Assembly (NCBI GenBank): GCA_037927135.1
Contig: JAXSPP010000005.1
Location: 1-64,000, forward strand
Direction of reading: 5' to 3'
Length of the DNA: 64,000 bases
From: Candidatus Pampinifervens sinense
GTDB taxonomy: Bacteria > Aquificota > Aquificia > Aquificales > Aquificaceae
A model generated the notes under the pieces. It was given only the letters and a program-made list of their open reading frames with translations, searched no databases and was not told the origin of the DNA. The position numbers and the translations under genes are program-made. This document shows, piece by piece, positions 1 through 64,000 of this stretch (its first letter is position 1; each line of letters starts with the position of its first letter).

Positions 1-108
1 CTTTTCAATGCTGGTAGTGGGTGGAGGACTTTAACTTGTGTGCTTGTGTATGTATATGCTTATGCTATTGGATATAGTTATTACAGGAGGGGTGAACTTG
101 AGGTCTAA
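1..108 (+). CDS. possible 3' end of a gene entering from the left (LFNAGSGWRTLTCVLVYVYAYAIGYSYYRRGELEV*)
   Basis: Frame 1 is open from position 1 to TAA at 106-108 and converges on mtnB; the reading frame is not certain. Confidence 0.3.
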   Translation, partial: LFNAGSGWRTLTCVLVYVYAYAIGYSYYRRGELEV

Positions 109-152
109 TTTCTCACCCAGCGTATAAATTATATTACATACCTTAAAGGTCT

Positions 153-749
153 CTATTTTAACATCATCCTCAACTCACACTCAAACAAAAACTCAAAGGC
201 TTCAAGCCTTATGTAGGCTTCCCTTATGCTTTTGCCCCATGTGTAAAGGCCATGAGACCTCAAAAGAAAGCCATAAACCCTTTCTTCCTTTTCCAACCTC
301 TCCCTTATCATCTCGGATAGGCCTCTCATGTCTTGAGAGTTTTCAAAGACTGGCACCGTTATGCTTGTTTGATGGGTTTTTATGCCTTCAAAGGCCTTCA
401 AAAGCTCGTAGTTTTCCAGCCTTATATCCCCTTTAGAAAGCCTTGATATAAGCGTAGAGTTTATAGAATGCACATGCAAAACACACATGGCGGAAGGAAA
501 GAGTTTATAAACCAAGGTGTGCAAAAGGGTTTCTGCCGAAGGCCTTTTTGAGCCTTTTACCAAGTTTCCCTCAAGGTCCACAAGCACAAAGTCTTCCCTT
601 GTAAGGTGTCCCTTGTGGCTTCCAGAGGCGGTAATTAGGATAAGTCCATCTTCAAGCCTTGCGGAAAGGTTTCCACCACTGGCGGGTAGCCAACCCCTTG
701 AGTGAAGCTCCCTTCCTATCTCAATGAGCTCAGATATCTCCCTTTCCAT
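153..749 (-). CDS. mtnB: methylthioribulose-1-phosphate dehydratase (class II aldolase fold)
   Basis: GWLPASGGNLS, KRPSAETLLH, HVHS and HGLYTWG motifs. Confidence 0.9.
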   Translation of the reverse strand: MEREISELIEIGRELHSRGWLPASGGNLSARLEDGLILITASGSHKGHLTREDFVLVDLEGNLVKGSKRPSAETLLHTLVYKLFPSAMCVLHVHSINSTLISRLSKGDIRLENYELLKAFEGIKTHQTSITVPVFENSQDMRGLSEMIRERLEKEERVYGFLLRSHGLYTWGKSIREAYIRLEAFEFLFECELRMMLK

Positions 750-753
750 AGGC

Positions 754-1401
754 TTAAAATTTTAAGCCATAATCGCACCAGCTTCTTACAGGACACTCAC
801 CACATTTTGGCTTTACTGGCTTGCATATGGTTTGGCCAAGGGCCACAAGAAGCCTGTTAAAATCCCTCCAGTGCTCCTTGGGTAGTATCTCCATAAGGGC
901 CCTTTCTGTCTCCTCTGGAGTCTTTGTCTTCACAAGGCCCCATCGGTTGCTTATTCGGTGCACATGGGTATCAACGGCTATTGCTGGCTTTCCAAAGCCT
1001 TCGGAGAGCACTATGTTTGCCACCTTCCTGCCCACACCCTTTAGCTTCAAAAGGTCTTCCAAAGTGTCTGGAACCCTTCCACCAAAGTCTTCTATGAGCT
1101 GTCTTGCAAGCTCCTTTAACTGCCTTGCCTTGTTCCTGTAAAAGCCCACGGGGTATATGAGCCTTTCAAGCTCTTTGAGGTCCATCTGCAAAAGGTCCTG
1201 CGGACTTTTTACCCTTTCTAAAAATCTCTTACAAACCTCTGCTGTGGTCTCATCCCTTGTCCTTGTGGAAAGCAAAGCACAAAGTAAAGCACTCAATGGG
1301 TCCTTCCTCTTTTGGGCGATGAGTTTTACAATGGGTGCATGCCACTTTTCATACTCCCTCTTCATTATTTCAAGCACCACCTTTAAATCTTCTTTCCTCA
1401 T
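754..1401 (-). CDS. nth: endonuclease III
   Basis: HhH motif LKGVGRKVAN, VDTHVHR, C-terminal 4Fe-4S motif C-x6-C-x2-C-x5-C. Confidence 0.93.
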   Translation of the reverse strand: MRKEDLKVVLEIMKREYEKWHAPIVKLIAQKRKDPLSALLCALLSTRTRDETTAEVCKRFLERVKSPQDLLQMDLKELERLIYPVGFYRNKARQLKELARQLIEDFGGRVPDTLEDLLKLKGVGRKVANIVLSEGFGKPAIAVDTHVHRISNRWGLVKTKTPEETERALMEILPKEHWRDFNRLLVALGQTICKPVKPKCGECPVRSWCDYGLKF

Positions 1402-2531
1402 GGCCTTATCTTCAGAAGTATAAATAGGGCTAAAATATGCAAAGATAGGGAGTATATGACAAGGGCCGTCTGTGAAAGCTCATAGAGGAGGCCCATTAGG
1501 GCGCCACCAATGAAGGCCGAAAGGCCTATAAAGAAGTGAAAGGTGCCGTAGGCCCTCCCTCTGCTTGCTTCAGAGGAAAGCTTGGCAACGGCAGACCTCA
1601 TGATAGACTCTTGCACTCCAAGGCTTATACCCCAAAGGGCTATGGCAAAAAGCACCTTATCAAAGAGGAAAAGAAGAAGGGGAGAAAGAAGTCCAAAGGA
1701 GAGGCCAATGACAAGAGCCAGAAAGCCTCTTTTGTCATATAACACACCAAAGAAGAGGGCAGAAAGGGCGTCCAAGGCCATGGCAAGGGCAAAAAGTAGG
1801 GAGATCTTCCATCCGTCAAAGGCCTGCTGGTAGAGGTGAAAGCCTATTAAGGGAAAGGGTAAAAAGGAAAGGGAGATAAGACAGGAGGACAAAAGGTAAA
1901 GATAGAAGGCTTTGGAAAATTTGGCAGGCTCATAAGAAGGTCTTTCAAGGTTTATCTTGTCCGAGTATATGCTTTTTGCAAAAAATAGCAAAAGTATGGC
2001 AAGGATGGCAGGGATAAGGAGGAAGAGAAAGGCGGACCTATAGCCAAGGCCCAAAAGAAGCAAAAAGGCCACAAACAAGGGCCCGAGCACGGCACCAATC
2101 TGGTCAAGGAACTCATGGATGCCAAAGCCCTTACCATGCCCAACTAAAGAAGTGGCCTTTGAAAGAAGCACATCCCTTGAGGGCGTCCTTATGCCCTTTC
2201 CAAACCTCTCAAGGAAGACCAAAAGGCCGGCAAGCTTCCAGCTTTTTACCAAGCCAAGCAAAGGCACAGAGAAAAGGTTAAGGGCGTAGCCTACTATTGT
2301 TAGAACCCAATAACTCCTTAGCCTATCGGAAAGCACACCAGAGAAAAGCCTTATCCAATAGCCTATAAGCTCGGAAGCTCCAGATATAAGGCTTACCGCA
2401 AAGGCGCTAGCTCCAAGGTAGGCAAGGTAAGGCCCTATTATGCCCTTGGCACCCTCGTAGGTAAAATCGGAAAGAAGGCTCACAAGGCCCATAAGGAAGA
2501 TAAACCTGTAGGCCCTCTTTTTATCCCACAT
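1398..2531 (-). CDS. MFS transporter
   Basis: About 12 hydrophobic segments; SGVLSDRL and RFGKGIRTPSRD MFS-type motifs. Confidence 0.85.
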   Translation of the reverse strand: MWDKKRAYRFIFLMGLVSLLSDFTYEGAKGIIGPYLAYLGASAFAVSLISGASELIGYWIRLFSGVLSDRLRSYWVLTIVGYALNLFSVPLLGLVKSWKLAGLLVFLERFGKGIRTPSRDVLLSKATSLVGHGKGFGIHEFLDQIGAVLGPLFVAFLLLLGLGYRSAFLFLLIPAILAILLLFFAKSIYSDKINLERPSYEPAKFSKAFYLYLLSSCLISLSFLPFPLIGFHLYQQAFDGWKISLLFALAMALDALSALFFGVLYDKRGFLALVIGLSFGLLSPLLLFLFDKVLFAIALWGISLGVQESIMRSAVAKLSSEASRGRAYGTFHFFIGLSAFIGGALMGLLYELSQTALVIYSLSLHILALFILLKIRP

Positions 2532-2769
2532 CTATATGGCTCACCTCTCCAACTATCTCAACTGGTATGTGCCTTTTTATATTTTCAAGGATGGGGTATA
2601 GGTCTTCAAAGGTGTCTGGCGTGGCAATAAGGTAGACCTCTTCTGAGCTTTTCTCCTTTGTCCTTACTATGGCCTTCCTTCCCGCACCATCCATTAGGGC
2701 TGTAAAAAGACCTATATGCCTCTTAGGAACTCTTACCAGAAGCACCCTTGCCCTTATCTCTTTGCTCAT
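2521..2769 (-). CDS. small conserved hypothetical protein (DUF4911-like)
   Basis: 82-aa ORF overlapping both neighbours in an operon; family assignment tentative. Confidence 0.6.
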   Translation of the reverse strand: MSKEIRARVLLVRVPKRHIGLFTALMDGAGRKAIVRTKEKSSEEVYLIATPDTFEDLYPILENIKRHIPVEIVGEVSHIDVG

Positions 2770-4201
2770 GGCTTATTATCTTTGCACCAAACATATCCTT
2801 TACCCTTTCCACAAAGGGTGGCAACGAAGCATTCTCCTTTTCTATTTTCTCTATCACAAAATCCACCTTTGGATTTATGGCCTTTAGTTTGTTTATCTCT
2901 TCTTGAGTAAGGCTTCCCTCTTCTACATAAAAGACCACCCTGTCTTCCTTTATCTCATACCTTGACCTCTTTAAAATCTCAAAGGTAAGGCTATCCACCT
3001 TGCCTTCAAAGGCCTCAAGAGGGTCTATCTTTAGGTCCTCTTGCGTCTTTTTTTCTTGTTCCGCTTTATCTTCCGGCTTTTCCTCTACCTTTACCTGCAG
3101 TCCATACTTTAATAGTTGGCTTATGGGCAAGATGTCCTTTATTATCTGGGTCTTTATAATGGCAAGCTCAAAGGCTCTCAAAATGTCCCTGCTTCTTGCA
3201 TCCATCCTTATGGTGTTTACCACCTTTTCAAGGTATAGGAGAGCATTGAGTGGTACAGTCTGAAGGCTTTTGTGAAAGTCTTCCACCCTCATGACCTTTT
3301 CTGGGTTCTTTAGGCTCCTATAAAGTAAAAGGGACCTTATTTCCTCCTCCAGAAGGTCACAGAACCTCACAAGGTTAAAGCCCCTTTGGCTGAGGTCTCT
3401 CACAAAGGAAAGGGCCTCATCCACCTTAGAATCCAAAAGCAAAAGGAGGAACTCCCTTACCCTCTCCTGGGAGACTATGCCCAAAAACTCCTCCACCAGA
3501 TCCACCCTTACCTTTCCCTCACCGTAGGTGCTAACTTGATCCAAAAGAGATACCGCATCCCTCATTCCACCGTCGCTTAGCTTTGCCAACATGTATAGGG
3601 CCTTTTCTTCACACTCAAGGCCTTCCTTTTGGCATATCCTCTTTAGGTTTTCCACAATCTGGTCTTCTCTTAGCTTGGAAAAGATGAGCCTTTGGCACCT
3701 TGAGAGGATGGTAGGTAATATCTTTTCGTATTCGGTTGTGCAAAGGATAAAGATGGTTCTGGGTGGGGGCTCCTCCAAGGTCTTCAAAAGGGCGTTAAAG
3801 GCTTCTTTGGTGAGCATATGGGCTTCGTCAAGTATGTAGACCTTGTACTTACCCTTTATGGGTGCATAGGAAACTGCATCCCTTATGGACCTAATATCGT
3901 CTATACCTCTGTTGGATGCTGCGTCTATTTCTATTAGGTCTGGGAAGGATCCCTTATCTATGGCCACACAGTTTTCACAAACTCCGCAAGGCTCTCCCTC
4001 CTTTGGCTGAAGGCAGTTTACTGCCTTTGTAAGTATTCTGGCTATGGTGGTTTTTCCTGTACCCCTTGGGCCAGCGAAAAGATAGGCGTGTGAGATCTTT
4101 CCTAACCTTATGGCATTCCTAAGAACTTGGACTACCACTTCCTGTCCTACTACTTCAGAGAAGGTCCTTGGCCTATACTTTCTGGCAAAGGGTATATACA
4201 T
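2723..4201 (-). CDS. dnaX: DNA polymerase III subunit gamma/tau
   Basis: ARKYRP, Walker A GPRGTGKT, Zn module CxxC, EIDAAS, DEAH, SRC motifs. Confidence 0.96.
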   Translation of the reverse strand: MYIPFARKYRPRTFSEVVGQEVVVQVLRNAIRLGKISHAYLFAGPRGTGKTTIARILTKAVNCLQPKEGEPCGVCENCVAIDKGSFPDLIEIDAASNRGIDDIRSIRDAVSYAPIKGKYKVYILDEAHMLTKEAFNALLKTLEEPPPRTIFILCTTEYEKILPTILSRCQRLIFSKLREDQIVENLKRICQKEGLECEEKALYMLAKLSDGGMRDAVSLLDQVSTYGEGKVRVDLVEEFLGIVSQERVREFLLLLLDSKVDEALSFVRDLSQRGFNLVRFCDLLEEEIRSLLLYRSLKNPEKVMRVEDFHKSLQTVPLNALLYLEKVVNTIRMDARSRDILRAFELAIIKTQIIKDILPISQLLKYGLQVKVEEKPEDKAEQEKKTQEDLKIDPLEAFEGKVDSLTFEILKRSRYEIKEDRVVFYVEEGSLTQEEINKLKAINPKVDFVIEKIEKENASLPPFVERVKDMFGAKIISHEQRDKGKGASGKSS

Positions 4202-4274
4202 GACTTAAATAGTATAACCCTTATTGCAAAAGTCTGGAGCTTTGTTATTTTTATTAAATAGAGAGGTGTGAGCG

Positions 4275-6710
4275 ATGTTTGAGAAGTTTACAGAAAAGGC
4301 AAGACAGATTATCTTGCAAGCTAGAGAAGAGGCTATAGAGCTTGGACATACCTACCTAGGTAGCGAACATATATTGCTATCCTTGATAAAAGAAGAAGAT
4401 TTGCCTATGCTTGTACTGTCCCGCTTTGGCCTCACTCCAGAAAAGATACGTAAGGCCATACTGGGACAGATAACGCGCGGGAATCACTCCGGTGAGATCC
4501 TCTTTGCCCCCGATGCCAAAAGGGTGTTGGAGTTTGCAGTAGAAGAGGCCCGCATACTCCACCATCAGTTTGTAGGACCAGAACATCTTCTCATAGGTGT
4601 GGTAAGGGAAAAGACTGGCCTTGGTGGAAGGATACTGAGAGGCTTTGGGCTTGATGAATACTCTGTAAGAAGGGAAGTGCTTCAAATACTAGGTGAGCTT
4701 CCACCCCAAGAGACCACCAAGTACGCACCCACACCCAACCTGGACAGGTTCTCCAGAGACCTCACCCAAATGGCAAGGGAAGGAAAGCTTGATCCTGTGA
4801 TAGGAAGGGAAAGGGAGATAGAGAGGGTCATACAGATACTTGTAAGGCGCAGGAAGAACAACCCAGTGCTTTTGGGAGACCCGGGTGTAGGTAAAACGGC
4901 CATAGTGGAAGGCCTAGCTCAAAGGATAGCCAACAGGCAGGTGCCAGAGCCCTTACTGAACAAGAGGGTGGTAGCTTTAGATTTGGCAGCCCTTGTGGCT
5001 GGCACCAAGTATAGGGGCCAGTTTGAAGAGAGGCTCAAAAACATACTAAAAGAGCTTGAAAAGGCTCCCAATGTGATACTCTTCATAGACGAGATACACA
5101 CCCTTGTGGGTGCTGGATCTGCAGAAGGCTCCATTGATGCTAGCAACATGTTAAAGCCAGCCTTGGCAAGGGGTGAAATACAGGTGATAGGTGCTACAAC
5201 CCTTGATGAGTACAGGAAGTATATAGAGAAGGATGGAGCCCTTGAAAGGAGGTTCCAGCCTGTCATAATAGAGGAGCCATCAAGGGAGGACACCATAAGG
5301 ATACTCTACGGCCTCAAGCACAAGTTTGAAGAGTTCCATAACGTAGAGTACACACCAGAAGCCATAGAAAAGGCCGTAATCCTATCTGAAAGGTACATAA
5401 CGGATAGGAACCTACCGGATAAGGCTATAGACGTCATAGATGAAGCTGGTTCTTTGGTAAAGCTGAGGGCATACCAGCTTCCACCCGAGTTAAAAGAGCT
5501 TGAGGAAAAGATAAAGGAAATAGAAGAAAAGAAGGAAGAGGCTGTAAGCCAGCAGGATTATGAAAGGGCAGCAAGGCTAAGGGATGAGGAGCTAAGGCTT
5601 AGGGCAAAGCTTGAAAGCCTAAAGGCCAAGTGGAAGCAGGAGATGGCTACAAACAGACCAAAGGTGACGGAAGAGGATGTGGCTGAGGTGGTGGCAAGGT
5701 GGACTGGCATACCCGTAAAGAGGATACACGAGAGCGATATGGAAAAGCTTCTCCGTATAGAAGAGGAGCTCCACAAGAGGGTTATAGGTCAGGATGAGGC
5801 CATAAGGTCCATAGCAAGGGCTATAAGAAGGTCAAGGGTAGGCCTCAAGGGTAGGCACAGGCCAATAGGAGTGTTCCTCTTCCTAGGACCTACCGGTGTA
5901 GGAAAGACGGAGACGGCAAAGGCCTTGGCAGAGTATCTCTTTGGCTCAGAAGATGCCCTCATCAGGTTTGATATGTCCGAATACATGGAAAAGCATACCG
6001 TATCAAGGCTTGTAGGTGCTCCTCCAGGCTACGTGGGCTACGAGGAAGGCGGTCAGCTAACGGAGAAGGTGCGCAGAAGACCTTACTCTGTGCTACTCTT
6101 TGATGAGATAGAAAAGGCTCATCCCGATGTGTTTAACATCTTCCTCCAGATCTTTGACGATGGAAGGCTGACAGATGCCATGGGTAGAACGGTGGACTTC
6201 TCCAACACCATAATCATCATGACCTCCAACCTTGGAGCAAGGCTTATAGCTCATAGCAATCAGATGGGCTTTGAAAAGAAGTTTGGCATGATAGACTATG
6301 AACAGATGAAGAAGAATGTGCTGGATCAGGTAAAGAGAACCTTTAGCCCAGAGTTCCTCAATAGAATTGATGAAATCATAGTCTATAAACCTTTGGAAAG
6401 GGATGACATAGTGAAGATACTGGATCTCCAGCTTGCTCAGATAAACGAAAACTTGAAAGATTGGAACGTAAAGGTGAAGCTCCACAAGAGCTTTATAGAT
6501 TGGCTTATAGACAAAGAGTACAAGCCAGAATATGGTGCAAGGAGTATAAAGAGGGCACTGCAGCATCATGTGGAGGACCTTTTGGCAGAAGAGCTACTAA
6601 AAGGCAGTCTTGCAGACACAGAGGTGGTGGAAATAAGGGTCAAAGACGACAAGCCCTACATAAAGCCTGTAAAGAAAAAGGAAAAGCTGGAAGCCATATT
6701 TAACCAGTAA
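4275..6710 (+). CDS. clpC: ATP-dependent Clp protease ATP-binding subunit ClpC
   Basis: Clp N-repeats (MFEKFT), two AAA+ domains ([16 protein letters not shown]), UVR-type middle domain. Confidence 0.95.
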
Positions 6711-9700
6711 GTGTAATTGAAGGGTTCTCTAAGGTAAAGACCTTGGAGAGCCCTCCCCTTCCGCTTACACCTATAATCTTGTCCGCAAAGCTTGCTAAAA
6801 CTTCTCTGAGGGTTACTACGATGAACTGAGCATTTTTAGACCTTTCTTTTATGAGCTCTCCTACCCTTCTGGCGTTTACTTCATCAAGGTGGGCATCCAC
6901 CTCATCAAAATAGTAAAAAGGTGAAGGCCTGTAGTCTTGTATGGCAAAGATAAGGGAAAGTGCTGCAAGAGTCTTTTCCCCACCCGATATGGCCTCAAGG
7001 TACTGAACCTCCTTACCCTTTGGCTTTACCACCATATGGATACCACCAGAGAAGGGATCATCCTCCTTTTCAAGCATCATATAGGCCTTGCCCCCAGGAG
7101 AAAGCTGTGAGAATATACCTTTTAGATTTCTGTTTATAGCGTGAAAGGTCTCCATAAAGGCCTTAAGCTTCTTTTTCTCTATCTCCTCTATAAGCTCTCT
7201 TATGGCCTCCTTCTCTTCTTTTAGCCTTCTATACCTCTCTTGGTAGTCCTTGTACCTCTCTTCGTATTCTTTGTATTCCTCTTCCGCTTTAAAGTTAATA
7301 CTACCCAGTGAAGAGAGCTCTTTTAAAACCTTAGAGAGTTCCTCCTTTAACCTTCCTACAGACTCTTTTACCTCCACTATATCCCCCTCGTATTCCAGTG
7401 CCTTCAGTCTTTCCAAGCCCTCTGAATACCTTTCTTCTAGCCTTGTCCTTTCCAAGTTTAGCCTATGCAATTCCTCCTTTAAATTTTCTTCATATAGCTT
7501 GAGCCTTCCAAGTTCAGACTGCACCTTCCTTTGATCCTCTTCCAACCTATCCTTCTTTTTGTATAGCTCATAAGCTTGAAGGTTTATGCTCTGTAGCTCC
7601 TCCTGAAGCTTTTCCTTCTTCTGCAAAAGATCCTCCAGCTGGTTTTTCAAGCTTTCCATCTCCATCTTTGCATTCTCAATGAAGGCCCTTTTCCTACCCA
7701 CCTCCCTTTGCAAATCCTCTTTCTCAAGCTCAATCTCCTTAAGCTTTATCTGCTTTGTGTGTATAGACTCCCTCAACTTTTCCATCCTTTGACGAAGCTT
7801 TTCATACTGCCACCTTAACTCTTCCACCCCCGACTCCTTATAGTGAAGTAAAAAGGACTGCCTTTTTAAACTTAGGTTTTCAATCTTTTCCTCCAAATAT
7901 TGAACCTCCTCCTCCAACTCCCTTAACCTTTCCCTTACCTTTATTCTTTCCCCTTCCAATATCCCTATATACTCCTGAGCCCTTTGAAGCCTCTCCTCCA
8001 CCGACCTTATTTTCTCAAACCTCGACCTATTCTTCTCCTCCATCTCCTCCAGCCTTCTTTGAAGTATGGCTAGAGCGCCTTCCTTTTCTACCAGATCCTC
8101 CCTTAAAGTCTTCAGAAGCTTTTCCCGCCTTTCCTCCTCTTCTACTAGCTTTTCATACATTCTATTTAGCTCTTCCAGCTTTTCAAGGTAAAAGGCCCTT
8201 CCTAGCTGACCCCTCTCCTCATCATATCCACCACTTATGACCCCACTCTTTTCAAAAAGATCACCCTCAAGCGTTACCATCCTATAAACCCCTATTCCTA
8301 ACATCTTGGCCGTTTCAAAGCTTTCCACCAGTAGTGTATCTCCAAAGACAAACTTAACAGCCTTTTCAAACTTCCGATCATAATCCACTAAGTTGACCAC
8401 AAAGTCTATAACCCCCTTTATCCTAGGGAGATGATAATAGGATGGGGTCTTTGTATCCCTTATCCTGTTTAAGGGAATAAAGTTGAGCCTTCCCCATCTT
8501 AACTCCTTTAACCTCTTTATACACTCTTTTGCCACCTCTTCATCCTCAACTACCACATAAGAGAGCCTTGCACCCCCAGCCACCTCCACAGCTTTCAAAT
8601 GTTCCATCTCCTTAACCCTTATAAGGCTTGAAACCTTTCCATACACACCACCTATACCCTCAAAGGGAAGGTCTTCCGGTGGCAAGCCCTCAAGTTTGCC
8701 TTTGATCATAGACATCTCTTTTAGCACCTCTTCCTTCTCCCCTCTTATCCTCTTTAGGTCCTCTTCCACCCTTTGGAGCTCCTCCCTTTTAGACTTTATA
8801 GTCCTTCTTTCCTCCTCCAACATACTTTGATAGTTCTCCCTACTCATTAAAGCCTCTTCCATATCCCTCCTTATCCTTTCCTTCTCCTCCTTTAACCTCT
8901 CCATATCCTCCCTTACCTTTTCCATCTTCATATCAAGCTCCCTAGCCCTTATCTCCAGCTCCGCCCTTTCCCTCTTCCTGCTGTCTAAGAGTGAATTTAG
9001 CTCCTTTATCTTCTCTTCCGTTCTTTCCATCTCTTCAAGTGAAACCTTTAACTCTTCCTCCCTCTCTTTTATACTTTTCAAGAGGGAGTTTGCACACTCT
9101 TCCAAGGACACAAGATCCATCCTCTCCTGGTCTATGGACCCTTTTAACCCTTCTCCTTCCCTTTCAAGCTCTTCCCTTTGAACTTCCAAAAACCTAATTT
9201 GATCTTCCGTTAGATGTATCTCCTTTTCAATATCATCCAACCTCTTTCTATGAGTTTGTAAAACCTGATCAATGTTCTCTAAAGACTGGGATATCCTTCC
9301 TACCCTTTCCCTAAAGGGGAAAAGTTCTTCGCTTACTTTCCTTAGCTCCTCTTCAATAGAAGCCAACCTCTCCTCATAAAAAGCTATACTCTGTCTTACC
9401 TCCTCCAACTCCTTCTCCTTTAACTTTACTTTCTCTTCTATTTCACTAAGAGATCTCTTTAACTCATACACAGCCTTTAAGCCTAGCTTTATCTCCAATG
9501 ACCTTCTTCTTTCCTCCAAGTTCCTATACAACTTTAACCTCTCTAGATCTCCTTTTAGTCTTTCCATCTGCACTTCCATCTCATCCATCAAAAGCCTTAG
9601 TTCCCTTATCTTGAGTTCTACCTCCCCAAGGTCAGCAAGGGCCTTTTGCTTCTTCTCCTCATACTCCTCAATACCCGCTATATCCTCAATTAGCTTCCTT

Positions 9701-10170
9701 CTTTCTATGGGAGTCATCTTCAAAAACCTGATCACATCTCCCTGAAGCACCACATTGTATGCACTCTCATAGATGCCCGCCTTTGACAAAAATTCTTTTA
9801 AGTCCCTCTCCCTTACTACCACACCGTTTATCCGAAAAACGGTCCTACCATCCTGGAAAACCTTCCTTGATATGACGATGTCCTCCTCCTGCACTGGGAA
9901 TAGACCATAGTTTTTAAAATGCACCTCCACATAGGCATAGTCTGCTCTTTCTGAGTTCCTGTTATAGATAAGGTAGGAGAGGTTTTTTGCCCTTAAGGTC
10001 TTTGCGGTGGCTATACCAAGGGCGAAGGATATGGCATCTCCTATATTAGACTTTCCGGCACCATTGGGCCCCACAATACCTATAAAGCCCTCTCCCAGAG
10101 GGATTTCTACCCTTTCCTTTCCGTATGATTTAAACCCCTCCAAAACTATCTTTTCTATCCAGGCCTTCAC
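6700..10170 (-). CDS. smc: chromosome segregation protein SMC
   Basis: GPNGAGKSN, long coiled coils, hinge, ISGGEK signature, FDEVDAHLD. Confidence 0.96.
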
Positions 10171-10194
10171 AGAAAATAGTATAATTTAAAACTT

Positions 10195-12006
10195 ATGGAA
10201 TACAAGCCTCAAGAGATAGAAGCCAAGTGGCAAAGGATTTGGGAAGAGCAAGGGCTTTTTAAAGCAAAGGAAGAGGGAAAAAAGATTTATGTTCTTGAAA
10301 TGTTCCCTTATCCCTCTGGCCGTATCCATATGGGCCATGTGAGGAACTACACCATAGGCGACGCCATAGCAAGGTTTTTGAGGTTTAAGGGCTATTCCGT
10401 TTTACATCCCATGGGCTGGGATGCCTTTGGCCTTCCGGCAGAGAACGCAGCCATAAAACATGGAGTGCATCCTGCAGACTGGACCTACGAAAACATAGCC
10501 TATATGAAAAGACAGCTAAAAAGCCTTGGCTTTTCCTACGATTGGGACAGGGAGATAGCCACATGCGACCCAGAATACTACAAGTGGAACCAGTGGATCT
10601 TTTTAAAGTTCCTTGAGCATGGCCTTGCCTACAGGAAGTCTGCTGAAGTAAACTGGTGCCCCAACGATGAGACGGTGCTTGCCAACGAGCAGGTAATAGA
10701 TGGAAGATGTTGGAGGTGTGGAACTCCCATAGTAAGAAAGGAGGTGCCCTCTTGGTATTTAAAGATTACCGCCTACGCAGAAAGACTTTTGGAGGACCTA
10801 AAGGAGCTGGAAGGAAAATGGCCCGAAAGGGTAATAGCCCAGCAGAGAAACTGGATAGGAAGGTCGGAGGGTGCAGTCCTTAAGTTCTTTGTGGAAGATA
10901 CACCCATAGAGGTCTTTACCACAAGGCCGGATACGGTCTTTGGTGCCACCTTTGTGGTCCTGGCCCCAGAACATCCTTTGACCCTAAAACTGGCAAAAAA
11001 CCCAGAGGTGAAGGCCTTTGTAGAAAGGATGAAGCAAAAGTCCACAAGGGAAAGGGGAATAGAGGAAGAGAAGGAAGGAGTCTTTTTAGGCGTTTATGCG
11101 GTAAACCCAGCCACTGGAGAGAAGATACCCGTATGGACGGCCAACTATGTGCTTTATGAGTATGGCACTGGTGCCATTATGTGCGTGCCAGCCCATGACC
11201 AGAGGGACTACGAGTTTGCCGTAAAGTATGGCCTTCCCATAAGACAAGTTATAAAGCCCTACCAGGGAGAGGCGCCAAAGGGCAGGGCCTATGAGGACCC
11301 GGGCATTCTAATAAACTCTGGCCAGTTTAGCGGTATGGACTCCACAGAGGCAAAAAAAGCTATTACCCAGTGGCTAAAAGAGAAGGGCTTGGGAGACTTT
11401 AAGATAACCTACAGGCTAAGGGACTGGAACATATCAAGGCAAAGATATTGGGGCACACCCATACCAGTGGTCTACTGCGACCACTGTGGCATTGTGCCTG
11501 TGCCAGAGGACCAGCTTCCTGTGATGCTTCCCTATAAGGTGGAGATAACGGGCCATGGAAATCCATTGGAAAAGGTGCCCGAGTTTGTCCATACCACATG
11601 CCCCAAGTGTGGAAGGTCTGCAAAAAGGGAAACGGATACCATGGACACCTTCTTTGACTCAAGCTGGTACTTTTTGAGGTTCTGCGACCCCAAAAACTCA
11701 CAAAGACCCTTTGACCCAGAAAGGGTGGAGTTTTGGATGCCCGTGGACCTCTACATAGGTGGCATAGAGCATGCAGTCCTACACCTCCTTTATGCCCGAT
11801 TTTTCCAAAAGTTCCTCTACGACCTTGGACTTGTAAAGGACAAGGAGCCCTTTTTGAGGCTTATAACCCAAGGCATGGTCCTCAAAAGATGGGTAAGCAT
11901 AGAAAGGTTTTTAAAATACTTGGAAGAAAAATACGGTGTGGAAAACCTTGAGGAAAGAGAGCTTGAAGAGCTTGTGGAGCTTATAAAAAGGGATATGAAA
12001 GGGTAA
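10195..12006 (+). CDS. leuS: leucyl-tRNA synthetase alpha subunit (split LeuRS)
   Basis: MFPYPSG-HMGH, CP1 editing domain, GGIEHA; ends after QGMV without KMSKS. Confidence 0.93.
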
Positions 12007-12030
12007 AAGAAGGGGCCCGGGAGGGCCCAG
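12005..12030 (-). terminator. probable intrinsic terminator between converging leuS and lipoprotein genes
   Basis: GGGCCC-N4-GGGCCC hairpin (12013-12028) followed on the - strand by CTTCTTTT. Confidence 0.55.
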
Positions 12031-12035
12031 AGGTT

Positions 12036-12770
12036 TTAATTTATACGCCAAGAGAGGTTTGAACTTGGGGAGTTTTTGGAGACTATGTCTTCTTCATAGG
12101 TAGTGTTACCTTGCTGGTCGGTAGAAAGGGATTTAAATACATATTCTACATAACTCCAACCTACAGGAGCGTTAATATTGTAATTGTATTTGTAGGTATA
12201 AACAATAGGTCCGTTTGGACCTTGATAAGTGCATTTCACTATACTTATACCTGTTATTGTAAATGGTCTGTCGGCATAGATGTAAACCCCTGCTAAAGGT
12301 GTCCCAGATGGCGGAGGGGGATTAGAATTAAATGGATCTATACCACTATCTAACTCCACCTCACCTATTACTACACTGTTATTTCTAAGCATTAAATAAA
12401 GGTAGGCAAATTTTGCATCCGACGGTGATACTGTGGGCGTGCTCTCTCGTACACAGTTAGAATCGGGAGGACTAAAACTAATAGGACTAAGATCGCTTGC
12501 ATTTGGAGTGGGTAGTGTGTAAGTGAAATTGCCTTGATTATCTACGGAGATTTGCCCATAGCAGCTATCAATAGGAGGATTTTCATAAGGGTTCTCACCT
12601 ATAAAAGCATATAAAGTATACCCAGCATTTGGGTTCCAATTTACTATCTGACCACCTATCTGACTAACTGGATTTACGCTTCCACCTCCGCCACCGCAGG
12701 AGCTCAAAAAGGCTCCCAAGACTAAGGCAAAGAGAGCTATGAAGAGCTTAAGGCTAAAAGCCTTTCTCAT
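12036..12770 (-). CDS. orphan lipoprotein, probably surface-exposed (beta-rich, Pro/Ser/Thr/Asn/Tyr-rich)
   Basis: Start ATG 12770 preceded by SD GGGAGGT; signal peptide with lipobox LSS-C followed by GGGGGS linker; composition unlike neighbouring genes. Confidence 0.8.
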   Translation of the reverse strand: MRKAFSLKLFIALFALVLGAFLSSCGGGGGSVNPVSQIGGQIVNWNPNAGYTLYAFIGENPYENPPIDSCYGQISVDNQGNFTYTLPTPNASDLSPISFSPPDSNCVRESTPTVSPSDAKFAYLYLMLRNNSVVIGEVELDSGIDPFNSNPPPPSGTPLAGVYIYADRPFTITGISIVKCTYQGPNGPIVYTYKYNYNINAPVGWSYVEYVFKSLSTDQQGNTTYEEDIVSKNSPSSNLSWRIN

Positions 12771-12790
12771 GGTTCTACCTCCCATAGTTA

Positions 12791-12810
12791 GTTTAATTGC
12801 CTTTATATTA
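12791..12810. repeat. left arm of perfect 20-bp inverted repeat (GTTTAATTGCCTTTATATTA)
   Basis: Exact reverse complement of 13041-13060. Confidence 0.95.
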
Positions 12811-13017
12811 GCAACTGGTTTTGGCGCACAAGTCCCAGGGTGACTATTTACAACAGCCTGAATAGAGTATGATTTTCCGTGGACCTTCTGAATACCAATA
12901 AGGCTTCTTTTAAAAGCGGATCCACGGAACGATACATGAGATCTTGTACGATTTTTAGAATGTATGCTTTTACATGTTTTAGGAGTGTAGTTTGATTGAA
13001 ATCATATTACATGCCTA

Positions 13018-13046
13018 TTGACAATTTATTAAAAATGTATTAATAT
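13018..13046 (+). promoter_or_regulatory. sigma70-type promoter inside the candidate invertible segment
   Basis: TTGACA (13018-13023), 17-nt spacer, TAATAT (13041-13046). Confidence 0.65.
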
Positions 13047-13060
13047 AAAGGCAATTAAAC
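13041..13060. repeat. right arm of perfect 20-bp inverted repeat (TAATATAAAGGCAATTAAAC)
   Basis: Exact reverse complement of 12791-12810. Confidence 0.95.
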
Positions 13061-13077
13061 ATACATTCCTGTCCTTT

Positions 13078-14028
13078 TCACACAATCATAGCAGGATATT
13101 CTTCCTTCCTCAGAGAAAATACCAACACATAAAGGCTTAAAAATATGGCTGTAAGCTGGAAGGCCCAGAAGCTAAGGAGTTTAAGGTAAGCAAAGTATGG
13201 GTTAAATAGTATTAAAAGACTTGATAAATTGTCCAAAAAGGAAAAAAGAAAGACAGAAAAGCCTAAAGTTATAGCCCTTTTCTTTTTAAAGCCCGCAAAG
13301 GGTAAAAGGTGAGCAAGGATAAGGGAAAAAAGGGCCATGGTCAAAAGGTGTGGATAAAAAACCTTAAAAACACCTTGAAAGGTCTTTGGTTTTATAAAAA
13401 GGGAAGGGTTTCCAAGGTAGTAATCCTTTATGCCCTCTATACCAAAGCCCATTTTGGAAAAGAAGTTTAAAAAGTTGGAAAGGAGGAAGAGGAGAAAAAA
13501 TAGGGAAAATAAAAAGGTAAAATACCTTAAGGCCTTTGTTTTGGGTGGCCTGGCATCTTTAAGGACAAGACAGTAGAGATTGTAAAGGATTACAAAAAGT
13601 AAAAGCAATTGATAAACTATAAAGCTAAAAAGCTTTAACCACAAAAGGCTTGGCCATTCAAAGAGGAATATAAGAAGGTCTGCACCTATGTAAAAAAGGG
13701 CAAAAAGGTTAGAAGAGAGAATTATAAAGAGCTTGAAGTTTTGATTTTGTCCAAAGAGGTTAAAGATGGAAAGGAGTGTGAGTAGCATAAGGCCGTGTAG
13801 GAAGAGGTTTATGTGTAGGTCCTCCGATATTTGGGCTATGGATATTTTCTGAGGAAACTCTGGGTCCATAAAGTAGTACCTAAAGAGGCTCTCATAGGAA
13901 AAGCCATACTTGCCATAAAAGCTTATCCAAGAGGCAATCCAAAAAAGAAGGGAAAAAATCAAAAAGGCAAGTACTGCATAGTAAAGGGCTTTGTTCCTCT
14001 TTATATCGGCGGAGATAAAGAACCTCAC
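13078..14028 (-). CDS. polytopic membrane protein with two internally similar halves (His-containing, possibly cytochrome b-like)
   Basis: About 8 TM segments; repeated units (KYGFSYESLFRYYF...H and KMGFGIEGIKDYYL...H); GTG start at 14028 overlaps upstream stop and has a GGAGG SD. Confidence 0.7.
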   Translation of the reverse strand: MRFFISADIKRNKALYYAVLAFLIFSLLFWIASWISFYGKYGFSYESLFRYYFMDPEFPQKISIAQISEDLHINLFLHGLMLLTLLSIFNLFGQNQNFKLFIILSSNLFALFYIGADLLIFLFEWPSLLWLKLFSFIVYQLLLLFVILYNLYCLVLKDARPPKTKALRYFTFLFSLFFLLFLLSNFLNFFSKMGFGIEGIKDYYLGNPSLFIKPKTFQGVFKVFYPHLLTMALFSLILAHLLPFAGFKKKRAITLGFSVFLFSFLDNLSSLLILFNPYFAYLKLLSFWAFQLTAIFLSLYVLVFSLRKEEYPAMIV

Positions 14029-14579
14029 CTTTGGCCTCCAAAGAGCACCTGCCACATGGCTAAGACTTTTCTTGCGTTATCCGTTATGGCCCTTGCGGTA
14101 AGGGTAGCTCCCGTCATGTTGGGAATGTCCCTCTTTAGCCTTATGGGATCCTTGTTTAGTTGCTTTCCTGCAAAGAGCTTGAGCCACCTTTCTTCTGGCA
14201 TATACTCAAGAGGCTCATTAAAGGCCAAAACTTCTATCACATCAATCTTCCCCTCTGGTGTGATGGTGTATAGGACCACCTCAGGATGTGTCCTTACTAT
14301 ATGTGTATCCACATAGGCGTAGGCTATTACAGTTCCTCCTCTTTTGACTATATACCAAGATACAAGCCTTGTGTTTAACTTTACACCAGATAGCTTCTCT
14401 ATAGCAGATTGCTGTTCTGGTGTGAGGACTATATTCTTTACTTCCACTTGGCTGTTTGGATATATCTCCCTAAGGGCCTTCTCGGGCCTATTAAAATCCC
14501 TTGCCGATATACCCGTTCCAAAGGAGAACAGAAAAACAAAAAAACTCAAAAAGAGGCACCACCTACACACTCTCATCAT
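14025..14579 (-). CDS. exported FMN-binding domain protein
   Basis: Signal peptide; flavinylation-type motif MTGATLT (cf. [S/T]GA[S/T] of RnfG/NqrC). Confidence 0.8.
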   Translation of the reverse strand: MMRVCRWCLFLSFFVFLFSFGTGISARDFNRPEKALREIYPNSQVEVKNIVLTPEQQSAIEKLSGVKLNTRLVSWYIVKRGGTVIAYAYVDTHIVRTHPEVVLYTITPEGKIDVIEVLAFNEPLEYMPEERWLKLFAGKQLNKDPIRLKRDIPNMTGATLTARAITDNARKVLAMWQVLFGGQR

Positions 14580-14605
14580 ATTTTACTCCATTTGTTAAAA
14601 GTATA

Positions 14606-14624
14606 GCCCTCCCGACAGGAGGGC
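14606..14624 (-). terminator. intra-operon hairpin or partial terminator downstream of the porin gene
   Basis: GCCCTCC-N5-GGAGGGC stem followed on the - strand by TATACTTTT. Confidence 0.55.
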
Positions 14625-14644
14625 ACCAACGCAAGGAAGAGCCA

Positions 14645-16030
14645 TCAGAACATAAAGCTAAGGGTAAATCTGTATTCATTCTCATCCTTCTTGGGAGCGC
14701 TATAATTTAGCCTTGCATAGTCCGCCTTTATGGCCACAAGTGGATGAGGTTTGTAGGAAAGTCCTACGTTGTAAACCTTTAGCTTGTGTCCGCTTGGCTT
14801 TGAATAGCCAGATGGCACCTTGCTATGCGTGTCAAAATCTTCGTATATGCCAAAGATGTAAAGCTCTTGGTTGTCTATATCAAAAAGCCTAAATATATCG
14901 TATGCAACTTGCACATAAAAGCCCTTTTGTTCTTTGGGTATTATTTTGCCGTCTTTACCAACTTCACTATTTTCAAAAAGGTCCTTAGACATTCTCAAAG
15001 CATCATCCACCTTTACCAAAGCCCCCACAAACCTCACATCCCATCCCGCATACTGCCACCAAAGGTGTGGAGAAAGCATTGTTATAGAACCAACCTTTGA
15101 ACCCCTCCTTAGACCAAGCTTTGAATCGCTACCTCCCTTTGATTGCACATCTGCAAGGACAAAGGAACCACCCAAAATAACGTTGTACGGTAGCTTTAAA
15201 TCTACTCTACCTGTAAAGCCAAGCCTATCCGCCACAGCCCTTGCACCCCTTTGCCTAACAGTTTTAAGAGGTTCCTTTGCATCATAATCTCCGCCACCCT
15301 TCAACATAAGGCCATTAATTAGATAGAACCTATAGTTTGCTGGACCTACCTGCCCATATACTCCAAGGCCCATCTCCTCCCATGTGGACATCATAATGCG
15401 CCTTTCAAAATAAGGTCTGTCTGCACTAGGAAATGTGGGTGGCTCATGAACTTCGTTTATAATACCCACTGGCATAAGCAAAAGGCCGCCCCTTACACCA
15501 AACTCTGGCCTAAATTGATAATCTAAATAGGCAAGTTCAGCCTTAAAGTATCCTCCTCCCGTACCTTGAGAACCAGAAGTAGAAGCATGTTCCAATTCAA
15601 GCTCTGAGTTGAACTTTAACTTTTCATCAAAGGCATAGCCCAGATAGATTATAAGCCTTTGCATATCCGCTATATTTTTTGCACCATCTCGTGCATTCAC
15701 ATCGTTATGCAAAAAAGTAAGCTCACCATAACCACCTATGGATACACCCCTTGGGGTAAAGTGCACCTTGGAGGCTGCAGGACCAAATCCATAATAAGAC
15801 TTGATCTCAAGCTGTGGCATGGCGATCTCAAGCCTTAGCTTCCTTATCTCCTCCTTTAGGGCTTCTGTTTCCTGCTTTGTTTCCTCTGCTTTCTTTTGTT
15901 CTTCCTTTAGCCTTTGCACTTCTTGCTGGAGCATCCTTATCTGTTCTTCCAGCTGTTTGATGCGGTCTTCCGCTGGCTGGGCAAAAACGGCACTAGAAAA
16001 AAGGGCAGTGGCTAAGAGAAGCTTCCTCAT
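14645..16030 (-). CDS. outer-membrane beta-barrel porin with N-terminal coiled coil
   Basis: Signal peptide MRKLLL..AVFA after SD AAGGAGGT; IGGYGEL and FNSELELEH motifs; C-terminal aromatic residue (SFMF). Confidence 0.8.
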   Translation of the reverse strand: MRKLLLATALFSSAVFAQPAEDRIKQLEEQIRMLQQEVQRLKEEQKKAEETKQETEALKEEIRKLRLEIAMPQLEIKSYYGFGPAASKVHFTPRGVSIGGYGELTFLHNDVNARDGAKNIADMQRLIIYLGYAFDEKLKFNSELELEHASTSGSQGTGGGYFKAELAYLDYQFRPEFGVRGGLLLMPVGIINEVHEPPTFPSADRPYFERRIMMSTWEEMGLGVYGQVGPANYRFYLINGLMLKGGGDYDAKEPLKTVRQRGARAVADRLGFTGRVDLKLPYNVILGGSFVLADVQSKGGSDSKLGLRRGSKVGSITMLSPHLWWQYAGWDVRFVGALVKVDDALRMSKDLFENSEVGKDGKIIPKEQKGFYVQVAYDIFRLFDIDNQELYIFGIYEDFDTHSKVPSGYSKPSGHKLKVYNVGLSYKPHPLVAIKADYARLNYSAPKKDENEYRFTLSFMF

Positions 16031-16072
16031 GCCACACCTCCTTATACAAAAATTGAGATTTTGTAGCAAAAT

Positions 16073-16117
16073 ATTTTACAGAATTGAAATCCACTGTCAA
16101 TATGATTATTCTCATAA
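16073..16117 (-). promoter_or_regulatory. porin promoter with adjacent Fur-box-like sequence
   Basis: - strand TTGACA-N16-TAAAAT, preceded and overlapped by ATGAGAATAATCATATT. Confidence 0.5.
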
Positions 16118-16156
16118 AAAGGGGAGGCAAGGCGGAAGGCCACAAGCAAGAGCCCT

Positions 16157-16444
16157 TCACCTCTTCTTTGCCTCCACAAGTCTTTTTATTTCCTTTTCCA
16201 AAGAACAAACACCGTGAGAGTGACAAAAGATACACCTTTCTTTGGCATAGCTCTTGGCAAGCTTTACCATGTTGTGGCCCACAAGCCCTGTAAAGATTAT
16301 TATCCAATCGGCGCAGGCAAGGGCACTGTCAATGTTTTGCTGTGTTTCTTGGTTTATAAACTTTATATCCACACCATAACGTTTAGAAAGTTCTTTTATC
16401 CTACCTTTCATCCTGTCGTGTCCTCCTAGGACCAGAAGCTTCAT
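16157..16444 (-). CDS. DUF2325 family protein
   Basis: MKLLVLGGH...ADWIIIFTGLVGHNM pattern; SD GGAGGTG. Confidence 0.8.
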   Translation of the reverse strand: MKLLVLGGHDRMKGRIKELSKRYGVDIKFINQETQQNIDSALACADWIIIFTGLVGHNMVKLAKSYAKERCIFCHSHGVCSLEKEIKRLVEAKKR

Positions 16445-16504
16445 GTCCTCACCTCCATATTGATATTGAGTATGAATTTTAGAACAGTGTGAGATGAGGA
16501 GAAA

Positions 16505-16518
16505 ATGATTTAAATCAT
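16505..16518. promoter_or_regulatory. FNR/DNR-like palindrome ATGAT-TTAA-ATCAT
   Basis: Perfect 14-bp palindrome centred about -42.5 from a - strand TAAAAT (16476-16481) upstream of the DUF2325 gene. Confidence 0.5.
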
Positions 16519-16556
16519 ACTTCTTTCGCTTTTTACCTCAATGCTATAATCAATAT

Positions 16557-17954
16557 ATGATGTTAAAGGAGTTTTTTAGGAAGAAGTGTTATGCGATAGA
16601 TGAGGGGAGGTTTCCAAGGAAACTTGGAGTTTTAGACTTAATCTTTTTAGGTATAGGTGCCATTATAGGTGCGGGTATATTTGTTATAGCTGGCCAGGCT
16701 GCAGCCCTCCATGCTGGTCCGGCTATTATTTTTTCTTTTCTCCTGTGTGCTGTTGCCATCGGTATAAGTGCCCTAGTTTATGCTGAGCTGAGTTCTGCAT
16801 ATCCTATATCCGGAAGTGCCTACAGTTATACTTATGCCACCGTTGGAGAAATAGTAGCATGGTTGGTTGGCTGGAACCTTTTAGTTGAATATGGTATTGC
16901 AGTGGCTGCTGTAGCCACTGGTTGGTCTGGATATGTGCGTACTTTTTTACATCAAAACTTTGGCTTTGAACTTCCTAAGTCTCTCTCTGGTGCCTTTAAC
17001 CCTTCTAAAGGAACCTATATAGATCTTTTTGCCTTCCTTGTTGTCCTTTTAGTCTTTGGACTTTTAACCCTGGGGGTAAAGGAGAGTGCAAGGGTTAATG
17101 CTGTTATAGTTTTTATTAAAATAGCGGTTCTTTCTATGTTTATCTTTTTTGGAATAAGACATATAAACTTGGAAAACATATTTGCGGATTTTCTTCCCTA
17201 TGGTTGGCAGGGTGTTTGGCATGCTGCTTCCCTTATAGTTTTTGCTTATTTAGGATTTGATGCTGTCTCTACAGTAGCGGAGGAAACAAGAAATCCTACT
17301 AGGAATGTACCCATAGGCCTTGTAGGATCCTTATTCATAAGCACACTGTTTTATATATCTGTAGCCTTTGTCCTTGTGGGAATGGTAAATTACAAAGAGC
17401 TTAACGTAGAGTATCCACTGGCTTATGCTATGTATAAAGCAGGGGAAAAGTGGGTGGCAAACATAATAACTACTGGTGCTGTCATTACGATCACCAGCGT
17501 GCTTATAGTTATGGGTCTTGGTTTTACACGCGTTATATTTGCCCTTTCTAGAGATGGTCTTCTACCTGCCAAACTATCGGCGGTTCATCCTACTTTTAAA
17601 ACACCCTATATAGCTACCCTTGTTGGCGGCATAATCATATCCTTTTTGGCAGGCTTTGTGCCTTTAAAAACTCTTGCAGAGTTGGTCAATATAGGTACCC
17701 TTTTTGCCTACTTTATGGTAGGTGTGAGTGTAATACTCTTAAGGCTAAGTGGTGAATCTTCAGCAACTTTTAAGGTCCCCTTTGCCAAAGTACTTCTTCC
17801 TATTAATTTACTCTTCCTACTATTTATCATGGCTGGATTGCCAAAGGATACATGGATAAGGTTTATAGTTTGGAACGCCATAGGCATTTTGGTCTACCTC
17901 TTGTATGGTTATAAAAACAGCAAAGTTTATGAGAGGGCAACAGTCCAAGCATGA
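16557..17954 (+). CDS. APC-family amino acid permease
   Basis: [24 protein letters not shown] motifs; 12+ TM segments. Confidence 0.92.
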
Positions 17955-19285
17955 AGAAAGAGAAGAGCTACTTTGTCTGTCAAGAGTGTGGATACTCAAG
18001 CACTAAGTGGATGGGTAGATGCCCTTCTTGTGGTGCCTGGAACAGTATGGTGGAGGAGAGGGAGGCATCTAAAGGTTTGAGTGTATCAACAGCCTACAGG
18101 CCACCACAGCCTATACTGAGTTGGATAGAAGACCTTCCAAAAAGATTAACCACAGGCTTTTCAAACCTTGATGAAGCTTTAGGTGGTGGCCTTGTAAAAG
18201 GACAGGTGATACTTTTGGCGGGAGAGCCTGGTATAGGCAAATCCACCTTACTTTTACAGCTTTCAGACAGGTTTTCAAAAATCTATGGAAAGGTTCTTTA
18301 TGTATCTGGAGAGGAGTCTCCTTCCCAGGTGGCCATAAGGGCAAAAAGGTTGGGTGTGGATTCGGAAAAGCTTTTGACCTTTCCTGAGACAAACCTTGAG
18401 AACCTTCTAGAAGCGGTTAAATTGGAAGAGCCCTCTTTGCTTGTGGTTGATTCCATACAAACCCTTTTTAGCTCAAGTCTTGAGTCTTCTCCAGGATCTG
18501 TATCACAGGTAAGGGAATGTGCCTTTAGGCTGGCTGAGGTCTGTAAATCTTTGGGAATCCCCTTGTTCATAGTAGGTCAGGTAAACAAGGAAGGTATATT
18601 GGCAGGTCCAAAGGTGCTTGAACACCTTGTAGACACAGTCCTCTACTTTGAAGGTGAAAGGTTCAACTTCTACAGGGTTGTAAAGGTAGTTAAAAACCGT
18701 TTTGGAGCAAGCGGAAATGTAGCCGTCTTTAAAATGTCCAGCTATGGTCTTGAAGAGGTGCCAGAGCCTTCAGCCTTCTTCCTTCAAGAAAGGGTAGGCT
18801 CTTCCGGCAGTGTTATCTTTCCACACACAGAAGGAAGCAGGCCCGTTCTTCTTGAAGTGCAAGCCCTTACCATCCATGCCCTATACACCACACCGCAGAG
18901 AAGGACGCAGGGCTTTGATCCAAATAGACTATCCTTAATCCTTGCCGTGTTAGAAAAGGAAGCGAAGGTCTTCACAAGGGATAGGGATGTATTTGTAAAT
19001 ATTGTGGGGGGTGTAAGGGTGGAGGAGCCAGCTATAGACCTTGCGGTAGCTTTGGCCATAGTGAGCTCTGTGAAAGATAAGCCTGTGGGTGATTTTTTAG
19101 TCTTTGGTGAGCTTGGCCTCTCCGGTGAGGTAAGGTCGGTGCATTTTGCAGAGGAAAGGATAAGAGAGGGCTTGAGGTTTGGCTTTAAAAAGGCTGTAGT
19201 GCCAAAGGGTGCCATGGTGGAGGTAGAAGGCGCAGAGATTTTTCCTGTAAGACATATAAACGAGGCCATTGAACTTATAATTTAA
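17951..19285 (+). CDS. radA: DNA repair protein RadA/Sms
   Basis: C4 zinc finger, [13 protein letters not shown] motif, Lon-like C-terminus. Confidence 0.96.
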
Positions 19286-19289
19286 ATCT

Positions 19290-19937
19290 GTGAAGGTGCT
19301 CTTAGTAGAGGATGATAGACTGTTGGGGGAGGCTTTAAAGGAATATCTAAGCGCAGAAGGTCTTACTGTTGATTGGATAGAGGACAGTAGAGAATTTTTT
19401 GACCTTCTTGAGGTATCCCGGTATGATGTGATAGTGCTTGATCTTATGATGCCACATATTAGCGGTGAAGAACTTCTAAAAAGGTTGAGAGAAAAAGGAG
19501 ACACCACACCGGTACTTATCCTTACCGCAAAGGGTAGGATTGAAGACAAGGAGAGATGTTTTTCCCTTGGTGCAGATGACTATCTTACAAAGCCCTTTGA
19601 ACCTAAGGAGCTTCTTTTAAGGATAAAGGCCTTACATAGAAGGGTTATAAGGCGGGAAAGGGTAAGGCTTGGCCCTGTAGAGGTAGACCTTGAGGCTGGC
19701 AGGGTTTGGGTGGATGGAAAGGAAGTAAGCCTTACAAGGAAGGATTGGCTTCTTTTCAAATACTTGGTAGAAAACAGGGGAAGGTATGTATCTACAGAGG
19801 AGCTCCTAAATTATGTGTGGGGTGATGAGGCTGTGGGAGATGAGGTAGTAAGAGCACATATAAAGAACTTAAGGAAGGTTCTTCCAGAAGGGTTTATAGT
19901 TTCACAGAAGGGGAGAGGGTATAAGGTTGAAGCTTGA
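19290..19937 (+). CDS. OmpR-family response regulator
   Basis: Receiver domain (VEDD, LDLMMP, KPF) plus winged helix (GRGY). Confidence 0.92.
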   Translation: MKVLLVEDDRLLGEALKEYLSAEGLTVDWIEDSREFFDLLEVSRYDVIVLDLMMPHISGEELLKRLREKGDTTPVLILTAKGRIEDKERCFSLGADDYLTKPFEPKELLLRIKALHRRVIRRERVRLGPVEVDLEAGRVWVDGKEVSLTRKDWLLFKYLVENRGRYVSTEELLNYVWGDEAVGDEVVRAHIKNLRKVLPEGFIVSQKGRGYKVEA

Positions 19938-20901
19938 AAGGCTATGGCTTTACATCTCCCTTTTCCTCCTCTTAGTCCTAGGCTTTGGTCTTTTGAACTT
20001 CACCATCTTCCTTGAATTAAAAAGATTAGAAGAAGAGCACCTGTATAGATTAGCATACCAAAGCTTTCTGATCTACTTGAATTCTAAGGAGCACAGATGG
20101 GATGAAAACATAGTTATAAACCCTACCCATGAAGGGTCTTACGTGGTTTACGTATTTGAGGATCCTACCGAATCCTTTAAAAGCGTAAGAGTGGGCATAA
20201 GAAAGGAGTATGTCTATGAGAGGATAAACAATTTTATGAAAAAGCTCCTTTTGATGGAATTCTTCCTTGTCTTTGCCCTTGTTCTTTTATACCAAGCTGT
20301 GGTGGAAGGCTATATAAGGAAACTAAGAGATAAAGAAGAGTGGACAAAGAGTCTTATGTTAGCCCTTACCCATAGACTTGGAAACTTTCTGTCCACTCAA
20401 AAGGTTTTAATAGCATTGCTAAAAAGATCTTATCCGGAAGATGTAAATTTGGAAAGGATAGAAAAAAGTGTGATAAAGGCTCAAAGGGACTTTAGCATAT
20501 TTGCAAACTTGGTAAGAGAAAGCAGGAGCTTGGAAAAAGCTTTCCTTGATATAAAAGAATTCGTTGAAGAAACTTTAAAGTATTTTGAAGAGGAAGTAAA
20601 AAGGAAAAAAGTTATCCTTAATATCAAGACTATGTATGTGTTTATGGACAAAACAGACCTTGAAGATGTGCTTTATAATCTTATTGGAAATGCCATAAAG
20701 CATTCAAAGAGTGTTATACATATTAAAAACTGTCCTAAAAGGAGCCTTTTGATAGTAAAAAACGATGTAAGCAGTAAAGAAGGTCATGGAATGGGGCTTG
20801 GGCTTGAGCTTACAAGAAAAGTTATTGAAAGGTATGGTTTTAGTCTTTCCTTTAGAATCAGAAGAGATTACACAGTATATGTGAAGTTTTCTAAAGGCTA
20901 A
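19927..20901 (+). CDS. sensor histidine kinase (compact)
   Basis: Two TM segments, H-box-like LTHRLGN, N-box NLIGNAIKH, G2-like GMGLGL. Confidence 0.8.
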   Translation: MKLERLWLYISLFLLLVLGFGLLNFTIFLELKRLEEEHLYRLAYQSFLIYLNSKEHRWDENIVINPTHEGSYVVYVFEDPTESFKSVRVGIRKEYVYERINNFMKKLLLMEFFLVFALVLLYQAVVEGYIRKLRDKEEWTKSLMLALTHRLGNFLSTQKVLIALLKRSYPEDVNLERIEKSVIKAQRDFSIFANLVRESRSLEKAFLDIKEFVEETLKYFEEEVKRKKVILNIKTMYVFMDKTDLEDVLYNLIGNAIKHSKSVIHIKNCPKRSLLIVKNDVSSKEGHGMGLGLELTRKVIERYGFSLSFRIRRDYTVYVKFSKG

Positions 20902-22105
20902 AACAGAACTCTACTCTTACTTGTTCTCCTGTTTCCATGTTCTTTAGGGTATAAAAGTTCCCAGCCTTTTCCTCCTCACCCACTATAACCACATAATGAG
21001 CTCCTATCTTGTTGGCAAACTCCAACTGCTTTTTAAGGCTACCCTTTCTATAAGATATCTCCACCCTTTTACCCTCCGACCTTAAACTTCTAGCTACCAT
21101 AAGGGCATAATCCATCACATTACCGAAAGGAACCACAAGGTAAAGGGGATCCTCTTCAGGGAGGTCTTTGACCAGCATGGAAAGTCTCTCTATGCCAACG
21201 GCAAAGCCTATGGCTGGTGTGGGAGGTCCTCCTAGCTCCTCCACAAGATAATCATACCTTCCACCCGCTATAACGGTTATACCTAAGTCTAATGAAATAG
21301 CTTCAAAGACCGTTTTTGTATAGTAGTCAAGCCCTCTTACCAGGTATGGGTTTTCCTGATAGGGTATAGACAAAAGGCTTAGGTACTCTTTTAGCTTTGA
21401 ATAGTGTGTGGCGCACTCTTCACACAGAAAATCTACCATCTTTGGCGCTTCCTTTACAGCCTCCTTACAGGTGGGAACCTTACAGTCAAGCACCCTAAGT
21501 GGATTTCTATCTTTTCTATCAAGGCATACTTCGCAAAGATGGCCCTCCACCTTATTAAGATAATCCATAAGGGCTTCTCTGTAGGCTGGCCTGCATACTC
21601 TACATCCTATAGAATTTATCTCTATCACTGTCTTCACGTTCAATTCAGACAGTATTTCGTAAACTATCTGTATGATCTCGGCATCTACCAATGGATCTAT
21701 TGAACCAAAGACTTCTGCACCTATCTGGTGAAACTGTCTGTATCTGCCAGCCTGTGGCCTTTCATAACGGAACATTGGACCCTCGTAAAAGAGCTTCATG
21801 TAAGGCCTTAATGCATAAAGCTTGTTTTGAACATAGGCCCTTACCGCACCCGCTGTGCCTTCGGGCCTTAGGGCAAGCCATCTACCCTTTCTATCCTGAA
21901 AGGCAAACATCTCCTTTTGAACTATGTCCGTTGCCTCACCTATGCTTCTTTGGAATACCTCCAAATACTCCACCACAGGCAATACAACCTCTTCAAAGTT
22001 ATAAAGCCTTAGCTTCTCTCTCACCACTTTTGATACATGTCTAAACCTTTTTAGATCCTCTCCTAAAAGATCATGGAAACCTCTTACACTTTGAAACTCT
22101 GGCAT
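20891..22105 (-). CDS. hisS: histidyl-tRNA synthetase
   Basis: LRPEGTA, FRYERPQAGRYRQF, LVRGLDYY, GGRYD motifs. Confidence 0.96.
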   Translation of the reverse strand: MPEFQSVRGFHDLLGEDLKRFRHVSKVVREKLRLYNFEEVVLPVVEYLEVFQRSIGEATDIVQKEMFAFQDRKGRWLALRPEGTAGAVRAYVQNKLYALRPYMKLFYEGPMFRYERPQAGRYRQFHQIGAEVFGSIDPLVDAEIIQIVYEILSELNVKTVIEINSIGCRVCRPAYREALMDYLNKVEGHLCEVCLDRKDRNPLRVLDCKVPTCKEAVKEAPKMVDFLCEECATHYSKLKEYLSLLSIPYQENPYLVRGLDYYTKTVFEAISLDLGITVIAGGRYDYLVEELGGPPTPAIGFAVGIERLSMLVKDLPEEDPLYLVVPFGNVMDYALMVARSLRSEGKRVEISYRKGSLKKQLEFANKIGAHYVVIVGEEEKAGNFYTLKNMETGEQVRVEFCFSL

Positions 22106-22147
22106 AAGGATTTATTATACTTCCACCTTGAGGTAATATATTTATAC

Positions 22148-23377
22148 ATGATGAATCGCATATTTGTATGGGGCTTAAACTTTAAGACCGCACCGGTGGA
22201 AGAGAGGGAGGTGCTGGCCTGTAGTAGGGAAGATGCCCATTATCTTCTTCCTGTTTTAAAAACTATAGAAGGTATAAAGGAGCTTATGCTTTTATCCACT
22301 TGCAATAGGGTTGAGGTTTACGGTGTGGCGGAGGACTATGAACCTATAAACAGGCTTGTTTTTGAGCTAATCAAGTTAAAGGGAGCAGATTTTAAGATTA
22401 GAAAAAATTCCTTTTTCTTGGAGGGTGAAAGGGCGGTAGCCCACGTTTTTAAAGTGGCCAGCGGTTTGGAATCTATGGTGGTTGGAGAGACTCAGATAGT
22501 AAATCAGTTTAAAGAGGCTTATAGGATAGCTAAAGAGCTGGGCTGTACTGGGAAGGTGATAAACCGGCTTTATGAGAAGGCTTTGAGAACGGCCAAAAGG
22601 GTAAGAACGGAAACGGGCATAGGTAGAAATGCTGTATCTGTAAGCTATGTGGCCGTAGAGCTTGCAAAAAGGATATTTGGTAGCCTTGAAAAGATAAAGG
22701 TGCTTTTAATTGGTGCGGGTGAGATGGCGGAGCTTTCGGCCAAATATTTGAAAAAATTAAAAGCCCACCTTTTTATCACCAATAGGACCTATGAGAGGGC
22801 TGTGGAGCTAGCAAGGGAGCTTGAGGGGCATGTGCTAAGGTTTGAGGAGCTATCTGATCACCTTCACGATTTTGATATAGTGATAGTCTCCACCGGAAGT
22901 AAAAAATACTTAGTGGATCAGCAGATGGTAAAGATGGCCATGAGAAAAAGGGGTTATAAGCCTATGTTTTTTATAGATATATCCGTTCCTAGGAATGTGG
23001 AGCCGAGCGTGGGCCAGCTTGATGAGGTCTTTCTTTATGACATAGATGACCTCCAAGAGGTGGCTGAAAAGAATTTAAAGGAGAGGTTGAGGGAGAAGGA
23101 AAAGGGTGAGATAATAGTTTGGGATGAGGTGGGGAAATTTATGAAATGGTTGGAGCTTTTGGAGGTGGAGGATGCCATAATAAGAATAAAAGAGTTGTGG
23201 AGGCCTGTGGAAGAGAGAGAGCCTATGGTAAGAAGGCTTATTCACAGGACTATGGAAGAGATAAGAAAGGAGCCATCACTGGCAAAAAAGTTGGTTAAAA
23301 TATTCCTTGAGGAGGTTGAAGATGCAAACGCAGGGAGAAAACTATCCTATGTCTATAACGGAACTGATGGAGCTTGA
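22148..23377 (+). CDS. hemA: glutamyl-tRNA reductase
   Basis: STCNRVE, SMVVGETQI, GAGEM, DISVPRN; start moved to ATG 22148. Confidence 0.95.
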   Translation: MMNRIFVWGLNFKTAPVEEREVLACSREDAHYLLPVLKTIEGIKELMLLSTCNRVEVYGVAEDYEPINRLVFELIKLKGADFKIRKNSFFLEGERAVAHVFKVASGLESMVVGETQIVNQFKEAYRIAKELGCTGKVINRLYEKALRTAKRVRTETGIGRNAVSVSYVAVELAKRIFGSLEKIKVLLIGAGEMAELSAKYLKKLKAHLFITNRTYERAVELARELEGHVLRFEELSDHLHDFDIVIVSTGSKKYLVDQQMVKMAMRKRGYKPMFFIDISVPRNVEPSVGQLDEVFLYDIDDLQEVAEKNLKERLREKEKGEIIVWDEVGKFMKWLELLEVEDAIIRIKELWRPVEEREPMVRRLIHRTMEEIRKEPSLAKKLVKIFLEEVEDANAGRKLSYVYNGTDGA

Positions 23378-23617
23378 GAGCGAATACTCTATAAAGGCCT
23401 ATATCTTGATAAAGGCCGATCCGAGGGAGATACCCTCCATAATGCTAGCCCTATCAACCTTTGAAGGAATAAAGACGGCCGATGTGGTGACGGGACCTTA
23501 TGATATAATCGTGTTTGCAGAGCTTAAAAACCAAGATGAGCTTGGAAGGTTGGTTATAAATAAGATACATTCCTTGGAGGGGGTAAAAGAGGCCTTGACC
23601 TGTGTGGTAGTAAGGAT

Positions 23618-23621
<4 letters not shown>
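23322..23621 (+). CDS. stand-alone Lrp/AsnC ligand-binding (RAM) domain protein
   Basis: KAYILI...VTGPYDII...I..LEGV..T pattern; no HTH; SD GAGGAGG before ATG 23322. Confidence 0.8.
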
Positions 23622-25483
<1,862 letters not shown>

Positions 25484-25516
25484 GGCTCTCACCTCCTTTC
25501 AAGTATTCTTGTAAAT

Positions 25517-26377
25517 TTATTTTAGTCCAGTATTGTAAAATGTCAAGAGAAGAAAGGAAGGCACACCCAAAAACAAAGAAGAGATAAGCAAAAAGCTATG
25601 GAACAAAAAGCCTATCTTTAGCCACTCTTTCAAGCTCTCTCCTATAGCTTTGAGAGGTAGGCTAAAGGCCAGCTCATATGTTCCAAAACCCATAAAGCTA
25701 TGGATGGGCAAAACGGAGCTAAGCTCTCCACCCAAAAAGCCAAGGAAGATCTTGTATAGGTCCATTTTCCAAAGATTAAAGATTAGGAGAAGGCTTGCAA
25801 ACTTGGTAATGCTAGAAAGGAGCGATAGCAAAAAAAGGCTAAAGGCTAATCTAAAGCTTGCCTCCTTTTTTATAAACTCCTTAAGGTCCTTTAGCCTATT
25901 CCATGATGGAATAAGAAGATGAAGTTTAGGCAGAAAGAGGGCAATGCTGAAAGACAAAAAAGAGGGTAGGAGCATAAACACGTTCAACGGTAAGAGGGTG
26001 AGGAAAAGTAGAAAGATTAGGCTAAGAAGGTCGTAGAGCCTTCCTAAAAGGAAGGTCCAGAGGGATAAGGAAAGGCTTACCTTTGATCTCTTAAGGTAGT
26101 AGAACCAGCTTAGCTCTCCTGTCCTTGCGGGCAAAAGGTTGTTGAACATTATATTGGCAGAGTTTATAAGAAAGAGGTGAAGAAGGCTAAGGTCCTTTAT
26201 AAGCATCTTCCATCTTAAGGATCTGAAAAGCTGGCTAAGGCTGTAGAGCACAAAGGCCAAAAAAAGGCTGATGGGGTTTATACCCTTTATGGTGTTCATT
26301 ATCTCCTTATAGGGGACAAAATAAAAGAGAAAAGCTAGAAAAAGAAGGGTAAGGGAAAGGGGAAAGAGGTTTTTCAA
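25517..26377 (-). CDS. lysylphosphatidylglycerol-synthase TM / flippase-like membrane protein (UPF0104)
   Basis: RSLRW, NNLLPARTGE, GFGTYE motifs; hydrophobic. Confidence 0.8.
   Translation of the reverse strand: MKNLFPLSLTLLFLAFLFYFVPYKEIMNTIKGINPISLFLAFVLYSLSQLFRSLRWKMLIKDLSLLHLFLINSANIMFNNLLPARTGELSWFYYLKRSKVSLSLSLWTFLLGRLYDLLSLIFLLFLTLLPLNVFMLLPSFLSFSIALFLPKLHLLIPSWNRLKDLKEFIKKEASFRLAFSLFLLSLLSSITKFASLLLIFNLWKMDLYKIFLGFLGGELSSVLPIHSFMGFGTYELAFSLPLKAIGESLKEWLKIGFLFHSFLLISSLFLGVPSFLLLTFYNTGLK
25519..25546 (-). promoter_or_regulatory. sigma70-type promoter of the hsp20 gene
   Basis: - strand TTGACA-N16-TAAAAT. Confidence 0.55.
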
Positions 26378-26976
26378 GATCCTTCTGGAACGTCGTGTAT
26401 GACTATCCTTTTGCCCGCAAAGCGGGAAAGGATTTCAATGGCCACCTCAACGCCGGAGCCAGCGCAGGAAGTAAAGTGAGAGGAAAGGCCGGCAAGGGTT
26501 CCAGCTACAAAGAGGTTTTTATCCACTTCAAAGTCCTTATGCCTTATCATGACCCTGCCCGGCTTTGGAGACTTAGGATTTTCCACCACTTCCACCTGAA
26601 GTCCCTTTATGCTAAAACTGTGAAAACCACCCGCAAGGACCACATAGTCTGAGGTAAAGATCTTGCCAGAGGAGCTTTCCACCTCAAAGACCTCATTTTT
26701 CCTTTCCACACGGACCACCTCCTCCTCAAACATATCCACTCCGCCCCAGCTTTCTATTTGGCGCTTTATCTTTTCCAAAAGATCGGTGCCAAGTATGGAA
26801 TCAAGGCCTGGCACATTTTTCAAAAAGGCCTTTTTTAAATCAGAGTTGTTTGAATCAAAGAGAAGATACCTTCTGTTTTCAGCCCATTGCCAGCCCCTTC
26901 CTCTTGCGGAGGCCAAGGTCAAAGCGCAAGAAAGCCCGCTTGCACCACCACCGACTATGATAACATCGTACTTCAT
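26374..26976 (-). CDS. small FAD-dependent oxidoreductase (thioredoxin-reductase-like FAD domain only)
   Basis: YDVIIVGGGASG dinucleotide-binding motif, LFVAG; start ATG 26976. Confidence 0.8.
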   Translation of the reverse strand: MKYDVIIVGGGASGLSCALTLASARGRGWQWAENRRYLLFDSNNSDLKKAFLKNVPGLDSILGTDLLEKIKRQIESWGGVDMFEEEVVRVERKNEVFEVESSSGKIFTSDYVVLAGGFHSFSIKGLQVEVVENPKSPKPGRVMIRHKDFEVDKNLFVAGTLAGLSSHFTSCAGSGVEVAIEILSRFAGKRIVIHDVPEGS

Positions 26977-27030
26977 GGCATAATTATTATAAGCCAACAG
27001 GGAATATATTAATCACAATGGAGGACTAAG

Positions 27031-27867
27031 ATGGGTGAAATATCGCTTTTGATAGCTTTTAGCGCCGGAGTTCTCTCCTTTCTGTCTCCTTGCGTTCTGC
27101 CCATAATACCAGGTTATATCTCATACATCTCTGGTGTGGGAGCACAAGAAGTTAAAGAAAAGGGAGGTTTTAGCTGGAGGGTTTTTATTGCCTCTCTTCT
27201 CTTTGTGGTAGGCTTTTCCATAGTCTTTACCCTTATGGGAGCTACCGCCACTAGCATTGGCCAACTCCTCAGAGAATATCAAGATTACATAGCCAAAGTG
27301 GGTGGTAGCCTTGTGGTCTTCTTTGGCCTTCATTTTGCAGGACTAATGCTGAGGCAAAACTTCTTAAAAGAACTCTTTGGAGTGGCTTCACTCTTTGTTG
27401 CCCTATTCTTCTTCGGCATTATCTCCCAAAAGCTTCTTTTTGACCTCCTTGGCATAACACTAGTGGTTGCCTTCCTCTACCTCTTTGGCCTTCATGAGGT
27501 TTTATACAGGCAGATGAGAAAGGAGGTAAAGGGGAATGTGGCGGGTATAGGTGCCCTTCTTGTAGGCATGTTCTTTGCCTTTGGTTGGAGCCCATGTATA
27601 GGCCCTGTGCTCGGATCCATACTCCTTTATGCAAGTCAGCAGGAGACTGCCCTTCAGGGTGCCACCTTGCTCTTTGCCTACTCCCTTGGCCTTGGCATAC
27701 CCTTTTTGATAGCCGGTGGCCTCCTTTCTGCCTTCCTTGTCTTCGTGCGCAAATTTAGCAAGTTCTTTGGAGTGGTAGAAGTTATCGGTGGCCTTCTTCT
27801 TATCTTGCTTGGCTTTTTGATAACCACTGGTAAGCTGGCAGAGATATCGGCCATCCTTGGAGGCTAA
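27031..27867 (+). CDS. ccdA: cytochrome c biogenesis protein CcdA
   Basis: SFLSPCVLP and FGWSPCIGPVL Cys motifs. Confidence 0.9.
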   Translation: MGEISLLIAFSAGVLSFLSPCVLPIIPGYISYISGVGAQEVKEKGGFSWRVFIASLLFVVGFSIVFTLMGATATSIGQLLREYQDYIAKVGGSLVVFFGLHFAGLMLRQNFLKELFGVASLFVALFFFGIISQKLLFDLLGITLVVAFLYLFGLHEVLYRQMRKEVKGNVAGIGALLVGMFFAFGWSPCIGPVLGSILLYASQQETALQGATLLFAYSLGLGIPFLIAGGLLSAFLVFVRKFSKFFGVVEVIGGLLLILLGFLITTGKLAEISAILGG

Positions 27868-28483
27868 ACCTTTGGACATCCTTGTAGTAGACTATGGAAT
27901 GGGGAATTTGAGAAGTGTTTCAAAGGCCCTTGAAAAGGTGGGCTTTAGTGTCAAGATAAGCTCAGACCCAGAGGATGTAAAAAGGGCCAATGCCATAGTT
28001 TTGCCTGGTGTGGGAGCCTTCAAAGATGCGGTTGAAAACCTAAAGAGGATGGGGCTTTATGGAGAGATAATAAGGCATATAGAGAAGGGAAAGCCCTACC
28101 TTGGCATTTGCCTTGGATTGCAACTTCTCTTTGAAAAGAGCTATGAGTTTGGGGAGTCGGAAGGCTTTGGTGTGGTAGAGGGTGAAGTTGTTCTTCTTCC
28201 CACAAGCGTCAAGGTTCCCCACATAGGCTGGAACCAGCTGTGGAAGAAAAAGCCATCTTTTATGCTTGAAGGTATAAAAGATGGAGAGTATGTTTACTTT
28301 GTCCATTCTTACCATGTGGTTCCAAAAAGGAAGGATCTTATCCTTACCACCACCGACTATGGCATAGACTTTGTATCTTCCATAGAATACGAAAACATCT
28401 TTGCAGTGCAGTTTCATCCAGAAAAGAGTCAAAAGGTAGGTCTTAAAATCCTTGAAAACTTCAGAAGGAGGGTCTATGGCTAA
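27857..28483 (+). CDS. hisH: imidazole glycerol phosphate synthase glutaminase subunit
   Basis: DYGMGNLRSV, LPGVGAF, GICLG, QFHPEKS. Confidence 0.96.
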   Translation: MEAKPLDILVVDYGMGNLRSVSKALEKVGFSVKISSDPEDVKRANAIVLPGVGAFKDAVENLKRMGLYGEIIRHIEKGKPYLGICLGLQLLFEKSYEFGESEGFGVVEGEVVLLPTSVKVPHIGWNQLWKKKPSFMLEGIKDGEYVYFVHSYHVVPKRKDLILTTTDYGIDFVSSIEYENIFAVQFHPEKSQKVGLKILENFRRRVYG

Positions 28484-29147
28484 GCTTTGTATAGCCCTTG
28501 ATACAAACCTTCCACAAGCCCTTGAGCTTGTCAAGGCCTTAAGGGGCTATCCCTTGATCTTTAAGGTGGGCTACAAGCTCTTTATAAGCCACCATAGGGC
28601 AATAACGGACAAGGTAAAAGAGAACGGCTTTGAACTCTTTTTGGACCTAAAGCTCCATGATATACCAAACACGGTAAAAGAAGGTGTTCTCTCTGCAAAG
28701 GACCTTGGGGCAGATTATCTTACGGTGCATCTAAGTTCGGGAAGAGAGGCCATAAGGCAGGCGGTAAGCTCAAAGGGAAAGCTAAAACTCCTTGGTGTTA
28801 GCCTCCTTACAAGTCTTGAAGAGGAAGACCTAAAGGAGATGGGGGTATGCTTAGGAAGGGAGGAGTATGTGATAAGCCTTGCAAAAAGGGGTGTGGAGTT
28901 GGGCATAGATGGTGTGGTGTGCTCAGGACTTGAGGCAAAGGTGATAAGAGAAAGGGTGCAGGGAAGCTTTCTTATAGTGGTGCCTGGCATAAGGCTAGAG
29001 GGTGAGCCTGTAGAGGATCAGAAGAGGGTAGTAAGCCTTGAGGAGGCCCTTGAGGCTGGTGCGGATATTCTTGTGATGGGAAGGAGCGTGCTGAGGTCAG
29101 AAAACCCTATAAAGAAGGTGGAAGAGATACTTTTTAGGATCACATAA
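28476..29147 (+). CDS. pyrF: orotidine-5'-phosphate decarboxylase
   Basis: FLDLKLHDIPNT, VPGIR, DQKR; start ATG 28476 after GGAGG. Confidence 0.95.
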   Translation: MAKLCIALDTNLPQALELVKALRGYPLIFKVGYKLFISHHRAITDKVKENGFELFLDLKLHDIPNTVKEGVLSAKDLGADYLTVHLSSGREAIRQAVSSKGKLKLLGVSLLTSLEEEDLKEMGVCLGREEYVISLAKRGVELGIDGVVCSGLEAKVIRERVQGSFLIVVPGIRLEGEPVEDQKRVVSLEEALEAGADILVMGRSVLRSENPIKKVEEILFRIT

Positions 29148-29790
29148 GGCCAATGCTTTTTAATGCCTCTTGCCTTTGTAAACATGTGGCACATACACCA
29201 CAGGGGGGTTCCGTTCCCATATAACAGGAGTAGGTCTTTTCAAAGGGTACTCCAAGTTCTTTTCCAAGCCTTGCAATATCCACTTTACTCATTCCTAAAA
29301 AGGGAGCATACAGGCTTATCCTTCTTTTTGTTTTTGCTACATAGGCTGAAGCTGAGTTTATGGCAGACTCCATGGCCGTTATAAACTCCACCCTACAGTC
29401 TGGATAGGGTGTATCAAGGGCATGCACACCTATGGCTATATGGTCTATTTCATAGCTGTCCGCAAAGGATCCCGCGATGGCAAGGAATACAAGGTTTCTC
29501 ATAGGAACGTTGGTGGGTGGAACTTCTTCACCGTAAGGACCTTCTGGCACCTGCGGACCACCTTCCAAAAGGGCAGAGCCTTTTATAAGCCTGTAGTGTG
29601 GCACTTCCACTATGATATGTTCTTTAACACCGGCAAGCCTTGCCAACTCTTTAGCATACCTTAACTCTACCTTATGCCTTTGGCCATAGTCAAAAGAGAG
29701 GGCATAGACTTCTTCAAACTCCCTTTTGCACAGCCACAGAAGGGTAGCACTGTCCATTCCACCAGAAAGTAATACTATAACCCTTTTCAT
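29140..29790 (-). CDS. queC: 7-cyano-7-deazaguanine synthase
   Basis: SGGMDS, FDYGQRH, VPMRN, YPDCR, C-terminal Zn Cys cluster; true start ATG 29790 because the upstream part of the ORF is a tRNA. Confidence 0.95.
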   Translation of the reverse strand: MKRVIVLLSGGMDSATLLWLCKREFEEVYALSFDYGQRHKVELRYAKELARLAGVKEHIIVEVPHYRLIKGSALLEGGPQVPEGPYGEEVPPTNVPMRNLVFLAIAGSFADSYEIDHIAIGVHALDTPYPDCRVEFITAMESAINSASAYVAKTKRRISLYAPFLGMSKVDIARLGKELGVPFEKTYSCYMGTEPPCGVCATCLQRQEALKSIGLM

Positions 29791-29796
29791 CTTTAA

Positions 29797-29880
29797 TGCC
29801 GGAGGCGGGATTCGAACCCGCACGCCCTTTCGGGCGGGGGATTTTGAATCCCCTGCGTCTGCCAGTTCCGCCACTCCGGC
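29797..29880 (-). tRNA. tRNA-Leu(CAA), CCA not encoded
   Basis: GCCGGAG/CTCCGGC acceptor stem, GGGGA-TTCAAAA-TCCCC anticodon arm, long variable arm, GGTTCGAATCC T-arm. Confidence 0.96.
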
Positions 29881-29929
29881 TAAGGATTAATTATATAATA
29901 TCTCTACAAGCCTGCAAGGAGGTTCAAAG

Positions 29930-30283
29930 TTGAGGCGTATAAACGTAGCTATAGCGGGACTTGGGAAGGTAGGAAGTCAGTTTTTGCAAGCTTTACTGAG
30001 TGTAAACTCTGAGAATGTCAAAATCATAGCGGTGGCAGAGCCAAGAGAAGAGCTTGAAAGCGTAAAGCTTGCCAAGGAAAAGGGCATAGCCTACTTTAGG
30101 GATGCAAGGGATATGCTAAAAGCTTTGGAAGACTCCATAGACGTGCTTTTTGAACTCACGGGTAATGCGGTCATAAGAACGGAACTCCATGAGATACTTA
30201 GTCAAAGTGGAAACAGGAAAACGGTAATAGTGCCAGAGCCTGTAGCTTACCTGATTTGGAGCCTTATAACTCAGAGAAAGTAA
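29930..30283 (+). CDS. stand-alone Rossmann NAD(P)-binding domain protein (homoserine dehydrogenase N-terminal-like)
   Basis: IAGLGKVG motif, IDVLFELTG; only 117 aa. Confidence 0.7.
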   Translation: MRRINVAIAGLGKVGSQFLQALLSVNSENVKIIAVAEPREELESVKLAKEKGIAYFRDARDMLKALEDSIDVLFELTGNAVIRTELHEILSQSGNRKTVIVPEPVAYLIWSLITQRK

Positions 30284-30293
30284 TTTATTCTTT

Positions 30294-30614
30294 ATGAACG
30301 TAAAAAAGGCAAAGCTTGCAAAGCAGTTGATGGAGGAGATAGCCAGCCTTATACATAGGGAGATAAAGGATCCAAGGCTTGAAGGAGTCGTTATAACGGG
30401 TGTGGAACTCTCAGAAGATATGAGCGTGGCAAAGGTTTACTTTACAACCCTTGAGGAAGGGAGGGAAGAGGAAGCAAAAAAGGCTTTAGAGCATGCCAAG
30501 GGCTATATAAGGTCCCAGCTTATGAAAAGCTTAAGCGTTAGAAAGGTTCCAAACCTGATTTTTCTCTTTGACAAGGAGCTAAAAAGAATGGAAAGAATAT
30601 GGGAAAAGCTTTAA
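30294..30614 (+). CDS. rbfA: ribosome-binding factor A
   Basis: IKDPRL, VELSEDMSVAKVY, RKVPNLIF pattern. Confidence 0.92.
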   Translation: MNVKKAKLAKQLMEEIASLIHREIKDPRLEGVVITGVELSEDMSVAKVYFTTLEEGREEEAKKALEHAKGYIRSQLMKSLSVRKVPNLIFLFDKELKRMERIWEKL

Positions 30615-32830
30615 AGATACATGTGCTAAAGGAGAGCTACTACAGATTGGACCCACCAGAGGGAAAGGTAATATATTCTGATGGAAAAAAGACAAAGGAA
30701 GAGGAACTAATAAGTGCCAAAGACATAGATGAAAGGATAGACTATCCTCTTTTAAACCCCATACAGACGGTTTTTTATAAGTTTTACAAGGGTGGCAATG
30801 CCCTAGTGGCCTCTCCCACCTCCTCTGGCAAGAGTCTTATAGCCTACCTTTTTATGAAAAACTTTGAAGGGAGGATAGTTTATACGGTGCCCACAAGGTC
30901 CTTGGCAAAGGAGAAGCTTTTGGAGTTTAAAAGGTATTACCCCAATAATGTGGAGCTAAGGACCGGTGAGAACGTGCTTGAAGGCTTTAAAGAAGTCAAA
31001 GCCAAGGTGATTGTGAGCACCTACGAACATCTTGCTTATTCTCTCAGAAACAAAGCCAGATGGCTTGAAGGCCTTTCTGCGGTAGTCATAGACGAGGTCC
31101 ATCAGATACTAAAAAGGTGGATACTTGAAGAAATAATCACCTCTTGCATAAGGGATGGGGTGCCTATGCTTTGCCTCTCTGCCACCCTGCCCGGTGTGGA
31201 GGAGCTGTCAAGCTGGATAGGTGCAGAGCTTGTAATAGAGAGCGCCTGGAGGCCCGTGCCTCTATACAGGAGCGTGGAAAGCTTAGTTCATTACAAGCCC
31301 ATAAGGCATGGCTTGGAGGGAGAGGAGCTTGTGGCCGGCAGACTTTTGAATGCCCTTTTTTCTCTAAAAAACAGGGAAGAAAGTGTAATACTCTTTGTGC
31401 CAAAAAAGAGCCTTGGCTGGAAGCTTTTGGAGCTTGCAAGCAAAGAAAGGATAGGCGTTATGAACCAGACATTGCCCTTTGAGGTGGAAGAGGAGAGGGA
31501 GCCAGAGATAGCCTTTCACAACGCCGATGTGCCAAAGGAGGAAAGAGAAGAGATAGAAAAGGCCTTCAGAGAAGGAAGGCTTAAAACCCTCATAGCCACA
31601 CAAACTTTGGCTTACGGTGTAAACCTTCCTGCGGACAGGGTTATAATCCTCACAAGATTCTTCAGAAGCAGGGGGAAGCTAAGGAGCATACCAGACACCC
31701 TTGACATTCTTCAGATGGAGGGAAGGGCTGGAAGGTTTGGCATAAGGGAGGTGGGCTATTCAAACCTTTTGGTCTACGGGGCCAAAGAGAAGGACCTAGA
31801 AAGGGACCTATCTCAGGCTTTGAACAAACCCTTTAGCACGGCCACGATGGAAGAGGGCGAAAGCCTTGATATTCTTAGCTTCTTCTTGCTTTTGGCACAC
31901 CTTTATGAGAGGGACAGGCCCGAGAAGTATTTGGAGAGTACGTATTCTTTTAGACATGTAAGCAAGGAAAAGGTAAGGAAGGTAGAGAGCTTTTTAAGGG
32001 ATCATGGCTACATTGAGGGAAGTACTTTGAGCCAGAAGGGCCTCTTTTGTGTGAGGACTGGCATACCACCCACCAGGTTTGAATCTTTTGTGCTAAGGAA
32101 GAGCCTACAGCTGGATACGATGACCTGCATAAGGCCCCTCCTTTATATGAAGAAGTTTGACAGCCTCTTTTTCTTTTTGAAGGAAAAGGAGAGGTTTGAG
32201 GAGGACCTTCAATACATAAAAGCTATGCTTCTGCCCTGCGGAGTAGATTGCTGGGAGGACAACACAGACCAGTTTTTGTTCTATGTGGAGGGCCTCACCG
32301 TAAGGTATGCCAACCTAAAAAACCCACCAGGAGAGTTTTCCTACCTCTCTACCGATGCCATACACCTCCTCAGAGTTTTGATGGACATAAACAAGCATGG
32401 CTTTTATAGGTTTTCTACGGAAGAGATGATAAGGATAGCCCATGGGGTAAAGTATGGTATAAGGCCGGAGTATGGTAGTCTTGCGGGCATAAAGGGTATA
32501 GGCCACATAAGAGCAAACCTCTTGAAGGAGGTGCTAATAGAGTCAAAGGTAAATCCACCGGGCCTTGGAGAGCCCACGGCCAGCTTTTTGGATATTATGG
32601 AATCGGAAGGCCTCTATGATTTGTTGCTTGAAAAGGTAATAGATTACAGAGGCCTAAGCACTGAGAAGGCAAAGGAAGAGGTAGGTAAAATAAGGAAGAT
32701 ACTCCTCAACAACAGAAGGGGCTATATGGTGGATGATAAGATACTGCTTGCCTTTGGCCTCTTCTTGGAAGGGCCTTCTGCCATGAGGAGAACAAAGAAG
32801 GAGCTTGTAGAGCTTATAAGATGGAGTTAG
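30599..32830 (+). CDS. Ski2/Hel308-like SF2 DExH helicase
   Basis: Q motif (NPIQ), PTSSGKS, DEVH, LSAT, WRPVPL, TLAYGVNLPA, QMEGRAGR, C-terminal HhH (IKGIGHIRA). Confidence 0.85.
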   Translation: MGKALKIHVLKESYYRLDPPEGKVIYSDGKKTKEEELISAKDIDERIDYPLLNPIQTVFYKFYKGGNALVASPTSSGKSLIAYLFMKNFEGRIVYTVPTRSLAKEKLLEFKRYYPNNVELRTGENVLEGFKEVKAKVIVSTYEHLAYSLRNKARWLEGLSAVVIDEVHQILKRWILEEIITSCIRDGVPMLCLSATLPGVEELSSWIGAELVIESAWRPVPLYRSVESLVHYKPIRHGLEGEELVAGRLLNALFSLKNREESVILFVPKKSLGWKLLELASKERIGVMNQTLPFEVEEEREPEIAFHNADVPKEEREEIEKAFREGRLKTLIATQTLAYGVNLPADRVIILTRFFRSRGKLRSIPDTLDILQMEGRAGRFGIREVGYSNLLVYGAKEKDLERDLSQALNKPFSTATMEEGESLDILSFFLLLAHLYERDRPEKYLESTYSFRHVSKEKVRKVESFLRDHGYIEGSTLSQKGLFCVRTGIPPTRFESFVLRKSLQLDTMTCIRPLLYMKKFDSLFFFLKEKERFEEDLQYIKAMLLPCGVDCWEDNTDQFLFYVEGLTVRYANLKNPPGEFSYLSTDAIHLLRVLMDINKHGFYRFSTEEMIRIAHGVKYGIRPEYGSLAGIKGIGHIRANLLKEVLIESKVNPPGLGEPTASFLDIMESEGLYDLLLEKVIDYRGLSTEKAKEEVGKIRKILLNNRRGYMVDDKILLAFGLFLEGPSAMRRTKKELVELIRWS

Positions 32831-33369
32831 CAAAGCCTGTCCTTGCCATCCTCTATGCCGATGAAAAACTTTTGATGGATTTCATATCACAGCTAAAGGT
32901 AGAATTTGTCTCAGAGAGTTTTTACTTTGAGGGCCTTCAAAGGTATTACGGAAAAGAAATGGGGGAAGGCCTATACAAGCGGTTCTTTAGCCTAAAAGGC
33001 CTGATGAGGAAGGAAGACCTAAAAAGCTTTAAGCTTTGGGCCACAAGAAGGGAAAAGGAGTTTTCCACAGAAGGCAGAAGAAGGCTAAACATAGACCCGG
33101 GCTATGTGGATGAGAGCCACCTTATACTTGCCTCTTCAAAAAAGAGGGGCGGAAGGATATACCTTGGAGAGGGTGTTTATGCGGAGATGGAATACCTTTA
33201 TGTTTACGGTGGCTTTAGGCCACTCTATTGGACCTACGGCGACTACAGGGACAAAAGGGTAAGGGAGTTCTTTGAAAAAGTAAGGGAGAGTTTTTTGGAG
33301 GAGTTAAACCTTGCTAGGAAGGGACACAAGCCTTGGCTCCTTGACTTCTCCAAGGATGAGCTCTATTAG
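32821..33369 (+). CDS. DUF4416 family protein
   Basis: YYGKEMG, RRLNIDPGY, RIYLGEGVYAE, WTYGDY motifs. Confidence 0.8.
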   Translation: MELAKPVLAILYADEKLLMDFISQLKVEFVSESFYFEGLQRYYGKEMGEGLYKRFFSLKGLMRKEDLKSFKLWATRREKEFSTEGRRRLNIDPGYVDESHLILASSKKRGGRIYLGEGVYAEMEYLYVYGGFRPLYWTYGDYRDKRVREFFEKVRESFLEELNLARKGHKPWLLDFSKDELY

Positions 33370-34071
33370 GCTTTGAAGGCTTGGAGAGATGTCTGTAAAG
33401 TATAACTCAAGCCTTGAAAAGCCTTCCCTTTTTACAAAGGGCTCTATCTCAAGGGCTGTGGCCTGTGCCGAGTCTATAACTTTTACCTGTGGACCCATAA
33501 ACCTTTCTATAAGGGGCTTTAAAAGGGGGTAGTGGGTACAGCCCAGAATGAGGGTATCTATGCCCTTTTCCTTTAGGTCCTTAAGATAGTATTCTACAAC
33601 CGCTTCGGCTATGCTACCTTCCAAAAGACCCTCTTCTACAAGGGGGACAAATAAGGGACAGGCCCTTTGGTAGACTTCTACTCCCTTGGCCTCCAGCATA
33701 TTCTTATAGACACAGCTTGAGATGGTGGCCTTTGTGCCTATCACACCCACCTTTCCTTTTGTGTTTTCAAGGGCCCTCTTTACTCCAGGCTCTATAACGC
33801 CAAAGACTGGAATGGGTAGGCTTTCCTTTAGCACTTCCAATGCATAAGAACTTGCAGTGTTGCAAGCCACCACAAGAAGGTCTATGCCTTCGTTTAATAA
33901 AAACTCTGCGCATTCAAGGCTATACCTTATGACCGTCTTTGCAGACTTGTTGCCATAGGGCACCCTTGCCGTGTCTCCAAGGTATACAAAATCCACCTCT
34001 GGGTAGGTCCTCCTTAGGGCTTTTAGGACGGTGAGACCACCTACACCAGAGTCAAAGATGCCTATTTTCAT
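33304..34071 (-). CDS. murI: glutamate racemase
   Basis: FDSGVGGLTV, VACNTAS, LGCTHYP. Confidence 0.96.
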   Translation of the reverse strand: MKIGIFDSGVGGLTVLKALRRTYPEVDFVYLGDTARVPYGNKSAKTVIRYSLECAEFLLNEGIDLLVVACNTASSYALEVLKESLPIPVFGVIEPGVKRALENTKGKVGVIGTKATISSCVYKNMLEAKGVEVYQRACPLFVPLVEEGLLEGSIAEAVVEYYLKDLKEKGIDTLILGCTHYPLLKPLIERFMGPQVKVIDSAQATALEIEPFVKREGFSRLELYFTDISPSLQSLIELILGEVKEPRLVSLPSKV

Positions 34072-34129
34072 CCTCTTTTCACAATTCCCTTGTATTATAA
34101 TACATAAAACAAACTTAGGAGGTGTAAGG

Positions 34130-34432
34130 ATGAAAAAGGTAGCCTTAGCCCTTGCAATGGTAGTAGGCTTTGCAGGGCTGTCCTTGGCCAGCGAACAGCT
34201 AGCCAGGCAAAAGGGCTGTTTTGCCTGTCACGACCTTAAGGCAAAGAAGGTAGGGCCATCCTTTGCAGATATTGCCAAGAAGTATGCAGGAAAGAAGGAT
34301 GCGGTGGACTACCTTGCTGGAAAGATCAAGAAGGGTGGTTCTGGTGTTTGGGGTTCTGTACCCATGCCACCTCAAAATGTGTCTGATGCAGAGGCCAAGC
34401 AGTTGGCCCAGTGGGTAATGTCTGTAAAGTAA
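34130..34432 (+). CDS. class I cytochrome c552 (c551/c552 family)
   Basis: Signal peptide, CFACH heme motif, GSGVWGSVPMPPQ; resembles Hydrogenobacter c552; SD AGGAGGT. Confidence 0.93.
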   Translation: MKKVALALAMVVGFAGLSLASEQLARQKGCFACHDLKAKKVGPSFADIAKKYAGKKDAVDYLAGKIKKGGSGVWGSVPMPPQNVSDAEAKQLAQWVMSVK

Positions 34433-34439
34433 AACTTTC

Positions 34440-34458
34440 GGGGGGCTTTTAGGCCCCC
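34440..34458. terminator. hairpin between converging cytochrome c and hypothetical genes
   Basis: GGGGGC-N-GCCCCC stem. Confidence 0.5.
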
Positions 34459-34793
34459 TCCTCCAAAGGATTACATCTGTTTATATTTCCAAAGCATTGA
34501 GGGCATAGGTCAAAAAAGACCAAGAGTCCAAGACCACCTAGCATCATATTGACCTGTGTTATAACTAAGTTTTCTTGCCTTTCTGGAAGCACCTGATATT
34601 TTTCAAGCCTTTTACCGCAGGCCGTTAGGCCCTCTTCTTGACCAAGCTTATGAAACTGAAACACAAGCCTTTTTGTCCTTCTGCACTTCATCCACCTAGG
34701 CGTGAGGTCAAGCATCACAAAGTTTATCTGAATGTTTGGGTCTATAAGCTGGGCCCTTTGCATAAGCTTTTCAAACCTTTCCTTCTCCGTCAT
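34449..34793 (-). CDS. hypothetical Cys/His-containing protein
   Basis: 114-aa ORF overlapping the ispG 3' end; H..TACG...LCPQC pattern. Confidence 0.6.
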   Translation of the reverse strand: MTEKERFEKLMQRAQLIDPNIQINFVMLDLTPRWMKCRRTKRLVFQFHKLGQEEGLTACGKRLEKYQVLPERQENLVITQVNMMLGGLGLLVFFDLCPQCFGNINRCNPLEEGA

Positions 34794-35841
34794 ACTTTAG
34801 CACCTCCTCCATCAGAGCTTGTGCCATCTCTTCTTCGCTCACCTTTCTAATTGGCTTTCCATCTTTAAAAAGCCAAGCAAAGCCCCTTCCGCAGGCAAGG
34901 CCTAGGTCTGCCTCTCTGGCCTCCCCTATGGCATTTACCACACAGCCCATTATGGCAACCTTTAAAGGCTTGTTTATATGCTTTAGCTTTTCTTCCACCT
35001 CTTTTACCACCTTGGGAAGGTCCACCTCTATACGCCCGCAGGTAGGACAGGAGATTATCTCAAGGCCCCTTCTTCTTAGTCCAAGGGCTTGAAGTATGGC
35101 GTAAGCCACCTCTACTTCTACCTCTGGGTCGTCGGTCAAAGAGACCCTTATAGTGTCCCCTATACCCTTATATAGGAGTATGCCTATGCCAACGGCGGAT
35201 TTTACTATGCCTTTGATGCCCATGCCCGCTTCCGTTATGCCTATGTGAAGAGGCACGTCTGTGTGCTTTGCAAAAAGTTCATTGGCCTTTATGTTTTCTA
35301 ACACATCGGAAGCCTTTATGGACACTTTAAAGTTGTAAAAACCCCACTTTTCAAACCTCTCAGACCATCTTATGGCGCTTTCAAAAAGGGCCTCTCCGCA
35401 TGGGTAGCCATACTTTTCAAGAAGGTCCTTCTCCAAGGAACCAGAGTTCACACCTATCCTTATGGCCACACCCTTTATCTTTGCCTCCTCCACAATTTCC
35501 CTTACTATCTCCTCCTTCCCTATGTTTCCTGGGTTTATCCTTATGCCATGCACTCCCTTCTCCATGGACCTAAAGGCATAAGATGGTGCAAAGTGTATGT
35601 CTGCAATGACGGGCATGGGAGAGTTTTTCACTATATCTGGCAAGGCCTCTAGGTCTTCCTCATGGGGCACGGCCACCCTTATGATTTCACAGCCAGCCTT
35701 GTGTAGCCTTTTTATCTGTTCAAGGGTAGCCTCTATATCATGGGTTTTGGTAGAAGTCATAGACTGCACCACAATGGGTGCATCTCCTCCTATCTTTACC
35801 CAACCTACCTTTATCTGGCGCGTTTTCCTCCTTTCTATCAT
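34771..35841 (-). CDS. ispG: (E)-4-hydroxy-3-methylbut-2-enyl-diphosphate synthase
   Basis: VQSMT, IADIHF, RINPGN, SCPTCGR, MGCVVN. Confidence 0.96.
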   Translation of the reverse strand: MIERRKTRQIKVGWVKIGGDAPIVVQSMTSTKTHDIEATLEQIKRLHKAGCEIIRVAVPHEEDLEALPDIVKNSPMPVIADIHFAPSYAFRSMEKGVHGIRINPGNIGKEEIVREIVEEAKIKGVAIRIGVNSGSLEKDLLEKYGYPCGEALFESAIRWSERFEKWGFYNFKVSIKASDVLENIKANELFAKHTDVPLHIGITEAGMGIKGIVKSAVGIGILLYKGIGDTIRVSLTDDPEVEVEVAYAILQALGLRRRGLEIISCPTCGRIEVDLPKVVKEVEEKLKHINKPLKVAIMGCVVNAIGEAREADLGLACGRGFAWLFKDGKPIRKVSEEEMAQALMEEVLKYDGEGKV

Positions 35842-36806
35842 GACAGCTCCAGCATCCTAAGTATGGGCCTTCTTGCCTTCTCCATTATATCCTCTGGCAA
35901 AACCACCTCGTTTATCTCCTCCTTTAAGGTTTGGTATACCTTTGGCAGTGTTATGGCCTTCATGGTGCAACAATAGACCGTTCCGCAGTAGTTCATGGAC
36001 TCTGGGAAGATGTACTCCTTGTTGGGGTTTTTCTTCATAAGTGTGTATTTTAGGCCCACCTCTGTTATCACTATCACCCTCTTTGCCTCACAGGTGGTAG
36101 CGTAATTTATTATCTGGGAGGTAGAACCTACAAAGTCGGCAAGCTCTATCACCTTGGGGTGGCACTCGGGATGAACGGCCACCTTAGCATCGGGGTATTG
36201 TTCTTTTAGCTTTAGCACCTCCCTTGCGGTAAACTCAAAGTGAGGGGGGCAAAAGCCCTGCCAGATTACAAACTCCTTGTCTGGCACATGTTTCTTTACC
36301 CAGTTGCCAAGGGCTTGGTCTGGTATAAAGATGATCTTTTTGCTCTCCAGCTTTTGGACTATCTTTACAGCGTTGGCGGAGGTCACGCAAATATCTGAGA
36401 CAGCCTTGACCTCTGCATTGGTGTTTATGTAGGCCACCACCTCCCCATCGGGATGCTTTTCCTTTAGCCTTAAAACATCCTCAGCCCTTATCATATCGGC
36501 CATAGGACAGCCAGACTCAGGATTAGGATGTAGCACCTTTTTGGTGGGGTTTACTATTTTGGCCGTCTCACACATAAACCGCACACCGCAGAAGACTATG
36601 ATATCCGCATCGGTCTGAGAGGCCCTTCTGGAAAGTTCTAAGGAATCTCCAATAAAGTCCGCTATATCTTGAACCTCTGGCCTTTGATAATAATGGGCCA
36701 GTATGACGGCATTTTTCTCTTTTGCAAGCCTCCTTATCTCCTCTTGAAGAGCCTTTATATCCTCACCGCTTAGTTCTTGGTCCTTTACAAGCTCCACCTG
36801 TAGCAT
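35838..36806 (-). CDS. nadA: quinolinate synthase
   Basis: LAHYYQ, GDSLEL, FCGVRFM, GCPMAD, HPEC, GSTS. Confidence 0.95.
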   Translation of the reverse strand: MLQVELVKDQELSGEDIKALQEEIRRLAKEKNAVILAHYYQRPEVQDIADFIGDSLELSRRASQTDADIIVFCGVRFMCETAKIVNPTKKVLHPNPESGCPMADMIRAEDVLRLKEKHPDGEVVAYINTNAEVKAVSDICVTSANAVKIVQKLESKKIIFIPDQALGNWVKKHVPDKEFVIWQGFCPPHFEFTAREVLKLKEQYPDAKVAVHPECHPKVIELADFVGSTSQIINYATTCEAKRVIVITEVGLKYTLMKKNPNKEYIFPESMNYCGTVYCCTMKAITLPKVYQTLKEEINEVVLPEDIMEKARRPILRMLELS

Positions 36807-36960
36807 AATAAAAGAATATAAGACCTTCTAGCGTATCTTTTATGAGCTTTTTTATAAAATCGCCAAGTATGCCTTCATAGCTTGCCTTCCCTTAGGGACA
36901 GAACCAGCAAACCATATCTATTACAATGCTAACATCTTACTTTGGCGTATAATTAAGGTT

Positions 36961-37260
36961 ATGAAGCTTTTAGCCCTTTTCATGCTTTTAATTGCCTTCT
37001 CCTTCTCTCGCGAGGTGCCTTTTACCCAAGAGGATAGGGATAGAATTACAAGGCTTGAAGTAAAGGTGGAAGAGGGCTTCAAGGCGGTCAATCAGAGGAT
37101 GGATGATATTAATAGAAGGATTGACGATACCAATAAGAGAATTGAAGAACTACAAACTCTAATGCTTTGGGGCTTTGGAATACTCTTTAGCGGTATGGGA
37201 ATTCTAATAGGCTTGGTAATGTGGGATAGAAGGACGGCCATATCTCCGGTGGTAAGATAA
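36961..37260 (+). CDS. hypothetical protein: signal peptide, coiled coil, C-terminal TM (possibly truncated)
   Basis: Heptad repeats (RMDDINRRIDDTNKRIEE), TM followed by WDRRT; TAATG overlap with next gene. Confidence 0.7.
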   Translation: MKLLALFMLLIAFSFSREVPFTQEDRDRITRLEVKVEEGFKAVNQRMDDINRRIDDTNKRIEELQTLMLWGFGILFSGMGILIGLVMWDRRTAISPVVR

Positions 37261-37580
37261 TGAACCATAACTTCCTTTTAGCACGCCTATACCTCAGGGA
37301 AGATGATAAGTTAGAGGGAAAGCTCGCCTACAGGAGGGTCTTGGAGCTTCTAAAGGAGTGGGGCATAAGTGGTGCTACAGTGCTAAAGTCCATCATGGGC
37401 TATGGGACCACAAAGAGCTTTCATTATGAGGGCTTGGAAGTTTTGTCCTACGGCCTGCCCGTGGTGATAGAGTTTATAGATGAAGAATCAAAGGTGATGA
37501 TGGCTGTGGAGAGGCTTCTGTCAAAGTTTGGAGGTCTTTTTATCACCCTTGAGGAGGTGCAAGTTTGTCCCTACTCTTAG
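37260..37580 (+). CDS. DUF190 (PII-like) protein
   Basis: GISGATVLKSIMGYG, LPVVIEFID. Confidence 0.85.
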   Translation: MNHNFLLARLYLREDDKLEGKLAYRRVLELLKEWGISGATVLKSIMGYGTTKSFHYEGLEVLSYGLPVVIEFIDEESKVMMAVERLLSKFGGLFITLEEVQVCPYS

Positions 37581-37939
37581 CCATAGCCTTGGGTGGAGCC
37601 ATCGGTTCTGTGCTTAGGTTTTTGGTCTCCAAGCTTGTGCAAACAAAGGCAGGCTTGGAGTTTCCAGTGGGTACCCTTTTTGTAAACCTGACTTCTGCAT
37701 TCATCATAGGCTTTGCCTTTTCTTTTCTTGTGGAAAGGCTTGATATCTCTCCCACCTTTAGAGCCTTTTTTATAACTGGCCTTCTTGGCGGATATTCTAC
37801 CTATTCTACCCTCTTTTATGAAGCCTACTACCTTATGATAAACGGTGAGTGGTTAAAGCTGGTCCTTTATCTCTTTCTTAGCAATCTTTTAGGTTTAGTT
37901 TTTGTTGCTGTAGGCTATGGCCTTGGTAAACTTTTATAA
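37565..37939 (+). CDS. crcB: fluoride channel Fluc/CrcB
   Basis: GGAIGSVLRF, FPVGTLFVN, GLLGGYSTYST. Confidence 0.93.
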   Translation: MSLLLAIALGGAIGSVLRFLVSKLVQTKAGLEFPVGTLFVNLTSAFIIGFAFSFLVERLDISPTFRAFFITGLLGGYSTYSTLFYEAYYLMINGEWLKLVLYLFLSNLLGLVFVAVGYGLGKLL

Positions 37940-37942
37940 GCT

Positions 37943-38263
37943 ATGAAGTGTGAAGAGGCGGTGCTTGTAAGGGTCTTTTTTGGAGAGAATGACAAGTACG
38001 AGGGCAAGCCACTATATAGGTATATGGTGGAGTTTTGTAAAAAGAGGGGCATTGCGGGTGCTACCGTTTTTAGGGGCATCCTTGGCTATGGCAAGTCTTC
38101 TGTCATACACAAAGCTGGCCTTCTGGCTCTCTCTTCCGACCTTCCCATGGTGGTAGAAATAGTAGACTGCGAGGAAAAGATACAAGAGATACTTCCAGAG
38201 CTTTCAAAGATGGTAAAGGATGGCATAATAACCCTTGAAAAGGTAAAAGTGGTCAAGGCATAA
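37943..38263 (+). CDS. DUF190 (PII-like) protein
   Basis: GIAGATVFRGILGYG, LSSDLPMVVEIVD. Confidence 0.88.
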   Translation: MKCEEAVLVRVFFGENDKYEGKPLYRYMVEFCKKRGIAGATVFRGILGYGKSSVIHKAGLLALSSDLPMVVEIVDCEEKIQEILPELSKMVKDGIITLEKVKVVKA

Positions 38264-39005
38264 AGACCTCTTTTAAGCTCTCAAGATATTTGTAGTTTGT
38301 GAGGTCAAGCTGGAGGGGTGTGATGGAGACATAGCCGTGGTATACAGCCCAGTAGTCGGTGCCTTCCTCAAGGTGCCATCCAAACTCTTCAGCCGTTATC
38401 CAATAGAGAGGCCTTCCAGAGGGGTCCAAAAGCCTCAAAACCTTTTCCTTGTAAGCCCTTCTTCCTTGGCGTGTCACCATAAAGCCCTTTATCTCTTCCC
38501 TTGGAAGGTTTGGAATGTTCACATTGAGATAAACGTCCTCTGGCATGCCCTTTTCAAGCACCTTGACAACCACCTCTTTTGCAATCTTTGCCACTTCAGA
38601 AAAGTTTATATCCTCCCTTCCAAAGGCGGAAAAGGCAATGGAAGGAATGCCCAATATCCTCCCTTCCATAGCTCCAGAGACGGTGCCAGAGTAGGTAATG
38701 TCTTCTCCAAGGTTTGGTCCTTCGTTGATGCCAGAGCACACAAGGTCTGGCTTTTTACCATCAAGGAAAAGGTAATATCCCAAATGCACACAGTCTGCTG
38801 GCGTGCCACCTATGACCGTCCAAAAGTCCTCATCCACCCTTCTTATCCTAAGGGGCTGTGTAAAGGTTAAGGAGTGGCCTACACCGCTAAGGTTTCTGTC
38901 TGGGGCTACAGTTATAACCCTTCCAAGCTTCCTCAGCTCTTCCCTTAAGGCCCTTATACCTTCGGAAAAGTAGCCATCATCGTTGGTAAGCAAGAAGGTA
39001 GGCAT
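38253..39005 (-). CDS. surE: 5'/3'-nucleotidase SurE
   Basis: LTNDDG, GTPADCV, SGINEGPN, YSGTV. Confidence 0.96.
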   Translation of the reverse strand: MPTFLLTNDDGYFSEGIRALREELRKLGRVITVAPDRNLSGVGHSLTFTQPLRIRRVDEDFWTVIGGTPADCVHLGYYLFLDGKKPDLVCSGINEGPNLGEDITYSGTVSGAMEGRILGIPSIAFSAFGREDINFSEVAKIAKEVVVKVLEKGMPEDVYLNVNIPNLPREEIKGFMVTRQGRRAYKEKVLRLLDPSGRPLYWITAEEFGWHLEEGTDYWAVYHGYVSITPLQLDLTNYKYLESLKEVFMP

Positions 39006-39023
39006 AGCCTATATTTTATCCTT

Positions 39024-39674
39024 ATGGAATGTCCTAAATGTAAAGGTACAGGCTTTATAGATAAGGGAGGTGTGGTAGAGCTTTGTTCTTGCAGGTATGA
39101 GAGCGTGAACCTTCAAAAGTATCTGAACATCCCACCAAGGTTTATAAACGCAGAGTTTGAAAACTACATGCCCATATCTCCCTCCCAAAAGACAGCCCTT
39201 GAAATATGCCTACATTATGTGCATAGCTTTGACCCAAAGGAAGGAAAAGGCCTAACCCTTGTGGGACCGCCTTCCATGGGAAAAACCCACCTTGCGGTAG
39301 CTACCTTAAAAAACATCTATAGGTTAAAAAGGGTCAGGGGCTTTTTCTTTGACACAAAGGACCTCTTTTACAGGCTTCAAAGCTACGCAGGATCGGACAA
39401 AATGAACAAGCTTATGAACTTTTTGATAAACGTGCCTCTTTTGGTCCTTGATGATCTTGGCAGTGAAAGGCTCTCCGACTGGAGGGTAGAGGTACTCTCT
39501 TACATAATCAGCACAAGGTATAACTACCTTAAAAGCACCATAATAACCACCAACTACCCCTTGTTAAAGGCAGAGGAGGAAGGTCAATCTCTTGAAGAGA
39601 GGCTTTCACCGGCAATAGTTAGCAAGATATACCAAATGAACGACCTAATAAACATAAGCTCACTGGCTAGATAA
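39024..39674 (+). CDS. dnaC: DnaC/IstB-type AAA+ helicase loader
   Basis: N-terminal CxxC..CxC, GPPSMGKTHLA, LVLDDLGSE, TIITTN; no adjacent transposase. Confidence 0.75.
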   Translation: MECPKCKGTGFIDKGGVVELCSCRYESVNLQKYLNIPPRFINAEFENYMPISPSQKTALEICLHYVHSFDPKEGKGLTLVGPPSMGKTHLAVATLKNIYRLKRVRGFFFDTKDLFYRLQSYAGSDKMNKLMNFLINVPLLVLDDLGSERLSDWRVEVLSYIISTRYNYLKSTIITTNYPLLKAEEEGQSLEERLSPAIVSKIYQMNDLINISSLAR

Positions 39675-40320
39675 AGAGGGCTAACAAAAGGGAAGGCATC
39701 AAATTTAGTAGCTTAATGCTTTCCAAAAGGCCAAATATTTTAAGTGATGTAAGAACCATAAGGCCACCACCGATAAAAAGGGTGTTGGAAAGGGCTTGAT
39801 CCTTTAAAAAATCACCGTAAAAGTAGGCCAAAAGGGTGATAGAACCTTGAAATAAAAGCACATAGATAGCGGAAAAGATAACGCCCCTTCCAAGGGAAGA
39901 AGAAAGTATTATGGAAGAAAAGCCATCCATAAAGGCCTTTGAGAGGATAAGAGTGCTATCACCCTTTGTCCCTTCAAGGATACAGCCCACAAGGGTCATG
40001 GGACCAACCGTAAAAAGCAAGGATGCGGATATAAAGCCCCTTGTAAAGCCAGAGGAGCCTTTTGATATGCTTTCAATTCTTTCTTCCAGCCTCAAAAGGG
40101 TACCAAGAGAGGACCCAACCACCAAGAGGAAGAAAACCTTAAGCATCTCTGGTTTGTTCTCTGAGATAAGCCTAATGCCAAGGAGTAAAGTAAAGAGTCC
40201 TATGCCCCACATGATGGAAGTTCTGAGGCTTTGAGGCAAAAGATGAGAAAACCTAAGGCCTATAAGGCTTCCAGCCACAACCAAGCTTGCGTTCACTAAG
40301 GTTCCAAAGGTGGGAAACAT
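39667..40320 (-). CDS. DUF554 family membrane protein
   Basis: GTLVN, GFISASLLFTVGPM, KAFMDG motifs. Confidence 0.85.
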   Translation of the reverse strand: MFPTFGTLVNASLVVAGSLIGLRFSHLLPQSLRTSIMWGIGLFTLLLGIRLISENKPEMLKVFFLLVVGSSLGTLLRLEERIESISKGSSGFTRGFISASLLFTVGPMTLVGCILEGTKGDSTLILSKAFMDGFSSIILSSSLGRGVIFSAIYVLLFQGSITLLAYFYGDFLKDQALSNTLFIGGGLMVLTSLKIFGLLESIKLLNLMPSLLLALFI

Positions 40321-41528
40321 CAGCCTTGGCTGTTCTGTTGAGACTGTGCTTGGGCCAATATATCTTGGAAGGTCTTATATAGGAACTCTGCCCTGTCTTT
40401 GGGCGTATAGCTTTGAAGCACTTTCTCCCTTGCCCTCTGTCCTATCTCCCTTGCCTCATGAAGGTTTTCCAAGTAATATACCACCTTCTCTTCTATGTCC
40501 GCTCTGTCAAGGGGCAAGTAGGTTATCACCTCTTCCTCTGGTGTGAAGAAGCTTCCAAGGGTGGCCCTAAGGTCCACCATGGGCGCACTACCCATAAAGG
40601 CCACCTCTAAAGGAACAAAGCCTACACCAGTGGGAACGGCATGAGGATAGCTAAGTATGGTTATATGGGACCTGCCTATCAATTCTAAGGCTTCACTCCA
40701 GCCGTTCGTGCTTATATGCTCATGGCCCTCTTTCAATTCACCCTCAAAGGCGCCCAATATCTTAAGGTTTATCCCTTCAAGGAAGCTAAGAATATACCAC
40801 CTTTTCCTTGCGGTGGCATAAAAGCTAATATCGTTCAAAAGCTTAAGGTAATCTTGGAAGTTTTCCTGCCTCCATCGGTTGAACTCCTCTTGAAAGCTTG
40901 GATTAAACATGGAAAGGATATACTCGCTTGCATAAAGTATGTGGGCCTCTGGGTTTCTAAAGAGGAACTCACCCACTTCAAAGAAATAGGGGATAAAGTC
41001 CTCTCTTAGATTCTGTAGGATCTGCTGTGCGATGATTTGGGGGTCAATGGCTGGACCTAAGAATATGGCCTCTATGTACTTTTCCTTTGGAAGGCTTGGC
41101 ATCTGCTTTGGGTCTATAAAGGGGGTCATATATAGCGTGCCTCTCTCATGGCCAAGAAACCTTAAACTGTCCGCATACTTTAGGTCCGATATTACCAAAA
41201 GGAAGTTGTTGGCATTCTTTAGGTCCAAAAGGACTGGAAAGTGGAAGAGGGGTTCGTCTGCAAAGAGGCTAACATGGACAAAACCAAAGGCATCAAAGAT
41301 GGGAACCCTTTGGCCTTCTCTTTCTCCAAAGATAACACAGCTACCGTTTACATCAAGGGTAAAGTAGGGTGAAAAGTCTAAAAGCTCCTGCACTCTATCT
41401 TGCAGATCGCCTTGGCTGATATCAAACTCCTTTACCTCAGCCCCTAGATCTTTAAGGTAATCCACGAGGCCAATTATATGCCTGTTTATTCCTAGATCTT
41501 CCCCTTGCCTTAGAAAGGCTATTCTCAT
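40320..41528 (-). CDS. CgeB-like glycosyltransferase (GT-B C-terminal domain)
   Basis: C-terminal FTPEEEVITY...YYLENL.EAREIG..AREKVL pattern. Confidence 0.65.
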   Translation of the reverse strand: MRIAFLRQGEDLGINRHIIGLVDYLKDLGAEVKEFDISQGDLQDRVQELLDFSPYFTLDVNGSCVIFGEREGQRVPIFDAFGFVHVSLFADEPLFHFPVLLDLKNANNFLLVISDLKYADSLRFLGHERGTLYMTPFIDPKQMPSLPKEKYIEAIFLGPAIDPQIIAQQILQNLREDFIPYFFEVGEFLFRNPEAHILYASEYILSMFNPSFQEEFNRWRQENFQDYLKLLNDISFYATARKRWYILSFLEGINLKILGAFEGELKEGHEHISTNGWSEALELIGRSHITILSYPHAVPTGVGFVPLEVAFMGSAPMVDLRATLGSFFTPEEEVITYLPLDRADIEEKVVYYLENLHEAREIGQRAREKVLQSYTPKDRAEFLYKTFQDILAQAQSQQNSQG

Positions 41529-41549
41529 GGTCTAAAAATCATAACATAT

Positions 41550-41945
41550 TCAGTCCCCTATGTGCATAGCCGTGGTAGAATCCCATCTTGATATATGTAA
41601 GAAAAGCCAGGGAACAAGCTTTTCCTTTAAAAATTTCATCACCTCTTCAAAGTCTTTTGAAGCCTTCCATCGGTTGTAGAGGTCTTTTATGTCCTTTCTC
41701 ATGCTATCGTGCTCTGCCTTGTGCATAGGATAGGCGAAAAACTCCGCTTCCCTCATCAGGTCTTCTTCCGTAGAAAAGTGCTCCTCTATATCCTGGAGAA
41801 GGAGGTCCATAAGCCTGTCTGTCTCTTTGAGATCTCTTTTCTGACATGCAAGGTATAGCTCGTTTATGATGTTTACCTCATCCTCATGGATGGCGTTAAA
41901 AAGGTCGTTGGCCACCTTTGGTAGGTCCTGAGGTCTTATGAGCAT
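41550..41945 (-). CDS. bacteriohemerythrin-like protein
   Basis: H..E, HFSTEE.LM, H..EH, WL..HI...D motifs; start ATG 41945 after SD AGGAGGT. Confidence 0.88.
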   Translation of the reverse strand: MLIRPQDLPKVANDLFNAIHEDEVNIINELYLACQKRDLKETDRLMDLLLQDIEEHFSTEEDLMREAEFFAYPMHKAEHDSMRKDIKDLYNRWKASKDFEEVMKFLKEKLVPWLFLHISRWDSTTAMHIGD

Positions 41946-41999
41946 GTTCCACCTCCTGCTTTTAATAAGTAAATATATGCTTATTTTCTTTTTTCTTAC

Positions 42000-42013
42000 A
42001 TGAGGTCTATCAT
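42000..42013. promoter_or_regulatory. FNR/DNR-like box upstream of hemerythrin (ATGAT-AGAC-CTCAT on - strand)
   Basis: Centre at -41.5 relative to - strand TATATT (41972-41977). Confidence 0.45.
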
Positions 42014-42047
42014 GACCAGCGATTTCTAAAAACCTCACATAAAAAAC

Positions 42048-42076
42048 TTGACAAAACTTCACTAAAGTTTTATATT
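42048..42076 (+). promoter_or_regulatory. dnaK promoter
   Basis: TTGACA-N17-TATATT. Confidence 0.65.
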
Positions 42077-42109
42077 TTTTCAAAACTACCGATGAGGAGG
42101 TAAACAAGG

Positions 42110-43972
42110 ATGGCGGAGAAGATCATAGGTATAGACCTTGGAACTACAAACTCTGTGGTGGCCGTTATGATAGGCGATGAGCCTGTGGTCATACCAAATC
42201 AGGAGGGTTCAAGGCTCACACCTTCTGTGGTATCCTGGACAAAGGAAAAGGAGATTTTGGTAGGAGAGCCAGCCAAAAGGCGTGCCATACTTGACCCAGA
42301 GAACACTGTATACGAATCTAAAAGGTTTATAGGAAGAAAGTATGAAGAGGTTTTGGATGAGGCCAAAAGGGTCTCCTATAAGGTGGTTCCCGATGAGAAG
42401 GGAGATGCGAGCTTTGAGATTCCAAATATAGGCAGGAAGGTAAGGCCAGAGGAGGTAGGAGCCTATGTTCTCAAAAAGCTAAAAGAAGCTGCTGAAGCCT
42501 ACCTTGGTGAAAAGATAACAAAGGCGGTCATTACTGTGCCCGCATACTTTAACGAGAGGCAAAGGCAAGCTACAAAGGATGCTGGAAAGATAGCTGGTCT
42601 TGAAGTGGTAAGAATACTCAATGAGCCAACTGCAGCAGCCTTGGCCTACGGCCTTGACAAGAAGAGTGATGTAAGGATACTGGTCTATGATTTTGGCGGT
42701 GGCACCTTTGACGTTTCCATACTTGAAGGTGGAGAAGGGGTCATAGAGGTAAAGGCTACCGCTGGAGACACCCACCTTGGTGGTGCCAACATAGATGAGA
42801 GGATAATGGAATGGCTCATTGAAGAGTTCAAAAGGGAGACGGGAGTTGATTTAAGGAAGGACAGGACGGCCCTACAGAGATTAAAGGAGGCCAGCGAGCA
42901 GGCAAAGAAGGAGCTATCCTTCAAGCTTGAAACGGAGATAAACCTTCCCTTTATAACCATAGATCCATCCACCAACCAACCTCTGCACCTTCAAAAGAAG
43001 CTCACAAGGGCAAGACTTGAGGAGATGATAAAGGATCTTGTAGATAGGACCATAGAGATAGTAAAGAGGGCCCTTGAGGATGCCAAGCTCAGGCCTCAGG
43101 ATATTGACGAAGTAGTGCTTGTGGGAGGTTCTACAAGGATACCTCTTGTTCAACAAAGGATAAGGGAGTTCTTTGGAAAAGAGCCCCATAAGGGTGTGAA
43201 CCCCGATGAGGTGGTGGCAGTGGGTGCTGCCATACAGGCTGGTGTGATTGCGGGCCAAGTAAAAGAAATACTTTTGGTGGATGTTACACCCCTCTCCCTT
43301 GGTGTAGAAACCTACGGTGGCGTTATGACTGTCCTTATACCGAGGAACACACCCATACCCTACAGGAAGTGTGAGATATTTACCACTGCCAGCGACTATC
43401 AAACAGAAGTAGAGATACATGTGCTTCAAGGCGAACGCCCAATGGCAAAGGACAACAAGTCTTTAGGTAGGTTTTATCTTACTGGCATACCACCGGCTCC
43501 AAGAGGTGTGCCAAAGATAGAGGTATGCTTTGACATAGATGTGGATGGCATCCTTCATGTGACGGCAAAAGACTTGGCCACAGGTAAAGAGCAATCCATA
43601 AGGGTGCAGGCCTCTTCCGGCCTCACGCAGGAGGAGATAGAGAGGATGATAAGGGAAGCGCAGTTGCACGAAGAGGAGGACAGAAAGAAGAAGGAGCTTG
43701 TAGAGGCCAAGAACCAGCTAGACCATCACATATACAACCTTGAAAAGGTCTTAAGGGAAAACAGGGACAAGTTGCCGGCAGACCTTGTTTCCGAAGTGGA
43801 AAGGACCATAGATGAGGCCAAAAAGGTCTTTGCCACATCTCAGGATATCAACGAGGTAAAGAGGACAACGGAGAGAGTGTTGGAGGTTGCTGGAAAGGTA
43901 GGAAGCTATCTATATCAAGGGACTGGAAAGACGGGAGAAGGTGGAGATGTGATAGAGGGCAAGCCCATATGA
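42110..43972 (+). CDS. dnaK: chaperone DnaK
   Basis: [35 protein letters not shown]. Confidence 0.97.
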
Positions 43973-43996
43973 GGTTTGCCCTCTTTTTATTTTTTT
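43954..43996 (+). terminator. intrinsic terminator of dnaK
   Basis: AGAGGGCAAGCC-N7-GGTTTGCCCTCT stem followed by TTTTATTTTTT. Confidence 0.85.
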
Positions 43997-44015
43997 GTGA
44001 TACAATGGCTTATTA

Positions 44016-44573
44016 ATGGTAAGGGTCTTTGTGGGCTTTTTTGTTACAAAGAAGATACAAGAGGCCGTTGAAAAGATACATTCTCAGGTGGATGACCTGA
44101 TAAGGGGAAAGTGGGTAGAGCCACAGAACTTTCATATGACCTTCCAATTCATAGGTGAGGTGCCACAAGAGAAGCTTGTGGATATTTTAAAAAGTCTTCA
44201 AGAAACTGCTCAAGAGCTAAAGCCTGTAAGGGTAAAGTATAAGGGGCTTGGTGTTTTCCCAAACGTTGACAAGGCAAGGATACTTTGGATAGGTATATCG
44301 GAAGGACACAGACAGCTCATAGAGATGTCAAAAGCTATAGTGAGAGCAAACAGGCGCATAGGTATAAAGAATGAAGGCAAGCCCTTCTACCCCCATGTGA
44401 CCATCTGTAGGATAAAGGAGTTTGAAAAGAGGGCCCTCAAAAACCTGCTTCGCCAGTATGAGCATACAAGCTTTGGTGAAGATTTGGTAGATAGGGTAGC
44501 CCTCATAAAGAGCTCCTTGACCTCCGTTGGACCTATATACACCGTCATAGAGGAGTTTTACCTAAATGGCTGA
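44016..44573 (+). CDS. thpR: RNA 2',3'-cyclic phosphodiesterase (2H family)
   Basis: Two HxT motifs (FHMTFQF, PHVTICR). Confidence 0.9.
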   Translation: MVRVFVGFFVTKKIQEAVEKIHSQVDDLIRGKWVEPQNFHMTFQFIGEVPQEKLVDILKSLQETAQELKPVRVKYKGLGVFPNVDKARILWIGISEGHRQLIEMSKAIVRANRRIGIKNEGKPFYPHVTICRIKEFEKRALKNLLRQYEHTSFGEDLVDRVALIKSSLTSVGPIYTVIEEFYLNG

Positions 44574-45573
44574 GTGGACCTACGAGAAAGCAGGAGTGAG
44601 TTTAGAGAGGGCAGAAGCCTTTGTGGAGTATATAAAACAAAAGGTGAAGACTTTGCCAAAGGAGGCCCTTCTCTTTGGAAGCTTTGCCAGTGGGATAAGC
44701 CTAAAGGGCTATAAGGATCCAGTTATCATGATGACAACCGACGGAGTTGGCACAAAGCTAAAAGTGGCTCAAAAGGTAGGGGTGCACCATACTGTGGGAA
44801 TGGACCTTGTGGCTATGAACGTTAACGACATCCTTGCCACAGGAGCAAAGCCTTTGGCCTTCCTTGACTACATAGCGGTGGGTAGGATAGACCTTAATGT
44901 GCTAAAAAGGGTTATGGATGGCATAGTGGAAGGCTGTAGGATGGCAGGGGTTACCCTTGTGGGCGGAGAGACGGCCGAGATGCCAGACTTTTATCCAGAG
45001 GGCACATACGACCTTGCAGGCTTTTGTGTAGGTGTGTGTGAAAGGGGGGAGCTTGTTACAGGTCAGGATATAAAACCGGGTGATGTAATAATAGGCTTTC
45101 CTTCCTCTGGCTTTCACAGCAACGGCTACAGCCTCATAAGGAAGATACTGGAGAGCAAAGGAATAAGCTACAACGATAGGTTTGAGGGAACGGACAAGAA
45201 GGTGTGGGAAGTGCTTTTAGAACCTACAAAGATATACGTGGAGGAGGTGGAAAAGATAAAGGAAGCTAAAGTTTCAATAAAGGGGATGGCGCATATAACC
45301 GGTGGTGGCATACCTGGAAATCTCATAAGGATACTTCCAGAAAACTGCAAGGCCATCGTTGAAACTGATAAAATACCAAGGAACTCTATTTTTGATTGGA
45401 TTAGGGAGTTAGGAAGGGTGCCTATAGAGGAGATGTATAGAACCTTTAACATGGGTGTAGGGTTTATGGTGGTAATAGACAAGAGGGATGTGGAAAAGGT
45501 ACTAAAGGCTGTAGAGTCTTCCTTTGTGTGTGGATACATTGAGGAGGGTAAAAGGGATGTGGTCCTTGTGTAA
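44566..45573 (+). CDS. purM: phosphoribosylformylglycinamidine cyclo-ligase
   Basis: TDGVGTK, GGETAEMP, SSGFHSNGYSL, AHITGGG, TFNMG. Confidence 0.96.
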   Translation: MAEWTYEKAGVSLERAEAFVEYIKQKVKTLPKEALLFGSFASGISLKGYKDPVIMMTTDGVGTKLKVAQKVGVHHTVGMDLVAMNVNDILATGAKPLAFLDYIAVGRIDLNVLKRVMDGIVEGCRMAGVTLVGGETAEMPDFYPEGTYDLAGFCVGVCERGELVTGQDIKPGDVIIGFPSSGFHSNGYSLIRKILESKGISYNDRFEGTDKKVWEVLLEPTKIYVEEVEKIKEAKVSIKGMAHITGGGIPGNLIRILPENCKAIVETDKIPRNSIFDWIRELGRVPIEEMYRTFNMGVGFMVVIDKRDVEKVLKAVESSFVCGYIEEGKRDVVLV

Positions 45574-47890
45574 AGTTTTTATACTTCTTTTTTTCCTTGT
45601 AGGCTACTCTTTTGCGCAGATAATAAAAGAGATAAGGATTGAGGGGGCACAGTATGTGCCAGAAGATGTGATCCTTGGACTCATAAACATCAAAAGTGGA
45701 AGCCTATACAGTCTAGAGCTTGTAAGGGAAAGCATTAGGCGTATGTACAGGAGCGGTTTTTTTGATCAGGTGGAGGTGTATGAGGAAAGGGAGGGAGATA
45801 GGGTGGTTCTCATATACAGGGTGAAGGATCTGCCCGTCATTTACAAGATTGAATTTCAAGGAAACAGGAGGATAAAGTCGGAGGATCTGGAAAAAAGGAT
45901 AGGGATAGAGACTGAGGTTGGAAGGATAGATATAGAAGAGCTCACAAAAGGCTACACCTCTTCCCCGGCCATAGAGGAGAGGCTTGAGATACAAAGAAGG
46001 CTTAAGCTTGGGAGGGTGCTTACACGGGAAGAGATGGAGTATATAAAACGGAAGATAGTAGAGGCTTACGCTAAGGAAGGCTATCCCAATGTGGAGGTAG
46101 ATTATAAGCTTGTGCCCAAAAAGGGAGCATCAAAGCTTGTCTATGTCATAAAGGAGGGAGAGTCCCAATATGTGGGTAGTATTAAGTTTGAGGGAAACAA
46201 AAGCTTTGGAAGGGGGAAGCTACTTGGAATTATGGATACAAAGCCAGTAAGCCTGCTTGCCTTCAGGCTAAAACCCCCCTTTAGTGAGGAAGTCTTAAGG
46301 GAAGATATAAGAAAAATAAGGGATTTTTATCGTTCGGAAGGCTTTCTTGAAGCCCAAGTGGATTACCTTCTAAAAAAGGAAGGAAACAGGTATGAGATAA
46401 CCATAAGGATAAAAGAAGGGCCAAGATACAAGCTCAAGGATGTAAGCATAGAGGGAAATACACTCTTTGCCTATAGAGAACTTGTTGGGGACATTCTCAA
46501 AAAGAACAAAGGAGGCTATTACAGAAGGGAGGTGGTTGAAAAGTTAAAAGAGAACATAAAAAGGAAGTATTCGGATATAGGCTTTTTGGGTGTTTCTGTA
46601 GAGGAGATAGAGAAGGTGGATGTAGATAAAAAGAGTGTAAGCCTTAGTTTAAAGGTTCATGAGGGTGAGCCAGTTTACGTTGGAAGGATTGATGTGGAAG
46701 GCAACTATGAATCAAGGGACTATGTGATAAGGAGGGAGCTAAGGTTTCAGGAAGGGGAGCTAGCAAACCTAAAAGAGATGGAAAGGTCTAGGACAAGGAT
46801 CTTTAACCTTGGCTACTATGAGGATGTATCCATAGAACCTTTCCCTTCCGAAGGGAAGAATTGGAATTTCGTGGCAAAGGTGAGGGAGCGCTTCACCGGT
46901 CAGTTCTCTGTAGGACTTGGATACAATCAAGTTACTGGTATCTCTGGCTTTGTATCTTTGCGCAAAGGCAATTTCTTGGGCACGGGCGATATAGCGGGCA
47001 TATCCATCTCCTACGGAAGCAGGTACAAGGATAACTCCCTTTCTTACACAAAAAAATGGTTTCTCAATAAACCTATAGACCTTACCGGTTCTGTTTATGA
47101 CCGGAGGATAGAATACACCACCTATACGGTGGAGAGATCTGGAATAGACTTTATATTCTCAAGGGAGTTTGCCGAGTTTTGGAGAGTCAGTTCTGGCGTA
47201 AGCTTCCAGAGGGTAAGCTACAAGGATATATCTCCTCAAGCATCATCCTTGCTACAGCAAGAGGCTGGAACAAGACAATCAAGAAAGTTTCTTTTTAGCA
47301 TAACAAGGGATACAAGGGATAACTACCTTTTCCCATCTAAGGGAGCTCTTACAGAAATAAGCTATTCGGTGGCGGTACCAGTGCTTGGGGGCAATGAAAG
47401 GTTCAACAAAGTGGTCCTCTCTCACCAGCATTTCTTTAAAGACAGATGGCTTGATACTGGCTTAATATTCTCCATTAAAGGTGTATTGGGAGTGGTAGAG
47501 CCCTATGGGAATAAAAGGGTGCCCCTTGATGAACGCTTCTTTGTAGGCGGAGACTTTACCGTGAGAGGATACAAATACGGCTATGCTGGCCCTTTAGACC
47601 CAAACACCAAAGAACCAATAGGCTCTAAAAAGGAGTTTATCATGTCTGCGGAAATAAACTACCCCCTCTATAAGAACATCCTATATGGAGCAGTTTTTTA
47701 CGATACAGGCCTTGGTTTTGACGATTGGAAGGAATTGAGAGCGCAGAATTTAAAGGGTGGTTTTGGTGTGGGCATCAGGTTTATAACGCCCTTTGCTCCA
47801 ATAAAGCTGGATTGGGCCTTTAAAACCAAAAAAGTTCCTGGTGATACATCAAGGAGTAAGCTACACTTTGTTCTTGGAGTGTTCTTCTGA
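45557..47890 (+). CDS. bamA: outer membrane protein assembly factor BamA
   Basis: Signal peptide, POTRA repeats, VRGY loop, GIRFITPFAPIKLD, C-terminal F. Confidence 0.92.
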   Translation: MWSLCKVFILLFFLVGYSFAQIIKEIRIEGAQYVPEDVILGLINIKSGSLYSLELVRESIRRMYRSGFFDQVEVYEEREGDRVVLIYRVKDLPVIYKIEFQGNRRIKSEDLEKRIGIETEVGRIDIEELTKGYTSSPAIEERLEIQRRLKLGRVLTREEMEYIKRKIVEAYAKEGYPNVEVDYKLVPKKGASKLVYVIKEGESQYVGSIKFEGNKSFGRGKLLGIMDTKPVSLLAFRLKPPFSEEVLREDIRKIRDFYRSEGFLEAQVDYLLKKEGNRYEITIRIKEGPRYKLKDVSIEGNTLFAYRELVGDILKKNKGGYYRREVVEKLKENIKRKYSDIGFLGVSVEEIEKVDVDKKSVSLSLKVHEGEPVYVGRIDVEGNYESRDYVIRRELRFQEGELANLKEMERSRTRIFNLGYYEDVSIEPFPSEGKNWNFVAKVRERFTGQFSVGLGYNQVTGISGFVSLRKGNFLGTGDIAGISISYGSRYKDNSLSYTKKWFLNKPIDLTGSVYDRRIEYTTYTVERSGIDFIFSREFAEFWRVSSGVSFQRVSYKDISPQASSLLQQEAGTRQSRKFLFSITRDTRDNYLFPSKGALTEISYSVAVPVLGGNERFNKVVLSHQHFFKDRWLDTGLIFSIKGVLGVVEPYGNKRVPLDERFFVGGDFTVRGYKYGYAGPLDPNTKEPIGSKKEFIMSAEINYPLYKNILYGAVFYDTGLGFDDWKELRAQNLKGGFGVGIRFITPFAPIKLDWAFKTKKVPGDTSRSKLHFVLGVFF

Positions 47891-48690
47891 TGATACCTAG
47901 GGCTTTGACTATAGCTGGGTCGGATAGTGGAGGGGGTGCGGGCATACAGGCCGACCTTAAAACCTTTACAGTGCTTGGTGTATATGGCATGAGCGCCATA
48001 ACTTCCATAACTGTTCAAAATACAATAGGTGTATACAGTCTTTTTGACATACCCCCCAAGCTTGTCTACGATCAGATAAAGGTTGTGGTAGAAGACATTG
48101 GGGTGGATGCGTGCAAAACTGGTATGCTTTCCAACGAGGAAACAATAAAGGTGGTTGCTAAAGCTATAAAGGAGTTTAGGCTTGAAAAGTTTGTGCTTGA
48201 CCCTGTAATGAAGGCAAAATCGGGTGACCCACTTCTAAAGGAATCTGCAAAGGATGTATTGATTAAAGAGCTGATTCCCTTGGCGCTTGTGATCACACCG
48301 AACATTCCAGAAGCTGAAGAGCTTTGCGGTTTTAAGATAAGTGGGCTGGAGGATATGGAAAAGGCCTGTAGAAAAATTTACTCCTTGGGGTGTTCTGCAG
48401 TGGTTCTAAAAGGTGGACATTTAGAAGGGGATGAAGCTATAGATATCTTTTACGATGGAAGAGGCTTTGAATACCTTATAGGCAAAAAGGTAATTACAAA
48501 GAACACACACGGCACAGGCTGTACTTTTTCTTCGGCCATAACTTCTTACCTGGCAAAGGGCTTTAGTTTAAAGGATGCGGTAAAAAAGGCAAAGGAGTTT
48601 GTGCAAGGGGCCATAGAACACTCCTTACCTTTAGGGAAGGGACATGGGCCACTGAACCATCTTTGGCCCTTCTATTCCTTTAGCACATAG
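47890..48690 (+). CDS. thiD: hydroxymethylpyrimidine/phosphomethylpyrimidine kinase
   Basis: TIAGSDSGGGAGIQADLK, HGTGCT. Confidence 0.96.
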   Translation: MIPRALTIAGSDSGGGAGIQADLKTFTVLGVYGMSAITSITVQNTIGVYSLFDIPPKLVYDQIKVVVEDIGVDACKTGMLSNEETIKVVAKAIKEFRLEKFVLDPVMKAKSGDPLLKESAKDVLIKELIPLALVITPNIPEAEELCGFKISGLEDMEKACRKIYSLGCSAVVLKGGHLEGDEAIDIFYDGRGFEYLIGKKVITKNTHGTGCTFSSAITSYLAKGFSLKDAVKKAKEFVQGAIEHSLPLGKGHGPLNHLWPFYSFST

Positions 48691-49025
48691 GCTATAGCTA
48701 CAGAATATTCCCTTTCGTGTGAAAGGGAAACGAGAACCTTACAATCTTCAAAACCTTTTCTTAGTATCCTTACGCGAGCAGGCTTCCCTCTGTCTCCCAA
48801 AACTTCAACCTCTGAAAGTCTAAGCATTACACCATAGGCTTGATAAAAGGCCTTGAGGACTGCCTCTTTGCAAGCCCATCTGGCAGATAAGCATTCATAG
48901 AAAGCCTTTTGATTTTGACAATACCTTAGCTCCTCTTCCGTATAAACCCTTTTTAAGAATCTCTCACCATATCTTTCTACAGCCTCTTTTATCCTCTGGT
49001 TTTTAACTATATCAACACCCACCAT
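48672..49025 (-). CDS. acpS: holo-ACP synthase
   Basis: GVDIV, ARWACKEA..KA, VSLSHE. Confidence 0.92.
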   Translation of the reverse strand: MVGVDIVKNQRIKEAVERYGERFLKRVYTEEELRYCQNQKAFYECLSARWACKEAVLKAFYQAYGVMLRLSEVEVLGDRGKPARVRILRKGFEDCKVLVSLSHEREYSVAIAYVLKE

Positions 49026-49041
49026 GATAAACTATCTTATT

Positions 49042-49800
49042 ATGCACCTTCTCTGGTTTAGCCTAGCATGTTATTTTCTTGCCCTCCTATCATCCTTAGC
49101 TTACCACCTTTCCCCTTCTATGAAAAAACCCGTCCTTTTTACCATATTTCTGGGATGGCTTTTCTATGTAGTTTATGTTATAAAAGTGGCGGTAAGCATA
49201 GGGAGTTTCCCTTTTGCAGATGTATACGGCTTTTATTCTCTACTTGGAAACTTTATGCTTTTTATCTTCCTTATATCTTCCATAAAATTTGAACAAATTC
49301 AAAAGTTTTTAGCCTTCTTTTCACTTTTAGGTTTGCTTTCCACCCTCCTTGCCCTTCCTGCAGAGCCGTCTCCTTACAAAAATCCATTGTATTCTTTACA
49401 CATAACCTTTGCACTTCTTTCTTACCTTTCCTCCTTTATGGCAGGATCCCTTTCTCTAATAAAGTTCATAGTTGAAGCAAAGCTTAGGCATAAGAGTTTA
49501 GGTGGTTTTTTTATGCCTCTTAACTACCTAAGAAAAGGTGAAAGAATCCTTATAAATCTTTGTTTTATATCCCTTACATTTACGCTTTTGTTTGGAAGTT
49601 TGTGGAGTAGAAGCTATTTTGGAAAGCATTGGATAAACGACCCAAAGCTGATGTATGTACTCTTCTTATGGTTATACTATGCCATTCTTGTCCATCTTAA
49701 CTTGCTAAGAAGGATAAAGCCCAGAACATTGTCTTATGGGATAATAATAGGAGCCTTTCTTCTTTTGCTGAACCTTTTGTTTATAAGGCATGAGTTGTAA
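49042..49800 (+). CDS. ccsA: cytochrome c assembly membrane protein (CcsA family)
   Basis: LHITFALLSY, WWD-like GSLWS...W..DPK; 8 TM; start ATG 49042. Confidence 0.75.
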   Translation: MHLLWFSLACYFLALLSSLAYHLSPSMKKPVLFTIFLGWLFYVVYVIKVAVSIGSFPFADVYGFYSLLGNFMLFIFLISSIKFEQIQKFLAFFSLLGLLSTLLALPAEPSPYKNPLYSLHITFALLSYLSSFMAGSLSLIKFIVEAKLRHKSLGGFFMPLNYLRKGERILINLCFISLTFTLLFGSLWSRSYFGKHWINDPKLMYVLFLWLYYAILVHLNLLRRIKPRTLSYGIIIGAFLLLLNLLFIRHEL

Positions 49801-50305
49801 GAGGATATTCCTTATAGGTTTTATGTGTAGTGGTAAAAGCACGGTGGGAAGGTTGCTTTCTTCAAAGCTTGGCTGGTCTTTCAAGGATGTGGATGAGGAA
49901 GTGGAAAGATTGGAAAAAATGACCATTTCACAGATCTTTGAGGAAAAGGGGGAGGATTACTTTAGAAATGTAGAACTGAAGGTACTTGAAAGGTTATGTG
50001 AAGAAGAATATGTGGTAATCAGTACTGGGGGAGGTCTAGGGGCAAACCTTCATGCCTTAGACCTTATGAAATCAAAAGGTTTGGTGGTATGGCTAAAGGT
50101 GGACTTTGAAACCTTCTTGGAAAGGTGTGGAAAGGATACGTCAAGGCCCCTTTTGAGGAGGAGCAGGGAGGATCTTTTGAAGCTTTTCAAAGAGAGGGGC
50201 GAAAGGTATGCTTGTGCGCATATAACCCTTGACGCTCTTTTAAAACCTGAGGAATTGGCAGAAAGGATAATCCAATTTTGCAAAGGTTTGCAAGATGATT
50301 TATAA
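49790..50305 (+). CDS. aroK: shikimate kinase
   Basis: GFMCSGKSTVG, GEDYFR..E, STGGG, RPLL. Confidence 0.93.
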   Translation: MSCKRIFLIGFMCSGKSTVGRLLSSKLGWSFKDVDEEVERLEKMTISQIFEEKGEDYFRNVELKVLERLCEEEYVVISTGGGLGANLHALDLMKSKGLVVWLKVDFETFLERCGKDTSRPLLRRSREDLLKLFKERGERYACAHITLDALLKPEELAERIIQFCKGLQDDL

Positions 50306-50325
50306 TGAACTAGGAGGAGGAAGGT

Positions 50326-51069
50326 ATGATAAAAAAGTGGAGTTTATTATCCCTCCTATTTGCAACCATTTTTGTCGTTGGAGCATGTGGGCAAGGCTCT
50401 GCCAAATGTCCTACAAAGGATGAAGTAAAGGCACATGTAAAAGACTTCATACCGCAGGATTTTACCGTTGAGTCTGTCTCTCAAATGCAAGATATAAAAG
50501 GGCTTTGTGAGGTTGTGATAAAGGTAGGTGCCCAGCCTTTAGTCTTCTATATGGATACTCAAGGTAAATATGTGCTTGCGGGAAATCTCATAAGCATAAA
50601 AGATAAAAGGAACATCACAAGGGAGAGACAGCAAGAGTTTTTCAAAGTATCTGCAGAACAGCTAAAAGAGCTTGAAAAACATGTAAATATAAAACTTGGG
50701 GAAGGAAACAAATACATCTACTTTATAACAGACCCAGACTGTCCCTTCTGCAAAAGAAGCAACCCTATAGTAGAGGAGTGGGCAAAGAAGAACAAGGTGG
50801 AGGTAAGGGTGGTGCTCTTCCCTCTTCCCATACATCCCGAAGCCTTTGGAAAATCGGTAGCTATGGTTTGTGATAAGGTTGGTTGGAAGGAGTATGTGCA
50901 AGGATACACATCGCAGAATCAATGTGAGGAAGGAAAAAGGGCTGTGCAGGCAAACCTTGAATTTTTACAAAAGCTTGGTATAAATGGAACACCTACCTTC
51001 ATAGGTATGAACGGTAAGATGCACTCAGGAGTTCCTACGGAAGAGGATCTAAACAGGTTAATAAGATGA
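50326..51069 (+). CDS. dsbC: DsbC-family thiol:disulfide isomerase (lipoprotein)
   Basis: Lipobox VGAC, TDPDCPFC, FPLPIH, GINGTP. Confidence 0.85.
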   Translation: MIKKWSLLSLLFATIFVVGACGQGSAKCPTKDEVKAHVKDFIPQDFTVESVSQMQDIKGLCEVVIKVGAQPLVFYMDTQGKYVLAGNLISIKDKRNITRERQQEFFKVSAEQLKELEKHVNIKLGEGNKYIYFITDPDCPFCKRSNPIVEEWAKKNKVEVRVVLFPLPIHPEAFGKSVAMVCDKVGWKEYVQGYTSQNQCEEGKRAVQANLEFLQKLGINGTPTFIGMNGKMHSGVPTEEDLNRLIR

Positions 51070-52212
51070 ATGGATTGGATCTGGGAAGAGCTAGAAAAGC
51101 TTAAAGCTTCAAATTTAATAAGAAGTAGGATATTAAGGGAAGGTTTAAAGGATTTTTGCTCTAACGATTACCTTGCTTTAAGGGACCACCCTCAGGTGAT
51201 AGAAGAGGTCATAAGGGTTTTAAAAGATTACGGTTTAGGTTCTGGTGCCTCCCCTTTAGTTTCTGGATACACAAAGTATCACAAGGATCTAGAAGAAAGC
51301 CTTGCCTCTTTTAAAGGAACACCTTGCTGTGTCCTTTTTGGCTCGGGCTACCTTGCCAACATTGGCACGATTCAAGCCTTGGTGGATGAAAGGGATCTCA
51401 TTCTTAGCGACCAGCTGAACCATGCTAGCATTATAGATGGATGCAGAATCTCTAAGGCCACAGTCTTAGTATACAGGCACAGAGACTATGAACATCTTGA
51501 AGAGTTGCTAAAAAGCCATAGAAAAAATTACAGGAGATGTTTGATCGTTAGCGACACCGTCTTTAGTATGGATGGTGATATAGCCCATATACCCACTTTG
51601 AAAAAACTCTCCGAAGCTTATGACTGTATGCTTTATTTAGATGAAGCTCATGCTACCGGTGTTTTGGGAAGCTCTGGCAGGGGTGGGCTGGAATTTTTTA
51701 AGGAAGATTGGAAAGACTACATAATAATCATGGGAACACTTTCAAAGGCCTTAGGCTCTTATGGAGCCTTTGTGTGCGGTTCTGAAAAGTTGTGTGCATA
51801 CTTTGTAAACAAAGCAAGAAGTCTTATATTCTCTACCTCTCTTCCACCATCCCTTTGCGCTGGAGCAAAAAAGGCCCTTGAGATTATCCAAAGGGAGCCA
51901 TGGAGAGTAGAGAGGCTTAGAAGCTTAAGTGAAAAGCTCTATAGCCAAATAAAGGCTTTGGGCTTTGAGGTGTTATTTTATAGAACTCCCATACTACCCA
52001 TAATGGTCTATGAGGAAAGAAGGGCTGTAGAGATAAGGGATAAGCTTTTGGAAAAAGGAGTATTCCTTCAAGCCATTAGATATCCCACCGTTCCAAAGGG
52101 AAAAGCAAGGCTTAGACTGACTGCAAGCCTAAGGTACACAGAGGAAGATATTATCCTGCTCCTTGAAGCGTTAAAAAACGTTCCCCCTCCCACCCCTACA
52201 CCCCCTCCGTAG
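51070..52212 (+). CDS. bioF: 8-amino-7-oxononanoate synthase
   Basis: FCSNDYL, NHASIIDG, FSMDGD, DEAHA, GTLSKALG. Confidence 0.93.
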   Translation: MDWIWEELEKLKASNLIRSRILREGLKDFCSNDYLALRDHPQVIEEVIRVLKDYGLGSGASPLVSGYTKYHKDLEESLASFKGTPCCVLFGSGYLANIGTIQALVDERDLILSDQLNHASIIDGCRISKATVLVYRHRDYEHLEELLKSHRKNYRRCLIVSDTVFSMDGDIAHIPTLKKLSEAYDCMLYLDEAHATGVLGSSGRGGLEFFKEDWKDYIIIMGTLSKALGSYGAFVCGSEKLCAYFVNKARSLIFSTSLPPSLCAGAKKALEIIQREPWRVERLRSLSEKLYSQIKALGFEVLFYRTPILPIMVYEERRAVEIRDKLLEKGVFLQAIRYPTVPKGKARLRLTASLRYTEEDIILLLEALKNVPPPTPTPPP

Positions 52213-52228
52213 CCCCCGCTCTTATAAA

Positions 52229-53599
52229 CTATCGGACCAGATTAATAGTGTCTTCAAGCACCGTATTTGAAGAGGTTATTACTCTTGTGTTTGCCTGATA
52301 GGCTCTTTGTGCCGATATCAAGTTTATGAACTCAGAAGCTATATCCACATTGGACATTTCAAGCATTCCAGACCTTATCTTTTCCGCACCACCAGGGGTC
52401 ATTATAGTGGGCGTGGAGATGGATGTGTAAAGATTAGCACCCTTTTTAATAAGCTCTTCTGGATCAGGAAAGACAGCGATGGCAACCCTGTATAGAGGTA
52501 AAGATTTTCCGTTGGAGTATACACCTACTACCGCTCCATCTTCAGAAAGGATGTAGACATCTACCAGATCACCCTTTTGATAGCCATTTTGTTCTGCTGT
52601 AACAGTAAAATCTGCAGAGTATTGCGTTATGTAAGAGTTTGGTATGGGATCTCCAGCGTTAACAACTACAAACTGAGGAGATTCTCCTACGTATATCCTC
52701 CAAGCGTTGGCTGGAGGAAAGCTACCACCACTGGGTGTGGAAGGTGGAATGTTTAAATAAGTAGGATTAAGATAGTAATAATAGCTTTTACCGTCTGGAG
52801 AGGGCTCTCTCGTTATCACGTTGCCATCGTATATTAGACTACCAGAACTATCAAACTGTACATTGGTCCAATTTCCGGTGAGTTCATAGCCGGGTGTATT
52901 TGGATCTATATCCGACCTTAGGTATATATCCCACGTGTTAGTTGCAGTCTTTCTAAAGAATATGTCCGCTTGGTATGGTGTTCCCAAGCTATCGTATATG
53001 GTTATGGTGTATTTATAGTTGTAGCTTGCTGGATTGTTTGGATCAAAGGTTCCCTGTGGAATTCCAGCATTAGCGTTAAGGTTTGTAGGGCCAAGAAACC
53101 TTATTTGACTTGTTGCTTTTGGTGAAAGCTGTGGCACCACATGTACATCTTCAAGACCTGTGCCTACAATTTTACCCTTCTCGTCTATTCTAAACCCTTG
53201 AAGTTTAAGACCACCAGAGTTTACCATGAACCCATCCCTGCTTAGCCTAAATTGGCCATCCCTTGTATAGTAGTACACATTGGCAATAGGATCTTTCAGT
53301 ATAAAGAGACCCCTTCCCTGAATGGCTAAGTCTGTATTTATTCCCGTCTGTTTGAAGTTTCCTATAGTCCAAAGTTTTTGCGAACTGTCCACAACAATAC
53401 CAGCACCATAAGTTGTAGACTTCATAGTATTCGTTACCGTGTTCAATCCTATGGTTACAGAGGATATCACATCCTGAAAGATGGGCCTACTACCCTTAAA
53501 GCCTATAGTGTTTACGTTTGCTAAGTTGTCCGCCGTTATGTCCATCCATGTCCTGTAAGCATTGAGACCAGTTACCGCATTAAAAAAACTCCTCATCAT
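52229..53599 (-). CDS. flgE: flagellar hook protein
   Basis: DNLANVNTIGFK, YTRDGQF, LEMSNVD...QRAYQAN. Confidence 0.93.
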   Translation of the reverse strand: MMRSFFNAVTGLNAYRTWMDITADNLANVNTIGFKGSRPIFQDVISSVTIGLNTVTNTMKSTTYGAGIVVDSSQKLWTIGNFKQTGINTDLAIQGRGLFILKDPIANVYYYTRDGQFRLSRDGFMVNSGGLKLQGFRIDEKGKIVGTGLEDVHVVPQLSPKATSQIRFLGPTNLNANAGIPQGTFDPNNPASYNYKYTITIYDSLGTPYQADIFFRKTATNTWDIYLRSDIDPNTPGYELTGNWTNVQFDSSGSLIYDGNVITREPSPDGKSYYYYLNPTYLNIPPSTPSGGSFPPANAWRIYVGESPQFVVVNAGDPIPNSYITQYSADFTVTAEQNGYQKGDLVDVYILSEDGAVVGVYSNGKSLPLYRVAIAVFPDPEELIKKGANLYTSISTPTIMTPGGAEKIRSGMLEMSNVDIASEFINLISAQRAYQANTRVITSSNTVLEDTINLVR

Positions 53600-53600
53600 G

Positions 53601-54248
53601 TTATACCCCTCCTACGTATATTAGCCTTGAAGGAGAGACAAGCTCCCCATTTTCAAGCTCAAAAAGAAGCTCACCATTTAGCACACTTATAGCTTTTACC
53701 TTGCTTAAATATCCAAGGCTTATCCCTTCCACCGGAAGGCCACCTTTAACAAGCCTTATCTCAAACTGTCCCTTCGGAAGCTGGCTTATGTCAATGGGGT
53801 TTAAACCTTTATTTATATCAAGGCTTACCTCCTTTATGACATCCTCACCGTCCATGATTCTAAGGGTTGCACCCTTTATCTCTTCAGAAGAGATAAGGTA
53901 ATACATTCCACCCTTTATGGTATCCAGCTTGTCTGTGGAGAAGACAAGCTCTTTACCTACAAGGCTGATGCCCGAAAGGAGGGTGATCTGATTGAACCAC
54001 CCTTTTAGGCTTTCTATAAACATCTTCATATCGTTCATGTACCTTATTTGGTTCAATCTTGTCATGTCTTCTAACATCTTTGAAAGGTCTTGTGGTTGAA
54101 AAGGATCCTGATACTTTAAGGTCTCCATGTATATCTTTAGAAAGTCCTCTGGAGATAGGTTGTCCACACCTTGTGTGTAGCTCTTTGGAAGGATCTTTGG
54201 CTCTTGTGGCCTTATATTGTATGGATCTGCTGTCTTCACAAAGGCCAT
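53601..54248 (-). CDS. flgD: flagellar hook capping protein
   Basis: DFLKI...LKYQDPFQP motif; immediately upstream of flgE; SD GGGGAGG before ATG 54248. Confidence 0.85.
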   Translation of the reverse strand: MAFVKTADPYNIRPQEPKILPKSYTQGVDNLSPEDFLKIYMETLKYQDPFQPQDLSKMLEDMTRLNQIRYMNDMKMFIESLKGWFNQITLLSGISLVGKELVFSTDKLDTIKGGMYYLISSEEIKGATLRIMDGEDVIKEVSLDINKGLNPIDISQLPKGQFEIRLVKGGLPVEGISLGYLSKVKAISVLNGELLFELENGELVSPSRLIYVGGV

Positions 54249-54249
54249 C

Positions 54250-54492
54250 TTAACTCCTCCCCCTTTGCTTTTCAAGTTCTTCCGCCAATATCTGTGCAAA
54301 GCTCTTACCTTGGTCTTTCTCTAGCTGAAGAGACCCTTTCAGATCGTACACCCTCTGCTCTTTTTTAATAATGATCTGATCTCCTTTTACCTCAATCCTT
54401 ACAAGATCTCCCTCCTTCAGGCCCAACCTCTTCCTCACATCACTGGGCAAGGCTATGAGCCCCCTCGCCATAACCTTTACCAACTCATCCAT
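54250..54492 (-). CDS. AbrB/MazE/SpoVT-family DNA-binding protein
   Basis: ARGLIALPSDVRKRLGLKEGD.V.I swapped-hairpin pattern. Confidence 0.85.
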   Translation of the reverse strand: MDELVKVMARGLIALPSDVRKRLGLKEGDLVRIEVKGDQIIIKKEQRVYDLKGSLQLEKDQGKSFAQILAEELEKQRGRS

Positions 54493-54499
54493 ACTTTTG

Positions 54500-54563
54500 A
54501 TTATATAACCTTTATGGAAAATGTCAAGTGTCTCTAAAATGTCAAACATTTTCTATATGTCAA
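54500..54563 (-). promoter_or_regulatory. consensus promoter of the abrB-flgD-flgE unit with three 18-bp-phased ATGTCAA repeats
   Basis: - strand TTGACA-N16-TATAAT; ATGTCAA at 54521, 54539 and 54557. Confidence 0.7.
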
Positions 54564-54612
54564 TATAAAAATAAACCATTCTACAGTGCCAATGCTGTAT
54601 AATTCTTTACCT

Positions 54613-56196
54613 ATGAGACTTGAGCCAACAAAGAAACCACTTACTGTAAAGGATTTTGATGAACAAAGAGTGGGCTTTTGTGCAGGCTGTGGCTGTGGCT
54701 GTGGCTATATACTCTATCTAAAGGATGGCAAAGTGGTAGACCTCTATGGCCACCCTTCAGACAGAAGGGGTGTGGGCAGCTTTTGCACAAAGGGTATAAC
54801 CTATATACAGGGTGTCTATAAGAATCCTCTCAGGCTCAAAGGTGCTTTTGTTAAAAAGGAAGAGGAGTTTAATCCTGTAGATGTATCCTATGCATTAGAT
54901 CTGCTAAAAGAGAGGCTTTTGAAGGGGAAAACTGCCTTTCTCCTTGGAAGGTACGCTGGACTTGAGGAGTATATTTTGGCAAGAGAAATAACGGAGGATG
55001 TTTTTGTTGATGCCCCTGTGGTGGATTTTCTGCCTTCAAGCCTTCATCCTACCCAATGGAAAAACTTAAAGTTTATCCTCTCAGTGGATGCAGAGCCTGT
55101 CTTTTCAGAGGTCATGACAAGCCGTTGGATTGTAGACGCTTTAGAATCTGGTGCTTATCTTTTCTGCCTTTCCAGTAGGTATGAAACTGTATGTGCTAAG
55201 GCAAAGGAGAGGAGACTGTTAAAGCCAGACCTTATGATGGACTTTTTGGAGGCGCTTTTGGAGCCAGAAAAGAAGGAAGATAGAATAGAGTTTGTAAAAA
55301 GGAGCTTGTATCTGCTTAGGGGTTCTCTTCTTTTGGTAGGTGCGCACCTGCTCAACTCTCCTTTTGAAAAGAAGGTGATCGGGCTTTTGTCTAAACTGAG
55401 GAATAAGTATAAGGTAAACTATAGCTTTGTTGGTGATGTTATGCCCTTTTCCGCAAAAAGCCTAAGGGAGTTTTTTGAAAGGTTTGAGGAGTTTGATAAC
55501 CTTGTGGTTATTGGAAACCTGTTTAGATACTTTAGAGAAGAGCATCTTAAAGCCCTTGAAAAGAAGTTTGTTGTAAGTTTTCAAGTTTTCCCAAACATAA
55601 CGGCCCATCATTCTCATCTTATCTTTGCCAGCACCATGTTCTATGAGAGGGACTTTATAAACTATAGGCATGGCTTTGGCTATCTTGTTTATTCTCCAAA
55701 GGCTGTGGACCCCGAGGATGGCATATACAATCCATATTTCATCCTCTCTTCCCTCTTTTCTAAAAAGGTTGACCTGGATGCTTTTTTAGGGGAGATGGGT
55801 GTGGATATGAAGACCTTAAAGGAAGAGGGGGAAGTTCAAATTGAAGGAAGGGACATAAGCTTGGTGGAGGTGGAAGAAGGTCAAACACCAAGGGCGGAGC
55901 TTTTCCTTTATACAGACTCCACGCTGGTGGAAGACTTGGGCCATTGGAATCCATGGACCCATGATATAGAAAGGATTCAAAGGGCATACATAAACCCTCA
56001 AACGGCCAAAAGACTAGGCCTAAAGCAAAGCATAGATATAAATGGAATAAGCTTTGAGATTCAAACCACTGAAAACGTGGCTGAGGGTGTAGTGTTTGTA
56101 TCATCTGAGTATGAGGAGTTTCAACCCTTTGACCCTGGCCACAGGGTAGGAGCCTTTACCAAAAGGCCTTATCATCGTTATGAGGTACTGCTATGA
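54613..56196 (+). CDS. molybdopterin-oxidoreductase-family protein (short, degenerate)
   Basis: N-terminal CxxCxxxC...FCTKG 4Fe-4S motif, NPLRL, C-terminal INPQTAKRLGL domain IV. Confidence 0.75.
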   Translation: MRLEPTKKPLTVKDFDEQRVGFCAGCGCGCGYILYLKDGKVVDLYGHPSDRRGVGSFCTKGITYIQGVYKNPLRLKGAFVKKEEEFNPVDVSYALDLLKERLLKGKTAFLLGRYAGLEEYILAREITEDVFVDAPVVDFLPSSLHPTQWKNLKFILSVDAEPVFSEVMTSRWIVDALESGAYLFCLSSRYETVCAKAKERRLLKPDLMMDFLEALLEPEKKEDRIEFVKRSLYLLRGSLLLVGAHLLNSPFEKKVIGLLSKLRNKYKVNYSFVGDVMPFSAKSLREFFERFEEFDNLVVIGNLFRYFREEHLKALEKKFVVSFQVFPNITAHHSHLIFASTMFYERDFINYRHGFGYLVYSPKAVDPEDGIYNPYFILSSLFSKKVDLDAFLGEMGVDMKTLKEEGEVQIEGRDISLVEVEEGQTPRAELFLYTDSTLVEDLGHWNPWTHDIERIQRAYINPQTAKRLGLKQSIDINGISFEIQTTENVAEGVVFVSSEYEEFQPFDPGHRVGAFTKRPYHRYEVLL

Positions 56197-56855
56197 GGGT
56201 GGGCCTATGTGAGGACAAAAGGGTAGAGGGGTTTATAGCGAGGACAATAGGGCTTGAGGAGATTGAAGGTTATAGATGTATAAGGTGGGTTGGTGGGCTT
56301 GATGTAATATTGGAAAGCCAAGAGGAGCTTGAAAGGTTTTTGGAAAAGTATGGTGAATTTGTCTATGCGTTGGGAAGGGAGGAGATGGAGGAGGTGGTAG
56401 GAAGGCTTCTAAAGGAGAGGGGTCTGAAGCTTGCCACCGCTGAGAGTTGCACTGGTGGTTTGCTTTCTGCAAGAATAGTGAACGTGCCAGGGTCTTCTGC
56501 CTACTTTGTAGGTGGCTTTGTGGTCTATGCCAATGAGCTAAAAACTAGGCTTTTGAGCGTAGAAGAGGAGGCTATAAAGAGGTATGGGGCTGTCTCTGAA
56601 GAGGTCTGTAGGCAAATGGCCGTAGGTGCCCTTGAAGAAACGGATGCGGACATCTCCCTTGCCATAACTGGTATTGCTGGACCAGGTGGTGCCACACCAG
56701 ACAAGCCTGTAGGTCTGACATATATAGGCATCGCTACCGATAGGGAGGTTATCGTAAAAAGGTTTCTCTTTAATGGCACTAGGAATGAAAACCGCTTTTT
56801 GGCTACACAATGGGCCCTTGAGATGCTAAGGCGGTATCTCTTGAAAGGGGGGTAG
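56193..56855 (+). CDS. cinA: CinA C-terminal domain / NMN deamidase PncC-like
   Basis: AESCTGG, PGSS, GAVSEE..MA.G, ITGIAGPGG, KPVG. Confidence 0.88.
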   Translation: MRVGLCEDKRVEGFIARTIGLEEIEGYRCIRWVGGLDVILESQEELERFLEKYGEFVYALGREEMEEVVGRLLKERGLKLATAESCTGGLLSARIVNVPGSSAYFVGGFVVYANELKTRLLSVEEEAIKRYGAVSEEVCRQMAVGALEETDADISLAITGIAGPGGATPDKPVGLTYIGIATDREVIVKRFLFNGTRNENRFLATQWALEMLRRYLLKGG

Positions 56856-56856
56856 T

Positions 56857-57648
56857 ATGAAAAAGATCCATCCGACGGCCATAATCAAGGGTGAAGTGGA
56901 GTTGGGTGAAGAGGTGGAGATAGGCCCCTATACCGTAATAGAGGGTACGGTGAAGATAGGCGATGGCACAAGGATAGGGGCAAGGGTTTCTATAAAGGGA
57001 AAGGTATACATAGGTGAGGGGTGTAAGATATACGATGGTGCCATAATAGGCGAGGAGCCACAGCATCTTAAGTACGCAGGGGAGGAGAGTGAGGTGATAA
57101 TAGGCAACAGGGTGATCATAAGGGAGTATGCCACCATCCATAGGGGTACTGCCCTGGATAAGCTAAAGACGGTGGTGGAAGATGATGTAATGCTTATGGC
57201 CTATGCCCATGTGGCCCATGATTGTGTGGTAAGGAGGGGTGTGATAATGGCCAACTGTGCCACTCTGGGTGGACATGTGGAGGTGGGAGAGTATGCCTTC
57301 ATAGGTGGTCTTGCCGCCGTTCACCAGTGGGCAAGGGTAGGAGCCTATGCCATGGTTGGAGGCCTTTCTGGAGTCTCTTTAGATATTCCACCTTACACCA
57401 GAGCTTCTGGTCAGCATGCCCATCTTTATGGTATAAACACGGTAGGTTTAGAAAGGAGGGGTTTTAGCAAGGAAGTTATAGCGGTGCTAAAGAGGGTCTA
57501 TAGAATACTCTTTAGAAGTTCTATGCTAAAGTCGGAGGCTATAAAGCTTGTGCTTGAGGAGTATGGCAAGTATCCTGAGGTTTTAAGGCTTGTGGAGTTC
57601 ATACAAAGTTCTAAAAGGGGTGTGGCTAGGGACGCTGGCAAAGGGTAA
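56857..57648 (+). CDS. lpxA: UDP-N-acetylglucosamine acyltransferase
   Basis: IHPTA, hexapeptide repeats, PQHLKY, IHRGT, HVAHDC. Confidence 0.95.
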   Translation: MKKIHPTAIIKGEVELGEEVEIGPYTVIEGTVKIGDGTRIGARVSIKGKVYIGEGCKIYDGAIIGEEPQHLKYAGEESEVIIGNRVIIREYATIHRGTALDKLKTVVEDDVMLMAYAHVAHDCVVRRGVIMANCATLGGHVEVGEYAFIGGLAAVHQWARVGAYAMVGGLSGVSLDIPPYTRASGQHAHLYGINTVGLERRGFSKEVIAVLKRVYRILFRSSMLKSEAIKLVLEEYGKYPEVLRLVEFIQSSKRGVARDAGKG

Positions 57649-57657
57649 AATATTATC

Positions 57658-59043
57658 ATGAGAGCTCTAGTGCTTTCTGCAGGTCTTGGCACACGCTTCA
57701 AAAGTGAAAAACCTAAAGTTATGCATCCTATCCTTGAAAAGCCTATGCTTTGGTATGTGCTGAATATACTAAAAGATCTAAACATTCAAGATATAGCCCT
57801 TGTGGTAGGGTATAAAGCGGAAGAGATAAAGGCTTACTTTGGAGAAGCCTATCAGTACTTTTATCAGTCTAATCCAAAGGGTGGAACTGGAGATGCTGTA
57901 CTTTCTGCCATAGACTTTTGGAGGGATTACGATGGCTATCTCCTTGTTATCAACGGAGACTCCCCTCTTGTGAAAAGTCAAACGATCCAGAACATGCAAA
58001 GGTATTTACATATGGTGGAGGAGTATGAAGGTATAAAGCTGAGTGCATTATTACTTTCGGCTCAGCTTCCCGACCCTACAGGCTATGGTAGGGTGGTAAA
58101 GGATCAAGAGGGGAATGTGATAAAGGTGGTAGAAGAAAAAGATGCCTCCTTTGAAGAAAAGCTGATAAAAGAGGTAAACGGAGGAGTTTACCTCTTCTAC
58201 TGTCCACATCTACTTGAGACACTCTTTAGGGTCAGTCCTAGTCCAAGGACGGGTGAGATCTATCTTACAGAGGTCTTTGGCCTTATGGCTCAAGCTGGCT
58301 ATAAGGTCAGAAGTTTCATGGCGGAAGATCCTGCAGAGATACTAGGTGTGAATACAAGGTGGGATCTGGCTATTGCGGAGAATGTGATAAGGCTTAGGAT
58401 ACTGCAAGAGTGGGCACAGAAAGGCAACACCCTCCATCAGCCTGAGAGCCTTTGGATAGGTCCGGAGGTAGTCTTAGAGGGCGATGCGGAGATATACCCA
58501 GACGTGATGCTAAAGGGGAATACGAGGATCGGTAGGGGTGTGATAATCGGAAGGGGTAGCATAATAGAGGATTCTGTTGTGGAAGATGGTGCCATAATTG
58601 AAGCCTACTCTGTCATAAGGAATTCTCATATAAAATCTGGGGCTGTGGTGGGCCCTTTTGCCCACATAAGGGACAACAGCCTAATAGGAAAGGACAGCCA
58701 TATAGGCAACTTTGTAGAGGTCAAAAAGTCCTACATTGGCGAAAGGGTAAAGGCTAAGCATCTGGCCTATATAGGGGATGCTACCATTGAAGATGATGTA
58801 AACGTGGGTGCTGGTGTAGTCTTTGCTAACTTTGATGGAAAGAAAAAGCATGAGAGCTTTGTAGGGAAGGGTGCCTTCATAGGTAGCAACTCCCTTATAG
58901 TGGCTCCAATAAGGATAGGAAGCTACTCTTTTATAGCGGGGGGTTCTGTGATTACAAGGGATGTGCCTGATGGGGACCTAGCTATAGAGAGGTCTAGAAT
59001 GAGGATTTTAAAAGGCAAAGGTAAGGAAAAACTGCTTGACTAA
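57658..59043 (+). CDS. glmU: bifunctional GlmU
   Basis: LSAGLGTRFKS..PK, GYGR, GNFVEVK, HLAYIGDA. Confidence 0.95.
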   Translation: MRALVLSAGLGTRFKSEKPKVMHPILEKPMLWYVLNILKDLNIQDIALVVGYKAEEIKAYFGEAYQYFYQSNPKGGTGDAVLSAIDFWRDYDGYLLVINGDSPLVKSQTIQNMQRYLHMVEEYEGIKLSALLLSAQLPDPTGYGRVVKDQEGNVIKVVEEKDASFEEKLIKEVNGGVYLFYCPHLLETLFRVSPSPRTGEIYLTEVFGLMAQAGYKVRSFMAEDPAEILGVNTRWDLAIAENVIRLRILQEWAQKGNTLHQPESLWIGPEVVLEGDAEIYPDVMLKGNTRIGRGVIIGRGSIIEDSVVEDGAIIEAYSVIRNSHIKSGAVVGPFAHIRDNSLIGKDSHIGNFVEVKKSYIGERVKAKHLAYIGDATIEDDVNVGAGVVFANFDGKKKHESFVGKGAFIGSNSLIVAPIRIGSYSFIAGGSVITRDVPDGDLAIERSRMRILKGKGKEKLLD

Positions 59044-59064
59044 AAGCCTATAAAGCTTTATAAT
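59036..59064 (+). promoter_or_regulatory. tRNA-Lys promoter
   Basis: TTGACT-N17-TATAAT. Confidence 0.7.
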
Positions 59065-59076
59065 AGTTAAAGCCTA

Positions 59077-59150
59077 GAGCCGGTAGCTCAGCCTGGTAGA
59101 GCAACGGACTTTTAATCCGTGGGTCGCGGGTTCAAGTCCCGCCCGGCTCA
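59077..59150 (+). tRNA. tRNA-Lys(TTT), CCA not encoded
   Basis: GAGCCGG/CCGGCTC acceptor stem, ACGGA-CTTTTAA-TCCGT anticodon arm, GGTTCAAGTCC T-arm. Confidence 0.96.
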
Positions 59151-59867
59151 TACTGCAAGCTTTTCTAGCTCTCTCCTCTTTATTATCTCAATGTAGCCCC
59201 TTTCCGCGTTTATTATGCCTTGCTTTTTCCATTTGCTCATGACCCTTATGGTGGTCTCCACCGTGGTGCCCGTCATCTCCGCAATGTCAAGCCTTGTAAG
59301 GGGCGCATCTATCACTATTACATCATCATACTTTTTACCTATCCTATCCGCTATCTCTAGAAGCACCTTAGCTATCCTCTCCTCCACTTTCCCACCCGCT
59401 ATGCTCTTCAAGGTCTCATAGCTGTGCAATAAAGTGGCTGTAGCCTCACAGGTCATCTTTATAGCTATTGCAGGATGCTTTATAGCTAAGTTTATAAAAT
59501 CCTTATTGGATATGTACAGAGTTTTGCTGTCTATCATGGCCTTTGCGCTGTAAGTGTTCTTCGGAGCCTTTTTACCCCATTCTATCCAACCAAACACATC
59601 TCCAGGGTACACAAGCCTGACTATAACTATCCTTGCATCATGGGTCTCTTTAAGAAGCTTTATAAGACCTTCCACAAGTATGTAAACGCCTGGCTCAGCC
59701 TCCTCTTCAAAAAACAGATACTCATTCCTCTTGAAGGTTTTAACCTGCATATATTTGATGGCATCTTTTAGCTCCTCTCCCGACAGATCCTCAAAAAGGG
59801 GTATCTTTTTGATCATTTCAAGCTTTAGGTCCTGAGCCTGCCTTTCTCCAAAAGCCTCTTTTGCCAT
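59148..59867 (-). CDS. Crp/Fnr-family transcriptional regulator (DNR-like, no N-terminal Cys cluster)
   Basis: cNMP-binding fold; HTH LTRLDIAEMTGTTVETTIRVM. Confidence 0.9.
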   Translation of the reverse strand: MAKEAFGERQAQDLKLEMIKKIPLFEDLSGEELKDAIKYMQVKTFKRNEYLFFEEEAEPGVYILVEGLIKLLKETHDARIVIVRLVYPGDVFGWIEWGKKAPKNTYSAKAMIDSKTLYISNKDFINLAIKHPAIAIKMTCEATATLLHSYETLKSIAGGKVEERIAKVLLEIADRIGKKYDDVIVIDAPLTRLDIAEMTGTTVETTIRVMSKWKKQGIINAERGYIEIIKRRELEKLAV

Positions 59868-60934
59868 CCCTTACCTCCTACAGTTACTTGTGGTTCAAAT
59901 ACTACATAATCGGTATGAAAGGGCACCTTATTTTTACCACCAAAGGAATGATTATCCCCGATAGCTATATGTATTGTACCTAGTATCTTTTCCGCCTCAA
60001 GAACATTATCGGGCCTTCTTGCTTTTGGATTTGTTCCAACTCCAAACTCTGCTATAAAACGGGCCCCCTCATACCTTTTGAAAACCTCCTCTAGGTAATA
60101 CCTGTAAGGTTCAAAGCCCTCCATTTCTTCAACAGCACCGTCCCTAAACTTCAAGGTTATAGGCCTCTCAAGCCTTCTATCAGGACCATAGAATATGGTA
60201 AGCCTTCCAAAGGCAGAGTTCTCAATGGGTGCCACAAAGGCCTCTCCTGCAGGCAAGTTTCCATACTGACCCCTTTGATGGAAAAGTCCTGTATCCGCTA
60301 TAGCCTTCCTGTCCTTTATAGAAAACTCTATGTCTGTCTCTTCCGCCTTCACATGCACCCATTCTGCTTCTGAGAGTATGTCTGCCACATCTTGACTTAA
60401 GCTTGCCACGTAGCTCCAGTCAACGTCCATAGGACCAAAGAACATATCCGGTTCAAAAAGGGGCATGCTTGCATACCTACAGCCAAAAACCTCTGTAAGA
60501 GTCTTTCTAAAGAAGGTATGAGTAGTTGAATAATAGGGGAAGGCTACTACCACATCAGGAACTTCATCCACATAGGCTTTAAGTATGTCAATGACCTCCG
60601 TTTCAGAATAATCCTCTTTAAACAGTACCCTTTCCAAAAGGCCCTTCTCTTTTAACTCCTCTATAGCCCTATCGCCAAAGGCCAGCCTCCATAGCTCCTC
60701 TGGTGGCTCCTTACCATGCCCCTTCAAAGAGGGATAAACGTAATGCCTTACCTCTTGAGCTATTGTCTCACCCACCTCTACAAAGTCTCCTATGAGGTCC
60801 ATAAGGTAATCCTTTTCGTCATCGGTAAAGACCAAAAGTTTTTCCCCTTCCTTTAGATCCATATTAACTTTATAGAGTTTAAGGATAGCATCTTTATACA
60901 TGGTTATTAAATAATTTATCTCATTTTCTATCAA
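59825..60934 (-). CDS. M29-like (aminopeptidase T) metallopeptidase
   Basis: GNLPAGEAF, IAEFGVGTN, EAEK..GTIHIAIGDN, HTD. Confidence 0.85.
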   Translation of the reverse strand: MIENEINYLITMYKDAILKLYKVNMDLKEGEKLLVFTDDEKDYLMDLIGDFVEVGETIAQEVRHYVYPSLKGHGKEPPEELWRLAFGDRAIEELKEKGLLERVLFKEDYSETEVIDILKAYVDEVPDVVVAFPYYSTTHTFFRKTLTEVFGCRYASMPLFEPDMFFGPMDVDWSYVASLSQDVADILSEAEWVHVKAEETDIEFSIKDRKAIADTGLFHQRGQYGNLPAGEAFVAPIENSAFGRLTIFYGPDRRLERPITLKFRDGAVEEMEGFEPYRYYLEEVFKRYEGARFIAEFGVGTNPKARRPDNVLEAEKILGTIHIAIGDNHSFGGKNKVPFHTDYVVFEPQVTVGGKGWQKRLLEKGRLRT

Positions 60935-62502
60935 GGCAAGGGTAGCCTTAGGCCACCAAGTATGTATTTAAGGTCGTTGTCTGTGAACATAAGACCCACA
61001 CCACCAAAAACACCCCTTAGCTTTGAATTAAGAAGATCATCTCCACCAAGCCTTACATAAAGGGGTCCACCGACTTTGTAGTTCACACCCACCTGTAGGT
61101 TCGGCTTAAGATCCTTATCATAAGGCCTATCCTTCCTGCCAAAGTCCCAAAGGTCCGAAGTTATCATAAGCCTTTCTGAAAGGATAAGATCAGTTCCTAT
61201 ACCGCCCGTAGACTCTTTAAGCCCTCCCCTTATCACCAATCTTGTATTATTAAAGAAAGGGAAGACCCTAGCATACTGTATGGTAAACTCTGGCTTAAAC
61301 TCCTTCTTTATCACCCATTGATTAGGAAGGATCTCTTCCTTGTAAACCCTTCCCCTTGAATCTCCTACAATTTCCAAAAGGTAATACTTTTCCTCATCAG
61401 GTTGAAGCTTCACTGTAAGTATACCCTTAGAATCACCACCCTTGTATAGCTCACCCCTAAAGCCTATGTAAAGATTGGTTTTATCCGCCACCTCACCTGC
61501 CTTGCTAAAAACTTTCACACCAGATGCCATATTACGGTAGAGCTCCTCATCCTTTATAAGCTTACCCAGGGTACCCTCACCTCTTTCTATGGTTGCAAGT
61601 ATGTTATTTAACTTTTCAGAGCTATCCTTTAGGGACCTTGTGAGTTCAGAAAGGTTAGAAATGGTAGTTCTTATATCCTGCCTGTTTTCCACCACGAGAG
61701 TATTGAGATTTTTTGAAAGTTCATTGAGGTTTGTGATTAGCTCCGGAAGGTTGGTCTTTAAACTATGACTCAAAACCCTTAAATTTTCCACAGCTTCCTT
61801 AATGTCCTGCCTGTTTTCTATGGCCATAGCATTAAGGGTTTGAGCTAACCTGTCTATGCTTTCTATAGTTTGAGGAAGCGTCCTGTTTAGGTTATAGGCA
61901 AGTAGGTTTATATTTCTTATAGCTCCTCTTAAAGCCTCTCTGTTTTCTAAAACTACAAGGTTAAGGTTGTAGCTTAAAGCTTCAAGGTTTTGAACAACCT
62001 TTCTTATATCCTCTCTGTTTTCAGAAAGGATAAGATGCAACGTTTCCATCATAAGCTTTAGGCTTTCAGAAGCCAAAGTCATCTCCTTTATAAGCTTATC
62101 TGTATCCGCATAACCTACACCCCTTATAGCTTCCCCTTCCTTTAGCGCTCCAGCCTGAGGACTGCCAGGGTATACATTCAAATACTTATCCCCCATAAGC
62201 CCTAACGTTCCTATCTCCGCCCTAGCATCCTTATATATGACAATATCCCTATCAAGGTCAAAGACCACCTCCACCTTCCCATCATCCCTTAAGGCAATAG
62301 ACCTTACCTTTCCACTCTTTATACCCGCAACCCTTACCTCCGCACCTTCTCTCAAACCAGCCACATCATCAAAGTAAGCCCTGTAGCTTTTTACAGAAGG
62401 TCTAAAAAAAGGTATTTCACCAAAGGTTAGAACAAGGAAGGCAAAGCCTAAGGAAAATAGGACGACAAGAAAGCCTACCTTGGCTTCCTCTGTAAACTTC
62501 AT
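60931..62502 (-). CDS. MlaD/MCE-domain protein with long helical region and C-terminal beta domain
   Basis: EAKVG TM, GLREGAEVRVAGI, GLMGDKY, GEGTLGKL. Confidence 0.88.
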   Translation of the reverse strand: MKFTEEAKVGFLVVLFSLGFAFLVLTFGEIPFFRPSVKSYRAYFDDVAGLREGAEVRVAGIKSGKVRSIALRDDGKVEVVFDLDRDIVIYKDARAEIGTLGLMGDKYLNVYPGSPQAGALKEGEAIRGVGYADTDKLIKEMTLASESLKLMMETLHLILSENREDIRKVVQNLEALSYNLNLVVLENREALRGAIRNINLLAYNLNRTLPQTIESIDRLAQTLNAMAIENRQDIKEAVENLRVLSHSLKTNLPELITNLNELSKNLNTLVVENRQDIRTTISNLSELTRSLKDSSEKLNNILATIERGEGTLGKLIKDEELYRNMASGVKVFSKAGEVADKTNLYIGFRGELYKGGDSKGILTVKLQPDEEKYYLLEIVGDSRGRVYKEEILPNQWVIKKEFKPEFTIQYARVFPFFNNTRLVIRGGLKESTGGIGTDLILSERLMITSDLWDFGRKDRPYDKDLKPNLQVGVNYKVGGPLYVRLGGDDLLNSKLRGVFGGVGLMFTDNDLKYILGGLRLPLP

Positions 62503-62549
62503 GATTTAATTATATTCCCAAATGGGCTTTGTTGTATACTTTATACAGA

Positions 62550-63440
62550 ATGCAGGCTATTATAAGCCTGGGAATTATCCTAATCTTCTGCCTTTTGGGT
62601 TTGCACTTTAGGGAAACCTTTGTAGCTCTAAAGTCCTTTGTAGTTCCTTTATTGGCCCTTGTTATGTTAAGCATGGGGCTTACTATGAACTTTGATAACC
62701 TTTTGGAAACTTTAAGAAAACCCTTTAGAGTAGCCTATGGAGCCTTCCTTCAGTTTACTATCATGCCCCTTCTTGGATATGGGCTCGCCTACCTTATGCG
62801 TATGGAGGAAGAACTAACTGTAGGCACAGTCCTTGTAGGTTCTGCTCCTGGTGGGACGGCTTCCAATGTGATAACTTATCTCTCTAAAGGTGACTTGGCC
62901 TATTCGGTTAGCATGACAGCTCTCTCCACACTGCTTTCACCCATTATGACCCCCTTTTTGACCTATCTCTTGGTAGGCAAAAAAGTAGATGTGCCCTTTT
63001 TAGACATGTTTAAGGATCTCATCTTAGTGGTAGTTCTTCCTGTGCTATTTGGGATCCTTTTAAAAGGCTTTATGCCTTCCTTAAAGCTCATTGAAAAGCT
63101 TTTACCTTATTTAGCCGTAGGTGCAATAGGTATGATAATAGCCACAGTATTGGCTTTAAATTATGAAAGGTTAGAGGGTGTTAGCTTAAAGGTCTTTCTT
63201 GTGGTACTTTTGCACAACCTTTTAGGCTTTCTTTTGGGCTATATCTTTGGTCGTTTGGCCGGCCTTGATAAAACGATGGCAAAAACGCTGTCTATAGAAG
63301 TAGGTATTCAAAACTCTGGCCTGGCTGTGGTGCTTGCGCTAAAGTATTTCTCCCCCCTCTCTGCCCTGCCTGGAGCCCTCTTTAGCCTCCTCCAGAACAT
63401 AAACGGAATTATCCTTTCTATAATATACAGAAGGCTATGA
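62550..63440 (+). CDS. bile acid:sodium symporter (BASS) family transporter
   Basis: MLSMGLT, QFTIMP, PGGTASN, SIEVGIQNSGLA. Confidence 0.9.
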   Translation: MQAIISLGIILIFCLLGLHFRETFVALKSFVVPLLALVMLSMGLTMNFDNLLETLRKPFRVAYGAFLQFTIMPLLGYGLAYLMRMEEELTVGTVLVGSAPGGTASNVITYLSKGDLAYSVSMTALSTLLSPIMTPFLTYLLVGKKVDVPFLDMFKDLILVVVLPVLFGILLKGFMPSLKLIEKLLPYLAVGAIGMIIATVLALNYERLEGVSLKVFLVVLLHNLLGFLLGYIFGRLAGLDKTMAKTLSIEVGIQNSGLAVVLALKYFSPLSALPGALFSLLQNINGIILSIIYRRL

Positions 63441-64000
63441 AAAAGCTTTTGCTTTTCTTCATTCCTCTTTTGCTATCTTCATGTTCTATAACGGTAAGGG
63501 AGGCTCAAACCTATCTTAAGGTCCACTGTCCATCAACTGTGTACACCGATGGCTTTTACTGCAAGGACAGCAGATCATACAGCAATCTTCTTCAAAGTGG
63601 AAGTAGGGTAAGGGTTATAAGCCTTAAAACTGGAAAAAGTATAACTACAGCCGTCTTTAGAAGGGAGGATATAAAGGGTATATGCGTTCCAGAGAGGTTT
63701 AGAGATATGCTAGGTGTGGAGCCTTTCCAGCAAGGCTTGAAGTGGAAAGGTGCGGTATAGATGACAGAAGAGAATGTCCTGCTTACATAAGGGGCCTTGC
63801 CAGCTATTATGGGGAAGACTACCATGGAAGGGAGATTCCTTATGGAATTTCTTATGATATGCATGGCCTTTATGCGGCAAGTCCAGATTTGCCCCTTGGC
63901 ACGCTCCTTAAGGTAAAAAATTTAAAGAACGGTAAAGAGGTGGTTGTAAAAGTAATAGACAGGGGGCCTTTTAAAGGTAATAGGGTTTTGGACCTCTCTT
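63437..64000 (+). pseudogene. rlpA: RlpA-family lipoprotein interrupted by a frameshift near 63725 (runs off the window end)
   Basis: Lipobox LSSC in the first frame; the -1 frame continues ...GLASYYGEDYHG...LPLGTLLKVKNLKNGKEVVVKVIDRGPF...LDLS (DPBB domain). Confidence 0.75.

Follow-up and report, generated by a model that had tools for sequence, protein, structure and literature searches.

A candidate invertible promoter with dif-like ends beside a variable lipoprotein gene in an Aquificaceae genome

The window analysed here, a 64,000-nucleotide stretch of a Candidatus Pampinifervens sinense contig, carries a predicted surface-lipoprotein gene that is separated from the operon upstream of it by a short, AT-rich element with inverted ends. 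The features of this locus are:

12036-12770, − strand: lipoprotein gene, 244 aa, with a signal peptide and the lipobox LSSC
12791-12810, no strand: left arm of a perfect 20-bp inverted repeat, from an inverted-repeat search
12805-12813, − strand: putative extended −10-like TGC+TAATAT facing the lipoprotein gene, as read from the sequence, with no good −35
12811-13040, no strand: interior, 230 bp, 36% G+C, with no ORF carrying a ribosome-binding site
13018-13046, + strand: probable near-consensus sigma-70 promoter TTGACA-N17-TAATAT, matching the motif at 10/12 positions and pointing right, away from the lipoprotein gene
13041-13060, no strand: matching right arm of the 20-bp repeat, from the same search
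13078-14055, − strand: membrane-protein gene, 325 aa, upstream of the lipoprotein gene, its 3' end facing the internal promoter

The two arms are 20 nt each, 100% complementary and 230 nt apart, with arms and interior together occupying 270 bp. This bears out the earlier note on this DNA, which had reported a perfect 20-bp inverted repeat around 230 bp holding no gene: three ORFs of 29-38 aa lie in the interior, none has a ribosome-binding site, and they were rejected as small protein genes. The identity of the interior among related sequences, described below, extends to synonymous positions, so coding is not suggested. Searched at three mismatches or fewer, the 20-mer occurs at two sites in the window, both of them the arms (expected 0.01; at least two in 0/100 shuffles). 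A search for further copies in the whole genome (hereafter G000; 1,546,113 bases in 12 contigs, of which C1, C3 and C6 are named below), as the earlier note had proposed, again returned only the two arms.

The lipoprotein matched no Pfam or NCBIfam family, and its mature part is swapped between relatives whose flanks are 88-96% identical. A Shine-Dalgarno sequence, GGGAGGT, lies at 12783-12777 on the − strand, 6 nt upstream of the ATG at 12770; an alternative ATG at 12785 is absent in the relative G015, which supports the start at 12770. The left arm lies 7 nt from this Shine-Dalgarno sequence and, as had been seen before, supplies its own TAATAT with a poor −35 (ACTTGT) 17 nt upstream. Overlooked at that time were the three bases ahead of the hexamer, TGC (− strand, 12813-12811), with which it would read as an extended −10. 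The gene at 13078-14055 is the last of an operon with a promoter at 16100-16073, and no terminator was predicted between this operon and the lipoprotein gene. Given the extended −10 and possible read-through, the lipoprotein gene may be expressed as it stands. This makes doubtful the label of OFF orientation previously given to the present arrangement, although it remains correct that no good −35 faces the gene; to judge from the sequence, expression may be low rather than off.

The TTGACA of the internal promoter starts at 13018 and, after a 17-nt spacer, TAATAT ends at 13046, the right arm beginning with these 6 nt, the same arrangement as originally described. We consider this probably a real promoter. 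Four tandem TTGACA-N16/17-TATAAT sequences (12/12) precede 16S rRNA in G000, indicating that the organism uses consensus promoters. In a census of TTGACA-N16-18-TAnnnT motifs outside long open frames in G000 (n=45), an identifiable gene or feature lies downstream of 41/45: 32 are followed by a Shine-Dalgarno sequence and an ORF within 250 nt, four are rRNA promoters, two stand ahead of tRNAs, one ahead of tmRNA and two by CRISPR repeats. The internal promoter is among the 4/45 left without a gene to drive, and no comparable flanking inverted repeats were found at the other orphan strong promoters (C1:84233, C3:81461 and C3:190510). It fires, as claimed, into the 3' end of the gene at 13078-14055 in antisense; this gene had been called converging, but it shares the strand of the lipoprotein gene and lies upstream of it. 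Calculated from the coordinates, a hypothetical flip would leave 34 nt between the −10 and the lipoprotein ATG, and the corresponding gap in the 32 gene-linked motifs has a median of 33 nt, with 22/32 falling within 20-42. As in an inverton, the promoter would read out across one repeat toward the gene in one orientation only.

The arms of the repeat fall within two longer sites that resemble a 28-nt site conserved in the family:

12786-12813, + strand: left dif-like site, 11-6-11, 22/28 to the conserved site; outer arm 12786-12796 (8/11), spacer 12797-12802 (TTGCCT), inner arm 12803-12813 (10/11)
13038-13065, − strand: right dif-like site, 11-6-11, 21/28 to the conserved site; outer arm 13065-13055 (7/11), spacer 13054-13049 (TTGCCT), inner arm 13048-13038 (10/11)
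G000:C1:151670-152530: Xer-like recombinase gene, encoding the family's single Xer-like recombinase

The reference for these scores is G000's own conserved 28-nt site at C1:150915-150942. In a scan of both strands of G000, only the reference site itself and C1:79972 scored above the arms, and the best background score was 20; a score of at least 21 was reached by 0/182,608 real AT-rich windows and by two among 6 million simulated ones, a null P of about 3e-7 per window. Compared with family variants of the conserved site, the arms match at up to 24/28 positions, and BLAST, which is independent of the arm scoring, aligned window positions 12787-12813 with the conserved site of G095 at 89%. Each site thus has two inverted 11-bp arms, a 6-bp spacer and a resemblance to the organism's own site, and the spacer TTGCCT is identical in both; the outer arms are weak (7-8/11). 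As outlined in PMC3025954 and PMC3325230, dif and pseudo-dif sites are 28 bp long, with two 11-bp arms around a 6-bp centre and one arm better conserved, and ectopic pairs of dif-type sites can be recombined by a single Xer protein. The sites described here have the same 28-bp 11-6-11 layout, and one arm is better kept than the other.

The conserved site itself is palindromic and single-copy, and was found at three mismatches or fewer in 45/90 family genomes and 8/12 genera, with 0 control hits. In 26 of these 45 genomes, the Xer-like gene is about 0.7 kb away. It adjoins a helix-turn-helix (HTH) gene and, in this genus, also the Xer-like gene, whose product is the only shared tyrosine recombinase; the gene for the HTH/coiled-coil protein stands just upstream of the Xer-like gene. 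In G090, G075 and G099 the site is 85-120 nt upstream of the HTH homologue and the Xer-like gene is elsewhere, so that the site follows the HTH gene and not the Xer-like gene. Unlike a chromosomal dif, then, the Aquificaceae site is linked to an HTH gene, its distance to dnaA ranges from 1.6 to 44% of the genome in five complete genomes, which is inconsistent as a terminus position, and FtsK_SpoIIIE gave only a weak partial match in G000 (29.5 bits). The HTH linkage and the variable distance to dnaA indicate that the site could be an operator of the HTH protein rather than a terminus dif, and it may belong to that protein rather than to Xer. One end of a 2.37-kb paralogous, foreign-looking segment elsewhere in G000 (84.5% identity) falls within the conserved site, a pattern that recombination would be expected to leave, and the site is a candidate Xer substrate.

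Recombinases were sought with the profiles PF00589 and PF00239 in G000 and G015, and with PF01548 and PF02371 in G000. No dedicated invertase was found in either genome by these profiles. The window had been said to hold no recombinase, and this extends to its whole contig, on which no tyrosine, serine or IS110/Piv-type recombinase gene was found; the Piv/IS110 type was not found anywhere in G000. A phage-type integrase present in G000 is absent from G015, and the two serine recombinases of G015 are IS607 transposases. The Xer-like protein is the only site-specific recombinase common to the two genomes, in which it is 100% identical, and it is a candidate invertase since the arms resemble the conserved 11-6-11 site. 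The earlier proposal of a recombinase encoded elsewhere has in this way gained a named candidate, but not a dedicated enzyme. The Xer-like gene is present in 85/90 family genomes, most of them without the element, and there is thus no specific correlation between the two.

The comparison of orientation among relatives that the earlier note had suggested did not find a flipped form: the element has the same orientation in all five assembled sequences that carry it (the window, G015, L035, L036 and L037). The presence of both orientations, which is expected of an inverton, was not seen among these five assembled sequences, although reads could still hide a minority orientation. Its interior varies at 0/230 positions among the five, and the two substitutions in the whole element both fall in the left arm: G to A at 12791 in G015, which shifts the outer arm toward the consensus and raises the site to 23/28, and C to T at 12800 in L037, which falls in the spacer, so that strand exchange would be hindered there. 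As proof of selection, this perfect conservation is weakened by comparison with the rest of the genome. G000 and G015 are about 86% identical overall, and across 392 kb of alignment they share 21 perfect runs of at least 275 nt, most of which fall in ordinary coding DNA; perfect conservation of the element alone is thus no proof of constraint.

We regard the element as plausibly, though unproven, an invertible promoter of the Xer/dif type, a reading to which we give somewhat less than an even chance. It would be a small cassette whose two ends are dif-like tyrosine-recombinase core sites, inverted and with identical spacers, and recombination between these ends would flip the 230-bp interior. 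The proposed enzyme would be the single Xer-like recombinase, possibly aided by the HTH/coiled-coil protein. In the orientation seen, TTGACA, a strong −35, stands beside the right arm and would drive antisense transcripts into the tail end of the upstream operon, leaving the lipoprotein gene with the extended −10 (TGC+TAATAT) only, and the flip would bring TTGACA-N17-TAATAT to its place ahead of the lipoprotein ATG. As the extended −10 is retained in the present orientation, such a switch is likelier to be high/low than strictly on/off. The original reading of the locus as an invertible promoter finds partial support in observed features, namely the architecture of the repeat, a promoter motif that predicts genes well in G000, its geometry, a variable gene, and arms that resemble the conserved site; the single orientation in 5/5 sequences and the failure to find a dedicated invertase weigh against it. 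We infer from the sequence both that the arms recombine and that inversion alters expression. A more specific version, which we hold tentatively and consider on balance doubtful, is that a thermophilic lineage of Aquificaceae has recruited its one housekeeping Xer-like recombinase, together with copies of its conserved dif-like site, so that a 230-bp promoter can be turned either toward a hypervariable lipoprotein gene or into the antisense direction, the arm of the site doubling as the −10. If true, no invertible promoter would have been reported in Aquificota before it, and dimer-resolution machinery would here operate a chromosomal phase switch without a dedicated invertase.

Most of what is known of promoter inversion as a means of phase variation comes from host-associated bacteria that encode dedicated invertases. 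In E. coli fimS with FimB-FimE, and in the invertons of Bacteroides, inverted repeats surround a promoter segment of a few hundred bp and a surface structure is controlled; the dedicated invertases are adjacent, or global with many target sites. The element resembles these systems in that inverted repeats bracket a short promoter segment ahead of a predicted surface-lipoprotein gene, and differs in that a dedicated invertase was not found in G000 or G015. In Mycoplasma penetrans, as described in the review PMC10502178, which cites Horino et al. 2003, the mpl (P35) lipoprotein genes have individual invertible promoters whose orientation sets expression. There too a short promoter segment between inverted repeats lies directly upstream of a variable lipoprotein gene, but the mpl family comprises 38 genes with many switches, and its high-frequency variation was shown experimentally (PMC10502178), whereas here there is one gene, one element and one orientation seen, with arms that mimic the family's dif-like site. 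The pXerC/D (pdif) pairs of Acinetobacter plasmids offer the closest match to the arms: according to PMC9947245, housekeeping Xer enzymes of the host reversibly invert the DNA between oppositely oriented sites, and the pairs that invert DNA have identical spacers. Both systems have 28-bp 11-6-11 dif-like sites that are inverted and share identical 6-nt spacers (PMC9947245). The Acinetobacter pairs, however, flank kilobase gene modules on plasmids and are served by XerC plus XerD (PMC9947245), while the element described here is a 230-bp gene-free promoter segment on a chromosome with one Xer-like protein, known from sequence in one orientation. The earlier note knew of no such switch described in Aquificae, and we found nothing in print that links invertons or PhaseFinder surveys to Aquificae; the main text of a 68,733-genome inverton survey (PMC11602134) does not contain the string 'Aquific'. 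A genuine switch here would mean that hot-spring chemolithotrophs vary their surfaces by inverting DNA, with phages or grazers as the presumed selective force, and that a genome with a minimal recombinase set can assemble such a switch from copies of an Xer-type site with a −10 box built into its arm.

The likeliest alternative, though in our estimate an unlikely one, is that the element is the fossil of a site-specific insertion and no longer switches, its arms being leftover attachment or pseudo-dif sites. The internal promoter would then yield an antisense or insulating transcript, and the lipoprotein would owe its expression to the extended −10 or to read-through. The lipoprotein island (about 12007-13077) sits between leuS and the membrane-protein gene, which abut in 11/13 loci from other species of the genus, and in G013 a different 285-aa gene lies between them; together these mark the junction as an insertion hot spot. 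The right dif-like site stands at the right end of the island, 12 nt from the stop codon, and the 2.37-kb foreign-looking segment likewise ends at a dif-like site. The uniform orientation, the spacer mismatch in L037 and the state of the lipoprotein reading frame, which is broken in L035 and short in L036, also favor an inactive remnant. However, simple integration leaves direct repeats around an insert, not inverted repeats around a 230-bp promoter segment, and a third dif-like site is missing at the left end of the island, with none at 12007-12040 and a best nearby score of 16/28 at 11909. A fossil would be expected to decay, yet the interior is invariant between flanks that diverge by 4-11%, and the exact promoter geometry would have to be a coincidence.

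We think it improbable that the region is a static regulatory one, in which the HTH/coiled-coil protein, or the Xer-like protein in a DNA-binding role, uses the arms as operator-like sites. Each arm would overlap the −10 of an outward promoter, and one factor would govern both, perhaps by looping 250 bp. This would agree with the position of the conserved site, which is always just upstream of the HTH gene, including the three genomes with the Xer-like gene elsewhere, and with its consensus arm, which reads TG-n-TAATAT, an extended −10, so that binding there would affect transcription; both arms of the element carry a −10. A transcription factor would have no need of identical spacers, yet six spacer bases and 20 contiguous bases are shared, and the outer arms are poor. 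At the HTH gene, moreover, about 28 nt separate the site from the −35 downstream of it, so that the promoter is not overlapped, and the paralogous segment that ends at the conserved site points to recombination.

A structured RNA, with the arms forming an RNase III processing stem around a 230-nt RNA released from the operon transcript, or with the element as a folded 5' leader of the lipoprotein mRNA, is very improbable. Perfect inverted repeats of at least 16 nt with arms within 2 kb number six in G000, two of them of 20 nt, and the second of these (C6:70597-70616/72225-72244) is a stem enclosing 16S rRNA at C6:70629-72194. The lack of a predicted terminator between operon and element would also suit such an RNA, and at 37 C the − strand of the interior has a more stable predicted fold than its shuffled versions (z −3.6, 0/200). 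A known RNA family or thermostable structured RNA is nonetheless disfavored: no Rfam match at an E of 1 or below was found, the genome's 44 tRNAs average 66% G+C (range 59-74%), whereas the element has 34% and its arms 20%, and all 280 nt together are predicted to fold only weakly, with −14.4 kcal/mol at 75 C and −5.4 at 85 C. The two arm substitutions would produce one wobble and one mismatch on either strand, and covariation is unreadable in an interior that is invariant among the five sequences. A lone MITE or IS remnant bounded by terminal inverted repeats and carrying an outward promoter, which the earlier note had named as a multicopy alternative and which the size, AT-richness, terminal repeats, absence of ORFs and location in an inserted island would fit, was rejected as scarcely credible: the 285-nt element is single-copy in G000, its only other copy among 90 family genomes is the syntenic one in G015, plasmid and phage matches were not found, the exact 20-mer is found in other public genomes and metagenomes only as lone arms, in unrelated taxa, and no target-site duplication is seen in the flanks CATAGTTA and ATACATTC.

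A replication origin at the element was considered and dropped, as GC skew nearby tracks gene orientation only. The analysis also defines a conserved 28-bp site and HTH-gene module in Aquificaceae, which may act as dif, operator or both.

The element at 12791-13060 resembles an inverton in layout, a short interior bracketed by two inverted arms directly upstream of a lipoprotein gene, and its parts and neighbors are as follows.

10195-12006: leuS
12036-12770, minus strand: lipoprotein gene, with start codon at 12770, GGGAGGT upstream and an LSSC lipobox
12791-12810: left arm, 20 nt
13018-13046, plus strand: internal promoter TTGACA-N17-TAATAT, its -10 being the innermost 6 nt of the right arm
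13041-13060: right arm, 20 nt, fully complementary to the left arm and separated from it by 230 nt
13078-14055, minus strand: membrane-protein gene, last of an upstream operon
16100-16073: promoter of that operon

The perfect inverted repeat, the internal promoter, and the lipoprotein start claimed in the earlier note were all recovered; an alternative ATG at 12785 is absent in G015, a related genome carrying the element. The upstream operon comprises a porin-like gene, an FMN_bind gene, and the membrane-protein gene, and no terminator is predicted between it and the lipoprotein gene. We tentatively regard a Xer/dif-type invertible promoter as the single most likely reading of the element. This reading draws on how the element is arranged, on a promoter that is of good quality but orphan, on the spacing that a flip would give, on the variability of the lipoprotein, and on two dif-like arms that share one spacer. 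The earlier note proposed an ON/OFF switch seen in the OFF orientation. The inverton layout is borne out, but the OFF label is doubtful, as the left-arm TAATAT is preceded by TGC on the minus strand, an extended -10 form that was missed in that note and that faces the gene; the switch is thus probably high/low rather than on/off.

The motif TTGACA-N16-18-TAnnnT is found at 78 places in the source genome (G000, family Aquificaceae; contigs C1, C2, and so on), and 45 of these are not in long open frames. A Shine-Dalgarno sequence with an ORF is present within 250 nt of 32 of the 45; four are the rRNA operon promoters (in tandem, each 12/12 to consensus), two lie upstream of tRNAs, one upstream of tmRNA, and two beside CRISPR repeats. 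With 41 of 45 assigned, the motif is a good promoter predictor in this genome. Of the four left over, one is at the end of a contig and another is the promoter of the element, a copy without anything to drive. In the 32 protein-gene cases the start codon lies a median of 33 nt from the -10 (20-42 nt in 22 of them), and a flip would leave 34 nt before the lipoprotein start. The two CRISPR-associated promoters (C1:108006-108034 and C2:113101-113129) are nearly the same sequence, adjoin repeats matching Rfam CRISPR-DR43, and are likely the leader promoters of two CRISPR arrays.

The arms resemble a 28-bp site elsewhere in the genome. G000 was screened for 11-N6-8-11 palindromes and a reference site, the perfect 11-6-11 site at C1:150915-150942, was picked by its likeness to the arm. 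Independent tests of how well it is conserved and which genes it is linked to came afterwards. The arms align to this reference as two sites.

12786-12813: left 11-6-11 site, 22/28 to the reference (outer arm 8/11, spacer 4/6, inner arm 10/11)
13038-13065, minus strand: right 11-6-11 site, 21/28 to the reference

Both have the spacer TTGCCT, where the family has TTGCTA or TTGCCA. Scoring G000 on both strands places just the reference and a site at C1:79972 above the arm sites, with a background maximum of 20; scores of at least 21 were found in 0/182,608 real AT-rich windows and in two of 6 million simulated ones. BLAST also matched 12787-12813 to the conserved site of another family genome, G095, at 89%. 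The consensus arm of the conserved site reads TG-n-TAATAT, and thus the arms carry a -10 box, extended in the left copy (which ends ..GCA) and not in the right. In a report on Acinetobacter plasmids, oppositely oriented XerC/D site pairs with identical 6-nt spacers are described as mediating reversible inversions (PMC9947245). A weaker third arm-like copy lies within the lipoprotein coding region at 12518-12545, direct in orientation relative to the left arm, with 16/20 identity to the arm, the same TTGCCT spacer, and 15/28 to the conserved site; it is probably a chance occurrence.

Other species of the genus supplied 13 loci for comparison, and in 11 of them leuS directly adjoins the membrane-protein gene; the lipoprotein gene and element together are therefore a lineage-specific insertion of ~1.07 kb. 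The remaining two loci are one without leuS and one, in the species G013, with an unrelated gene at the junction (285 aa, no Pfam family; L007 530-1387). The junction, where the two genes converge, is an insertion hot spot.

The lipoproteins of the five element carriers (the window, G015, and metagenome contigs L035-L037) keep the signal peptide and differ past the lipobox, with lengths of 244 aa in the window, 353 aa in G015, 268 aa in L037, and 124 aa in L036; the L035 protein has a frameshift followed by ~60% similarity. The window lipoprotein has no Pfam or NCBIfam match, and among 5.8 billion proteins it has one relative, at 61%, while one further protein shares the signal peptide only. 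The mature part has been replaced wholesale between close relatives (window 12040-12690; L005 525-1586; L035-L037), the conserved part running from the signal peptide to the lipobox and a Gly run. In G015 and L037, the C-terminal part is similar to G000 gene C4:88841-89233 (63% over 81 aa), a likeness that suggests domain shuffling among surface proteins. In M. penetrans, each mpl lipoprotein gene is described as having its own invertible promoter (PMC10502178).

Across the five sequences, of which G015 belongs to a different species and is the nearest species representative, the interior has 0/230 variable positions while the flanks differ by 4-11%. The only substitutions in the element are in the left arm: 12791 G to A in G015, which brings the left site closer to consensus (23/28), and 12800 C to T in L037, which falls in the spacer. 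Aligned to the window, the four relatives have maximal perfect runs of 275, 347, 347, and 292 nt, compared with 91-158 nt for the next longest, which lie in the flanks. Such identity looks like constraint, though recent exchange could also produce it, as G000 and G015 (~86% identical over 392 kb aligned) form a mosaic with 21 perfect runs of at least 275 nt, mostly in ordinary coding DNA. These tracts reach 1,064 nt in ordinary genes (window 152-25548 and genome-wide), and the pattern is one typically seen where hot-spring lineages recombine often. All five copies of the element share a single orientation, none being flipped, and inversion by a Xer-type enzyme, itself assigned by inference, is unproven. 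Two rival readings are serious: the element could be the fossil of a site-specific insertion that no longer switches, or a static region in which two operator-like sites overlie promoters facing outward.

G000 has two tyrosine recombinases and no serine or IS110/Piv-type recombinase. The first, encoded at the end of a contig, is a phage-type integrase of 366 aa that is absent from G015. The second, encoded beside trmD (C1:151670-152530), is a Xer-like protein of 287 aa, found in 85/90 family genomes and 100% identical in G015. The two serine recombinases of G015 are both IS607 transposases, and no dedicated invertase common to both genomes was found. In Helicobacter, a single XerH is reported to recombine ectopic difH pairs (PMC3325230). 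The only FtsK_SpoIIIE match in G000 is weak and partial (C1:121593-121736, 29.5 bits, profile positions 18-64 of 221, within a 615-aa frame), and a canonical FtsK partner of the Xer-like recombinase may be missing or very divergent.

The 28-bp site is single-copy and is present with at most three mismatches in 45/90 family genomes and 8/12 genera, with no control hits; the literature searched yielded no description of it. In G000 it lies ~85 nt upstream of a gene for a 210-aa HTH/coiled-coil protein of no Pfam family, whose protein atlas matches are Aquificota hypothetical proteins and DUF3972 only, and the Xer-like gene follows directly. Across the 45 genomes the Xer-like gene is ~0.7 kb away in 26, at least 9 kb away on the same contig in five, and on another contig in 14. 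A Xer site is favored by the canonical 28-bp dif layout (PMC3025954), the site's linkage, within this genus, to the gene for the Xer-like protein, and the end in G000 of a 2.37-kb paralogous segment (C1:79977-82341 vs C1:150937-148581, 84.5% identity), where homology stops inside the site. Against this, the site keeps to the HTH gene, being just upstream of it in every genome checked, including G090, G075, and G099, where the Xer-like gene is elsewhere. In five complete genomes its distance to dnaA is uneven, at 1.6, 15, 22, 30, and 44% of genome length, and the FtsK_SpoIIIE match is weak and partial. The site is therefore a candidate dif site or operator that may be bound by the HTH protein, the Xer-like protein, or both. 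In G000 and G015, both genes are covered by a ~2-kb tract with five differences. The inverted paralogue, a counterpart of the def/SpoVG-like/68-aa gene segment flanking the main site, ends in a second dif-like site (C1:79972-79999, 25/28; L086). Adjoining it is a 474-nt C-rich, ORF-free stretch within a perfect 17-nt inverted repeat (79467-79483/79958-79974), and C1:79467-82341 as a whole may be a scar left by site-specific integration.

Reading the element as a structured RNA or a processing stem is disfavored. At 37 C the minus-strand interior gives a better fold than its shuffles do, but predicted energies are only -14.4 kcal/mol at 75 C and -5.4 at 85 C, G+C is 34% against 66% for G000 tRNAs, and there is no Rfam match. 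Also in favor of an RNA stem, such repeats can act as one in this genome: among six perfect inverted repeats of at least 16 nt with arms within 2 kb, the only 20-nt member besides the element (C6:70597/72225) encloses the 16S rRNA and is likely a processing stem. A multicopy MITE, raised in the earlier note as a competing reading, is rejected, as the whole element is single-copy, without target-site duplications or, across 90 family genomes, plasmids, and phages, any relative besides the syntenic copy in G015; with up to three mismatches the 20-mer occurs only as the two arms, both in the window (expected 0.01) and in the 1.55 Mb of G000, and exact copies elsewhere are lone arms in unrelated taxa. 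At the 16S rRNA locus (C6:70260-72244; L073), the four tandem promoters all lie within 275 nt upstream.
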